Shown here: piece after piece, positions 1 through 64,000 of the stretch
Position numbering within the stretch: the stretch's first letter is position 1
How the letters are laid out: each line of letters starts with the position of its first letter
Assembly: GCA_950097015.1 (NCBI GenBank)
Contig: CATNEN010000027.1
Span: 124,001-188,000 of the forward strand
DNA length: 64,000 bases
Reading direction: 5' to 3'
Source of the DNA: Macrostomum hystrix
Taxonomy: Eukaryota > Animalia > Platyhelminthes
Translations under genes and position numbers: made by a program
The notes under the pieces: generated by a model
What the model was told of the DNA's origin: nothing
Databases searched by the model: none
The model's input: only the letters and a program-made list of their open reading frames with translations

Positions 1-170
1 AGAGTGACGAGAAGGGACGGGAGAGTGACGAGAAGGGATGGAAGAGTGACGAAAAGTGATGGAAGAGTGACGAGAAGTGACGAGAGTGAGAGAAGTGAGA
101 GAGTGACGAGAAGTGACGGGAGAGTGACGAGAGGGGACAGGAGAGTGACGAGAAGGAACGGAGAGTAGCC
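1..170. repeat. Degenerate purine-rich minisatellite (~14-15 bp)
   Basis: Repeated AGAGTGACGAGAAG(G). Confidence 0.8.
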
Positions 171-302
171 AGACTAGTTTTCTCGCAAGAAAAAAGAATA
201 TACCCTTCTAGTTATTGCCTAAATATAAAATATTACAAAAAGGCTTATGAAAAGGAAAGCATTGTAATGCACCATTTTCTAAATCAAATTTCATTATTTT
301 TT

Positions 303-598
303 CTACGAGGACAAAAAGGCAGAAATGTTGAACTGTCTGCGGATACAGGTACTCAGTCGACCCTGGACATTGATTGACAGGTCATGCTTCAGGGAATCCA
401 GTGTCTGTGTTCTGCAAAGCTTCAGGTTTCTGCATTCAAGTATAGAACGCCGAAAGCGGAATATAATTATCAGCCCGATTTTCGCATTCCATTCGGCTCT
501 CAACTCCATTGTGTTATGAATGTTGCATTGGTTGGCATGCATGAATGCGTTCGGGATTTGTGGGGATTTGAATCTGACGAATTTGAAATCCGATGAGC
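303..598 (-). CDS. Probable terminal exon of the Dpr-like gene
   Basis: Strong acceptor tattttgtttcag at 599-600 joins in frame to ORF 303..542. Total CDS is 1209 nt (402 aa). No clear TM or GPI signal, so the assignment is uncertain. Confidence 0.4.
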
Positions 599-685
599 CT
601 GAAACAAAATATACGATATTTCTAAATTCTGTCTGATCTACATATTTCGATTTTCGGCTAATTTTGATTTTAGTTTTTTTATGTG

Positions 686-2324
686 AGTGTCCCTGATTCC
701 TGAGTTGACTGTCCCTGATTCCTCAGCTGACTGTCCCTGATTCCTCAGTTGAGTGTCCCTGATTCCTCAGTTGACTGTCCCTGATTCCTCAGTTGACTGT
801 CCCTGATTCCTCAGTTGACTGTCCCTGATTCCTCAGTTGACTGTCCCTGATTCCTCAGTTGACTGTCCCTGATTTCTCAGTTGACTGTCCCTGATTCCTC
901 AGCTGACTGTCCCTGATTCCTCAGTTGACTGTCCCTAATTCCTCAGCTGACTGTCCCTGATTCCTCAGTTGAGTGTCCCTGATTCCTCAGCTGACTGTCC
1001 CTGATTCCTCAGTTGACTGTCCCTGATTCCTCAGTTGACTGTCCCTGATTCCTCAGTTGACTGTCCCTGATTCCTCAGTTGACTGTCCCTGATTCCTCAG
1101 CTGACTGTCCCTGATTCCTCAGTTGACTGTCCCTGATTCCTCAGTTGACTGTCCCTGATTCCTCAGTTGACTGTCCCTGATTCCTCAGTTGAGTGTCCCT
1201 GATTCCTCAGTTGAGTGTCCCTGATTCCTCAGTTGACTGTCCCTAATTCCTCAGCTGACTGTCCCTGATTCCTCAGTTGAGTGTCCCTGATTCCTGGGTT
1301 GACTGTCCCTGATTCCTGAGTTGACTGTCCCTGATTCCTGGGTTGACTGTCCCTGATTCCTCAGTTGACTGTCCCTGATTCCTGAGTTGACTGTCCCTGA
1401 TTCCTCAGTTGACTGTCCCTAATTCCTCAGTTGACTGTCCCTGATTCCTCAGTTGACTGTCCCTGATTCCTCAGTTGACTGTCCCTGATTCCTCAGTTGA
1501 CTGTCCCTAATTCCTCAGTTGACTGTCCCTAATTCCTCAGTTGAGTGTCCCTGATTCCTGAGTTGACTGTCCCTGATTCCTCAGCTGACTGTCCCTGATT
1601 CCTCAGCTGACTGTCCCTGATTCCTCAGCTGACTATCCCTGATTCCTCAGTAGACTGTCCCTGATTCCTCAGTTGACTGTCCCTGATTCCTCAGTTGACT
1701 GTCCCTGATTCCTCAGCTGACTGTCCCTGATTCCTCAGTTGACTGTCCCTGATTCCTCAGCTGACTGTCCCTGATTCCTCAGTTGACTGTCCCTGATTCC
1801 TCAGTTGACTGTCCCTGATTCCTCAGCTGACTGTCCCTGATTCCTCAGTTGACTGTCCCTGATTCCTCAGTTGACTGTCCCTGATTCCTCAGGTGACTGT
1901 CCCTGATTCCTCAGTTGACTGTCCCTGATTCCTCAGCTGACTGTCCCTGATTCCTCAGTTGACTGTCCCTGATTCCTCAGTTGACTGTCCCTGATTCCTC
2001 AGCTGACTGTCCCTGATTCCTCAGTTGACTGTCCCTGATTTCTCAGTTGACTGTCCCTAATTCCTCAGTTGACTGTCCCTGATTCCTCAGCTGACTGTCC
2101 CTGATTCCTCAGTTGACTGTCCCTGATTCCTCAGCTGACTGTCCCTGATTCCTCAGCTGACTGTCCCTGATTCCTCAGTTGACTGTCCCTGATTCCTCAG
2201 TTGAATGTCCCTGATTCCTCAGTTGAGTGTCCCTGATTCCTCAGTTGAATGTCCCTGATTCCTCAGTTGAATGTCCCTGATTCCTCAGCTGACTGTCCCT
2301 GATTCCTCAGCTGACTGTCCCTGA
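686..2324 (+). repeat. 22-bp tandem array, left arm of palindrome (~74 copies)
   Basis: Unit GTTGACTGTCCCTGATTCCTCA. Confidence 0.97.
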
Positions 2325-2335
2325 GCAGCACTCAC

Positions 2336-2653
2336 GCAGCACTGTGAGCTGATGGCTAGCGGTCTCCAGTGTCGGCGGTCTCTCGCTCGGCTGCTTCAAG
2401 CACAGCCAGTCGCCGGTGTGCTCAAATCTTACGAAATAGATGGTGAGCACACTCACAATGGTGTCACCATCCATCCAGCTCATGCTGATGTCCATGCTGC
2501 TGGCATTGCTGCTTTGCCGCAGGCCCTGATGATACCATTCAACAGTGGCGTCGGGGTTGCGACGGGCGTCGCGACCGCGAAAAACAGCGGTGCAGGTCAG
2601 CGACACGAACTGCTCACCCTGCAGAACAATGCGCGGCCCGAAGATGTTCACGC
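2336..2653 (-). CDS. Dpr-like exon encoding the whole of Ig2 (318 nt, phase 1-1)
   Basis: ttgtttcccaccag|GC GTG AAC...VSLTCTA...VEWYHQG...VSVLTIYFVRFEHTGDWLC...LTVL C|gtgagt; Ig Cys-Trp-Cys pattern. Confidence 0.88.
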
Positions 2654-2700
2654 CTGGTGGGAAACAAGGTATGCGAGTTTGTCAAGTTTTTGATAATATA

Positions 2701-4721
2701 TGGGACAGTCACCTGAGGAATCAGGGACATTCAACTGAGGAATCAGGGACACTCAACTGAGGAATCAGGGACAGTCACCTGAGGAATTAGGGACAGTCAA
2801 CTGAGGAATCAGGGACAGTCACCTGAGGAATTAGGGACAGTCAACTGAGGAATCAGGGACAGTCAACTGAGGAATCAGGGACAGTCAGCTGAGGAATCAG
2901 GGACAGTCTACTGAGGAATCAGGGACAGTCAACTGAGGAATCAGGGACAGTCAGCTGAGGAATCAGGGACAGTCAACTCAGGAATCAGGGACAGTCCACT
3001 GAGGAATCAGGGACAGTCACCTGAGGAATTAGGGACAGTCAACTGAGGAATCAGGGACAGTCAACTGAGGAATCAGGGACAGTCAACTGAGGAATCAGGG
3101 ACAGTCAGCTGAGGAATCAGGGACAGTCAGCTGAGGAATCAGGGACAGTCAACTCAGGAATCAGGGACAGTCAGCTGAGGAATCAGGGACAGTCAACTGA
3201 GGAATCAGGGACAGTCACCTGAGGAATCAGGGACAGTCACCTCAGGAATCAGGGACAGTCACCTCAGGAATCAGGGACAGTCACCTGAGGAATCAGGGAC
3301 AGTCAACTGAGGAATCAGGGACAGTCAACTGAGGAATCAGGGACAGTCAACTGAGGAATCAGGGAGACTCAACTCAGGAATCAGGGACAGTCAACTCAGG
3401 AATCAGGGACAGTCAACTCAGGAATCAGGGACAGTCAACTGAGGAATCAGGGACAGTCAGCTGAGGAATCAGGGACAGTCAACTGAGGAATCAGGGACAG
3501 TCAGCTGAGGAATCAGGGACAGTCAACTGAGGAATCAGGGACAGTCTACTGAGGAATCAGGGACAGTCAACTCAGGAATCAGGGACAGTCTACTGAGGAA
3601 TCAGGGACAGTCTACTGAGAAATCAGGGACAGTCAACTGAGAAATCAGGGACAGTCCACTGAGAAATCAGGGACAGTCACCTGAGGAATTAGGGACAGTC
3701 AACTCAGGAATCAGGGACAGTCTACTGAGGAATCAGGGACAGTCTACTGAGAAATCAGGGACAGTCAACTGAGAAATCAGGGACAGTCCACTGAGAAATC
3801 AGGGACAGTCACCTGAGGAATTAGGGACAGTCAACTGAGGAATCAGGGACAGTCAACTGAGGAATCAGGGACAGTCAACTGAGGAATCAGGGACAGTCAG
3901 CTGAGGAATCAGGGACAGTCAGCTGAGGAATCAGGGACAGTCAACTCAGGAATCAGGGACAGTCAGCTGAGGAATCAGGGACAGTCAACTGAGGAATCAG
4001 GGACAGTCACCTCAGGAATCAGGGACAGTCACCTCAGGAATCAGGGACAGTCACCTGAGGAATCAGGGACAGTCAACTGAGGAATCAGGGACAGTCAACT
4101 GAGGAATCAGGGACAGTCAACTGAGGAATCAGGGACAGTCTACTGAGGAATCAGGGACAGTCACCTGAGGAATCAGGGACAGTCAACTGAGGAATCAGGG
4201 ACAGTCAACTGAGGAATCAGGGACAGTCAACTGAGGAATCAGGGACAGTCAGCTGAGGAATCAGGGACAGTCAACTCAGGAATCAGGGACAGTCCACTGA
4301 GGAATCAGGGACAGTCACCTGAGGAATTAGGGACAGTCAACTGAGGAATCAGGGACAGTCAACTGAGGAATCAGGGACAGTCAACTGAGGAATCAGGGAC
4401 AGTCAGCTGAGGAATCAGGGACAGTCAACTCAGGAATCAGGGACAGTCAGCTGAGGAATCAGGGACAGTCAACTGAGGAATCAGGGACAGTCAACCCAGG
4501 AATCAGGGACAGTCACCTCAGGAATCAGGGACAGTCACCTCAGGAATCAGGGACAGTCACCTGAGGAATCAGGGACAGTCAACTGAGGAATCAGGGACAG
4601 TCACCTGAGGAATCAGGGACAGTCAACTGAGGAATCAGGGACAGTCAACTGAGGAATCAGGGACAGTCAGCTGAGGAATCAGGGACAGTCAACTGAGGAA
4701 TCAGGGACAGTCAACTGAGGA
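2701..4721 (-). repeat. Same 22-bp array in inverted orientation, right arm (~92 copies)
   Basis: Unit TGAGGAATCAGGGACAGTCAAC is the exact reverse complement of the left-arm unit. Confidence 0.97.
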
Positions 4722-4758
4722 CTAGGAGACCGTAAAGTTTTCAACATCGCGAGCTCAC

Positions 4759-4800
4759 TTTTAACAGCTTTGCTGACGTCCGGAAACGTTGCAGCCTCAT
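4759..4800 (-). CDS. Dpr-like linker micro-exon (42 nt, phase 1-1)
   Basis: gcgttttcag|AT GAG GCT...AAA A|gtgagc; encodes DEAATFPDVSKAVK in frame. Confidence 0.6.
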
Positions 4801-4884
4801 CTGAAAACGCGAAAGAAGTTAGATTTCTATTGAATATTTTACGTAACTCCGTCGAAAGAAAATTGCTTGGCATTCTGCGCTCAC

Positions 4885-4986
4885 CATTTTGCAGTGTTTT
4901 CGAAGATCCATTGGCTCCTGTTTTTCTTGTTTTGCTGCCCTCTGATTTCTTCGAAGCTTTGCCCAAATCGCTAACTGGTTTGCTCT
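4885..4986 (-). CDS. Dpr-like linker exon (102 nt, phase 1-1)
   Basis: aatgcag|AG AGC AAA...AAT G|gtgagc; encodes K/S-rich ESKPVSDLGKASKKSEGSKTRKTGANGSSKTLQNG in frame with both neighbours. Confidence 0.65.
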
Positions 4987-5384
4987 CTGCATTGAGAATA
5001 TTATAGATATTTATTAAACTATTTTTTACTACTTATTTTTTAAACTAGACACGACTGGCAACAGGCTTCCTCATAAGAGACCTTAAACCTCCTAGTCCTG
5101 GTCTATGATTCACACCTGCGTTAATTAGACCCCAAAACCCCAGGTTTATCTCTGATACACACCTGCCTTTAGACTCCACAACCCCAGGTTTATCTATGAT
5201 ACACACCTGCGTTAATTAGACCCCAAAACCCCAGGTTCATCGATGATTCACACCCCTTAATTAAACCCAAAAACCCCTTGATTATTCATTCGCACCTGTC
5301 CTAATTATGCCCCAACCCTCCAGTTCACCAGTAATTCACACTTATCTTATGATTCACAAATCGCATAATTAGCATCGTTCTCAC

Positions 5385-5598
5385 CTCTCACAACCAGTTG
5401 GAACCGCTTCTCTTCGAGGCGCTCCAGTGTGTTCACCTGGCACATGTACTCGCCAGAGTCCTTGACCTCGGCAACCTGGATCACCAGGTTCCACTCGTCG
5501 GGACTCGAATAGTCAATCTTCACCCGCTGGTCCGAGGTGAACACCGTCCGCCCGATGGTGAGCGGGATGTCTCGGCCGTCGTTTTTCATCCAGGTTAC
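5385..5598 (-). CDS. Dpr-like exon 3 (C-half of Ig1)
   Basis: ccgcag|VTWMKND...LTIGRTVFTSDQRV...WNLVIQVAEVKDSGEYMCQVNT...LVVR|gtgag. Contains the TxDxR and DSGxYxC motifs typical of Dpr/ZIG-8 Ig1. Confidence 0.9.
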
Positions 5599-5657
5599 CT
5601 GCGGATTTTATGGTCTGATCAGTGAGGAGTGAGCTCAATAGAACTCCACATGAAAAT

Positions 5658-6152
5658 CACTGCTAGCATATTAGAATCCCACTGCTAGCTTATTAGAATC
5701 CCACTGCTAGCATATTAGAATCCCACTGCTAGCTTATTAGAATCCCACTGCTAGCTTATTAGAATCCCACTGCTAGCTTATTAGAATCCCACTGCTAGCT
5801 TATTAGAATCCCACTGCTAGCTTATTAGAATCCCACTGCTAGCTTATTAGAATCCCACTGCTAGCTTAATAGAATCCCATTGCCTATACTTAAATCCTAC
5901 TATTAACAATAGAGTCTCAACTTTAGAATCGCTTTACAAACAATAAAATCCCATCATTAACATTAGAATCCCATCATTAACATTAGAATCCCATCATTAA
6001 CATTAGAATCCCATCATTAACATTAGAATCCCATCATTAACATTAGAATCCCATCATTAACATTAGAATCCCATCATTAACATTAGAATCCCATCATTAA
6101 CATTAGAATCCCATCACTAACATTAGAATCCCATCATTAACATTAGAATCCC
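5658..6152. repeat. Two adjacent related minisatellites (22 bp, then 20 bp)
   Basis: TATTAGAATCCCACTGCTAGCT (5658-5880) and AACATTAGAATCCCATCATT (5945-6152). Confidence 0.92.
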
Positions 6153-7129
6153 ATTTTTTTTGTTCAAAATCCCATACTTTGATCCGTGATCCCGTCTCAC
6201 ACCTCGGTGAGCAGTGCCATTCGGCCTAGAAACTTGCCGAAACGCTGAGAATCTGGTAGATTTCACAGCATCCATAGCCTTCATCTGGCCCTGCGGCCCC
6301 GCATCGATCGAGTGTGTTGCACCGAAATCCCCAATCTCACGCTATCCCCAGCCCATTGATTAGTCCAAGTCCTAATCCCACTCAGGGATGTGGAAGAAAG
6401 TGAAGAAAATCTACATTGGGACTTTCGTTTGTCTGCTCAACTGCAATTTCCCTTTCGGCTGTTCTTAACCTGAGATTTCCTCTCGATTAAGGGGGGATTT
6501 TTTGAAACGACGGGATCTAACGTTGCGTGCGCTGCTCAGTGAGGAAGCCTGGGGTGGGGGGTCAAAAATCCCTTTTGGAAAGTCCGCCGGCGAAACACTC
6601 GCCGGGGGTGGGACAGACTGCGGGGGGTAGGTGCGGTCGAGGTGAGAAGTAGGACTCTAGTTTTCGATCCTTAACGGCTGCGAGGGGCCGGGCGGGCTTA
6701 ACCAGTTACTGGTTACTGCCGGGGGCACGCGCGGCTGTTCGGCGATGATGCAAATCGTGGCAAAAAAGGTAGGATAATCAATCAAGGATCAACCTGTCTT
6801 AGCGAGAGTCGCCGAGGGCCCATTAGCGCGAAAATGGCTCTGCCTGAAGTTGTCCACGATCCCACTTGAAGCTGTCAGCCAGGTAGCAATAACCACACCG
6901 CCGCTGATAATACCATCCTCATTTATCCCCTCAACTTGACCTCTCCTCTTCCCACTTGACGATCGGTCATCGTTAGGTAGATTTTCCCGATTTTTCTGAT
7001 CCTCTTTCAAAACGGAGTCTGGCCAGGCCACCCAGCAACCATTGGCAATTATCGAATTCCATGCTGCATCCAAGGACGGCCGCTGGCCTATTATCTCCAA
7101 TTATACGTTCACGATCTCCACTTCTTCTT

Positions 7130-7442
7130 CCGTTCTGCCCCTCGGTCTCCCTGTTCCGCCCCTCGGCCTCCCTGTTCCGCCTCTCGGTCTCCCTGTTCCA
7201 CCCCTCGGTCTGCTCGTTCCGCCCCCCGGTCTCCCCGTTCCGCGCCTCGGTCTGCTCGTTCCGCCCCTCGGTCATCCCTTTCCGCCCCTCGATCATCTCT
7301 TTCCGCCCCTCGGTCATCCCTTTCCGCCTCTCGGTCATCTCTTTCCGCCCCTCGGTCATCTCTTTCCGCCCCTCGGTCATCTCTTTCCGCCCCTCGGTCA
7401 TCTCTTTCCGCCCCTCGGTCATCCCTTTCCGCCCCTCGGCTT
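7130..7442. repeat. 21-bp minisatellite
   Basis: CCGCCCCTCGGTCATCTCTTT; explains ORFs at 6973-7578. Confidence 0.92.
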
Positions 7443-7472
7443 CTCTCAATCTCGTAGGCCCTTTAAGCTCAC

Positions 7473-7627
7473 CACATGCTTGCCCAGATTGCGCACAACG
7501 CATCGAATAAGCACCGGCTCGAACTCATTGAAGACCAGTTTGGTTCGGACTGTGTTCTCAAAGCAGACTCGCCTGTAGTCAGGATGACCGCAGTGCCGGC
7601 TGCCGCTGTCAAGGAACGGTTTCACAC
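7473..7627 (-). CDS. Dpr-like exon 2 (N-half of Ig1)
   Basis: ccag|GT GTG AAA...CFENTVRTKLVFNEFEPVLIRCVVRNLGKHV|gtgagc. CxVRNLG matches the Dpr Ig1 B-strand motif. Confidence 0.85.
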
Positions 7628-7724
7628 CTGGCGAGTGTTTTCGGGGCGTTTTTTTCAATGTTAAAGTCTTTTTTATCTGCTAACAAAGTTCTCAAACAAC
7701 AGTGTCTTTAGGGTTTTTGCGTCT

Positions 7725-8015
7725 GGCTATTAAATCCGTGGACACAATGCCCTTTCAGGTTTTGTTCTCGCTATCAAGTCCATGGAAACAATGCCCTTTC
7801 AGGTTTTGTTCTCGCCATCAAGTCCATGGACACAATGCCCTTTCAGGTTTCGTTCTCGTTATCAAGTCTATGGACACAATGCCCTTTAATGTTTGGTTCT
7901 CGCTAATAAGTCCACGGACACAATGTCCTTTCAAGTTTTGTTCTCGCTAATAAGTCCATGGACACAATGCCCTTTAAGGTTTCGTTCTCGCTAAAAAGTC
8001 TATGGACACAATGTC
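7725..8015. repeat. 44-bp minisatellite
   Basis: GTCCATGGACACAATGCCCTTTCAGGTTTTGTTCTCGCTATCAA variants. Confidence 0.88.
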
Positions 8016-8514
8016 CTTTAAACCGTGTTACAGAACAAGTTGCATTTAGTTTAGTCATCAGCCGTGCAAGAACTTATTCCAATATTGACAAATATCTATT
8101 TCTATTTAACGATTGCATTTTGATATTCATCTATTTAGAAGCGAGCCGTTGTATGTTTAACTACATCGCAAAATATCTGGAAAAGCATCATGAGCACATT
8201 CTTCAGTTGATATTGAGTGCCTAACATCATATTAAACCCGCTATCTAATATGACAGTCCAAATAGCATATGAGCAATTAGTCCTGTACGGCGAGAGTGAA
8301 GTGATTTAAGTTGATGCTTCATGACGCTAGGGAATGGGCTTGCAGTCATTCGATTCTTTTTTGCTGACATTTTCTGCTTCTCGAAAGCAGAATTGACCCG
8401 CAATATCTGTTGGGAAAGTAGCTTTATATTTCATGCTGGAGTGCAAAATATTGAGCCAACTTTAGATGCAATTTTGTTTGACAGACAAGCTGACACATTT
8501 GTGGACTGTTGAGC

Positions 8515-9160
8515 AGGTGACAGGTAGATGGGCTGATAAAGAGGTAGGTAGACAGACAGGTAGGTGGACTGATAAAGAGGTAGGTAGACAGACAGGTAGG
8601 TGGACTGATAAAGAGGTAGGTAGACAGACAGGTAGGTGGACTGATAAAGAGGTAGGTAGACAGACAGGTAGGTGGACTGATAAAGAGGTAGGTAGACAGG
8701 TAGATGGACTGATAAAGAGGTAGGTAGACAGGAAGACAGGTAGGTGGACTGATAAAGAGGTAGGTAGATAGTTAGACAGGTAGATGGACTGATAAAGAGG
8801 TAGATAGTTAGACAGGTAGATGGACTGATAAAGAGGTAGATAGATAGTTAGACAGGTAGATGGACTGATAAAGAGGTAGGTAGACAGACAGGTAGGCGGA
8901 CTGATAAAGAGGTAGATAGACAGGTAGATGGTCTGATAAAGAGTTAGGTAGACAGTTAGACAGGTAGGTGGACTGATAAAGAGGTAGCTAGACAGGTAGA
9001 TAGACTGATAAAGAGGTAGATAGATAGACAGGTAGATGGACTGATAAAGAGGTAGATAGATAGTTAGACAGGTAGATGGACTGATAAAGAGGTAGATAGA
9101 TAGTTAGACAGGTAGATGGACTGATAAAGAGGTAGCTAGACAGGTAGACAGGTAGATCGA
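8515..9160. repeat. ~32-36-bp minisatellite
   Basis: GACAGGTAGGTGGACTGATAAAGAGGTAGGTAGACA variants. Confidence 0.92.
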
Positions 9161-9765
9161 CAGGTCCATGGATCAGCGGACCACGACAAAGTGAAGTTTG
9201 AGTTCAGTAAAGAAGCGGTGGGTTTTGCCAAATCTAGAAGGAGAAGAAAAAAGGCAAAAGGACAAGGCAGCTCATTTCACACCGCACGCACCTGGGAAAA
9301 ATTGTTTCTATAAAAAAGCAGACTGTAGGACGGAACTGTTGCCAATAGGGCGAATTTGTAGCAAACAGAATGCCTTACCCTTCCCCCCAGGGTTTGAGAC
9401 CAGCTCTGCTCATTAACTTGGCGCGCGCGTGAGTATAGCTGAGCATCAACTCTGCATTGCTCGAAAATCCTGACCCATGCAAGTGGGAGAAGATCCCCAA
9501 CAGTTGCACCTCTCCCTCTGTCTCATTCAGCTTTTGGCTCTTGATTAAATTTCAGTCTCAAACTGGCTTAGGCTGCAATGCAAGCAGCGGTTTGTTTGCC
9601 TTTATTCTATGCGCAACTTTGCCTGGCCCACAATCTGAATCTTTAATTTATGAGCGCGCGACGCAGTCTGATTTCGTTCCCTGATTGGCTAGCAGGGATT
9701 GGGGTGGCTGTCACCCAACCAATCGGCCAGCAGTATTACCGTTCTAGAAACGATCGATCGATAAG

Positions 9766-9802
9766 TCGTGAGTCTGACGCTTTAACAACTAGGCTACAAC
9801 TC
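9766..9802 (-). mobile_element. SINE family B head fragment
   Basis: Reverse complement GAGTTGTAGCCTAGTTGTTAAAGCGTCAGACT, ~4 mismatches to the head at 63858. Confidence 0.55.
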
Positions 9803-10165
9803 GGGGGTTGAGTGGCAGAGCGATGATTAAAAGCGTTTCCCACTCGCACCAAGGTCCCTGAGCTCGATTCCGCGGCGAGGCCACATTCATTTGGTGAGAA
9901 GGCTTGGGGCTTGTCGTGCAATTTTAAACTTGAAGGCCAACCTCCAAGGCACAGTGAAAGTGTACTCTGCCTGATGATTAGAAATTTAGGGCAGATCTAC
10001 ACACACCTGTGTAAGCGTATGCCAGCGTACGGTATCTGTGTGCGTGTGTGCTCAGGAGTCAGCGAAATGGGCCGAATTGCCTCCTCGCTGGCTTCGGGTC
10101 TGGTGTCACCTAATGATGTGCCATTGCCCGCAGCCCTCCTGCAATTATTATTATTATTATTATTA
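9803..10165 (+). mobile_element. tRNA-derived SINE family A, copy 1
   Basis: A-box-like TGGCAGAGCG, B-box-like CTCGATTCC, (TTA)n tail; body homologous to 24094-24420 and 52730-53060. Confidence 0.75.
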
Positions 10166-11289
10166 ATTCCGCAACAACTCCTTCTTTGGAGATCTTAGTC
10201 GATCCTTCCGCCGATTGGCTGGTGACAGCCACCCCAGTCCACGCTAGCCAATCGGCGCAACGATAGAACATCGATCGATAATTTAGCAGCATGCTATGAG
10301 ATTGCAAGACTAAAAATCGATATCAAATCAATGCCCGCATAGCCAAAGCACGGATTTAAATTCCGCCCACTTATAGCCGTAGTTTCACATATTAGTCAGT
10401 TTGTAAATTAATTATAGTGCAGGGATTAACACTGCTACTTAGGTCAGAATCGGATTAACTTTGTCCAACTTTTTCCCCAATGTGAATTTGTGGCTAATTC
10501 TCCTCCCCTTCGCTTTCAGATCCAATTCTCAATCCGACCTATAGAGTGAAAATCAACTGAAGCGAGTTTACTTTTAATATGTTTTATTGATTTTTTCTGG
10601 CATTTCCCCCCTATGCAATGCAAGAAATGTCCCGATTTACCACAGCAGAATTGTAGCTTGAATATATTTTTTATTTGGGCATTGAAATAACTGCAAATCC
10701 ATCTAGCTCGTATCAATAATGTCTCACTCTCGGCAATAAAAATGGTCTAACACTAAGCCTAACTAACAGATGAAGAATTTGGCCCCTGTCCCAACTTATT
10801 ATTATTCCCATGGCTGGCTAAATTACTGGGGCAAGGACAGAATAGGACGCCAGAGCAGACACAGAGAAAAGCCAAACAAAGGATCCTGCTCATATTATTA
10901 ATCTCTATTGGTTAATCTATCCAGCCAAACAGCCGCAACACAGGCGCCGGTTTGTCTATGAAATAACTCCCAATCACACACAATGTTGAAAAGAAGATGG
11001 AATGCAGTGGGTAGGTTAGGGATTTGACTAGGCATTTTGTGTGTGGAAAAAGATGGCAGCAAACTAAATGAGATAGGCTTACTGCTAACTGCTCACAAAA
11101 GATCAAAAGAGCGGCTGGCCGTAGCTATAGTGCAAATAATTGCGCTTGTCTGCACTTTGCCAGGGTCCACAAGCTCTAATGTTCTTTTTTTATCCATGGA
11201 CTTTCTAGTTATTTAGTATTTATAGTACCCGTAGCTAGGTGACTGGAAACAGTGCGAGAGATGTGGGGTGAGAGTTGACGAATGAAGGG

Positions 11290-12710
11290 TAGAGGAACAG
11301 AGTTAGGGGATGATAGTTTGGGGATTAGAGTTTGGGGACGAGCGTTAGGGGATGATAGTTTGTGGATTAGAGTTTGGGGACGAGCGTTAGGGGATGATAG
11401 TTTGCGGATTAGAGTTTGGGGACGAGCGTTAGGGGATGATAGTTTGGGGATTAGAGTTTGGGGACGAGCGTTAGGGGATGATAGTTAGGGGATGACATGA
11501 GTTTGGGGGTTAGAGTTTGGGGACGAGCGTTAGGGGATGATAGTTAGGGGATGACAGTTTGGGGATGACAGTTAGAGGATGATAGTTAGGGGATTAGAGT
11601 TTGGGGACGAGCGTTAGGGGATGATAGTTAGGGGATTAGAGTTTGGGGACGAGCGTTAGGGGATGATAGTTAGGGGATAACAGTTTGGGGATGACAGTTA
11701 GAGGATGATAGTTAGGGGATGAGAGGTAGGGGATTAGAGTTTGGGGACGAGCGTTAGGGGATGATAGTTAGGGGATAACAGTTTGGGGATGATAGTTAGA
11801 GGATGATAGTTAGGGGATGATAGTTAGGGGATGATAGTTAGGGGATGATAGTTAGGGGATGAGAGGTAGGGGATGATAGTTAGGGGATGATAGTTAGAGG
11901 ATGATAGTTAGAGGATGATAGTTAGGGGATGATAGTTAGAGGATGATAGTTAGGGGATGATAGTTAGGGGATGATAGTTAGGGGATGATAGTTAGAGGAT
12001 GATAGTTAGTGGATGATAGTTAGGGGATGATAGTTAGAGGATGATAGTTAGAGGATGATAGTTAGGGGATGATAGTTAGAGGATGATAGTTAGGGGATGA
12101 TAGTTAGGGGATGATAGTTAGAGGATGATAGTTAGAGGATGATAGTTAGGGGATGATAGTTAGAGGATGATAGTTAGAGGATGATAGTTAGGGGATGATA
12201 GTTAGAGGATGATAGTTAGAGGATGATAGTTAGGGGATGAGAGGTAGGGGATGATAGTTAGAGGATGATAGTTAGAGGATGATAGTTAGAGGATGATAGT
12301 TAGGGGATGATAGTTAGGGGATGATAGTTAGGGGATGATAGTTAGAGGATGATAGTTAGGGGATGATAGTTAGGGGATGATAGTTAGGGGATGATAGTTA
12401 GAGGATGATAGTTAGGGGATGATATTTAGGGGATGATAGTTAGGGGATGATAGTTAGAGGATGATAGTTAGGAGATGAGAGGTAGGGGATGAGAGGTAGG
12501 GGATGATAGTTAGGGGATGAGAGGTAGGGGATGATAGTTAGGGGATGAGAGGTAGGGGATGAGAGGTAGGGGATGAGAGGTAGGGGATGATAGTTAGGGG
12601 ATGAGAGGTAGGGGATGAGAGGTAGGGGATGAGAGGTAGGGGATGAGAGGTAGGGGATGAGAGGTAGGGGATGAGAGGTAGAGGATGAGAGGTAGAGGAT
12701 GGGAGGTACA
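11290..12710. repeat. G-rich 14-bp minisatellite containing TTAGGG
   Basis: GTTAGGGGATGATA and variants, preceded by longer compound units. Confidence 0.93.
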
Positions 12711-13739
12711 AGGTATTTATGTCCAGCTAAAAGGCAGCTATTGTGAGATTCTAGTTCTGATGGCCCACCCAAAAAACTGCATTGAAAGTTCTGCTTCACA
12801 CTGATTGTGTGCCACGATCGCCAAGGAAAGGTGGCTGGAGCTGCGCCACCCACCCAATTGAATATTTCAACAGTTCCCAGGTTAAGAGGGCCCAGCAGAT
12901 ACCAAGCCTGATCATCTGTCTCATCACAGGCTGCGTGTGTGTGCACTGGAAACAGTAAAAAATGCATGAAATATGCAGTCATGGAGACTAGTTATCTCTA
13001 CTACCTGGCCATTGGTGAAGGTGGTTGAGCTGAGTCGCATATGGTACGAAAGGCTCAGACTTTTAAATTTTCACTCTGTCTCCCTCTCTCTCCTCACCTG
13101 TCTCTCTAATTCAACTGGGGAATAGCTTGAAAACTTGAAAATTCAATATTAACGGCGGAAAAACTTTTCCCATAATGAGGATTTCGTCTAATTTGTTGTT
13201 TTATCCCATATGATAAGGTGAAGCTTTATTGGGCCTGTTTTAAAACTCTATTATATAACTCTCTGCTGCTGCCGCTGCTGTTGCATTGTGAGCGGGGTCC
13301 ACTTTATTATCCGATAGGGGATCTAAACTGCCAATGTTGCAGCACTAAAGAAGCATTCCCCAATCTGACACGGGACGCCGCGCAGTAAGGGTCTCGTATT
13401 TTCCTCTCTGCCGCTTCATTTAATCAATGGATTTTTTCGCATCAATCCACTCGCGTCCATTCTCCGATGCGGCTATGAACTCACTTGCAATCAAATATCC
13501 CTTGGAAGAGACGATATCCCACTCCTCGGGGCAGTTAGGGACACGCAGATTCAATAGAAAACTCAAAGCCAAGATGCCATCTAAGCATCCCAACATTGAG
13601 GATCTTGGCAGATTCCAGTCTAAGAATCTCCTAGAGATTGGTCGGATTCCAGTAGTATAATCGATACAAATTCGGCAGATTCCTGTGTAAAAGGTTGGGC
13701 GGATTCCCTACTTTGACAAGGCTGATTCTAGTAATATAT

Positions 13740-14925
13740 TTTATAGATATTGGGCGGATTCCAGCGTAAGATCCCTGCTGTAGATTGGGCGGATTCCAGT
13801 TTAATAATCCGCTAGAGATTGGTCGAATTCTAGTTTAATAATCCGCTAGAGATTGGGCGGATTCCAGTTTAATATTCCGCTAGAGATTGGGCGGATTCCA
13901 GTTTAATAATCCGCTGGAGATTGGGCGGATTCCAGTTTAATAATCCGCTGTACATTGGGCAGATTCCAGTTTAATAATCCGCTGGAGATTGGGCGGATTC
14001 CAGTTTAATAATCCGCTGTACATTGGGCAGATTCCAGTTTAATAATCCGCTGGAGATTGGGCGGATTCCAGTTTAATAATCCGCTAGAGATTGGGCAGAT
14101 TCCAGTTTAATAATCCGCTAGAGATTGGTCGAATTCTAGTTTAATAATCCGCTAGAGATTGGGCGGATTCCAGTTTAATATTCCGCTAGAGATTGGGCGG
14201 ATTCCAGTTTAATAATCCGCTGGAGATTGGGCGGATTCCAGTTTAATAATCCGCTGTACATTGGGCAGATTCCAGTTTAATAATCCGCTGGAGATTGGGC
14301 GGATTCCAGTTTAAAAATCCGCTAGAGATTGGGCAGATTCCAGTTTAATAATCCGCTGGAGATTGAGCGGATTCCAGTTTAATAATCCGCTGTACATTGG
14401 GCAGATTCCAGTTTAATAATCCGCCGGAGATTGGGCGGATTCCAGTTTAAAATTCCGCTGGAGATTGGGCAGATTCCAGTTTAATAATCTGCTAGAGATT
14501 GGGCAGATTCCAGTTTAATAATCCGCTGGAGATTGAGCGGATTCCAGTTTAATAATCCGCTGGAGATTGAGCGGATTCCAGTTTAATAATCCGCTAGAGA
14601 TTGGTCGGATTCGAGTTTAATAATCCGCTGGAGATTGGGCAGATTCCAGTTTAATAATCTGCTAGAGATTGGGCGGATTCCAGTTTAATAATCCGCTGGA
14701 GATTGGGCGGATTCCAGTTTAAAAATCTTCTAGAGATTGGGCGGATTCCAGTTTAATAATCTGCTAGAGATTGGGCAGATTCCAGTTTAATAATCCGCTA
14801 CAGATTGGGCGAATTCCAGTTTAATAATCTGCTAGAGATTGGGCAGATTCCAGTTTAATAATCCGCTACGGATTGGGCGGATTCCAGTTTAATAATCCGC
14901 TGGAGATTGGGCGGATTCCAGTCTA
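13740..14925. repeat. 33-bp minisatellite with internal hairpin
   Basis: GAGATTGGGCGGATTCCAGTTTAATAATCCGCT; GCGGATT/AATCCGC stem. Confidence 0.94.
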
Positions 14926-14985
14926 GGAATCTCTCAGCGAACGGGTTACAAAGATACGAGAAGGCATCTCGGAGTTAATCATTAC

Positions 14986-15067
14986 CTGTCGACAGTTGCA
15001 TATGACAGCAAAGCAGGTGCACCAGAAGTAGTAGAGGCGCTGACGATGCGGAGCACCTTGATTTCAT
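14986..15067 (-). CDS. Dpr/ZIG-8-like two-Ig protein, exon 1 (signal peptide)
   Basis: ATG at 15067 gives MKSRCSASSAPLLLLVHLLCCHMQLSTG, a hydrophobic signal-like peptide. Donor G|gtaatg is phase 1 and joins exon 7627 in frame. Confidence 0.7.
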
Positions 15068-15759
15068 TTCTTTTATTAAAAAGCAGAAAATGCCAGGCAA
15101 TAAGATTCAGTTGGCATGCAAGTTAGTCTCCAAGTGTCTCTTTTATCAGTCGCTTGCATGGTCTTAGCAATAAACCTGAGAGCCAATCAGGCAGGGCCCG
15201 GGGAGTGTGGTGAGACCGAATGCAAATGGATAGGCTACTGAACTATAGCAAAGACAGCAAAAGACGAAGAGAAGGCCAGTGCAATTCTCACCTATTTCTT
15301 CGTCTCATGAAGTGTCGCGACTGCTTATCTTGCTCTTCATTTTCTGTTGCCGAGGTTCAGCTGTGGCTCTTTTGTGCTCTCAATTCAATACCTGCTTCAA
15401 TTTAAACTTTATTTTGTTTTTCTTCCTGTTCTGTTCTGTTGCTCTTTGAGCTAATTTTAAACGAAGCTTTGTTTAAGACGCGACAGACCAACGAAGGCTA
15501 GTCAAATTATAATCTTTTTTTTCTTAAACAAAATTTTTCTTTTTTATCCTTATAGGCAGAATTCTCTGTTCTTTTTGCCAGGGTTTTGCATGAAACTTGA
15601 TATTTACTGTATAAGTTTCATAGCTCTCATTTTTGATAGAAACTATGGAATTGACAATTCCATAGTCAAACAACGCGATAAAAGATTACAAATAGTAATT
15701 TTATTAAACACTAAGATTTAAACCGGATTTACAAGCTGTTTACCACAAGCTGCTTTTCT

Positions 15760-16300
15760 CATATGTATCTCACATATGTCTCACAGCTATCTCACACATG
15801 TCTCATATTTATCTCACATATGTCGCGTTGAGATCTCGCAGCTGTCTCATATTTATCATATTTATCTCACAGCTATTTCACAGCTGTCTCATAGAGATCT
15901 CGCAGCAGTCTTATTGAGATCTCGCAGTAGTCTTCTTGAGATCTCACATCTGTCTCATATTTATCTCACATCTGTCTCATATTTATCTCACATCTGTCTC
16001 ATATTTATCTCACATCTGTCTCATATTTATCTCACATCTGTCTCATATTTATCTCACATCTGTCTCATATTTATCTCACATCTGTCTCATATTTATCTCA
16101 CAACTGTCTCATATTTATCTCAAAGCTATCTCACATTTGTCTCATATTTATCTCAAAGCTATCTCATATTATCTCAAATCTATCTCACAGCTTTCTCATA
16201 TTTTATCTCACAGCTATCTCACATTTGTCTCATATTTATCTCGCAGCAGTCTTCTTGAGATCTCGCATCTGTCTCATTGAGATCTCATAGCTATCTCGTT
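15760..16300. repeat. 22-bp minisatellite
   Basis: ATATTTATCTCACATCTGTCTC. Confidence 0.9.
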
Positions 16301-17019
16301 TCTCTCATGGCTGTCTCACTGTTTTCTCTAACTTTTGGCAGCTTCAGAAATCTGCTATGGTATTTCACGCATAGTGGATTGTCCTTTAAAAGCTTCTTGC
16401 AGCAGAAAAATACTTGAATTCCTAGAAATGCAATTGATTTTCTGTCGCCATAGTTTTCACAGTCGAATGAGCTCACGCCACAGTCGCTAGGCAGAAGTTG
16501 AATGTTTTTTTTCAAATCGAACTGCATTAACAGGCATAGGTTAGTAAGACTGGCTGGCCCACATGTCAATCAAACCGACACAGAGAACATCAACAGAAAA
16601 ATGTTAATTTATTGATTGAAAATTATTTTCATGTATATTCACTTAGTATTCACTTTCTGGCTTAGTTTTCGTCATAGTGCTTCGTCGAAAATGAGAAATT
16701 ATGCCATTTTAACAGCCGACGAAATATGGTTCACATTTTTATCACTCCATTGCATTTACGCGTTTCTTTCGTGGGATTCCAATAACAATTTATTTGCCAA
16801 TATCTATAGATAGATAATTTGCATCACTTAGCACAAAATTAATTACAGTCAGATTCAGCATGCAGATTATATAAAAATTGGGTCAAAGAATTTATGAAGA
16901 CAATATTGGACCGCCTGTCAATACAAACAACTATTATAACCAGCAGTGTACGCCTCAGAAAATAATTTCTGAGAACCTGTGCCGCTTCGTCGATTTAAAC
17001 GACTCTTTCCAAACTCATT

Positions 17020-17510
17020 TCAACCTCTCCTCTCTTCTCCTCTACCTCTTCTCTTCTCATCTCCCTCCTGTCTTCCCCCTTCACCTCTTCCCCTCCCACT
17101 CCTCTCTTCCCCTCTCACTCCTCTCTTCCCATCTCACTCCTCTCTTCCCATCTCACTCCTCTCTTACCATCTCACTCCTCTCTTCCCATCTCACTCCTCT
17201 CTTCCCCTCTCACTCCTCTCTTCCCATCTCACTCCTCTCTTCCCATCTCACTCCTCTCTTCCCATCTCACTCCTCTCTTCCCATCTCCTCTCTTCCCATC
17301 TCACTCCTCTCTTCCCTCTCACTCCTCTCTTCCCATCTCACTCCTCTCTTCCCTCTCACTCCTCTCTTCCCCTCTCACTCCTCTCTTCCCATCTCACTCC
17401 TCTCTTCCATCTCACTCCTCTCTTCCCTTTCACTCCTCTCTTCCCCTCTCCTCTCTTCCCCTCTCACTCCTCTCTTCCCCTCTCACTCCTCTTTTTCCCT
17501 CTCCTCTCTC
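17020..17510. repeat. 19-bp pyrimidine minisatellite
   Basis: CTCACTCCTCTCTTCCCAT. Confidence 0.9.
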
Positions 17511-17789
17511 CCATTTTTTCCTATTTTTCTCCTCAATTATCTTGTATTTGAGTCAATGGCTTTTATGGCAATACAGTAACATAGATAGACAAAGCAAGCC
17601 TTAGAGAACCGCTACTAATTATTGGAATAATGTGACAGCAGATAATTTAGTTCTTGCTTTGTATGAGTCCTGATCAAGAGTTGTCTAAACTTAAACCGAC
17701 TCAAAAAAGATTTCTAACGAATTTTTTTACAGTCCCTAGAATACCCTTCTCTACCCTCACATTCCTTCTCAATCATATAATCCCTTCTA

Positions 17790-17975
17790 TCCGTTAATCC
17801 CTTCTCTACCCTATAATCCGTTCTCTATCCTATAATCCGTTCTCTACCCTATAATCCGTTCTCTACCCTATAATCCGTTCTCTACCCTATAATCCGTTCT
17901 CTACCCTATAATCCGTTCTCTACCCTATAATCCGTTCTCTACCCTATAATCCGTTCTCTACCCTATAATCCTTTT
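17790..17975. repeat. 19-bp minisatellite
   Basis: CCCTATAATCCGTTCTCTA. Confidence 0.9.
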
Positions 17976-18374
17976 CTACCCGCAAACCCTTTCACCACTC
18001 GCAATCCCTCAGTCTCGCAGGCCAGCTACAACAACTGTCCTGCAGGCCAGCTGTCGTTGAGTTCAGGTAATCGCCCAAACACGGGGCACGATGGCCACGC
18101 AAAGCTGCTACTTGCACACGGAATCTGCAAGCGAACATTCGCAAGGGGACGCGTTTGCAGCTGTGCAGAATATTTCAATTCTAAAATGGAGAAGTACGCT
18201 TCTCCTTAAATTATTGGAACACACTAAATGCAACCTACCTGCAGTTCCAGTGCTCTGCGTGAAGAGAAGCATGAAAAGGAAATAAAATGAAAGTATTGTT
18301 AATTTTCTCGAAATTTCGCTACAGACTACTAGTTTAGCTCATAAGTAGTGCACTCAGGTTGATAAAAAAAACAA

Positions 18375-18687
18375 TTAACGGAGCTGGCAGTATCCATACC
18401 CAGTCAGGGCAGCTGTTAGCTCAGGGGTTGACTGCAGGCAAGCAGTTGCCAGTGTGTATGCTGGTATTGCTTGCTGACTGAACTGCTGCATCTGCTGCTG
18501 CTGTTGCAGAATCTGATGCTGCACGATCTGACTGCTCAGTTGATGATTAATTGAGGGCCTGATAGACGAAGCTGCCGCAGTCGCCGCCGATGCAGCTGCT
18601 GCAATTGCCGCTACTGAATTCTGTGGAGCTGCTAGGGCCGACATCAGCGCCCTCGCTGGCACAGTGCAGCCCGCCAGCGGGGAGTAG
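18375..18687 (-). CDS. ELAVL: ELAV-like exon 4 (hinge RYSP motif, Ala/Gln-rich tail)
   Basis: catcgcag|C TAC TCC gives RYSPLAG, like the ELAV hinge RF/YSP; reads to TAA at 18375. A possible internal donor GG|gtatgg lies near 18400. Confidence 0.7.
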
Positions 18688-18764
18688 CTGCGATGGGATG
18701 GCGAGGTAACAAATCCTTCAACTGAACACTTCATCGACTTCAAAACTTCTAGACCTAGAGTTCA

Positions 18765-19720
18765 TCCCATAAAATAACAACCCCACAAAATTCCAACCCC
18801 ACAGAGCTCCAACCCCACAGAGCTTCTACCCCACAGAACTCCAACCCCACAAAACTCCAACCCCACAAAACCCCAACCCCACAAAACCCCAACCCCACAA
18901 AACTCCAACCCCACAAAACCCCAACCCCACAAAACTCCAATCCCACAAAACTCCAACCCCACAAAACCCCAACCCCACAAAACTCCAACCCCACAAAACC
19001 CCAACCCCACAAAACTCCAACCCCACAAAACCCCAACCCCACAAAACTCCAATCCCACAAAACTCCAACCCCACAAAACCCCAACCCCACAAAACTCCAA
19101 CCCCACAAAACCCCAACCCCACAAAACTCCAACCCCACAAAACCCCAACCCCACAAAACCCCAACCCCACAAAACTCCAACCCCACAAAACCCCAACCCC
19201 ACAAAACTCCAACCCCACAAAATTCGAACCCCACAAAATTCCAACCCCACAAAATTCCAACCCCACAAAATTCCAACCCCACAGAGCTCCAACCCCACGG
19301 AGCTCCAACCACAAAAAATTCCAACTCCACAAAACTCCAACCCTACAGAGCTCCAATTACACAAAATTCCAACCTCACAGAGCTCCAACCCCACAAAACT
19401 CCAACCACATAAAACTCCAACCCCACAGAGCTCCAACCTCACATAACTCCAACCCCTCAAAACTCCAACCCATAAAACTCCAACCCCACAAAACTCCAAC
19501 CCCACAGAGCTCCAACCCCCCAAAACTCCAACCCCAAAACTCCATCCCCTCAAAACTCCAACCCCACTAAACTCCAACCCCACAAAACTCCAACCCCACA
19601 AAACTCCAACCCCACAAAACTCCAACCCATAAAACTCCAACCCCACAAAACTCCAACCCATAAAACTCCAACCCCATAAAACTCCAACCCTAAAAAACTC
19701 CAACCCCAAAAAGACTCGAA
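18765..19720. repeat. 16-bp minisatellite in ELAV intron 3
   Basis: CCAACCCCACAAAACT; source of the long W/G/V/F-rich spurious ORFs. Confidence 0.94.
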
Positions 19721-20244
19721 CCCAAAGTAAATATTGGTAAGAAAACTTTTTAGGTAAGAAGAAAAAAATGACTTAAATAAAGAGTCCTAAATCACTATCA
19801 GTTTAACTAATTCGGTTCAGTTTAGCACACAAGCTGACGATATTAACAACTGTAAATCAAAGCGTTTAAAATAAAAAGAATTAACTTAATCCCACTTAAG
19901 CTACTAAAAAAACACCCAAGAGAGCTTTTAAAACTCATTTAACTGATATCATTGACGGATATCATTGATAGCAATCATGACTTAAACAACTTAATTGAAA
20001 TGCACTAAACACAACTACAAACAAAACAATCTGATTGAATGTACACTTTTCTTAAAATCGGTGAAAATATATAAAACTGAAAGATTTTGTCTCAGACGTT
20101 GAAATTAAAAGAGTAACAAACATGTGATTTAAGTGCGACTCACAATTACCTGTGTTAGAAGCTTGCAACACTGCAGCAAAAAATGACCAGTGTCATTAAT
20201 GATGAATTAATCCTATAGTGAAACATATAGCAAAAATATAAAAT

Positions 20245-20745
20245 AAGACTCGATGGTTAAAGGACTCGATCGTTGAAGGACTCGATGGTTGAAGGACGCG
20301 ATGGCTGAAGGACTCGATTGCTGAAGGACTCAATAATTGAAGGACTCGATGGCTGAAGGACTCGATGGCTGAAGGACTCGATGGCTGAAGGACTCGATGG
20401 CTGAAGGACTCGATGGCTGAAGGACTCAATAATTGAAGGACTCGATGGCTGAAGGACTCGATGGTTGAAGGACTCGATGGTTGAAGGACTCGATGGTTGA
20501 AGGACTCGATGGTTGAAGGACTCGATGGTTGAAGGACTCGATGGTTGAAGGACTCGATGGTTGAAGGACTCGATGGCTGAAGGACTCGATGGTTGAAGGA
20601 CGCGATGGCTGAAGGACTCGATGGTTGAAGGACTCGATGGTTGAAGGACTCGATGGTTGAAGGACTCGATAGTTGAAGGACTCGATGGCTGAAGGACTCG
20701 ATGGCTGAAGGACTCGATGGTTGAAGGACTCGATGGTTGAAAGAC
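20245..20745. repeat. 16-bp minisatellite in ELAV intron 3
   Basis: GAAGGACTCGATGGTT. Confidence 0.93.
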
Positions 20746-20782
20746 TAAGATCGTAAGATCGTCAGGTTATTGACTGTCTCAC

Positions 20783-21047
20783 CGCATCCGCATGGTGGCA
20801 GCCAGATGGTGCAAAGGTCCTGCGCCACGCCTGCCGCTGCCGCCGCCGCCTGTCAGCGCCTGATGACATGCCAGTAGAGCCAGTCCGGAGGACTTTCCGC
20901 TGCCGCCGCCTCCGCCGGGTGAGTTGGCGAATTTTACGGTCACGGGTTCGACTCCGCCGTCTGGCACGTAGCCGTTCAGCTGGCGAATAGCAAGTTCAGC
21001 CTCCGAGCGCTGATCGAACCTGATGAAACCAACTCCCTTGGAGAGGC
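20783..21047 (-). CDS. ELAVL: ELAV-like exon 3 (RRM2 C-half, hinge)
   Basis: cctcag|GLSKGVGFIRFDQRSEAELAIRQLNGYVP...EPVTVKFANSP...MR|gtgag. Confidence 0.92.
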
Positions 21048-21062
21048 CTGAGGACGGTTTTA

Positions 21063-21735
21063 GAGTGGAGCACAGAATGTTGAGAAGCAGAGCACAGAAT
21101 GTTTGAGAACTAGAGCACAGAATGTTTGAGAACTAGAGCACAGAATGTTTGAGAAATGGACAACAGAATGTTTGAGAAGTGGACAACAGACTGTTGAGAA
21201 GTGGACAACCGAATTTTTGAGAAGTAGAGCACTAAATGTTTGAGAAGTGGACAACAGAATGTTTGAGAAGTGGACAACAGTATGTTTGAGAAGTGGACAA
21301 CAGAATGTTGAGAAGTGGACAGCAGAATGTTTCAGAAGTAGAGCACAGAATGTTTGAGAAATGGACAACAGAATGTTTGAGAAGTGGACAACAGAATTTT
21401 TGAGAAGTAGACAACAGAATGTTTGAGAAGTGGACAACAGAATTTTTGAGAAGTGGACAACCGAATTTTTGAGAAGTGGACAACAGAATGTTTCAGAAGT
21501 GGACAACAGACTGTTTGAGAAGTGGACAACAGACTGTTTGAGAAGTGGACAACAGAATGTTTGAGAAGTGGACAACAGACTGTTTGAGAAGTGGACAACA
21601 GAATGTTTGAGAAGTGGACAACAGACTGTTCTAGAAGTGGACAACAGAATGTTTGAGAAGTGGACAACAGAATGTTTGAGAAGTGGACAACAGACTGTTG
21701 AGAAGTGGACAACAGAATGTTGAGAAGTGGATATT
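21063..21735. repeat. 23-bp minisatellite filling ELAV intron 2
   Basis: GAGAAGTGGACAACAGAATGTTT. Confidence 0.93.
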
Positions 21736-21783
21736 TAAACCGTGACGTGAACATTTGAGCTTTGATGGCTGCAGAGCGGTCTA

Positions 21784-22125
<342 letters not shown>

Positions 22126-22149
22126 TCAAGACCAGAATACACTGGGGCT

Positions 22150-23090
22150 ATGAATCTTCAGGACACTGAACTTTTGAATCTTCAGGACACTGAACTAGAA
22201 ATCTTCAGGATACTAAACTAGAAATCTTCAGGACACTGAACTTTTGAATCTTCAGGACACTGAACTAGAAATCTTCAGGATACTAAACTAGAAATCTTCA
22301 GGACACTGAACTTTTGAATCTTCAGGATACTGAACTAGAAATCTTCAGGATACTAAACTAGAAATCTTCAGGACACTGAACTTTTGAATCTTCAGGATAC
22401 TGAACTAGAAATCTTCAGGATACTAAACTAGAAATCTTCAGGACACTGAACTTTTGAATCTTCAGGATACTGAACTAGAAATCTTCAGGATACTAAACTA
22501 GAAATCTTCAGGACACTGAACTTTTGAATCTTCAGGATACTGAACTAGAAATCTTCAGGATACTAAACTAGAAATCTTCAGGACACTGAACTTTTGAATC
22601 TTCAGGATACTGAACTAGAAATCTTCAGGATACTAAACTAGAAATCTTCAGGACACTGAACTTTTGAATCTTCAGGATACTGAACTAGAAATCTTCAGGA
22701 TACTAAACTAGAAATCTTCAGGACACTGAACTTTTGAATCTTCAGGATACTGAACTAGAAATCTTCAGGATACTAAACTAGAAATCACCAGGACACTGAA
22801 CTATGAATCTTCAGGATACTGAACTATGAATCATCAGGACACTGAACTATGAATCTTCAGGACACTGAACTATGAATCTTTAGGACACTGAACTATGAAT
22901 CTTCAGGACACTGAACTATGAATCTTCAGGACACTGAACTATGAATCTTCAGGACACTGAACTATGAATCTTCAGGACACTGAACTTTGAATCTTCAGGA
23001 CACTGAACTATGAATCTTCAGGACACTGAACTTTGAATCTTCAGAACATTGAATTATGAATCATCAGGACACTGAACTATGAATCATCAG
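22150..23090. repeat. 23-bp minisatellite with 70-bp higher-order repeat
   Basis: GAATCTTCAGGACACTGAACTAT variants; CTTTTGAATC recurs at 22381, 22451, 22521. Confidence 0.92.
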
Positions 23091-24093
23091 ACTAAAATGT
23101 CGAAAAAACAAAGAGTTCTGTACATCAGAACTTTAAATCAATTGAAGGATTAAAATCAGGGAACATTCGTGACCAATGGATGAGAAATCAAATAAAGCTG
23201 AGAATAGCAGTATTTGAGCAGTTCGCAACTGTGAGCACAGACTTTGAGCATACAGTTTAGCCCCGCTGATTGGACCTGTCAGCAACTGCTGATTTCGTTC
23301 GGCAAAAATGTTTTTTTTAACTTGAACATCAGGAAGTGGCGACAGGCAGCAAGCTTGACAAAGCCCAGCTGTCATGCTTAATTAGATATACGGAAATGGT
23401 ACGTCGCCACGCTGCAATGCTTTTCATTTTCCCTCTTCTTTTGCGAGTTAGTGAGTTTTCTACCTTGATTCAAACTCCTCAGCCCTGTTAGTTTCTTGGA
23501 AGATTAATCCGAATGCCTCGTTGGTATCTGCGTGCTATTATCCCAGTTTGGACAGGGAGTCCCAGAAGGACAGGATGACATTGGGATCAGAGCAAGCCGC
23601 TGACCGCCTTAGAGAAGGGTTTCGGGGCCAATTTACATAAAATTTGCATCTCGAAATGAGAATCTCCCACTATTTCTCCCCTCCCCTATGTATGGAGGCC
23701 CTCGGAAGGGGGTGGCGGCTGGGAACACTCGAGCTAGACACATCGAAATCTTGTACATCTCCCACCGCGGTTCCATGTTCATCCGCCTTCACCTTCTATA
23801 GAAGACGGCAAATAAACCGATAACTATTGGCTTGGCGATGAACACTTTATTTGCTGGAGATTCACGTCAGCCAGGTAATTTATGCTTTCTTGGAAATTCT
23901 CCCTATTTCATTTCCGGTTAGCCAGCGTTGAGCAGTCTTCGAGTAGTCCGACAACATAGAATTACAGAAATTCTATGGGATTAACGATTGGCTCAATGCG
24001 ACTCGATATTCTAGGAAAGCTGGACAGCAGTGCTGTCAATTGTCGACTACTACTACTATTACCACTACTAATAGTACTTCTACTTATACTAAT

Positions 24094-24420
24094 GCGTTTG
24101 CTTGTTGCACCAAGGTGCCGAAGTTCGATTCCGCGGCGAGGCCACATTCATTTGGGGCGCAGCCGCGAAGAGAAGGCTTGGGGGCTTGTCGTGCAATTTA
24201 CGCCTCTGGGGGCCAACCCCAAGGTACAGATGGGATCAGGGATGAGGTCAGATGAACACACCTGCAGGGTGTGTACCTGCCTTTGATTATCTGTGGGTGT
24301 GTCGTGTGTGGGTATATGTGTGGTGTCAGGAGTCAACGGAATGGGCAGACTTGCCTCTAGTTTTGCTTTAACTTAATAATCTGCCAATGCCCACAGCCCT
24401 CCTGTAAATATTATTATTCT
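24094..24420 (+). mobile_element. SINE family A, copy 2 (5'-truncated)
   Basis: Shares GTTCGATTCCGCGGCGAGGCCACATTCATTTGG, GAGAAGGCTTGGGG and TCAGGAGTCA with copy 1. Confidence 0.75.
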
Positions 24421-25845
24421 TAGTATACTTTTAGGATGACGAGAACTATACTACTTCTATTGATAATAATAGATGTGAAATCTGATACAGAAAAAGTACT
24501 CGGCTTTGAAAGTGAGCAAGAAAGTTTGCGTCACGACAGTGGCATCAACGGTCGCTTTCTCTGTCTCTCACTTTAGAACCAAAACCGGGGCTATAAATAT
24601 CAGACCTGGCTCTGAAGCACTTCGACCTTATTAATTATGAACTTCGCCATCCGATTTTATTACCGACCATCCCCACATGGCGGCGGCAAGTCTTCAATGT
24701 TTCTAACCAATGTCTCTTCCAATTATCAGCTTGGCAGGGTGAGGGCCTTATATAGAGCTTTTACGGTGGCCAACTTTTATTTTATACCCGAACCCACCCG
24801 GACACAACCGGGAAGTGAGTTATTCACTTCTTTTGGGATGAGATCAAGCGATGAAGCAGCTTTCAGTTTTACTGCCACCACCAGCCCCCATCGTAGCTCA
24901 AATATTAACTTCGTTTTATATAGTTTCTGTTTGCTTTTTAAGTTAGTTGCTAATTTTTTACAATCGCTGTGGTTGTATAAGTTGCTACATCAGATTGGGT
25001 CGACAAATAGATAGTGAATTTTGCGTTGATGAAATTGACATTGGCTGCAGATTCAATCTAATTTTGTAAATGGAATTCGGTTGTTTTTACTGGTTATGTG
25101 AATGTACATGCGCTTCTTTGTCTATGAACAGCAAATCTATTTTTAGAAAAAAATGATAGCGTGCGTACGCACTCTTTGTAGACAATCATTCCTGCCTTAG
25201 AGAGATAAGAATGATTTGCAGAAAATCTATTTTTAGAAACAAAATAACAGTGCGTTCGTACGCATCCTTTGTTGACAATCACTCCCCACTTTGAGAGATA
25301 AGAATGACTTATAGAAAATCTATTTTTAGAAGCAAACGCAAAGTACGCGGGCGGTTTTAAACCGATTCAAGAGGCGAATAAAAATAAAGACCGAAGTATT
25401 TCCACACAAGTCAGAGAAAGCTGACAATATTAATGTCTTAACGCCCACCTCAAATGGATATGCAAAAATTCAATAAAGATAAGAGGCTATATGCCCTGAC
25501 ACCACAGTCTCCGATCTAGGTCGCATAATCAGTTGCTCCTCAGCTTGCTCCCCTCTTTTCCTCTCCGCTCAATTTTTCAGGCTCAGTGTTTTAAGCCACA
25601 CCCCCTGTATCCAAAATCCCCTTATCCGTTCGACTGTTTGCATTATTCGATCCAGAATTGACTGACAACGGGGCGTGGAGTTTTAGCGGTCTCGGCTACA
25701 ACTCGGTTGCGAGTCAAAGACTGGCCCTGACCCGGATAATTGACGTCGCTTGAGCTTTAGGAATCGAACTCGGAACATTTCCAAGTCCAAAAATCCGATT
25801 ATATTGATTTGAAATATTGATAATAATGGCAACGACAGCTTAATA

Positions 25846-26057
25846 GCACAGCCGCAGCTATTGCGCGTACTGCCTGTTCAGTCCATGGACTGGTTGGACG
25901 CCACACCAACCGTGGAACCAATTTAACAGCTTAGTGAACTGAAGCTAAGCAGAGCTAAGCGTCTTGCTTAAGGACACAAATTGTTCCCATGGAGTCGGGA
26001 ATCGAACCCCCGACGATCAAGTCGGTAGTCCAAGCATTCCCTCGGCTAAAATCCCCT
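25846..26057 (-). mobile_element. tRNA-derived SINE family B (CORE-like domain)
   Basis: GGTTCGATTCCC B-box, then TTGTGTCCTTAAGCAAG...CTTCAGTTCAC..AGCTGTTAAAT; tail GCAATAGCTGCGGCTGTGC. Confidence 0.72.
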
Positions 26058-26747
26058 ACTTATAATACTAATAGAAGTAGTTATATGCGAGCGCACATCT
26101 GCATATACACATACTAATAAAAAGTAGAAAAATAGACAAATTTAGCATACTTTCAGACAGGTTAATAAAAATGTTTTTTTAATTCTTTTTTTTATCCAAT
26201 TTTCAAGCATCCGTGCAGTGTCTCGTGCACGCGCACAGCATCACACTTCATCAATATTTTTCTCTATTCGCTAGCCCCGTCAGCAACAGCACTCCATTCT
26301 ATGGCAGAATCCACGGGTGTAGGAAGCCAATTAATGAGAATATTGGGGAGTGGGCCTTGGATAGCGGAGAGGTGAAACTGATGCCGCTCACAGGCATGCC
26401 TGTTTCTGCCACATTCAAGTAGCTGAAGCTGGGCTGGTTGGTTGGAACTGACGACCCCCCCCGGCCAGACACTGTAGTCGCGAGGGGGGGAAACGAGAGA
26501 TGGGATGTGTGCAGGCTGTAGAAGCGGCCGAGGCCGTGACACGCCACAGGGGTGAGGCCGCATAAATTATTCATGTCGGGCTGGAGAAATTCAGGAAACG
26601 AGACGGGGAAAGAAGACAGAGGAGAGGAGGGGAAAAATTAGAAGACTCGGCGCGCACAGAAGTGGCAGAGCGGAGTCGGGGTCGCCGCAATGCCCTCACA
26701 CTCCACCCACCCATGTGCTGTGTCCGACACTTCAAGCCGGAAATTCT

Positions 26748-26903
<156 letters not shown>

Positions 26904-27399
26904 CTGGCGACGACTTCGGTATGCTTAGTAGCAGCAGCAGCAACAGCAGCAGCAGCAGTGAGGGGAAGTTGGGAAGGGATTGAGCTCATGCCCTATCGTG
27001 TTGGCAACTTAATTTTCATGCTCCAGCGATCCGCCATTCCATCATCTCTCCGAATCTCGCCTCTCAGCCTCTCTGTATGTCTGCTATTCCGCCCCGTTCT
27101 CTGTTTCTCCAGTTTCCCTTCTGCTTCATCTTTTGCAACTCACTCGGTCTATAGTCTGGCGTGCTCCGGCACAACACACGCCTCTACCGCCCACTGATCT
27201 CTACCTCTCAATTGGCCTTGGCAGAATTCGTCTCCGTCGAGTATGCGCCCGCCTTGGCGATGTCTGAGGAGAGACACCAACTAGGACTAGGCGGGCCTGA
27301 ATTTGCTGGCCAATCAATTTTCAGATTCTCTCGCCTTTGCCAACCCGTCTGTTTTGAGGGACCAAATCAATGCAACTACCTTGCGTTACCTGGGAGCGG

Positions 27400-27715
27400 A
27401 CTGACAGGTTATAGAGATAGACATGTTGGATAGATGGACAGGTTATAGATGGACAGGTTATAGATGGACAGGTTATAGATGGACAGGTTATAGATGGACA
27501 GGTTATAGATGGACAGGTTATAGATGGACAGGTTATAGATGGACAGGTTATAGATGGACAGGTTATAGATGGACAGGTTATAGATGGACAGGTTATAGAT
27601 GGACAGGTTATAGATGGACAGGTTATAGATGGACAGGTTATAGATGGACAGGTTATAGATGGACAGGTTATAGATGGACAGGTTATAGATGGACAGGTTA
27701 TAGATGGACAGTTTA
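27400..27715. repeat. 15-bp minisatellite near the ELAV intron 1 donor
   Basis: ATAGATGGACAGGTT. Confidence 0.95.
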
Positions 27716-27754
27716 AAGATGCAGGTTAGACTGATAGGTTAGACTAACAGGTTA

Positions 27755-28030
<276 letters not shown>

Positions 28031-28773
28031 TCAGATTCTTTGATTTAAGGATAAAAGAAATAATAACTGCCACGCTAATAAGTGCCACTGGGTGTGCATC
28101 TGGTCCTACTGGTAATGCTGTGTGACATTTCCCTATATATGCGTAAAATAGGTAGAGTTCTACAAGTTCCTACTGTAGATTACTGATTCAGCACTGCCGC
28201 ATGTTTCAATCCTAATTAACCAAAGGCTTTGACTTTGAAAAGCGAAGAGCACTAGAGTAAGGCGGTAATTACTTACCTCTAGAGGTGAAATTCAACTATA
28301 TAAATGCAAGCTCAGAAATGCTGAGCATAAGCTCAAGATGCAGCGATTGTCTTTGGCGGACGAAACAGTAACTAACTCGACTCGTCCTCGACATTGGGGA
28401 ATATATCCCCAACCATGGAGTAGATTTGGATGAGTATCAGCAGCCGCAGCCTCATATCCCACATTGCGGCTAGCCAATCAGAGACGGCGGTGACAGCGGA
28501 CTCTGCGTAAGATTTCTATACCGACTATTACATGCGCGTTATCCATTACTAACAGTAGAATGTAGTAGTTAGTAGGCTTCTCATTTTACGAATTCAGTTA
28601 ATAAATAAACTATTGCATTAATTGTTCTTTTCATGACGACAACTGAGATGTGCTGGCGTGTATTTGGTTTTCTAATTAAATAAAAAAACTGCATTAAAAT
28701 GAAAAATTCTGTAAACTTGCGAGCGGAGCCTCCGCATCACTGGGAGTCTCACATTACCAAATATGGAATGCGG

Positions 28774-28939
28774 TTAATAGTGCGCGGCGGTGCGCCAACA
28801 GTCTAGTGCTGGCCGATGCAACTCCTGCTGAAGGCAGTGCTGCTGCACCAGATGCCGCCAGTGCTGGTGCTGAAGCTGCGTTGTCGCCGTCGCTGTTGCC
28901 ATCGAGGACGGAAATGCGAAGCTTTGGATTGGCATGAAC

Positions 28940-28976
<37 letters not shown>

Positions 28977-29538
28977 GCGGTGGATTGAAGTCTCGATGAT
29001 TAGCGTGTCTTAACGATCTGAAATTGTCAGAGAAGCCAGTCTGCTGCCATGAAGGCCAAACTGGCGACAGTGACAAACTCTGCCGACACACGGCGCACTT
29101 GCTCCGCTCATGCTGTGCTCTGCTCTGGCAGCAGTGGCACCGGTAGTGACAAGCTTCCGCTAGGTCCTCGCCAGTGTACGATTCCGTGTCGGATGTCGCC
29201 GCGTAAGATGCGGTCATCAAGCCGTAGTTATTGCTTTCCTGCTGGCTGAAGGAGACTGCGGGATATTCCAGAGTGCGCCGAAGTGCGTACCGCCTTGCCT
29301 GCCTGGAACTGCCGCCGCACTGACTTCGTCGCGGCGATGGCGGCCGCGACGTACACGTGGAATCCCCGGACTCTCTGTCGCTTTCGAAGTGGTGAATAAA
29401 AATCTCTATGCTGTGGGTCCATTGTGACCGATCTTTTGCAGCTGGTTTTATCTGTTTGTGTAGCCGGCGGCAGTTCTGACAGCTTCTGTTGCCGCTGCCG
29501 CGGCTGCAGCCGTCCTTGAAGCTGCGGCGACCGCTCAT
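28774..29538 (-). CDS. Intronless orphan ORF (~254 aa), Cys-rich with polyQ
   Basis: ATG at 29538, GC-rich like true exons; CQNC, CHCCQ and CAVC motifs plus a Q tract. No family recognised. Confidence 0.45.
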
Positions 29539-31249
29539 TGCCGTTCGGTGCGGCACCAAAGTCTACTTTAGCCAGCAATGTTTCTTTTTTGTGTGCGCTC
29601 ACAATTCGATAATTATAGACGAAAAACTAGCAGCTAGTTGCGTTATAAATAGACTATTCAAGCTCAACATATTCAATCAGTTTGATGTGCCTTTAACTCG
29701 GAAACAAAGTCTTGGCCACAGACAATTAACTATTCACTATTTTAAATCACTGCATTTGAGATTGTTTTAATTTGAAGTTAATTTACTAAAATGGACAAAT
29801 GATCTAAAACCATCCTCGATCTGGCTCAGTACACACAATGGCACTGACTAGGTGTATCCAGGGGAGAGCTGCATCACTTGATAAAATATTTTCTAGAATG
29901 CCACAACCGCATCCTCCAGAATCGTTTCACATGACCTGAAAATCGCCGCACTCTCCAAGAGTTGTCCCACTACCCGAGAATCGCCCCACTACATGAGAAT
30001 CGTCCCATTACATGAGAATTATGTAATGGGAGCCCACTACCTAAGAATCACCCAAGGGATTTGGAATTTCTAGGGAGTGAGACTACTCTAGGGTTGGGGT
30101 TGGTTATGGAGGAGTGGAATCAGGATTTTATTCGTTGCGTAGCCAAGTATCAAAGGAAGAATGCTCAAAGAATCCCCAGCGTCAAAGGAGGGCCGAGTGG
30201 TTTTTGCAGCCTCGCAGCGGATATATACCAAGCGGTAGAATATTTCCGAAGACGTTGAGGCCGTCGAAAGAGGCAGATAACGGGGCGCTCATGGTCATGC
30301 GACACGCACGGCGCTGCATACTCCGCCGAGTCTCATCTCATGACAGGTCTTGAGCCGCAGGCGCTTGCCCAGATCAGTCCGACGTACGAGGTTAAGTAAA
30401 GGCACTTGTGCTGTTTTGGTTGGCTCTTGATGCAGAATATTGAGTAACATGTATTCGCTTCTGTCACGTCACATGACTAATGTAAATAAAAAATCTCAAA
30501 AATAAAAAATCAAAGATCTCAAAATTTCTAGACAAGGTGTGCAAGCGCTCTTATTTCAGTCGCAGAAATCTTTCCTGACCTTTGAGTTTCGAGACTAAAA
30601 AAAGCTAGCAATGGGAGCATCCGTTTTTCTCGAATATTCAAAAGCACATCCAATCGAGCTGATTTGCTCTGCAATCTAATTTGTGGCTGGGTGAATTGCT
30701 TCCAGTCATTTTTCAGCTCATTTGGTCGACTATAAGTGCCCAAAAAGAGCATATTTTAAAATACATAGGCGAGCATCAGTTTTTTATATTTGTGTTCCTA
30801 ATCCACGAGAGAACTGCACAAAAATGTTCTGCGTTGCAGTTCTAATGAGTGAAAAGTTATTCATTGAGTTTGGCGTAGATTCGATGACGATAAAGTGTGC
30901 TTTTGTTAATCTTCGAATGTCAATCTGAATATCGCTCGGCAAATACGGTGAAATACCTACTGACTGAACACACATTGGTTGGCTATGCCTATGCGCAGAT
31001 TGAACTACACGATTATCAGCAGCAAATGGAATTAAGACCAAGCTTATTATATTGTTTAACTTGATACTAAGGGGGTTGAATTTTACTTCGTAAGAACAAC
31101 AAAAAATTAATATGACTATTCCGAACCCTGGTATTTATTCAATGCTTATTATTGCTGCATCAAACTTTTTTACTACATTTGGGTATGGAGTTTTAAGTCA
31201 AGGTGAGTAGCTAGCTTAGCTGATAGCTATGCGTGGCCTGGCTTTATTA

Positions 31250-31570
31250 AATTATGTGGTGTTCTAGGCCTAGTTGATCCCTTTAATATTTTATCTTACT
31301 AATGCAGCTACTGCCACCAAAGTTGTTAAAGGCCCACTTTCTTAAATTTTGGATTTCTAGGCCTATTCTTAGACTTAGGCTTATAGTTAATTTCTTGCGA
31401 CAATTTCTTGTCGCATTTCTTAGACTTGATCTTACTTTAGTTATATCAAGTAATGTATATTAGTTATTCTGGCCAATTACTATTATAGTATGTATGTAGT
31501 TCTGGGTACTTGGCCTACCAAAGAGTGTTACCATCAATATTTTCTATATTATCTTATCTAGGCCTATCTC
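31250..31570. repeat. AT-rich interspersed repeat rich in TAGGCCTA, copy 1
   Basis: TAGTTATTCTGGCCAA...GTATGTATGTA...CCAAAGAGT shared with 61260-61700. Confidence 0.55.
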
Positions 31571-32800
31571 TTTAATTTCTCTTAGTAACTGTCTCCATAT
31601 GTTTGTAAAGAACTTTAAAATAAAAGAACACTTTTCTGAGTATTTAAATTCAAATGTCATAACTGTGAAACACATTGCTCTTTTTTATTCTGGATCACTG
31701 TTTGTAAGCCTATACATCTTTCATATTAAAATCGTAAACATAGTTAAACAATGTTTATTTGTATACATACATTCGCAACACCCGGCCGACCTGGCCGAAC
31801 CGGCCGGGTGAAACAAGGGCCAAGCAAGGTAAGTTGCAAAAACCAATCAACCAAGCGCAAAAAAATCAAAGGGGGGACCAAGGGACAAAAAAGGAAAGTG
31901 TGAAGAAAAGGAAAAAGGGGAGAGAAAAAGAGAGCAAATGAGAGCAAACTAAAGAAGGCTTTGTTGCCTAATGCACTTGTAAATTGTAGATCAGCACCAA
32001 GAAAGTCTTTGAGAATTGCATCATCTTTTACTTTGAATTCCAAAACCAGGGGCTCCTGTGGATGTAAAACAGCACAAAAATGCACAATAGCTACTTTTGC
32101 CAGAGGGTCATGTCTTAGAGCAGCAGAACATCAATATTATTACTAAAGTGGTTGTTACTAAAGTTGATTGTATTTTGTGTATAAGACAGCTAGCTGGTCA
32201 AGAACATTTTTAAAAAAGGTCCTCTGGGACACAGTTTGGCACATAATAGATCATGCCCATTTTTACATTTAGGCATAATTGGTGCACATTAGTATTTTAT
32301 TGGCATACCTGATGCATACATATGATTTTTTTGAGATGGCTTCTACTACTAGCACACATACAGTCTATGGCACACAACTAGCACACTAGCAATGATCCCG
32401 ACTTTAGGGCCTATGGTTGGATAGTCCAAACCGATCTGCAAGATATCCTAAACAGACTAGATGTCGGCTGCAAGTCTAATTCTAAGTTAGTGGTTATACA
32501 GCAGTAGTAGTTGTTATCTCTATAGTCACAGAAATGTATAGCTATAAAAATAATTTGCTGCAAACCGAAGCAACTCCTTAAATGGCTAAATGTTCATTCC
32601 AAGTCTTAGTGACTTACTAGCTTTATGAAGCATATTCTTATTTTTCATTGCTAGCTATTGTTTTAACTTATGAAAAAACTAGCCTACATCTATATATGTA
32701 CTAGTATTTTTTAAGCAAGCATTTCTAACACAAATACATAGTAAAATCTTACCCACACCAGGGTAGGTGCCTAAATTGACTTTACAATGTTTCAATTTAT

Positions 32801-34741
32801 CATCCGTTTCAAATGAGAATTAGTGCAAATGAAAGCTGGGAATCTCTGCAACATTTTCTGTTTCACCATATTTTTTTATGCTGGAGTGGCTCCGAACAGC
32901 TTGCCATTTAGCACAGACAGGTCGAATGAAAAAAGTGACAGAATGACATAGAGCAAGCAGTCTATGGCCAACTTTCTTCATGCGCTGACAAACTCCACAG
33001 TGTCTAGGAAGCCTACTGTCGATCGGTCGCTCTGTTTGTGGGGCTTGCTTTACTTCTTCACAGATAATCAGATACATTATAAACAGAAGGTAAACAAAAA
33101 TGTAACACGGGAATTCTGGCAAAATCATTCACATCAGGGAAAATCAAGGGTAGCAGTAATGATGTTAAAATGAGCTGGATTTATTAGTATCGTGTTGCTC
33201 CTCCCTGTGCAGCAATGACAGCCTCGCATCGAGATCGCATGGATTGAAGCACTCTGTGCACAAGGGGCTGCGGTATCGCTGCCCACTCCTCTGCAATAGC
33301 GGGAGTCAGTGCTGCAAAGTTCGTGATATTCCTGCGAGCAAGCCTTGTCCCCAGCTCATCCCACAGGTGCTCGATTGGATTCAAGTCCGGGCTGTTGGCT
33401 GGCTGTTGCTGCTTGTGAAGCTGCTCCACAACTGCACAGCGATGCGGGGTGGCGTTGTCATCTTGCAGTATGAAGCCAGGACCCACGCTTGCTAGCCCAA
33501 ATGGTAGAGCCACATTGCGCAGAATGTCTACGTAGCCATGACCAGTGAGTGTCCTATCAATGAACTCAATTGCGGACAACTCGTTCCAGGAGGCAGCTGC
33601 CCAAATCATAACGGAAACGGAACCACCACTTCCACCACGTCTTGTTACCCATTGCACCGCTTCCTGTTGCGCATATCTCGAATTCTTCTCTCGGCGAACG
33701 CACACCCGACCATCATTCCACTGAACCGAGAATCCACTCTCGTCCGTGAACACGACTTGACGCCAGTGCTGCAGAGCTGACCAATGACGGTGGTGGAGAG
33801 CCCATTGGAGTCTTGCAGCTCGATGCGCAGCAGTCAGTTTAGGAAACTTGAGGGTTCTGTAGCTCTTCAGCCCTGCTGCCTTCAGGCGTCGAGAATTGGA
33901 GTCTTGCAGCTCGATGCGCAGCAGTCAGTTTAGGAAACTTGAGGGTTCTGTAGCTCTTCAGCCCTGCTGCCTTCAGGCGTCGAGAATTGGAGTCTTGCAG
34001 CTCGATGCGCAGCAGTCAGTTTAGGAAACTTGAGGGTTCTGTAGCTCTTAAGCCCTGCTGCCTTCAGGCGTCGAGAAATGGTCATCTGCGATGTCGTAAC
34101 GTGCAGCATTTTGTGCAGCTCTCGCTGTAGCTCTGGCAGGGTTACAAATGGCTGATCGATCGCCACGGCAGCAACAAACTGATCGCACTCTGCGTCCATT
34201 GCACGTGGACGGCCTGACCTTTGGTCATTGGTGACAGAATTCGTTGCCGCAAATTTGGTCGCATAGTGCTGAACAGTAGATTTTGGCACAACGAGATGGT
34301 TTGCAATCCTGCCAAGCGACCAGCCTGCGTCCTCTCGAAGCGAAACGATTCTCCAACGAATTTCTTGGCTCACAACAGGCATGTCTCTCAGAAAGGGCAA
34401 GTTAAGTCATGGAACTTTGCAAGGAAGCACCTGGGGTTATACAGTGTGCAACAGTTTAGGCCATAGACATGTCGCCTGGGGTGAAGAAGTAAAGCAAACC
34501 CCACAAGCAGAGCGACGATCAACAGTAGGCTTCCTAGAAACTGTGGAGTTTGTCAGCGCGTGAAGAAAGTTGGCCATAGACTGCTTGCTCTATGTCATTC
34601 TGTCACTTTTTTTCATTCGACCTGTCTGTGCTAAACAGCAAGCTGTTCGGAGCCACCCCAGAAGAAAAAAATACGGCAACACAGAAAATGTTGCAGAGAT
34701 TCCCAGCTTTCATTTACACAAATTTTCATTTGAAACGGATG
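32801..34741 (-). mobile_element. Tc1-family DNA transposon with ~260-bp terminal inverted repeats, defective
   Basis: 32801-33061 is the reverse complement of 34481-34741 with some mismatches; transposase lies between them. No clean TA target duplication seen. Confidence 0.92.
33184..34382 (-). pseudogene. Tc1 DDE transposase, frameshifted
   Basis: N-terminal HTH, VFTDES, ILQDDNA..H and SPDLNPIEHLW motifs. A 91-bp triplication at 33804-34076 breaks the frame, and D-to-E spacing is 28 rather than 34. Confidence 0.9.
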
Positions 34742-35840
34742 GAAATTATGGATACTAGAGGCAACAGAAGTAACCGTACAAGAACTTTTGTTAGACAGTA
34801 TCGATTACCATAGAGTCACCTGTAGTGTCTCTGATAGATGTTGTTGGATTCCGCCAATTTTAAGTGGAACTATTTTCCATAACACTATTATTAATATTAT
34901 GAGGTACAAAGCATAACAATAATATAAACTTTTGAGATGTCATACTTTGAATTTTAGGTAGAAAATGCAATTGCAACTAATAAAAGCAAATAGTCTGTTC
35001 CATTGCTCCTGAGTTCAATACTGAAAAAGTGAATTTCATGAAAGTCGATTGTTGTTAGTTGCTGGTGTTTAAAATGTACTCAAACGTTTTTTTCCTCAAA
35101 GTCTTTGTGATAAGATTCCATTGATGGCTCACTGTTGACACCAATCACTCACCAGAAACTTTTATGCACTGAAACTTGGCTCTTGCAGTACCTAACTCAA
35201 TAAGTTAACGCGATTCTTTATTATTGCGTTTTTAGGCCAAAGTGAAGTATGAAGCTATTCAGGGCAATTGTGCACTTTCCGTAATTTCAAATAGTTTTTT
35301 TCGAATAGCGCTAGTATTTGTCAGTCAGCTGTTCCTGGACCCATTTGGCATGCTTGGCAGTCATCTTTAAAATCTTTCTTTACTTGCTACTTGCTACTTT
35401 AATTGATTCCTGCTGGCTCCACTTTATATTGACGTCCTTAATAGAATCCGAATACAATTTGTGGACACCAGCTAGTTGGTTTGTTGGACACACATTGTAG
35501 TAAACATTGTCGTTCATTGCACTCTTGTAGCGGAGCTTTGAAAATTGTGTCCATCATTCACAGCCGTTAAAACCAGGTCCTCTTCTATTACTTAAGCACA
35601 TATTTATACTGTTATGGCAAATGCTACGAAGAACTTTTACCACACTCTGGGACAGTATTTGAGCCTGATATATCCTGACGAGTTGGAAACAATCGATTGT
35701 TTTCGTCATTCATCAATGTTTATTTTCGAGCAAACTTTTTGCACAGTACTAATGAAGGTTAGCAAATTTGGAAATTAGGGTACCTTTGTTTTCTGATCAG
35801 TAAACAAACTTAAGAGCTCATTAGTACTGAATTTTACCAG

Positions 35841-36003
35841 GCACAACAGATTGGTCCAAGCCAACAATTTTCTATTTGAAATCTTATGCCGAGACGCATG
35901 CTTCCCGTACTACTGTGATAATTGCGCCTCAATTGGTTGGCAATATTGTCTGGAGTGTTCAACAGTTTGTTAAGCCAGAATGCCCAATATTACCTATGGA
36001 CAT
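35841..36003 (+). CDS. TMEM8: TMEM8/PGAP6-like protein, first identified exon (true first exon not found)
   Basis: ttttaccag|GC ACA...KPTIFYLKSYAETH...CPILPMDI|gtgagt; phases match the next exon. Confidence 0.6.
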
Positions 36004-36085
36004 GTGAGTTTAAAACAAAGATAAAAAATGATATACTCGATAAACAAGACATATTTGTGCAGCATTCAGTAAATTTCAATTTCAG

Positions 36086-36293
36086 TTTGATCAGCACTCA
36101 GCATGGCGCAGTCCCGTGGCTCAACGAGTCCGACTGGTCGCCTGACCTGTTGATTCTGCGCGGTCAGAGATTCGGCACCCGATTAGACGACTCCATAGCT
36201 GCCGCCCGAATTTCCTTTGACACGATGGGCGCCAGAGTGTTCTACGTCACAGCAATTAGCCTTGCACCTGAGCCCTCAAAACTGCAGAAATTG
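36086..36293 (+). CDS. TMEM8: TMEM8/PGAP6-like exon
   Basis: ttcag|...LISTQHGAVPWLN...VFYVTAISLAPEPSKLQKL|gtgagc; GAxP motif like the PGAP6 ectodomain. Confidence 0.75.
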
Positions 36294-36359
36294 GTGAGCT
36301 CAAAGCTAACCTCAATTTCTATCTCACGTCTCCCGATTCTCTCATCCTCTTTGTCCTCC

Positions 36360-38040
36360 AACTGATGTCCTATAATTCCACCTGTCCTCTCACTTCCCTG
36401 TCCTCTAATTCCACCTATCCTCCAAATTCCCTGTCCTCTAATTCCACCTGTCCTCCCACTTCCCTGTCCTCTAAATTCCACCTGTCCTCCCATTTCCCTG
36501 TCCTCTAATTCCACCTATCCTCCAAATTCCCTGTCCTCTAATTCCACCTGTCCTCCAATTCCTCTTGTCCTCTCACTTCCCTGTCCTCTAATTCCACCTG
36601 TTCTCCAAATTCCCTGTCCTCTAATTCCACCTGTCCTCCCACTTCCCTGTCCTCTAGTTCTACTTGTCCTCTAACTTCCCTGTCCTCTAATTCCACCTGT
36701 CCTCCCACTTCCCTGTCCTCTAATTCCACCTGTCCTCTCACTTCCCTGTCCTCTAATTCCACCTGTCCTCTAATTCCACCTGTCCTCTCACTTCCCTGTC
36801 CTCTAATTCCACCTGTCCTCTAATTCCACCTGTCCTCTAATTCCACCTGTCCTCTAATTCCACCTGTCCTCTAATTCCACCTGTCCTCTAATTCCACCTG
36901 TCCTCTAATTCCACCTGTCCTCTAATTCCACCTGTCCTCTAATTCCATCTGTCCTCTAATTCCACCTGTCCTCTAATTCCACCTGTCCTCTAATTCCACC
37001 TGTCCTCTAATTCCACCTGTCCTCTAATTCTACCTGTCCTCTAATTCCACCTGTCCTCTAATTTCACCTGTCCTATAATTCCACCTGTCCTCCCACTTCC
37101 CTGTCCTCTAATTCCACCTGTCCTCTAATTTCACCTGTCCTCTAATTCCACCTGTCCTCTAATTCCACCTGTCCTCTAATTCCACCTGTCCTCTAATTCC
37201 ACCTGTTCTCCAAATTCCCTGTCCTCTAATTCCACCTGTCCTCCCACTTCCCTGTCCTCTAGTTCTACTTGTCCTCTAACTTCCCTGTCCTCTAATTCCA
37301 CCTGTCCTCCCACTTCCCTGTCCTCTAATTCCACCTGTCCTCCAAATTCCCTGTCCTCTAATTCCACCTGTCCTATAATTCCACCTGTCCTCTAATTCCA
37401 CCTGTCCTCTAATTCCACCTGTCCTCTAATTCCACCTGTTCTCCAAATTCCCTGTCCTCTAATTCCACCTGTCCTCTAATTCCACCTGTCCTCTAATTCC
37501 ACCTGTCCTCCCACTTCCCTGTCCTCTAGTTCTACTTGTCCTCTAACTTCCCTGTCCTCTAATTCCACCTGTCCTCCCACTTCCCTGTCCTCTAATTCCA
37601 CCTGTCCTCTCACTTCCCTGTCCTCTAATTCCACCTGTCCTCTAATTCCACCTGTCCTCTAATTCCACCTGTCCTCTAATTCCACCTGTCCTCTAATTCC
37701 ACCTGTCCTCTAATTCCACCTGTCCTCTAATTCCACCTGTCCTCTAATTCCACCTGTCCTCTAATTTCACCTGTCCTATAATTCCACCTGTCCTCCCACT
37801 TCCCTGTCCTCTAATTCCACCTGTCCTCCAAATTCCCTGTCCTATAATTCCACCTGTCCTCTAATTCCACCTGTCCTCTAATTCCACCTGTTCTCCAAAT
37901 TCCCTGTCCTCTAATTCCACCTGTCCTCCCACTTCCCTGTCCTCTAATTCCACCTGTCCTCCAAATTCCCTGTCCTCTAATTCCACCTGTCCTCCAAATT
38001 CCCTGTCCTCTAATTCCACCTGTCCTCTAGTTCTACTTGT
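36360..38040. repeat. 17-bp pyrimidine minisatellite filling a TMEM8 intron
   Basis: CTCTAATTCCACCTGTC, alternating with a CCCACTTCCCTGT variant. Confidence 0.94.
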
Positions 38041-38095
38041 CCTCTCATTTAACCTTGTCCTATCATCTCCCCCGTCATTTGATGCCTTCAAACAG

Positions 38096-38232
38096 GGCTT
38101 ATCGAAGCTGGAAGATTGTCCTCTGGCTGTGCGCTTTAATCCCAGGGGCAAAGTGCCAGTCAGCATACCTCTGATACAGCTGGATACAAACGTGACTGTA
38201 CTGATTAGATCCGACGATGTGTCATTTTTTCG
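38096..38232 (+). CDS. TMEM8: TMEM8/PGAP6-like exon
   Basis: aaacag|GLSKLEDCPLAVRFNPR...DVSFFR|gtaaga; phase 0-2. Confidence 0.75.
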
Positions 38233-38344
38233 GTAAGACTAACGCTGTTTACTTTGGTCTGAAATTAGTCTTTCTGGGGACGCACTATTGTTACGTAAAA
38301 CCTAATCAGAATAGTTATTAACAGACCGACTGTTAACCCCATAA

Positions 38345-38645
38345 GTTGTTGCCCCAGTCAGTCGGTTGCTACCCCAAATCCGTCGGTTGCTACCCCAAAT
38401 CCGTCGGTTGCTACCCCAAATCCGTCGGTTGCTACCCCAAATCCCTCGGTTGCTACCCCAAATCCGTCTTTTATTGCCCAAAATCCGTCTGTTATTGCCT
38501 CAAATCCGTCGGTTGCTACCCCAAATCCGTCGGTTGCTTCCCCAAATCCGTCGGTTGCTTTCCCAAATCCGTCGGTTGCTTCCCCAAATCCGTCGGTTGT
38601 TTCTTTCCCAAATCCGTCGGTTGCTTCTCCAAATCCGTCGGTTGT
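38345..38645. repeat. 21-bp minisatellite
   Basis: CCCCAAATCCGTCGGTTGCTA. Confidence 0.92.
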
Positions 38646-38690
38646 CATCCGCCATTTGTCTTTACCCTCATTCTGGCCCTCTTATTTTAG

Positions 38691-39105
38691 CCTGGCGCTG
38701 CCGCCATCAGCCTACAGTATTCGCATTGATATCATCAGTTGTCATAGCAACGACGGCGTCAATGCTTCTGGCGCGGCCTGCGTTGGCCAATTTCTGGCAC
38801 GCGTTTCAGCTGGCTCGCCTTCCGATTTGAAATACGAGAGATTCGCTTCCTATCAAGCCAACAAGCCGATGGCAGAGTCTGCGGCGTCTCTGTTGTTCTC
38901 CGACCATCTGTCACCTCTATCAGACGCCACATATCTGTCGCTGTCTTTGCCATTCAAACGGCTACCAATGAATCTGAGATTTTCTGTGCACGTGCATCAG
39001 AGTTGTGGAACGCTAGGTGTCTTCGCCTCCATGCTTGCTTCTAACTTTATCAAGGCTGACAAGTCTAAAATGCCCGTCTGCGAGCTGTATCCAATGAATC
39101 AACAG
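38691..39105 (+). CDS. TMEM8: TMEM8/PGAP6-like exon
   Basis: ttattttag|...LALPPSAYSIRIDIISC...PVCELYPMNQQ|gtaagc; phase 2-0. Confidence 0.8.
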
Positions 39106-39388
39106 GTAAGCGAAATAGGCCAGTATGAAACGGCTACGAGCACTCCATATTTATTAGGTCCAAAGAAGCATCACGAAACGCAAACAAGATTGCTTACAAG
39201 ATAGTAGGCAAGAAGAAAAGCTTAGACGACGAGAATAACCAGATGATACCTGGACTAGTACGTTAAGCCCCAAAAGGACTAGGTGGTCCTAGAAAATGCC
39301 AGGAAGCCAAGGGAATCCCAAAGAGTGCTTGAGAATCCTGAGTAGCGCTAGGAAATCCTAATGACTTTCGCCTTCACCATCACTACAG

Positions 39389-39720
39389 AGGTACAGTTTC
39401 AACGGCTGGATAAACCTGAATCCGACTAGTCCAAGCGCCTCTAGGGGTATTCTGTGGATCTCCTCCCTAGCACCGACTGTCATTCCTTTCAATCTGATGC
39501 ACATTGTCGACTCGCGTGTTTACCTGGTGATTGACATCAGAGCCGTAAGCGACCAGGTCACGCTGGATTTCTGCCTTAGCCGGCGACTCAGCCTCAAATT
39601 TAGCACCGCCGACTGCGAGTTGAGATTTGATCTGCGAGGGCAGACCCCACTGCATAGAATCATGCCGCATCCGCCTGCCGGTGTCTGGTATCTGGCCATT
39701 GCTAACCGGCGCTCCTCTAG
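39389..39720 (+). CDS. TMEM8: TMEM8/PGAP6-like exon
   Basis: cactacag|RYSFNGW...FNLMHIVDSRVYL...PHPPAGVWYLAI..SSR|gtccgt; PxPxxGxWYL motif. Confidence 0.8.
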
Positions 39721-39789
39721 GTCCGTAAATAGGACTGGTGGCTTGGGTGGGGGCAGTAGATGGAAGGTGGGAAAGGGACAGTAGATCGA

Positions 39790-40345
39790 GGGCGGGGAAG
39801 AGACTATAAATGGAGGGTGGGGAAGAGACTATAAATGGAGGGTGGGGAAGAGACTATAAATGGAGGGTGGGGAAGAGACTATAAATGGAGGGTGGGGAAG
39901 AGACTATAAATGGAGGGTGGGGAAGAGACTATAAATGGAGGGTGGGGAAGAGACTATAAATGGAGGGTGGGGAAGAGACTATAAATGGAGGGTGGGGAAG
40001 AGACTATAAATGGAGGGTGGGGAAGAGACTATAAATGGAGGGTGGGCAAGAGACTATAAATGGAGGGTGGGGAAGAGACTATAAATGGAGGGTGGGGAAG
40101 AGACTATAAATGGAGGGTGGGGAAGGGACAGTAGACTTAGGGTGGGGAAGGGACAGTAGACTGAGGGTGGGGAAGGGACAGTAGACTGAGGGTGGGGAAG
40201 GGACAGTAGACTGAGGGTGGGGAAGGGACAGTAGACTGAGGGTGGGGAAGGGACAGTAGACTGAGGGTGGGGAAGGGACAGTAGACTGAGGGTGGGGAAG
40301 GGACAGTAGACTGAGGGTGGGGAACGGACAGTAGACTGAGGGTGG
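39790..40345. repeat. Two related 25-bp G-rich arrays
   Basis: GGAGGGTGGGGAAGAGACTATAAAT, then CTGAGGGTGGGGAAGGGACAGTAGA. Confidence 0.93.
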
Positions 40346-40426
40346 GGAAGAGCTAGTCAATGTTAGTATGGGTCTGTCGCACTTCTTTCTATGTGTATCA
40401 AAAAGTGTGAGACCCTTGTTGCACAG

Positions 40427-40718
40427 GGCGGAGATTACGCTTTATATCAGCACCCGGGACTGTCCGGCTCAGTGCTCAAAAGGCGGCAGGTGTGAGGTGG
40501 AAAACGTGCATGCATTCCCGGTGCATGTCTGTCGCTGCTATGACGGATTCGCAGGCGACATGTGTGAAGGCCGGGTGGCAGTCAGCCCGGACCCTCTGAC
40601 CGCCCTGCTGCTGCTCTGCCTCAGTAACCTCGCCTTCCTGCCCACTGTGGCGCTGGCCTGCCGTCGCGGCCTTCTTGTTGAGGCGCTCATCTACTGCATG
40701 GCTATGCTGGCCTCCGCG
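40427..40718 (+). CDS. TMEM8: TMEM8/PGAP6-like exon (EGF-like domain, TM1-2)
   Basis: CPAQCSKGGRC...CRCYDGFAGDMC followed by LLLCLSNLAFLP...EALIYCMAMLASA|gtgagt. Confidence 0.92.
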
Positions 40719-40998
40719 GTGAGTGGTTCCCAATACATCTGCCCCATTTTCTCAGTCAGCCTTTTTCATACAAGTGCTTAGTCTGGCATAAGCGGAGCGG
40801 TTAGTATGGACTGCGATGAAACTCAATTTTTTTTCAAAGTCTGGCTAATTTACAGACTTACTCAATTCTAAAATAAGTCCATATGATTCATATTAATTAC
40901 TCATGCCTCGACTAAAATATTGAGGAATGGTTGCATGTGTTTGTTATATCAAATCCTACGCCCGTTAATTTTACTGGCGTATGACACTTTCACTGTAG

Positions 40999-41262
40999 TT
41001 TTACCACGCCTGCGATAATAACTACGCCAGACAATTGTGCGTCCTGCCATTTGATACACTCGGCAAATTGGACTTTCTTGGCGCTTTCCTGAGCCTTTGG
41101 ATGACGCTGCTTCTGCTAGTTGAGCTGACTCAGCCCCTGAAGCAGTTGGTACAGATGGCCGGCTCGCTATTTCTCATGATTGGCGTGATGATTAATCGCA
41201 CCAGCTTTGTCATCATTGCTGTACCGCTGGGAATCGGTTTTCTGGGATTGACAATGTCCTGG
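40999..41262 (+). CDS. TMEM8: TMEM8/PGAP6-like exon (FYHACD, TM3-5)
   Basis: ctgtag|FYHACD...LCVLPFDTLGKLDFLGAFLSLWMT; signature of the TMEM8/myomaker (CREST) family. Confidence 0.93.
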
Positions 41263-41623
41263 GTGAGTACAGCTTCCATCGAGTCCTTGCCAGGGAACAC
41301 TTCCCGAAAGCTTTTATTGAATTAACAGATTATGGCTTGATGGAATCTAAAGACATTCTAGGAAACCTCCGTTTGTTTGCGTGGCCTCAATGCCACGCCC
41401 AGCCTCAATGTCCCCAGCTACCCCGGCAATCAAACACTCGGCCTTTATGTCGTAAGTCCGACCCTCTATCTAATAGGCTATAAACCCGCAGTCTTTCTTA
41501 ACCTATTGATTTCATACAACCTTACTGGAAGTTTTCACCAAAAGTCCGGGTTCCCCCTTCATCTGTTTTTGCTCTAATCTCCATTGCTTGTGAAAGAATC
41601 GATTTTTAACATCCGGTTGGCAG

Positions 41624-42175
41624 AGCTGTCACTGCTACACGAAGCGGCGCTGCTATCCGCCTCGGCGGCTCCTACTAACCAGCCTGCTACCCGGCGGCAT
41701 TCTCGCTCTCTCCGGTTTCGCCATGTTCGCCCTGTTGGACACTAGAGCCAATTACTATCTGGTGCACTCTGGCTGGCACTGCTGCGTTGCATTCGCCATA
41801 CTGTTCCTGCTGCTGCCTCGGGAAGGGCTTAGATTCTTGCCACGCAGCCGCAACGGCAGCAACGCCGGTGGCAGTGGAAATAAATGCGTCATGAACTGTG
41901 GAGTCGATCGCTGCTTCATACTAAACAGCCCAGAAAGCGGCGACAACAACAGGGCCCAACATGGTGGGATCAAAGGCGATGTGGAATACTCGGCCCTGCC
42001 CATGGCGCCGAACGGAGCCTTTTCTAGTCGCGAGGGCGTTCTTCAGAACGGCTGTTCGCCTACACCGGAATCAGCTATGTCGTTTTCTGAACAGGAGGCG
42101 GACGAAGAAGAGACCGTAATCGCTGGAAAATTCAACGCACAGGGGACGGTCGGCCTGGATGTCAGTCGAGAGTGA
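41624..42175 (+). CDS. TMEM8: TMEM8/PGAP6-like last exon (TM6-7, tail)
   Basis: ggcag|SCHCYTKRRCYPP...LLPGG...NYYLVHSGWHCC; stop TGA at 42175. Confidence 0.9.
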   Translation, partial: SCHCYTKRRCYPPRRLLLTSLLPGGILALSGFAMFALLDTRANYYLVHSGWHCCVAFAILFLLLPREGLRFLPRSRNGSNAGGSGNKCVMNCGVDRCFILNSPESGDNNRAQHGGIKGDVEYSALPMAPNGAFSSREGVLQNGCSPTPESAMSFSEQEADEEETVIAGKFNAQGTVGLDVSRE

Positions 42176-42736
42176 CGTTACTAAATCTGTTGCTAGTATT
42201 AGTTAATGTGAGTACGTCTGTTCTTGGGCACAGCTATTTTCGGCCAATGAACAATGGACTAATAACTATATACAATCACCCAGCCGAGATAAAATCAGTT
42301 TTTTTTTCTTCAAAAAATCGTTTTTTATGTTAAATCTCCACAATATTACACTCTCCGCTAAAAAAAACCTCACATCCCAACATTTCTAATAGTTAACGCA
42401 AACTCTATACCGTTAAAATAAACACCAATTCCATGTTCTGTTTCAGAATGCAGCTCAATTTTCTTTTAAATAACCAAGACGTCAAGGTTTCGTTGCATTG
42501 TTAAGTTAATTTTTCACAAGCGAAGTTTAACTCGGTTAAAAATATGTATTTTTTCTTACAATTCAGTTTTGAGTGTACAAGCATCTGTGGAAGAACTAAT
42601 CTCCACAGCACCCGAGTGGCACAGTTATTATCGGGAGAAAATATACCACAATTTTCCGTTTGTATCCGATTTTTCCGATGTAAAACTGCTTTGCGGGCAT
42701 TAATGGCAAAGGGTATTATAGCTTTTTGCGTTCTAT

Positions 42737-43060
42737 TTGGGACAGCGGGCTTCAATTTGGACATGGGTTAGAAACCCGCTCATTCCACTCAGCCCTGCAG
42801 TCTGTCTATGGTAGAAAAGGTACACGCGGGCTTTCTATTTGGGACAGCGGGCTTCAATTTGGACATGGGTTAGAAACCCGCTCATTCCACTCAGCCCTGC
42901 AGTCTGTCTATGGTAGAAAAGGTACACGCGGGCTTTCTATTTGGGACAGCGGGCTTCAATTTGGACATGGGTTAGAAACCCGCTCATTCCACTCAGCCCT
43001 GCAGTCTGTCTATGGTAGAAAAGGTACACGCGGGCTTTCTATTTGGGACAGCGGGCATTC
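42737..43060. repeat. 102-bp unit triplicated
   Basis: Three apparently identical copies; seen as a 34-aa repeat in ORF 42726..43085. Confidence 0.93.
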
Positions 43061-43178
43061 AATTTGGACAAATGAATGTTCATAGGGGGAACGCATAAGT
43101 GTACATAGGGCAGGCACAACGCGAGATTTCACCCATGTCTATGGCAGAACCTACTTTTTAATTTCCTTCTGTCTAGCA

Positions 43179-43330
43179 GTGAACCCTGTTATTTTTAAAA
43201 TATCAAGAGAGAGACGGGATCTCATCATTGCGGCTTGGCAGCGTGGAGAGTTCGTGGCGAGCATTACTCGGATGCTTAATGTCACGCGGACTTCTGTGTA
43301 CAACATCTACTACGTTTTCACCTTTAAGGG
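43179..43330 (+). mobile_element. Tc1/mariner-like N-terminal HTH remnant
   Basis: ISRERRDLIIAAWQRGEFVASITRMLNVTRTSVYNIY resembles a transposase helix-turn-helix; no DDE domain follows. Confidence 0.4.
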
Positions 43331-45599
43331 AAGAAGGTATTCTCTGCACAAGAATATGATCAGCAAATTCTTCAACGAGTTATATGATTAGGCTCTAAAA
43401 GTAAACAATGGAATTGCTATAACCGCATTACAGTATAAGACTCTATATCCCATGTTTGGTGCTCGACAGATGCTCACAGATAAAAGTCCTATGAGCACTG
43501 TAACAAATATTGAAAGGCATGCCGCTGATAACATTGACTTGCATATAACTTATGCATTCGAAAGAAAATAAAAATAAACATGATTAATAATAGTTCATCA
43601 AGCAAATAAAAGAATGGCACTCAATCAATTCTCGAAATGAAGCTGAAGACAAAATCAACAAGCCTTCTTAATATATAATGTATACGCTTTTCAAGTGCAG
43701 ATGTCTGAGCTCTAAACAGCTAAGAAGTTAGAACTCTTGATATTATAGCTTTGTAAAACAAGTAAGACTAATGTGATACGAGACAACACTATAATTAAAA
43801 CAATAAATTTAGCCGGGCCTGCATTGTCATGGTGGACAAGGTAGAGCTTCTCACCTGACTGGCGCTTCTGGTTATCCGCCTTGAGTACTGTGGCGCAATA
43901 GCAGTCATCGTAAATTCAAGTAAGTTTAACCTAACACACAATGTTATTATGATAGAATAATAATTAAACTGATCACCGAAATGTCAAAATTGCACCAACT
44001 AGCATAGTTAGTATGCTTAAGTACTCCTTTGACATTGCCACTGACGAAGATCGGCTTTATACAAGATATTGGTCGCGTGGCTTCCGTGCACTGCAAACAG
44101 CTCGCAGCATATAATAATTAATAAAATAATAGCAGCACCATATAACACATGCGCAGTCCAATAATAACAAAAAATTTTGCTTAGCTTTCACCAAGGACCT
44201 AATTAGCTTAGCTTACCTTACCTTAGCTTGCTTAGCTTTCAACTGTGTTATACTGCAGTGGTCCTTGGCTTTCACACAGCTTCATAACAACTGCTCATTT
44301 GCAACTACAACTTTGTAACCAGCAATTTTTTAATTGGCTGCACAACACATTGAACCGTACTTGTTCGTTAGCAAAAAGTATACTACAGTTGATGACTCAA
44401 GAATCCAGTTAAATGATGCGAAATTAAATTTACACCGTCATTCTTAACAACTTGATGTTTTCTACTTTTCTCATAAAGTTTTAGAGTTTGAGCACTGGCT
44501 GAGAAAGAAATGCCACCCAGATCCCCTAAATGAACCTGCTTCTGCAGTCACTATAAATCATGTGTATTCGTCATATTTGTTCCTGATCAATCCAAAATTT
44601 GTACATTGCCTGTCGGAACCGTACTTGTTCCGACAGGCAAAGCAAAGCCTGTCAAAGCAACCAACTTGTCTGTTGAGTTTATAGGAGCTTTGAACGTAGT
44701 TTTTTCCGAAAACAACCAAACAAACAAAACTTATTAGAGAAGTTATATCCTTAAAACCTATTTAAAAATCCTATTATGCACCTAATGCTAAATCGTATTC
44801 GTATCCGCGCATACAAAAAAGTAAAACTTGCAAGAATTATACTGGTTTGAATTTCTGACCGAAAAATCTTCTTGTAGAACTTATTGTAAGTACATGTAGT
44901 CGTGTCGTGTGTTGTAGCTTCAAGCTTCAATCTGTTACATCTTTGGATTTTACAGTTTTTTGTGATTTTAGGGTATACCTAATATTCAGAATATTATACA
45001 ATTGTAAATAGTTCTAAGCTTTAAGAGCTGTTAGCCTTATTATACTACCTGCGTAATCTGCGATTACACGAGAAAAAAATCTTTTTTTTACACGACAAAG
45101 CGGCAGCAATAAGGCCTTGCAAGCTATCTATGCGTGCGTATTTGTTTATGTAAAATAAAATAATAAAATAAGTTAACTTATTCAGTTCGGTACTTCATAC
45201 CTTCATGCTTTGCATACTTCTGAATGTATAGGCTAGCTAATATTGTAGGAAGTGCTTATTCCCACAGTCCCGTGCCAAAACAAAACAACTATTTTTTATT
45301 AATATTTTTTAGTTATAGTGGGTAGTCCTAGGCTTTTTGCTCTGCAATGCTACTATAGTTTATATAAACACAGAAATAGACTGCAGTGGACTGCAATGCA
45401 TAAGTCATACATTTTGCAATCTTATATATAGGCCTACACATAGAAGAGATACCATTTGCCCCCAAATTTTTAAGTCATAAATAGGCCCTATTGCTTTAGT
45501 TTTTGGGAGAGAATCTCATCTAGCTTATAAATTATCAATAATAAATAAATGACAATACCTGCCCCAAGCCCAATTAAGCCTGATATGCAGACAACAGCA

Positions 45600-45852
45600 T
45601 AAGTCCAGCTATTGCAGGAGGTATTTGAAGGTTGTAAAAGGCTGTTCAGTCTATAGATGGACTAGGGGGATGCCACACCACCTTCAATTATCCTAGCTAA
45701 TGCTGGTATCCATTTTATAGTTAGGTAAACTAGAGTAATGCAGAGTTAAGTGTCTTACTAAAGGGCATATTTTTTTCCAGTGGAGTTAAGAATAGAACCT
45801 TTGACCTTCAAGTCATAAGTCCAAGGCTCTAACCACAAAGCTACCATCTCTA
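45600..45852 (-). mobile_element. SINE family B, diverged copy
   Basis: Homologous head, central domain and tail. Confidence 0.6.
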
Positions 45853-47099
45853 CTAGGCCTATGCATCATTACTATAGATTTTGGTAGTACCACAGGTCAA
45901 CAGATTTTGGTGGTTTTGAATTTTTTTAGAAAGAAGTGACAAGGATACACATTTCATCAAGAGCAGAAGTCAGGCCTTGCTGTGGCCTGTGGAAATGCAA
46001 ATAATGTTTGATCATAAAGTTTCTCCCATAGAAATTAAAGAGAAAAAGTACTGTAAATTTAAAGTGCCACTGTGTTATCACTTAAATTGCTATTAATATT
46101 TGCATACATTGTGCAAAGAAAGTCAGCTTCAGATTTTTTCCAAATAGTATAAGCAATTTGTTAGTCAATGGTACACATGACTAATATATCCATATGTATA
46201 TCAAGGACAATAACTTGTAGAAGTATATTCTAGAGAACATGAAATGTGAATTTTAGTTTAAGAATCCACTTATTATTTTTTTATTTTAAGACTAATTTGT
46301 TACTGGCCATATACATGTTAATTGTGGCCACTGCTATTAAGCCTAATTATACCTTGCAACATAAAATAGGTCAACTAACATGCTTGTCATTTTAGGCTAG
46401 AAAATGTGTTTTGTATTATCTATATCTTTACTTCAAGTGACAGCGACTAACAAAGTGAAGCGAGTTGAAGCTTACATGTACTGACAAACCTTAGGTAGGT
46501 ACAGTTGTGGAGAGCCGCAGGGGGAAAGAGAGTACAGCATTTTAGAAAAGAGAGACACATTCAGAGTGAGGACAAACCAATCGCCTAACCAAAAGTCACT
46601 ACAATCTATATGTTTTTTTAATAAAATAGCTTGCTATAAAAAATAGACAGTTTATTGTTTGTCTATCTTGCTATATAAAAAGTTTTGTTTTCTTATCCGA
46701 ATACTATTGTGATAAAATGCTGCAATTGGAGTTTATTTATTTATTTTTTATGTATGCACTTTTAAATAGGTGCTGACATTTTTATATTTTACTTTTTATC
46801 AAAATGACAAGTAACATCAAATCAAAGAGAAGTATGAAAAAGCAAGAAGAAAACAGAAAACAAAAGGTTTTCATGGTGAGAAATCAAAATAAGTACTTAA
46901 ATATCAAACTAGTTCTTAAGAATAAAATGACATTATTTGGTATTGTCAATATTGTGTTGCTGTATTATTGAAGTATATTTTATATATTGTATTATCATTG
47001 CTTCATCATGCCACAGGGAAGTATAAATATAGTCAAGGTAGCTGTGTACTTTCTTGGTATTTTTCTGTCAGTTCTTTACTTTATTGTACTATTAGATAT

Positions 47100-47460
47100 A
47101 TGCATTTGTCAACTTCAGTTAGATTTCGAAAGTTTGGCACAGAGGCCAATATCTCTTGTAAAAATGTCTCCCTGCTTGAACTGTAAGGACTCCAGCAACA
47201 CTAAAAAATGGGCATTGTTTTCCACTTCTGAACAACACTCTGCAAATCCTATCATCATGAGCACTTCTAGGTCTTACTGTCCATAATGTTTCACATGATA
47301 AATTTTGATTTCTCAGACAAAATTTGGATGGGATGCTCCTACTTTTGGGGCATAGGAAATGCAAATATATCTCTGTAGTAAAGTATTTCTTAAACTTATA
47401 GTAGAAATTCTCAACCCTTTGTCTCCAGAATCTTGTAAATTCAGCTTCAAAGTTCATACT
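47100..47460 (-). mobile_element. Possible degenerate LINE (CR1/L2-like) ORF2 3' remnant
   Basis: Stop-interrupted frame with LRIS...DLEV...CCSEVENNAHFL, resembling the C-terminal EVEDExHFL motif. Weak. Confidence 0.25.
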
Positions 47461-48371
47461 GTGTCAATTTATAGATCTGTTTTTGAGGTCAGGAGACAGT
47501 TTTGCATCACTTTGGTGTTCACTTTTGCCTTGATGACAGCCAGTGCTTACACAGCCAGTGTAAGCAGAATCAGTTACTAATTACAAGATAATAGAGTCTT
47601 GTCAATTAGAGAGTGAAGCCCAGTACTGAATACTTCTTTTCTGTATGTTGTAAAGAAGAGGGAGCCTATCCAGTTCTGAACAAGAGCTATTGCTGTAAAA
47701 AAATTGTTTCGTTCACCTGGAGAATGGCTTTATAATTCCTAAAATTTATTATTTTAATTAGGCTTCTGTCCCATGGTCCAAGACATAAAGGCCTTCATAA
47801 TATAGTTAATTACAAGGTCAATATAGGATTGGCTACTTGTATATATAAATATACATATTTATAGTAAATTTCATTCAAGTCTTAATGATTATACCTATGG
47901 TTAATCAATTGACTGAGGTCAATCAGTGAATTCAATTCGTGTATTTTTTCTAGTCAGCAGTGTTACATAAAAATGCAGTCAAACAATTGTAATGAGTGTC
48001 TTTAGTTAGATTAGAGTTGCCGGTTATTTAGTTATTAGTTGTGAGTACCTTAATAGGCCCAAGCAAGTGCTAAAATACAAATAAATTAGCTTTAAAGTGA
48101 TTTATTTGTGATCCTCATTTATTAATTGCATGTATTTTTATGTAATCTATATCACGAAGCTATTAACAACAGAAGTATTCATATATATTTGTAATGCTAC
48201 ACTATTATGAGACCCGATTCGAGTACTCACTTTCTATAAGAGTTTTCAACCTTATATATAGTTTTAAAATGTAACAGTTTTTCTATTTGCTGGAAACTAA
48301 GTAAAAATCGACTAGATATGTAATTAAATCAGTAATATTTAGAGTCACATATTGAACCACAATTTTGGCTA

Positions 48372-48863
48372 CTAGTCTTTCTCATTAAGCAGCGCAGTGA
48401 GTCTGGCTACTTCTGCTTGAAGTCTAGAAATCTCATCGTCCTTGGCGCCAATCAGGCTGTGACAGTGACAGTCGCAGCTGCGGCGCGGTGTTAGCTCCGG
48501 CGTCCGGTCGTCTAGAACACCGCTGCCGCAAGAGCCTTCGCCTTTTGCTCCAGCTTCTCCCCCTCCTCCTCCTTCATTGTCTATGGGAATGAACTCGGCC
48601 TGATCAAGTTCAGCCGCTAGCCAACTCGGGCAGGTGTCTGTGTTGCTCAAATCAGCCCGGTTAGAATTGGCTCCGCCACCGTCCACGCTGTCATAGATGC
48701 AGTCAGCGCCAAGTTTGGGCGACGAAACTTGTTCATCGTCGGCTGGAAGCGATGACAGGTCGTCTAGAGTGGAGCCGCCGCTAGCCGATGCAGAGACTGC
48801 GGCTGCACTGGCCCCAGCTTGGGTTCGACCCACACCTCGCCGGACTGTGCGCTGCTCCAGTAC
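48372..48863 (-). CDS. NEK9: NEK9-like kinase, exon 3 (C-terminal tail, coiled coil)
   Basis: atatag|VLEQRTVRR...DTCPSWLAAELDQAEFIPI, resembling the NEK9 tail motif. Total 882 aa. Confidence 0.88.
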   Translation of the reverse strand, partial: VLEQRTVRRGVGRTQAGASAAAVSASASGGSTLDDLSSLPADDEQVSSPKLGADCIYDSVDGGGANSNRADLSNTDTCPSWLAAELDQAEFIPIDNEGGGGGEAGAKGEGSCGSGVLDDRTPELTPRRSCDCHCHSLIGAKDDEISRLQAEVARLTALLNEKD

Positions 48864-48961
48864 CTATATAATTATTTTGTAAATTTTGAGTTTAATTTAG
48901 TCCATAGACGGTCTTGTTATGCTTCTAAAGCCTAAGATTCTTAGAGAGCAGCATGACTTAC

Positions 48962-50978
48962 TCTCTCGGCAATCATTAGAGTGTGCCAATGCCTGCTAGA
49001 TATATCGGCTACCAGATGCAGCGAGCCAAAAATTGGTCTGGGCGTCGACACACAAGCAGCTGCGGACGCTCTGTTCATGTTGAGCAGACTGGCCGCTTGT
49101 AGTTCGATGCCTAGCCGGCCATTGTCGGCCCGACCCCAGCTGTAGATGTGATTGTCTGTAGTACAGGCCACTGTGAATCCGTCTCCGCAGGCCACTCGCA
49201 AAAAACGTTTTCCACCGCAGGCTCGGCCAATGTTGAAAATGCCATTGCGATGTCGCAATTCGCCAAGGCCGAGTTCTCCCACGCGATTAGAACCGAACAT
49301 TAGCAGCTGGTTGCAGTCATCTATAGCCGCTGTGTGGAATCGGCCGCAGCTTAGCTGTCTCACACGATACTTTGTCAGCGGCTTTACCACCTTAAATGTG
49401 TGCATACAAGGCGTATCAAAGCTGCAAGTCGAATTAGCCGCCGTTAATCCTTTAGCTACGCTGTTAAAGCCTAGCTTGTTGTTTTCGTTGCTGCCGCAGG
49501 CCAGGACTCGGCCGCCGTCAGTCAGTAAAAAGCTGCCATCTGAGCCGCAGCAGGCACTAACAATCAGTTGTTTTTTTACTGGCAGACTGACTGGCTGCGG
49601 GGTGTCGTAGTCGTCCTCGCTGTTAAGCCCGAGACGGCCGAATTCACCGCAGCCCCAGGCAAACACCTCCGATTGGCGCGTCACGACAACAACGTGTGCG
49701 TCTCCGCATGCAACACGTTTAACTTCTAGGCCGACGAAGAAAGGTATTGGCACTGGTTCTAGCACCTGGTCCGAGTCTCCCATCTCCTCCTCAAGCTGTT
49801 CCCTGGGCACGCCGAGACATCCATGGTAATTTGAACCACACGTGTACAGTTGACCTTCGACACTGCGCAGCACAGTAAAGTCGTCGCCGCAACGCGCCTC
49901 TTCAATTGGTACGCCGACCAGTTTTGCTACCTTTTTCGGCGCCCGATAAGATGCCAAGTCGCCGTGACCCAGCTGGCCGCTGAGCTTTGTGGTACCTTGC
50001 ACATTGCACCAGGTGAATACCTCGCGCTCTATGGTCACAACTGCCATGTGCTGACTTCCTGTAGCCACCTGAAGTGCACTATTCTGCCGTTCGAACTGCT
50101 CAATCTTGATCGGAGTCTGTTTTCCACCACCCCAATAGAACACTTCGGTCGTCTTGGCAGTCACCACAGGCGTTGTATCTGTCCCGGCACTCGACGGCCT
50201 AGCCAATCGGCTTTGCTGTTGAAGTTCACGAACTCGCGATCGCATCTTATCACGGTCGGTAAATAAACCATCTTGTGTGAGAATTGCGCTTGTTGACGGC
50301 CTGGCCTCGGGCTCTTTGCTGAGTGTTGCGCTGAGCAATGCTTTAAGCTGTGTCGAATAGCTTCCATCCACTAAGGATACATTAATCTCCGTGTGAACTA
50401 TGTTCTGAGCCAATTTTAATTGATTTGTTGCATCAAATGCCCGCTTCAGAGTGAGCAGTTCAAACAGCACACAGCCTAGAGCCCAAATGTCGCTCTTATA
50501 GTCGTAAGGCTTGCCCTGAACTAGCTCGGGTGACATGTAGTACGGAGTTCCCTGGCATGTCTCGGCCATTTGATCGCTGCCGAGTACCTTGGCTATGCCA
50601 AAATCACCTAGTTTAATGAGACCCGCCTTAGTTAGAAAGATGTTTAAGGTCTTGATGTCCCTGTGAAGTATTCCGGCTTCGTGGATGTGCTGAATGGCAG
50701 TAGTCAGCTGAAAGAAGTACCAGATTACAGTCTCCTCTTTGAGCAGAGAAGCACACTGGCCAAGAAAGTGATAAAGGGACCCTCCGTTAGCGTACTCCAT
50801 TTCAATAAGCAGTACGCTGCCGTCGAAGAAATGGTTATAGTAGGCCACTATGTTTGGATGGTCCAGCATGTGTAGCACATCAATTTCATTTTGTGCTTCA
50901 CGTCTTCGTCTCTCGTCTAGTCCGGTCAAGTTAATCATCTTCCATACAACTAGTTGCTCTTCGTTCTCCTCAGTTTTT
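48962..50978 (-). CDS. NEK9: NEK9-like kinase, exon 2 (kinase domain and RCC1 repeats)
   Basis: HRDIKTLNIFLTK, KLGDFG and GTPYYMSPE, followed by RCC1 repeats; ends IAER|gtaagt. Confidence 0.95.
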
Positions 50979-51079
50979 CTGAAAGTTTTACAACATGGAG
51001 AAAGTTCATTTGGGTATCGTTTGATATTGTTTTCTTCGATGATGCCAAGAGCTGCTTTTAGAAATAGCTAATTTATTAC

Positions 51080-51219
51080 CTATAGAGCCAAGCTTCTCCA
51101 AAGGCTCCCTTGCCCAAGCAACTAATCGGTATGTAAGATGACTCCTGCTGATTGCTGCTTGCTGACTGCGATTCGCTGCCACTTGCCAACGAAAGATCCA
51201 TTCCGCTGTTGTCTTCCAT
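51080..51219 (-). CDS. NEK9: NEK9-like kinase, exon 1
   Basis: MEDNSG...YIPISCLGKGAFGEAWLYR|gtaata; glycine-rich loop as in NEK9. Confidence 0.88.
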
Positions 51220-52321
51220 TCTTTAACGATGTATCTAAAGCTAGGCTTCTCTTCTAGTTGTATATTATTGTAGATTCTACGCAGTCTGCATACTATAAAG
51301 AAATTTAAACTAATTGTTTGTCTTCGAAGTAATTCTGTAATTAATAGCTCTGGCTACTGAGATACTGTTGTAAAATCAAAGTGTTCAGAGAGAATTGCAA
51401 GCTCGGTTGTAAGAAAGGGTTTGACAATGTAAGAATGTGCAGTATTCTTTTAAAGGGACCACTAGGACCAGTCAGTGTTCAGGCAGACCAGCCAACAGAA
51501 AGCTTTAGTGCGCATAACCTTACAGCCAACTCAGCATTTTCTTGCCTGTACGTACACCTTTCTTCTCTGTCCTCTCGCTCTGGTCTCAATTTTACTCAGC
51601 CCTACCACCCCAGATTTCTGTCTATTCTATAATCAAGCTGCAGATTTTGTCACTCCCAGGCGATTCCACCCGCCTCTCCGTTCTCTGTACAACCGCCTCG
51701 TTTCTCTGGACCGCTATGCCCACCCTCTGGCCGTCGGCCCCAGGTACTATCCATACACCAGCCATTATTAAGTTCTTGCAGCCTTACAACTGCCTTTCCA
51801 TTGCCTCCCCTTTAATTTCGCCATTCAGAACGTCCGATGGGGCACCTTGTTTATCTCAAACTCTTTCCACCCTTCCCTGGAAATTTCCTATCCTACATTT
51901 TTTCTAGCTTGTCGGCTCTCTACGGCCTTTTTTCTACCCCTCGTCTCAGGTTTCCTCCCCAATCAGTAGCGTAACGCTGATTTGTTTTTTCGTGACACAA
52001 TATGCTTTGTTACGTTTCAAGAAATACATATCACAAAGGGTGTTATCATAAATTTTTTTTGCCTAGCGAGCTTGTAGCCAATTGGTTCGAGCTTTGAACT
52101 TCTGAACGAGAGGTCCTGAGTTCGAATCCAATTTAGCATTTTGTCTCAATAATTGTCTAATTTTCTTACAAATTTTTCTTTAAGAATGACACTTAAGCTT
52201 ACCAGCTTTAGTTAAACAAATATATCTGTTAGTACATTCTCTCTAATTGTCTAATCAATTATGGCCCGAAATGCTCATGGATATTTATGCTACTACTATT
52301 TCAGCCAATAGTCAGCTCAGC
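51220..52321. promoter_or_regulatory. Divergent (possibly bidirectional) upstream region of NEK9 and PRPF19
   Basis: Start codons face apart 1.1 kb; inferred from geometry only. Confidence 0.45.
52065..52135 (+). pseudogene. tRNA-like pseudogene or SINE head
   Basis: A-box-like GTAGCCAATTGG and B-box GAGTTCGAATCC; acceptor stem does not pair. Confidence 0.45.
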
Positions 52322-52648
52322 ATGTCCCTATCGTGCAGCATATGCCAGGAGGTGCCCGAGTGCCCTTGCGTCTCCCAGGTGTCTGGCCACGTATTTGAAC
52401 GTCGCCTAATTGAAAAGTACATCCAAGAGAACGGCACAGATCCAATTAACGGCGAGCAATTGTCTGTTGACCAGCTGGTGGACATTAAGGTGCCGCCGTC
52501 GGCTAAACCGCGACCGCCAAGCGCCACCAGCATCCCGGCTATATTGAAGGCCCTGCAGGATGAATGGGACGCTGTTATGCTGCACTCGTTCACTCTGCGA
52601 CAACAGCTGCAGACGGCCAGACAGGAGCTGTCCCAGACTATGTACCAG
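52322..52648 (+). CDS. PRPF19: Pre-mRNA-processing factor 19, exon 1 (U-box, coiled coil)
   Basis: [18 protein letters not shown]...[17 protein letters not shown]...[18 protein letters not shown]...YQ|gtgact. Confidence 0.95.
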
Positions 52649-52729
52649 GTGACTATATGCCTTTTTATCTCAATTTTCTGTATTTGGGATCGTGTTTACC
52701 AAGAGTTGGATTTTAATTTAGGCGTCTAG

Positions 52730-53060
52730 AATATTAATTTCACTGGCACATCAATTGTTGTCAGTAGACCCGCAGCCAGCGAGAATACAATTCTGCCCAT
52801 GCCGCTGACTCCTGAGACCTGAGCACACACTCCCACAGGCACATGCTAAAATGTGTGTACATTTGCCCTGACATCGTCAGGCAGTGTATAATCTCACTGT
52901 GCCTTGAATGTTGGCCCTCAAAGGCATAAATTACACGAAACGCCCCCAAGCCTTCTCTCCGCGGCTGCGCAACAAAATAGAAGTGTCCTCACCGTAAAAT
53001 CGAGCTCAGGGGCCATGGTGCGAGACGCAAGCGCGTTAGACCACTCTGCCACTCACCCCT
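52730..53060 (-). mobile_element. SINE family A, copy 3 (in PRPF19 intron 1)
   Basis: Reverse complement begins AGGGGTGAGTGGCAGAGTGGTCTAACGCG and matches the other copies. Confidence 0.75.
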
Positions 53061-53220
53061 CCTGATGTGGGATTCAGGTCTGAGGAATTTTAATTGCGTT
53101 TATCTAAATGTGGCATGTGGGATAAGAATTCGACAACTCTAGATTTTTAACCTGTTAATGAGGTCTTCATAAACCAGTTTTGTCCATCTCCGTAATGTCA
53201 TAAAATCCCCAAATCCCCAG

Positions 53221-53832
53221 CACGACGCCGCCTGCCGAGTTATCGCCCGCCTCACAAAGGAGGTGACAGCCGCCAGGGAGGCCCTGGCCACGCTGAAGCC
53301 GCAGACGATTCAGCAGCAGCTGCCGCCATCGGCTGCCGCTACGCCGCAGCATCCGCCGCCAACGCCGGAGCACATTGGCGCCGGCGGCGACGTTCATCAG
53401 CAGGCCGCGCTCGAGGAGCCGTCAGGCATGTCGGACGCCGTCACCAGCCGGCTCGAGCAGAAGGCCAAAGAGCTCACCGCTCAGCGAAAACAGCGCGGCA
53501 AATCCGCTCCAGAGGGCCTTTGCTCGATGGACTCAGTTGCCGCCTACCGCCAGCTGGCCAGCCACATCGGCCTGCACTCGGCCTCCAATCCTGGCATTCT
53601 CTGTCTGGACGCTTTCCAAGCTAATCCGGCTCGGGTGGTCACGGGAGGCAACGACAAGAATGTGGCCGTGTTCAACACCGACGCCCAGCAGTTGGTGTGC
53701 TCGCTTCACGGCCACAGTAAGAAGGTCACGTCTGTGGCGCATCATCCTTACGAGGAGGATCTGGTGTTCAGCGGCGGCCAGGACGCCTTGATACTGATGT
53801 GGGATCCACGCAGTGCCAGCGTTCGAACTCAG
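53221..53832 (+). CDS. PRPF19: PRPF19 exon 2
   Basis: ccccag|HDAACRVIARLTKEVTAAREALATLKP...GLHSAS..WD40 repeats|gtttgc. Confidence 0.93.
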
Positions 53833-53884
53833 GTTTGCTCAGCCGATGTTTTCACATAAGTTTATCGCGCAAGACATCCCGATA

Positions 53885-54720
53885 TAGAAATCCTATGCAT
53901 TTCCCCATGGATTCCCCATAGAATCCCCATGGATTTCTTCCAGGAATCCCCATGGATTTACTCACAGGAATCCCCATAGATTTCTTCACAAGAATCCCCA
54001 TGTATTTCCTCACAAGAATCCCCATGGATTTCTTCCAGGAATCCCAATGGATTTACTCACAAGAATCCCCATGGATTTCTTCCAGGAATCCCCATAGATC
54101 TCTTCACAAGAATCCCCATGGATTTCTTCCAGGAATCCCCATGGATTTCTTCCAGGAATCCCCATGGATTTCTTCCAGGAATCCCCATGTATTTCCTCAC
54201 AAGAATCCCCATGGATTTCTTCCAGGAATCCCCATGGATTTCTTCCAGGAATCCCCAAGGATTTAGTCACAGGAATCCCCATAGATTTCTTGACAAGAAT
54301 CCCTATGCATTTCCTCACAATAATCCCCATGGATTTCTTCCAGGAATCCCCATGGATTTCTTCCAGGAATCCCCAAGGATTTAGTCACAGGAATCCCCAT
54401 AGATTTCTTGACAAGAATCCCTATGCATTTCCTCACAATAATCCCCATGGATTTCTTCCAGGAATCCCCATGGATTTACTCACAGGAATCCCCATAGATC
54501 TCTTCACAAGAATCCCCATGGATTTCTTCCAGGAATCCCCATGGATTTCTTCCAGGAATCCCCATGGATTTCTTTCAGGAATCCCCATGGATTTACTCAC
54601 AGGAATCCCCATAGATCTCTTCTCAGGAATCCCCATACATTTCCTTTCAGGAATCCCATGGATTTCCTCACGGGAATCCCATGGATTTCCTCAAAGGAAT
54701 CCCCATGGATTTTCTCACAT
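53885..54720. repeat. ~23-bp minisatellite filling PRPF19 intron 2
   Basis: AGGAATCCCCATGGATTTCTTCC variants. Confidence 0.92.
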
Positions 54721-54749
54721 AATTCACCATATACTCTCTCTTCTCGCAG

Positions 54750-54965
54750 ATTCGCGCTCACGAAGACGCCGTGACCGCCCTTTCCGTTCATCCAACCGGC
54801 GACTTTCTACTGTCCGGCTCTCGCGATGGCACCTGGGCATTCGCCGACATCCGCGCCGGCCGCCTGCTTGTCCGGGTGGCCGACCCGGCCGGACACCAGC
54901 CGCTCACTTGCGCCCAGCTGCATCCAGACGGCATGATTGCCGCCACTGGCACCAAGGATGCTCAG
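54750..54965 (+). CDS. PRPF19: PRPF19 exon 3 (WD40)
   Basis: ctcgcag|IRAHEDAVTALSVHPTGDFLLS...LHPDG..GTKDAQ|gttggt. Confidence 0.93.
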
Positions 54966-55009
54966 GTTGGTTCTGTGTGCTCAGCTAACTGCTGTATGCT
55001 CAACTTCTC

Positions 55010-55345
55010 CTGTCACTCTCTACCTGTCACTCCCATCTCCCCTGTCACTCCCCTCTCTACCTGTCACTCCCATCTCCCCTGTCACTGCCCTCTCCCCTGT
55101 CACTCCCCTGTTCCCTGTAACTCCCCTTTCCTGTCACTTCCCTCTCTACATGTCACTCCCCTCTCTACCTGTCACTCCCCTCTCTACCTGTCACTCTCCT
55201 CTCTACCTGTCACTCCCCTCTCTACCTGTCACTCTCCTCTTCCCCGTAACTCCCCTCTCCCCTGTCACTCCCCTCTCTACCTGTCACTCTCCTCTCTATT
55301 TGTCACTCTTCTCTTCCCTGTCACTCCTGTTTCCCTGTAACTCTA
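55010..55345. repeat. ~19-bp pyrimidine minisatellite in PRPF19 intron 3
   Basis: TGTCACTCCCCTCTCTACC. Confidence 0.88.
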
Positions 55346-55514
55346 TTTTTCTGTGACTTTCTGTTGTATATCTCTAATTGTAAGCAGCCTCTCTCACTCT
55401 ATCTAAACTTGATCTGTTAACACCCTGATCTCTCTCTCCGTCCGTCACTGTCACGTGGATAATGATTTCCGTTTTAATTCGCTTTCACTGTAACTAAACC
55501 GCCTCCCAATCCAG

Positions 55515-55952
55515 GTGAAAATCTGGGACCTACGAGAGCAGAAGAACCTGGCCAACTTTTCTGAGCACACAGCTCCACTGTCGGCTCTAGCCTTCTCCGA
55601 GAATGGCTACTATCTGGCCACGGCCGCCGAGGACGCCACTGTGCGGCTCTGGGACTTGCGCAAGCTGAAGAACTTCAAAGTTCTCCACCTGGCTGGATCC
55701 GGCGGCTCCGAGTCCCAGACTGCCGCCGCCACTTCTTACGCCCGGGCGCTGGCTTTCGACCACTCCGGCACTTACCTGGCAGCCGGCGGTGGTGATATAC
55801 GACTCTACCACACCAAACAGTTCAACGAGCTGTGCTCTCTGGATAATCACACGGCCGCTGTTACCGGCCTGCGCTTTGGCGCCAACGCGCGCTCAATTGT
55901 TAGCTGCTCTCTAGACCGCAGCCTGAAGGTGTTCGGCTCCGGCGCCGACTAG
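55515..55952 (+). CDS. PRPF19: PRPF19 exon 4 (WD40)
   Basis: ccag|VKIWDL...FSENGYYLATAAED..VRLWDLRKLKNFK...SLDRSLKVF; total 530 aa. Confidence 0.95.
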   Translation: MKIWDLREQKNLANFSEHTAPLSALAFSENGYYLATAAEDATVRLWDLRKLKNFKVLHLAGSGGSESQTAAATSYARALAFDHSGTYLAAGGGDIRLYHTKQFNELCSLDNHTAAVTGLRFGANARSIVSCSLDRSLKVFGSGAD

Positions 55953-56399
55953 CGGCCTCTCATTGTCGCCCGCTATCCATCGCTGACTATTTTGCTGCAA
56001 AAGCAAATCTGCTAAGCATACTTTTCTCTACTTGTCGCTCCAGCACCTGTCTATGCTAATGAAGAATGGACATATTAAGGCAGCGATGAAATTCTATACG
56101 CATCTTTTCTAAGACTTCTTTAATTTTCACGGCCCTTTCGCTTTGCATCTGATTTGCGTGCAGCACCATTAATGCATCAACTGTTTAAGTAGTTGCTGCC
56201 TTGAAAACTATCCACAAATCTTTGTCCGTGTATGTACCCTTTATTTTATTTTTTCCTATAGTGACTTTTAAAAAATAAATGTGGTTTAGCTATGTCAAGT
56301 AGGGAAAGTTTTTCCGGTGTCTCTATTTCATATTGTCTGTTTCATTAAATAAGTAAATGAAAAAATGCGTAATATACTTGTCGATTGTTCGTCTAACAA

Positions 56400-56612
56400 G
56401 TACCTATAGTAAGTACCTAAGTACGCAAGTACCTAAGTACGCAAGTACCTAAGTACGCAAGTACCTAAGTACGCAAGTACCTAAGTACGCAAGTACCTAA
56501 GTACGCAAGTACCTAAGTACGCAAGTACCTAATTACGCAAGTACCTAAGTACGCAAGTACCTAAGTACGCAAGTACCTAAGTACGCAAGTACCTAAGTAC
56601 GCAAGTACCTAT
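56400..56612. repeat. 16-bp minisatellite
   Basis: AAGTACCTAAGTACGC. Confidence 0.93.
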
Positions 56613-57024
56613 GCATAACTATGTGTTATTTAGGCCAGTAACGTTGCAGGATAACCTCTGATTTTCGATTAGCCTATGGATAGGTTCCTACGTGCATTTT
56701 GTGCTTAAAATACCAAATCACCTATGTACGTTGCATTCGTGTTGCGTTTTTGTCAATTTTTTGTTTTACTAGAATTCAGCGGCGCATGTTAAACACGCAA
56801 GCAATTATTGGCAGTTACATCTGGTTACAGCAAAAAAGCTATAATTCGCGTCGGATGTTAGCCAATACAGAAATTGATGTGTGTTAATAAAGTTCGTTTG
56901 AAAACTCTATGATTAGTTCAATGTTGCGCTACCTTGCTGTCTGAAAAGTATGTTCAGACTGTCGACTTAGTCTATTGATTTCTTGGCTTTTTATTTTATT
57001 TTTTACATCGACTGCTTTCATCTA

Positions 57025-57230
57025 GAGCCTTGTACGCCGGTGGTACAAGTTTCTTACTTTTGACCATGCGGTCGGGGATTCGAATCTCAGCCTGTGGGAA
57101 GCAAATTGTGTCTTTTAGCAAAGCATTCAACTCTCTCCAGTTCACCCAGCTGTCAGATGGTTACTAGCTGTAGTACCTCCCCAGCCCACAGCATTTAGAA
57201 TCGCTGTGCAATAACTGCGGCTGTGGCACT
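57025..57230 (+). mobile_element. SINE family B copy
   Basis: GATTCGAATC box, TTGTGTCTTTTAGCAAAGC...CAGTTCACCCAGCTG, tail GCAATAACTGCGGCTGTGGC. Confidence 0.7.
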
Positions 57231-57256
57231 GGCTGTACATCTGGCCCCCTGGGCTA

Positions 57257-58640
57257 TGTGTCATTTTGATACTCATCTCGCAGTGATTGAGTCGCTGTAT
57301 TGGGACGACACCACCGGGATTCGAGATTCCGAAGTTGACGTTGACAAGGAGGCCTGGGCGCCAAGATGCTGGCTGCGGCCGTCACGTTATTATGTGCGAC
57401 TTTATATTTTGTCTGACCGACCCGACGGCGGCGGCATTAGAGGTGCGCGCAATGGAGCAGAGGCGCTGGTCAAGTGCACGCGCTTTATGCTGGACTACAC
57501 CGAAGATGATTCAACTGCGCTTCGGTCTCTAGTTCAGCGCCTGGCCTTGCCGGTAGACATCACCGCTGACGTCTGTGATCGCTGTCACTTATTTATTAAT
57601 CGCCCAAAGTTCATTCGACGCCTACACAACGCTGAATACCGACGAGATGCGCATGAGCACCAAGACAAAAAGCTGCTAAGCGTTGAGGACTATGCGGCAC
57701 TTTAGTCTTCTTGCGGCACAGTGGCCTAGAAGGAGATGCCAATGTCGATGACGAAGTCGATCAGGCTAACGGCGGCTGTGATGATAATTACCAAGAAGAC
57801 AACGACGACAAAGAAATAAGATGACGTTTTGGATGTAGACAATGAGGATGATGAAGATGACGATGATTGTGATGAGCGGCAGCAGCGGCCCCGTCAGTGG
57901 CAAGGGCGACGTCGGCAGAGATCCAGTCGTCAGCCGTGAGGACGGGTGGTTGCACATCCGGAACCGGATCGCTGTGCACGCTCAGAATGAGTTTGCGTGT
58001 CCGGCCCGGCCTGGCGCGGACTTCGCGTCGCATTATCCTCCCAGGCAGTTCCTGTGATAATACCAGCATCGGGTATTCGACCATCCGGTTGCCTGTGGCA
58101 CACGTACGTAGCCATAAGAAGAAGCGCAGCGTCGGCTGCAGCGTGCTCACCATGCCGACGACCTTCGTGGAGCTTCTGCTGTCCTGGCTTGTCAGCGACG
58201 GGCCAAACATATTAACTTCCTGAATCACAAAACATCGACATCGTCGAGATATTCAAAGATTTTCGTCAGGGTGTCTGGTGGCAAGAACCACCAATCTAGA
58301 CATATCTTTTCTGCTCACAAAATTTCAGCACGTAACCATGTCGTCCATCATGTTGTTGACTAATTCAGACTGTTTAAATTTGTATTATTTACATTTTTGA
58401 ACCAACATGGATTCGCCATAGACGTTTATGCAGAGCAATGTTAGTTGTTTATGTCACAAGAGTCTCCGACTAGAATCACTGAATATCTCAACGATGCCGC
58501 TCGGACGGCTTTGAAACTTTGTTCATCGCAAGGACAACTTAATAACTTAATAACAGTTATTAAGTTGTCCTTGGTTCATCGTAAAATGCGGAAAACTTTG
58601 ATTCAGATCAGGTGGACTTCTACGAAATGGTGTAATTGAT
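57257..58640 (+). pseudogene. Frameshifted coding-like relic, possibly tyrosine-recombinase (Crypton-like)
   Basis: A ~150-aa ORF continues through single-base shifts into an acidic tract, then IRNRI...ARPG and VRSHKKKRSVG..LTMP..VELLLSWL. The family assignment is from recalled motif resemblance only. Confidence 0.35.
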
Positions 58641-58930
58641 TTTTCTCGTACTTTTTTGTCATAATGTACGCTTTGCCTGAAAACATTATGTATTTGTTTT
58701 CAGCCTGTGAAATGCATGGTTAATTGCATGGCCTCGTTTCGAGCTCATTTTTAGTGTCTTTGGCCATAGACGGCTACTCCACTGTTAAAGAAATAGTATA
58801 ACTGTAGATTCGTTTTGTTTCACTTTCGCGAATTTTGGTATGCAATTGTGCTTCTATTAATTTGCTTTAGTTCGACAATCGTGCATAGAGGAATAGTTGC
58901 TATCCAATTGCCGATACCTGATCTGCAGGC

Positions 58931-59212
58931 ATGACTTTGAGGCCATGGTGCACGCCGGAGATGTCATCCCGGCAGATTGTGCTCAGCCATGGCTTCCTGC
59001 AGGAATTCCTCACCGAAATGGTCACATTGAAGCTGTTTCACAGTCCCTACCTGATTTTTTTCTCGCTAAGCGCCACATTCTTCGTATTGGCTCTGTTAAT
59101 CTTGGCCTATCCGGAGTACTTCGCCTACACCATGTTCGACGAGTGGGACAGTTATGATAGGCTGTTCGAGAGGGCCGATCGGGTGCTGCAGGGCGCGGGC
59201 AATCAGCAGGAT
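58931..59212 (+). CDS. Orphan single-pass membrane protein, exon 1
   Basis: ctgcag|gcATG; hydrophobic segment YLIFFSLSATFFVLALLILAY; donor GAT|gtgagt. Confidence 0.65.
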
Positions 59213-59279
59213 GTGAGTGGCATGTCACCCTTGTTTCAAATAATTCACCTAGGCATATCAAATCTACTAGCTAGCTGGC

Positions 59280-59545
59280 GTGAGTTCTGCTCAGGTTAGA
59301 CAGTGTGAGTTCTGCTCAGGTTAGACAGAGTGAGTTCTGCTCAGGTTAGACAGTGTGAGTTCTGCTCAGGTTAGACAGAGTGAGTTCTGCTCAGGTTAGA
59401 CAGAGTGAGTTCTGCTCAGGTTAGACAGTGTGAGTTCTGCTCAGGTTAGACAGTGTGAGTTCTGCTCAGGTTAGACAGTGTGAGTTCTGCTCAGGTTAGA
59501 CAGTGTGAGTTCTGCTCAGGTTAGACAGTGTGAGTTCTGCTCAAC
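59280..59545. repeat. 25-bp minisatellite carrying splice-site-like motifs
   Basis: TGAGTTCTGCTCAGGTTAGACAGTG. Confidence 0.93.
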
Positions 59546-59562
59546 TAACCAAGTAAAGTGTC

Positions 59563-59778
59563 GGTACACAGACAGTTGCCAAAGGTACACTCAAACACAG
59601 ACAGTTGCCAAAGGTACACTCAAACACAGACAGTTGCCAAAGGTACACTCAAACACAGACAGTTGCCAAAGGTACACTCAAACACAGACAGTTGCCAAAG
59701 GTACACTCAAACACAGACAGTTGCCAAAGGTACACTCAAACACAGACAGTTGCCAAAGGTACACTCAAACACAGACAG
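59563..59778. repeat. 29-bp minisatellite
   Basis: CACAGACAGTTGCCAAAGGTACACTCAAA. Confidence 0.93.
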
Positions 59779-60007
59779 GTGAGGCAGTGTACACGAGTAG
59801 ATACACACAGATAGTGGCAGTGTAAGGTACACTCAGACACAGACAGCGGCAGTGTAGATACACACACGTGAGGCAGTGTAGGTACACACAGACACAGGCA
59901 AGGCAGTGCATGTAGGTACATCAGGTATGCACAGGTTCTACAATTTTATTTCGTGCGCGTGGGAGCAAAGTGAAGGCCAGGGTTTAGTATACCACAAGTA
60001 AAGCCAG

Positions 60008-60331
60008 GTATCCAGAATGACGCGAAACTTATCTCGGCAGACGCACATGGAGAATGAGCTGGCGATGCTGGCAACCGAGACTCGAGGCCAGCGCCAACTC
60101 GAGGAGCTGCTCGAAGAGAAGCCGCGCCACCTACCGCTGCTGCATCGGCTCTGGCTGCGGGAGGCACACAGCAGGTTTGGGCCGAAGCTACACGCTCTCC
60201 TATCCGAATACGAAGAGTGCGGCACCAACATCCAGCGGGTCTGCCTGAACGAGACCGCCACAGATCTGCGCAAGGTTCGCAGCAACGCCAGCCGAGCGTC
60301 TGAACTGTCCGACGAGGACGCGACGTCGTGA
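60008..60331 (+). CDS. Orphan single-pass membrane protein, exon 2
   Basis: gccag|VSRMTRNLSRQ...EDATS*; phase 0 and GC-rich like other exons. About 201 aa in total. Confidence 0.6.
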   Translation, partial: VSRMTRNLSRQTHMENELAMLATETRGQRQLEELLEEKPRHLPLLHRLWLREAHSRFGPKLHALLSEYEECGTNIQRVCLNETATDLRKVRSNASRASELSDEDATS

Positions 60332-61259
60332 TATATAGCGAGGACTGAACTACAGAATGATCTTGCCATGTACTCAGAGCCCAGCTCTTTACATTGCATA
60401 AATGGAATCTGAATTGGCTCAGGTTACTTTATTAGCAACTTTATTAAAATTGTTAAAGCAGTGGAAAGCTTTTCAGATGTTATACTGTTAAACAGTTTGG
60501 TTCAAAATCTGTCAGGCGTTGAATAATAATAATCCTCTTGAATGTACCTAAAGCTTGCTTGGTTTTCACTTAAAGCGCTGGTTATACTGAAGCGGTCCAA
60601 GACACCCGATTTTAGGCTAATGCAGTTAGATGTCGCAGGCGCGGTAGAGTCTTATAATTAGTTGATCTACGTACGCACAACGCACAACAAGATACCGTCA
60701 TATCTTAGAAGCAAAAACTTCTTCTCGAGGTCTCACTCGCCAACCTCCGGACAAAATTCTACCTCTGCCTCAGCTCCTGGTCAGCTAGGATTAATCCTTA
60801 TTAGGCGCGAGTGAGCAGTCATTTTGATTTTGCACTGTATCGTTGACCACCATTGACCGAATTAAATCAGTTCTTACAAATAATATATAATGATAAAGCC
60901 ACTCTCCAACGATACCACGAATAATTATGCTGCAATTGCTGCAAAATTAAAAATGATCTCAAGTGAACTTTTGTCAAATTAAAAATTAGGGGCCTATCCT
61001 TTGGAAAAAATGTCAAATCAAATTTGAATTCAAACAATTTGTATGTGGTCGACTATTATTTCCCCAATACTTATTTGTTAGTTTTTTATTTTATATTTAT
61101 GAGATTATTTGCACAATTTGTAACTCATACATCTGATGTACAGAGAGAGCAAAAGAGAAAAAAGTGGAGAGAGTAGATGAGAAGAAAAATAGAGAAGATG
61201 GGGGTATGAAAATTAGACCAAAGAAATGTCATAAAATTAAGTTGCAATTTGTCCTAGGG

Positions 61260-61700
61260 GTAATTAGATAATATAGGCCTATAGGAAAATCACACCTCTG
61301 TTAGGCTACCAATATTGTCCTAGGCCCTAGTGTTAATTAATATTCTAACTCTACTTTCACAATGTTGTTGTATTTCTTGTTTTTAGGCCTAATAGGCCTA
61401 TTCTATGAAAGTTGTTTTTATAGAGGTATTTTATATAATGTCTAAGTCATGTTAATATTTTCTTAGAATTAGTCTCTGAGAATGTATTTTATATATTTCA
61501 AAGAATTTCTTGGTAGGCCTAGCCTAGAGTATTTAGGCCCTAGTCTGGTAGCATATTTAGTTATTCTGAGTATCACATTTAGTTAGTCTAGGTGGCATAT
61601 TTAGTTATTCTGGCCAAGTACTTTATTGTATGTATGTATTTCTGATTATAGGCTTTCCAAAGAGTTTACCAATGATCTCAAGTGTACAGCTATATTTTCT
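61260..61700. repeat. AT-rich interspersed repeat rich in TAGGCCTA, copy 2
   Basis: Homologous to 31250-31570. Confidence 0.55.
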
Positions 61701-62183
61701 ACTTCTCTCTCTCTCTTGAATCTTTCTGAGTATTGTATATGAACTTTGTTCCTAACTGTGTTGAACAAGGTTAGATTTTCCCTTGATTTTGCTCGGACTG
61801 TATTTATACTAAAATTGTATAGTTTTAAGTAAAATATTTTTGCATTAAAACAAATTTATGCAATTTAAATGTATTAAAACAAAATATTTATAAAAAAGTT
61901 GGTGACCATAGGGGGTGGGTGGATTCTAAAAATGGGCTTCAGATTTTCATCCTTTTTGGCACTATACTTGGCGAGCTCAATACTCTTTGAGTGGAACCAC
62001 AATACTCTTTCAGATACTTTGTATAGGCCTATCAAAGAGTATTTACTGTTGGCTAGCCATCCTTGTATTTCTATGGTAATTATTGATTTAAAAATATGTT
62101 TTCTTTACTTTTCCAGCACATCACTCTTAGTCAATAATTGGTTGTAACTGTGAGTAGCAAGTCTTCTCAAATTGGTGCTCCTG

Positions 62184-62480
62184 ATGTCTTCATTTGTCAA
62201 TTTGCCAAAGCCCTCTCAGGTGAAGCCGCCAGACAAAGGCTCATTTCCTCTGGATCACTATGGCGAGTGCAAACAAGAAATGACAGAATACATGCATTGT
62301 CTAAAGTTGAATGACAGCGACCAGTCGCAATGCAAGCACCTGTCTAAGAGATATTTTCAGTGTCGCATGGACAACAGACTGATGGCGCGGGAGGATTTAG
62401 AATTTCTCGGCTTTCACAATAATCAGCAGCAGCAGCAGCAGCAAAACCCAGTCGGTAGTGCTGCAAAAAAGGACATTTGA
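62184..62480 (+). CDS. COX19: Cytochrome c oxidase assembly protein COX19
   Basis: PPDKGSFPLDHYGECK...YMHCL...CKHLSKRYFQCRMDNRLM; twin CX9C motif, intronless. Confidence 0.95.
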   Translation: MSSFVNLPKPSQVKPPDKGSFPLDHYGECKQEMTEYMHCLKLNDSDQSQCKHLSKRYFQCRMDNRLMAREDLEFLGFHNNQQQQQQQNPVGSAAKKDI

Positions 62481-62604
62481 CCGAGCGTGAAAAACACTCT
62501 GCATTTTCCGCTAAATAACTATTTAACTTATAGATTTTAAATAAACATTGTTAGTTGTTTTCCCTAAAGTGAAGCAAACTGGATTTTGGGATTACCTCAC
62601 CTGA

Positions 62605-63295
62605 AACAACTGTGGGATTCCCCTTAACTGCAACAGCCTGGACTGTGGGATTCCCCTTAACTGCAACAGCTTGAACAGTGGGATTCCCTCACATGAAACG
62701 ACCTGGACTGTCGGGATTCCCCTCAACTGCAACAGCCTGGACTGTGGGATTCCCCTCAACTGAAACAACCTGGACTGTCGGGATTCCCCTCAACTGCAAC
62801 AGCCTGGACTGTCGGATTCTCCTCAACTGCAACAGCCTGGACTGTCGAATTCTCCTCAACTGCAACAACCTGGACTGTCGGATTCCCCTCAACTGCAACA
62901 ACCTGGACTGTCGGATTCCCCTCAACTGCAACAACCTGGACTGTAGGATTCCCCTCAACTGCAACAACCTGGACTGTCGGATTCTCCTCAACTGCAACAA
63001 CCTGAACTGTCGGATTCTCCTCAACTGCAACAACCTGGACTGTCGGATTCTCCTCAACTGCAACAACCTGGACTGTCGGATTCTCCTCAACTGCAACAAC
63101 CTGGACTGTCGGATTCCCCTGAACTGCAATAACCTGGGCTGTAGGATTCCCTTCAACTGCAACAGCCTGGACTGTGGGATTCCCCTCAACTGCAACAGCC
63201 TGGACTGTGGGATTCCCCTCAACTGCAACAACCTGGACTGTCGGATTCCCCTCAACTGCAACAACCTGGGCTGTAGGATTCCCCCCTACTAAAAC
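62605..63295. repeat. 33-bp minisatellite
   Basis: GGATTCCCCTCAACTGCAACAACCTGGACTGTC; source of the LNCNNLDCRIP pseudo-ORF. Confidence 0.93.
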
Positions 63296-63636
63296 AACCT
63301 GCATTGTGGGATATTCTCTTTTGGTATTCAGGATTGCTGTTTTGGTTGCAGTTTTAAATCCTAGTTTGTGTTAGCGTGATCTATTTAAACAATAATTAAG
63401 ACTGAAAGTATCAATTCATTCTAATAGTTGTTGTGTATTTTAGAACATATGTTTAAGAGATAATCGCATTCTAATATTTATAGTTAGTATTTCATAGGTG
63501 ATATTGCTGCAAAATATATGCGATTTGTCTGTTCGACTTATGCTTTATTCAATTTAGCTCTCTTTTTATTACTTTATATAGTAATTACTAATTATAATTG
63601 ATCAACACCTGCCCCAATTCGGCCATGTGCAGCCCA

Positions 63637-63850
63637 CGGCACAGCCGCAGCTATTGCTCGGTGCATCTGAAGGCTGCGTACGCCTGTTCAGTCCATGGAC
63701 TGGGGGGACGCCAAACCCACCCTTAATTACCCCAGCTGATGCTGGTACCCATTTAACAGCTGGGTGAACTGAAGCAATGCAGAGTTAAGTGTCATGCTAA
63801 ATGATACAAATTGTTACAGTTAAGTTGGGAATCGAACCGCCGACCTTCCT
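63637..63850 (-). mobile_element. SINE family B copy (lacking A-box end)
   Basis: Reverse complement AGGTCGGCGGTTCGATTCCC...GACACTTAACTCTGCATTGCTTCAGTTCACCCAGCTGTTAAATGGGTACC. Confidence 0.78.
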
Positions 63851-63857
63851 CCTAGGA

Positions 63858-63970
63858 GGGGTTGTAGCCTAGTGGTTAGAGCGTCGGACTTCCCCTCTGT
63901 AGGTCTGAACTTGGCTGAACAGCCGTGCGCAGCCTTTGAGATGCGCCGCGCAATAGCTGCGACCGGTTTT
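63858..63970 (+). mobile_element. SINE family B, internally deleted copy, head-to-head with previous
   Basis: Head GGGGTTGTAGCCTAGTGGTTAGAGCGTCGGACT joined to tail GCGCAATAGCTGCG. Confidence 0.6.
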
Positions 63971-64000
63971 AGAGTCCATGTGTTTGATGAATAGAGTTTA

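What the first reader, a model, noticed from the sequence alone, without database searches (positions are those of the whole stretch)
686..4721. An Ig-domain exon is the loop of a ~4-kb satellite palindrome
Seen: the two introns flanking the Ig2 exon (2336-2653) are almost entirely the same 22-bp unit in opposite orientations (~74 and ~92 copies). They stop ~10 nt from the donor and ~45 nt from the acceptor. No other array in the window has an inverted partner. Established: complementary flanking intron sequences (e.g. inverted Alus) promote exon skipping, back-splicing and ADAR editing. Inference: the pre-mRNA can form a duplex of up to ~1.6 kb looping out exactly one Ig domain, i.e. a possible satellite-built splicing switch in a Dpr-type recognition gene. 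In DNA it could also form a cruciform or allow exon inversion.
Basis: partly seen in the sequence, partly recalled or inferred. Interest (0 to 1): 0.82.

Follow-up and report, generated by a model that had tools for sequence, protein, structure and literature searches.

The report
Inverted minisatellite arrays bracket Ig exon
In the flatworm Macrostomum hystrix, one immunoglobulin-domain exon of a Dpr/IgLON-like neuronal adhesion gene lies between two kilobase-long arrays of the same 22-bp repeat in opposite orientations. The layout is real and locally born, and should fold the pre-mRNA into a huge stem around the exon, but it is not conserved in a sister species and nothing shows it is a regulated switch.

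Summary
Array A1 (684-2324, 74.6 copies) and array A2 (2702-4721, 91.8 copies) carry the same 22-bp unit on opposite strands. They are 94% complementary over 1641 nt in every register, and they bracket a 318-nt minus-strand Ig exon (2336-2653) with intact splice sites.

- **Locus-specific:** the unit occurs nowhere else in the 220-Mb genome, which matches the published Macrostomum hystrix assembly exactly in size and contig number.
- **Not a mirror artefact:** each arm has private variants and private internal duplications.
- **Common origin:** the arms share polymorphic positions, the truncation phase at the exon-proximal ends, and a rare variant found only there. This points to a local inverted duplication followed by independent growth.
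- **Gene model:** The last exon lies just outside the window.
- **Not conserved:** the M. lignano introns are also full of arrays, but none form an inverted pair.
- **Recurrent:** other first-stage notes report the same layout at ten or more other loci of this genome. I verified one, at SCHIP1.

The RNA stem is thermodynamically overwhelming, so some circular RNA or in-frame exon skipping is likely. A selected "switch" is unsupported, and no transcript data were reachable. This is a new variant of a known kind.

The parts
684..2324 (+). Array A1: 74.6 copies of the 22-bp unit TGACTGTCCCTGATTCCTCAGT as read on the + strand. It lies in the intron downstream of the Ig2 exon, and the pre-mRNA carries the purine-rich complement.
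   Evidence: TRF; unit catalogue
2325..2701 (-). Unique 377-nt loop between the arms. It holds 11 nt of intron after the donor, the Ig2 exon, and 48 nt of intron before the acceptor, including a likely branch point (cttgAc, about 29 nt upstream of the AG).
   Evidence: Sequence reading; own-genome DNA search finds only itself plus a 72%-identical paralogue on C1
2336..2653 (-). Ig2 exon: 318 nt, phase 1-1, 105 full codons. It is conserved in the C1 paralogue (68% aa identity, dN/dS 0.14) and in the M. lignano orthologue (88%).
2702..4721 (-). Array A2: 91.8 copies of the same unit in reverse orientation. It fills 96% of the intron upstream of Ig2. In the pre-mRNA each unit reads cTGACtgtccctgattcctCAG, which resembles a branch point plus pyrimidine tract plus AG.
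   Evidence: TRF
4759..4800 (-). A 42-nt in-frame microexon of the Ig1-Ig2 linker (ttttcag|ATGAGG...TTAAAA|gtgagc). Its donor lies 37 nt from the outer end of A2.
   Evidence: Sequence; same-size microexon in the M. lignano orthologue, NDEA...K motif
4885..4986 (-). Linker exon: 102 nt, phase 1-1. The acceptor is inferred.
   Evidence: Sequence; aligns with the ...SSKRLPN linker of P0001
5385..5598 (-). C-terminal half of the Ig1 domain, ending in phase 1.
   Evidence: best PDB relatives are Dpr, DIP, ZIG-8 and IgLON
7467..7625 (-). N-terminal half of the Ig1 domain.
   Evidence: tblastx against the C1 paralogue; matches P0001 residues 26-80
1..683 (-). Distal part of the downstream intron. 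It contains a different 21-bp array (1-166, continuing 361 nt upstream of the window) and 517 nt of unique sequence. The true last exon (polyQ plus a hydrophobic GPI-like tail) starts at window -393 = C27:123607.

Best explanation
This is a genuine, lineage-specific structural mutation in Macrostomum hystrix, a genome in which about one third of the sampled sequence is minisatellite arrays.

**Origin (inferred).** An intronic 22-bp array next to the Ig2 exon of a two-Ig, GPI-tailed Dpr/IgLON-like gene had its exon-proximal end copied in reverse orientation into the intron on the other side of the exon. The route was either a replication template switch or re-insertion of an excised array fragment. 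Both arms then grew and diversified independently.

**Consequence (predicted).** The pre-mRNA carries about 1.6 kb of 94%-complementary sequence. Pairing would loop out the exon together with its branch point and both splice sites, and would bring the microexon donor (37 nt outside the stem) towards the far side.

**Expected products (by analogy only).** As with complementary intronic repeats in other animals, I expect some 318-nt circular RNA and/or an in-frame Ig2-less mRNA. The stem may also be edited or diced.

**Status.** It is most likely a tolerated by-product of array turnover, not an evolved switch. The structure, its uniqueness, the origin signature and the lack of conservation are shown. 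The RNA outcomes are inferred.
For: - **Structure and uniqueness:**
- **Arms are not mirror copies:** A2 has private variants and three copies of a ~20-unit block; A1 has other private variants.
- **Arms share ancestry:**
  - The consensus is identical and the same 8 polymorphic positions vary in both arms.
  - Unit divergence between arms (6.0%) is no greater than within them (5.2% and 6.5%).
  - Both inner ends are truncated at the same unit phase.
  - The rare TGAATG variant, followed by TGAGTG, occurs only in the innermost units of both arms. My post-hoc combinatorial estimate for that placement is about 1e-5.
  - The outer ends differ in phase.
- **The exon is old and constrained:** there is a paralogous block on C1, dN/dS is 0.14, and the M. 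lignano orthologue has the same exon phases.
- **Arrays turn over:** the paralogue and the orthologue both have their introns packed with unrelated arrays and no inverted pair.
- **Recurrence:** a second exon-bracketing inverted pair was verified at SCHIP1, about 960 nt at 84% complementarity.
- **Stem feasibility:**
- **Possible editing enzymes:** A_deamin-domain genes are present in the genome.
- **Literature:** complementary flanks promote back-splicing and skipping (PMC8330042); the Sry exon sits between inverted repeats of more than 15 kb, and 30-40 nt can suffice (PMC4201285).
- **Assembly quality:** PacBio/canu, QV 42.8 (PMC10468722).
Against: - No RNA evidence of any kind was available.
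- Hairpin stability is a poor predictor of circularisation and can even inhibit it (PMC4201285).
- Co-transcriptional splicing, or helicases, may pre-empt pairing.
- The stem starts only 11 nt after the donor, so it might block U1 binding rather than help back-splicing.
- The origin mechanism is inferred from edge symmetry only; no microhomology or target duplication was seen at the junctions.
- Raw reads were not inspected.
- Absence in M. lignano, a distant congener, does not exclude conservation among closer relatives.
Confidence: 0.6

Rival explanations
1. A selected satellite-built splicing or circRNA switch. Regulated pairing of the arms (for example through helicase, ADAR or RNA-binding-protein levels) toggles between a two-Ig protein, a one-Ig GPI-anchored isoform and a 318-nt circle.
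For: - The exon is frame-symmetric and the skip is in frame.
- All splice signals lie in the loop.
- The stem is very strong and no competing partner exists in the same introns.
- The circle would carry an endless ORF with in-frame AUGs.
- Neuronal genes are rich in circRNAs (PMC8330042).
- The layout recurs around frame-preserving exons according to other first-stage notes (these are unverified and subject to ascertainment bias).
Against: - The layout is not conserved in the M. lignano orthologue.
- There are no fixed differences between the arms, so the arrangement is young or homogenising.
- The genome is about one third arrays, so such pairs are expected occasionally from mutation alone.
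- There is no expression evidence.
Confidence: 0.12
2. DNA-level origin or role. An inversion with one breakpoint inside an ancestral array flipped the exon, and recombination between the resulting inverted arms flipped it back. The locus may still flip, giving alleles or somatic cells with an inverted (null) exon.
For: - Inverted arms of 1.6 kb at 94% identity are substrates for inversion by homologous recombination (general knowledge).
- Another first-stage note reports a cassette bounded by inverted arrays that is seen in both orientations in this genome (s1-358544, unverified).
Against: - A single inversion predicts that an inner edge of one arm matches the outer edge of the other. Instead the two inner edges match in phase and in rare variants.
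- Only one copy of the loop exists in the assembly, in the correct orientation.
- It needs two events, the first of which is a null allele.
Confidence: 0.1
3. An assembly artefact, such as a fold-back chimeric long read or a mis-join inside a repeat.
For: - The assembly comes from noisy PacBio reads with canu (PMC10468722).
- Tandem arrays are error-prone.
- C27 is a small contig of 974 kb.
Against: - A fold-back chimera gives an exact mirror. Here the arms differ in length (74 and 92 units), in private variants and in internal block duplications, and the centre is a unique, conserved, correctly oriented exon.
- The 4-kb structure is shorter than typical reads.
- A similar layout at SCHIP1 has arms diverged to 84%.
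- There are no Ns.
Confidence: 0.07
4. A foldback-type transposon, or two insertions of an array-bearing mobile element.
For: - Long inverted arms made of tandem repeats are the hallmark of foldback elements.
- Other notes report such elements with 170-bp satellite arms in this genome (s1-278234, s1-084976).
Against: - The 22-bp unit exists only at this locus.
- The loop is a host exon that is syntenic with a paralogue and an orthologue.
- No target-site duplication and no transposase were found.
Confidence: 0.03

Closest known systems
Mouse Sry exon between >15-kb inverted repeats (Capel 1993 and Dubin 1995, as summarised in PMC4201285)
   Same: A single exon with consensus splice sites forms the loop of a large genomic inverted repeat. 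The stem-loop model places donor and acceptor together, and the circular transcript depends on the repeats.
   Different: The Sry arms are a large segmental palindrome, not arrays of a 22-bp unit. Here the exon is an internal coding exon of a multi-exon gene, pairing can occur in about 70 registers, and no circular product has been shown.
Reverse-complementary matches (Alu pairs in ZKSCAN1/HIPK3, DNAREP1 in Drosophila laccase2, 13-nt RCM in C. elegans zip-2; PMC4201285, PMC4617980, PMC8330042)
   Same: Complementary sequences in the two introns flanking an exon. They promote back-splicing and, in zip-2, skipping of the same exon.
   Different: Those elements are dispersed transposon copies or short unique matches of 13-300 nt. 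Here the complementary elements are locus-specific minisatellite arrays of 1.6-2.0 kb that fill 60-96% of the introns.
Foldback (FB/NOF, Rehavkus-type) transposons
   Same: Kilobase inverted arms built of short tandem repeats around a unique centre.
   Different: There is no dispersal, no transposase and no target duplication, and the centre is a conserved host exon. The membership tests failed.
Drosophila hairpin-RNA (hpRNA) endo-siRNA loci
   Same: A long inverted repeat transcribed as one RNA, sometimes built of tandem units, and a Dicer substrate in principle. The 22-nt period is close to siRNA length.
   Different: hpRNA loci are dedicated non-coding genes with trans targets. Here the arms are introns of a coding gene, the unit has no other copy in the genome to target, and small RNAs were not testable.

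Membership tests
Exon flanked by reverse-complementary intronic repeats (circRNA / skipping layout) | Complementary sequence in both introns immediately flanking the exon | tested here: met
   1641 nt at 94% complementarity; intron assignment fixed by the orthologue
Exon flanked by reverse-complementary intronic repeats (circRNA / skipping layout) | Cross-exon pairing favoured over pairing within one intron | tested here: met
   Cross-arm fold -563.6 kcal/mol (z -34) against -64 and -72 for single arms; no other partner array nearby
Exon flanked by reverse-complementary intronic repeats (circRNA / skipping layout) | Observed back-splice junction or skipped transcript | not testable with these tools
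   No RNA-seq access; protein collections hold no M. hystrix transcript products of this gene
Foldback transposon | Multiple dispersed copies sharing the arm repeat | tested here: not met
   Whole-genome pattern search: 72 forward and 85 reverse matches; every listed match (100 of 157) is in this locus and the totals fit the two arrays
Foldback transposon | Element-own centre (transposase or non-host loop) and target-site duplication | tested here: not met
   The loop is a host Ig exon syntenic with the paralogue and the orthologue; no duplication at the outer junctions
Dpr / DIP / IgLON ('Wirin') IgSF proteins | Ig1 domain homologous to Dpr/DIP/IgLON Ig1 | tested here: met
   phmmer against PDB: Dpr2 1.3e-8, Dpr4, Dpr10, Dpr1, DIP-alpha, ZIG-8, OBCAM, IgLON5
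Dpr / DIP / IgLON ('Wirin') IgSF proteins | Two Ig domains plus a C-terminal hydrophobic (GPI-type) tail, as in Dpr/ZIG-8 | tested here: met
   Exon map and the P0001 sequence: signal peptide, Ig1, linker, Ig2, polyQ, Ala-rich hydrophobic end. GPI attachment itself was not tested.
Dpr / DIP / IgLON ('Wirin') IgSF proteins | Orthology to arthropod Dpr rather than to another branch of the superfamily | not tested
Fold-back read / assembly palindrome artefact | Arms are exact mirror images about the centre | tested here: not met
   The variant strings of the two arms differ in length, private variants and block duplications
hpRNA / endo-siRNA locus | Small RNAs of 21-22 nt mapping to both arms | not testable with these tools
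   No small-RNA data

The most novel reading that the evidence does not exclude
Macrostomum hystrix has a genome-wide class of exons bracketed by locus-specific inverted minisatellite arrays. These arrays act as very strong intron-pairing elements. At this locus the arms would produce a regulated Ig2-less, GPI-anchored recognition protein and/or an abundant 318-nt circular RNA with an endless open reading frame. If so, rapid satellite turnover would be a generator of new isoforms and circRNAs in a neuronal recognition gene family.
Probability: 0.12. Interest if true: 0.75.

Novelty: new variant of a known kind. Interest (0 to 1): 0.48.

Why it matters
Intron pairing by inverted repeats is the main known cis-determinant of exon circularisation, and it also promotes skipping. 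The known pairing elements are dispersed transposon copies or short matches. Here the pairing elements are young, locus-specific minisatellite arrays that almost fill the introns.

They arose in a genome where such arrays make up about a third of the sampled sequence and are completely replaced between congeners while the exons stay fixed. If the predicted RNA effects are real, satellite turnover would be a fast, local source of isoform and circRNA novelty.

M. hystrix would then offer natural constructs of different ages (94% complementary here, 84% at SCHIP1) to study how stem length and identity affect splicing, editing and dsRNA sensing. At the DNA level these pairs are also candidate hotspots for exon inversion and breakage. 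Public long reads and RNA-seq for this species exist, so the question is directly testable.

Tried and rejected
1. **Fetching the whole 974-kb contig** for a census of direct versus inverted same-unit array pairs. The census is limited to 144 kb plus small loci.
2. **Re-locating other readers' cases through Pfam searches of the genome.** Ephrin (PF00812) and Asn_synthase (PF00733) loci showed no inverted pair in the ~3-kb loci returned. SCHIP-1 (PF10148) succeeded.
3. **My first gene model**, which spliced Ig1-C directly to Ig2 and rested on tblastx against the C1 paralogue. I rejected it once the M. lignano orthologue showed a linker exon and a 42-nt microexon.
4. **The idea that a 22-bp array on C1 is the ancestral homologue of A1.** It matches 15/22 at the best rotation, on the same strand as A1, with shuffle p about 0.001. 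I downgraded it because the array lies 3.5 kb beyond the paralogue's stop codon, not in the equivalent intron.
5. **Searching for transcript-derived proteins that would reveal isoforms.** P0001 as query returned only two M. lignano proteins. The exon as query found nothing in the 58-184 aa range.
6. **Ig2 exon against PDB.** It gave only weak, uninformative hits. The atlas search confirms a generic I-set Ig domain only.
7. **Literature search for circRNA together with minisatellite.** No paper among the best-ranked hits held both terms.
8. **Joined exons.** Exons were searched one by one by reference, and the full-length comparison used the tool-returned orthologue P0001.
Full report

Yes. Tandem Repeats Finder reports two arrays of period 22. 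A1 is at 684-2324 (74.6 copies, 95% matches). A2 is at 2702-4721 (91.8 copies, 94% matches). Their consensus units are reverse complements of each other. The inverted-repeat scan gives arms of 1641 nt at 94% complementarity in every 22-nt register.

Between the arms lie 377 unique bases. They hold a 318-nt minus-strand exon (2336-2653). It opens as an Ig domain from 2651 (Pfam Ig_3 E 6.5e-6, 27 bits against a curated cut-off of 30). It has an AG acceptor and a GTGAGT donor. The exon is phase 1-1, so skipping it keeps the frame.

A 44-nt dimer of the unit, allowing 3 mismatches, occurs 72 times forward and 85 times reverse in the whole genome. All 100 matches the tool listed are in this locus (57 were not listed), the two totals are about the number of dimers the arrays hold, and the control pattern gives zero. 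Among 68 distinct arrays in 144 kb of this genome that I could examine, this is the only local inverted same-unit pair.

**2. What genome and what gene?**

The genome has 220,453,370 bases in 42 contigs. That is exactly the size and contig number of the published Macrostomum hystrix assembly, which was built from PacBio reads with canu, polished with Illumina reads, and has QV 42.8 (PMC10468722).

The Ig1 exon (5385-5598) finds Drosophila Dpr2, Dpr4, Dpr10 and Dpr1 as its best solved relatives, then DIPs, C. elegans ZIG-8 and vertebrate IgLONs. So 'Dpr-type' is fair at the superfamily level.

A profile-free search of 1.8 billion representatives with the Ig2 exon returned P0001, an M. lignano protein (BOX15_Mlig019336g3, 366 aa) that is 88% identical over the exon. 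Its locus is L053. Mapping P0001 on L053 and reading the splice sites fixes the M. hystrix model:

| Exon | Window coordinates (minus strand) |
|---|---|
| Ig1-N | 7467-7625 |
| Ig1-C | 5385-5598 |
| Linker exon | 4885-4986 |
| 42-nt microexon | 4759-4800 |
| Ig2 | 2336-2653 |
| Last exon (polyQ plus hydrophobic tail) | starts at -393 (C27:123607) |

The 598 exon is not supported. The upstream intron (2654-4758, 2105 nt) is 96% A2. The downstream intron (2728 nt) is 60% A1 and 19% a different 21-bp array.

**3. Is it an artefact or a mobile element?**

I coded each 22-mer as a letter. The arms are not mirror copies. A2 carries private variants and three copies of a block of about 20 units. A1 carries other private variants. 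A fold-back chimeric read would give an exact mirror.

The loop is single-copy, and its only relative is a 72%-identical paralogous exon on contig C1. That exon sits in a duplicated block which also contains an ELAV-like neighbour. The unit is confined to this locus, the centre is a host exon, and I saw no target duplication. A foldback transposon is therefore excluded, although such elements with satellite arms are reported elsewhere in this genome.

**4. How did it arise?**

- Both arms have the same consensus, and the same eight positions are polymorphic, mostly with the same alternative bases.
- Mean unit divergence is 5.2% within A1, 6.5% within A2 and 6.0% between them.
- The two exon-proximal ends are truncated at the same phase of the unit.
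- The rare TGAATG variant, next to a TGAGTG unit, is found only in the innermost units of both arms: A1 units 1, 2 and 4 from the inner end, and A2 unit 0.
- The outer ends differ in phase.

This mirror symmetry at the inner edges fits an inverted duplication that began at the exon-proximal end of one array and was deposited on the other side of the exon. The route could be a template switch during replication, or re-insertion of an excised array fragment. Independent expansion followed.

A single inversion with one breakpoint inside an array predicts a different edge pattern, in which an inner edge matches an outer edge. The mechanism is inference. I found no microhomology at the junctions.

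**5. Is it conserved or selected?**

The Ig2 exon itself is constrained: dN/dS is 0.14 against the C1 paralogue, with saturated dS. The arrays are not constrained.

- The C1 paralogue's Ig2 exon is flanked by an unrelated 16-mer array and an unrelated 21-mer array.
- The M. lignano orthologue keeps every exon phase but has a 31-mer and a 42-mer upstream and a 24-mer and a 17-mer downstream, with no inverted pair anywhere in 33 kb.

So intron arrays are replaced wholesale between congeners, and the inverted layout is specific to the M. hystrix lineage or to part of it.

Other first-stage notes list the same layout at ten or more other loci of this genome. I verified one. A SCHIP1 exon (C32:2601052-2601168) lies between 15-mer arrays at C32:2599552-2600717 and C32:2603306-2604266, which are about 960 nt long and 84% complementary. 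Recurrence at different ages, in a genome that is about 33% arrays in my sample, points to a continuing mutational process. Ascertainment by readers who look for exons prevents any claim of enrichment.

**6. What should it do?**

A mini-construct of ten units, the loop and ten units folds at -563.6 kcal/mol. Dinucleotide shuffles give -283 ± 8 (z -34). The arms pair end to end and the exon, its likely branch point and both splice sites stay in the loop. Each arm alone reaches only -64 or -72 kcal/mol per 220 nt.

Complementary flanking introns are known to promote back-splicing and skipping of the enclosed exon (PMC8330042). The Sry exon between inverted repeats of more than 15 kb is the classic case, and about 800 nt of artificial complementarity suffices for circularisation (PMC4201285).

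The most likely RNA consequence is therefore some 318-nt circle and/or the in-frame microexon-to-last-exon mRNA, which would encode a one-Ig anchored protein. The circle would have an endless ORF with in-frame AUGs. A_deamin-domain genes are present, so editing of the stem is conceivable.

There are caveats. Hairpin strength does not predict circularisation and can inhibit it (PMC4201285). The stem begins 11 nt after the donor and may hinder U1 binding. No transcript evidence could be reached.

**7. Verdict.**

The RNA stem and its expected by-products are plausible. A purpose-built switch is not supported, given the lack of conservation and the recurrence of the layout elsewhere.

It is a new variant of a known kind: intron-pairing elements made of locus-specific minisatellite arrays. 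It has moderate interest and is directly testable with the public reads of this species.

Noticed in passing
L053:20308-21061 (M. lignano NIVC01002242.1): The array just upstream of the orthologous Ig2 exon is 18 copies of a 42-bp unit. The unit contains the exon's own acceptor (ctcacag) plus the first 16 nt of the exon. So the array was born in situ by tandem duplication of the 3' splice site, and the intron now carries 18 decoy acceptors.
   Followed up: partly
window 2702-4721 (minus-strand reading): In the pre-mRNA each A2 unit reads cTGACtgtccctgattcctCAG: a branch-point-like CTGAC, a pyrimidine-rich stretch and an AG. That makes about 92 tandem mimics of a 3' splice site in a species with widespread SL trans-splicing. 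Pairing with A1 would mask them.
   Followed up: no
G000:C32:2599552-2604266 (L054, L059): A second verified case: 15-mer arrays (units 13/15 identical after reverse complement, about 960 nt at 84% complementarity) in opposite orientation bracket one SCHIP1 exon (C32:2601052-2601168).
   Followed up: partly
window 5385-7625 and 20824-22044 versus G000:C1:1813558-1838429: Block paralogy: the Dpr-like gene and a neighbouring ELAV-like RRM gene are both duplicated on contig C1 in the same order and orientation. Protein identity is about 68-86% and dS is saturated, so this is an old segmental or whole-genome duplicate.
   Followed up: partly
L043:9355-9919 (G000:C1:1808054-1808618): A 22-bp array 3.5 kb beyond the paralogue's stop codon matches the A1 unit at 15/22 positions at the best rotation, on the same strand as A1 (shuffle p about 0.001). 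It is either a chance match or a distant relative of the 22-mer. It is not in the equivalent intron.
   Followed up: partly
window 1-64000 and loci L038-L045: Minisatellite arrays (periods 4-153, mostly 13-47) make up 30% of the window and 33% of the 144 kb examined: 68 distinct arrays, nearly all with locus-specific units. The published assembly paper gives only RepeatMasker totals (22.9% of the assembly masked) and leaves the nature of the repeats to later work.
   Followed up: partly
window 33184-34400 (-): Two adjacent ORFs (189 and 156 aa) look like the catalytic and the DNA-binding halves of a Tc1/mariner-type transposase. A 91-bp tandem triplication at 33804-34081 lies between or within them.
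   Followed up: no
window 48941-50938 (-), 52247-55952 (+): A 665-aa single-exon ORF has a NEK-type kinase domain followed by RCC1-like repeats. Next to it is a PRP19-like gene (U-box plus WD40) whose introns are again filled with arrays, for example 53902-54719 and 55016-55327.
   Followed up: no
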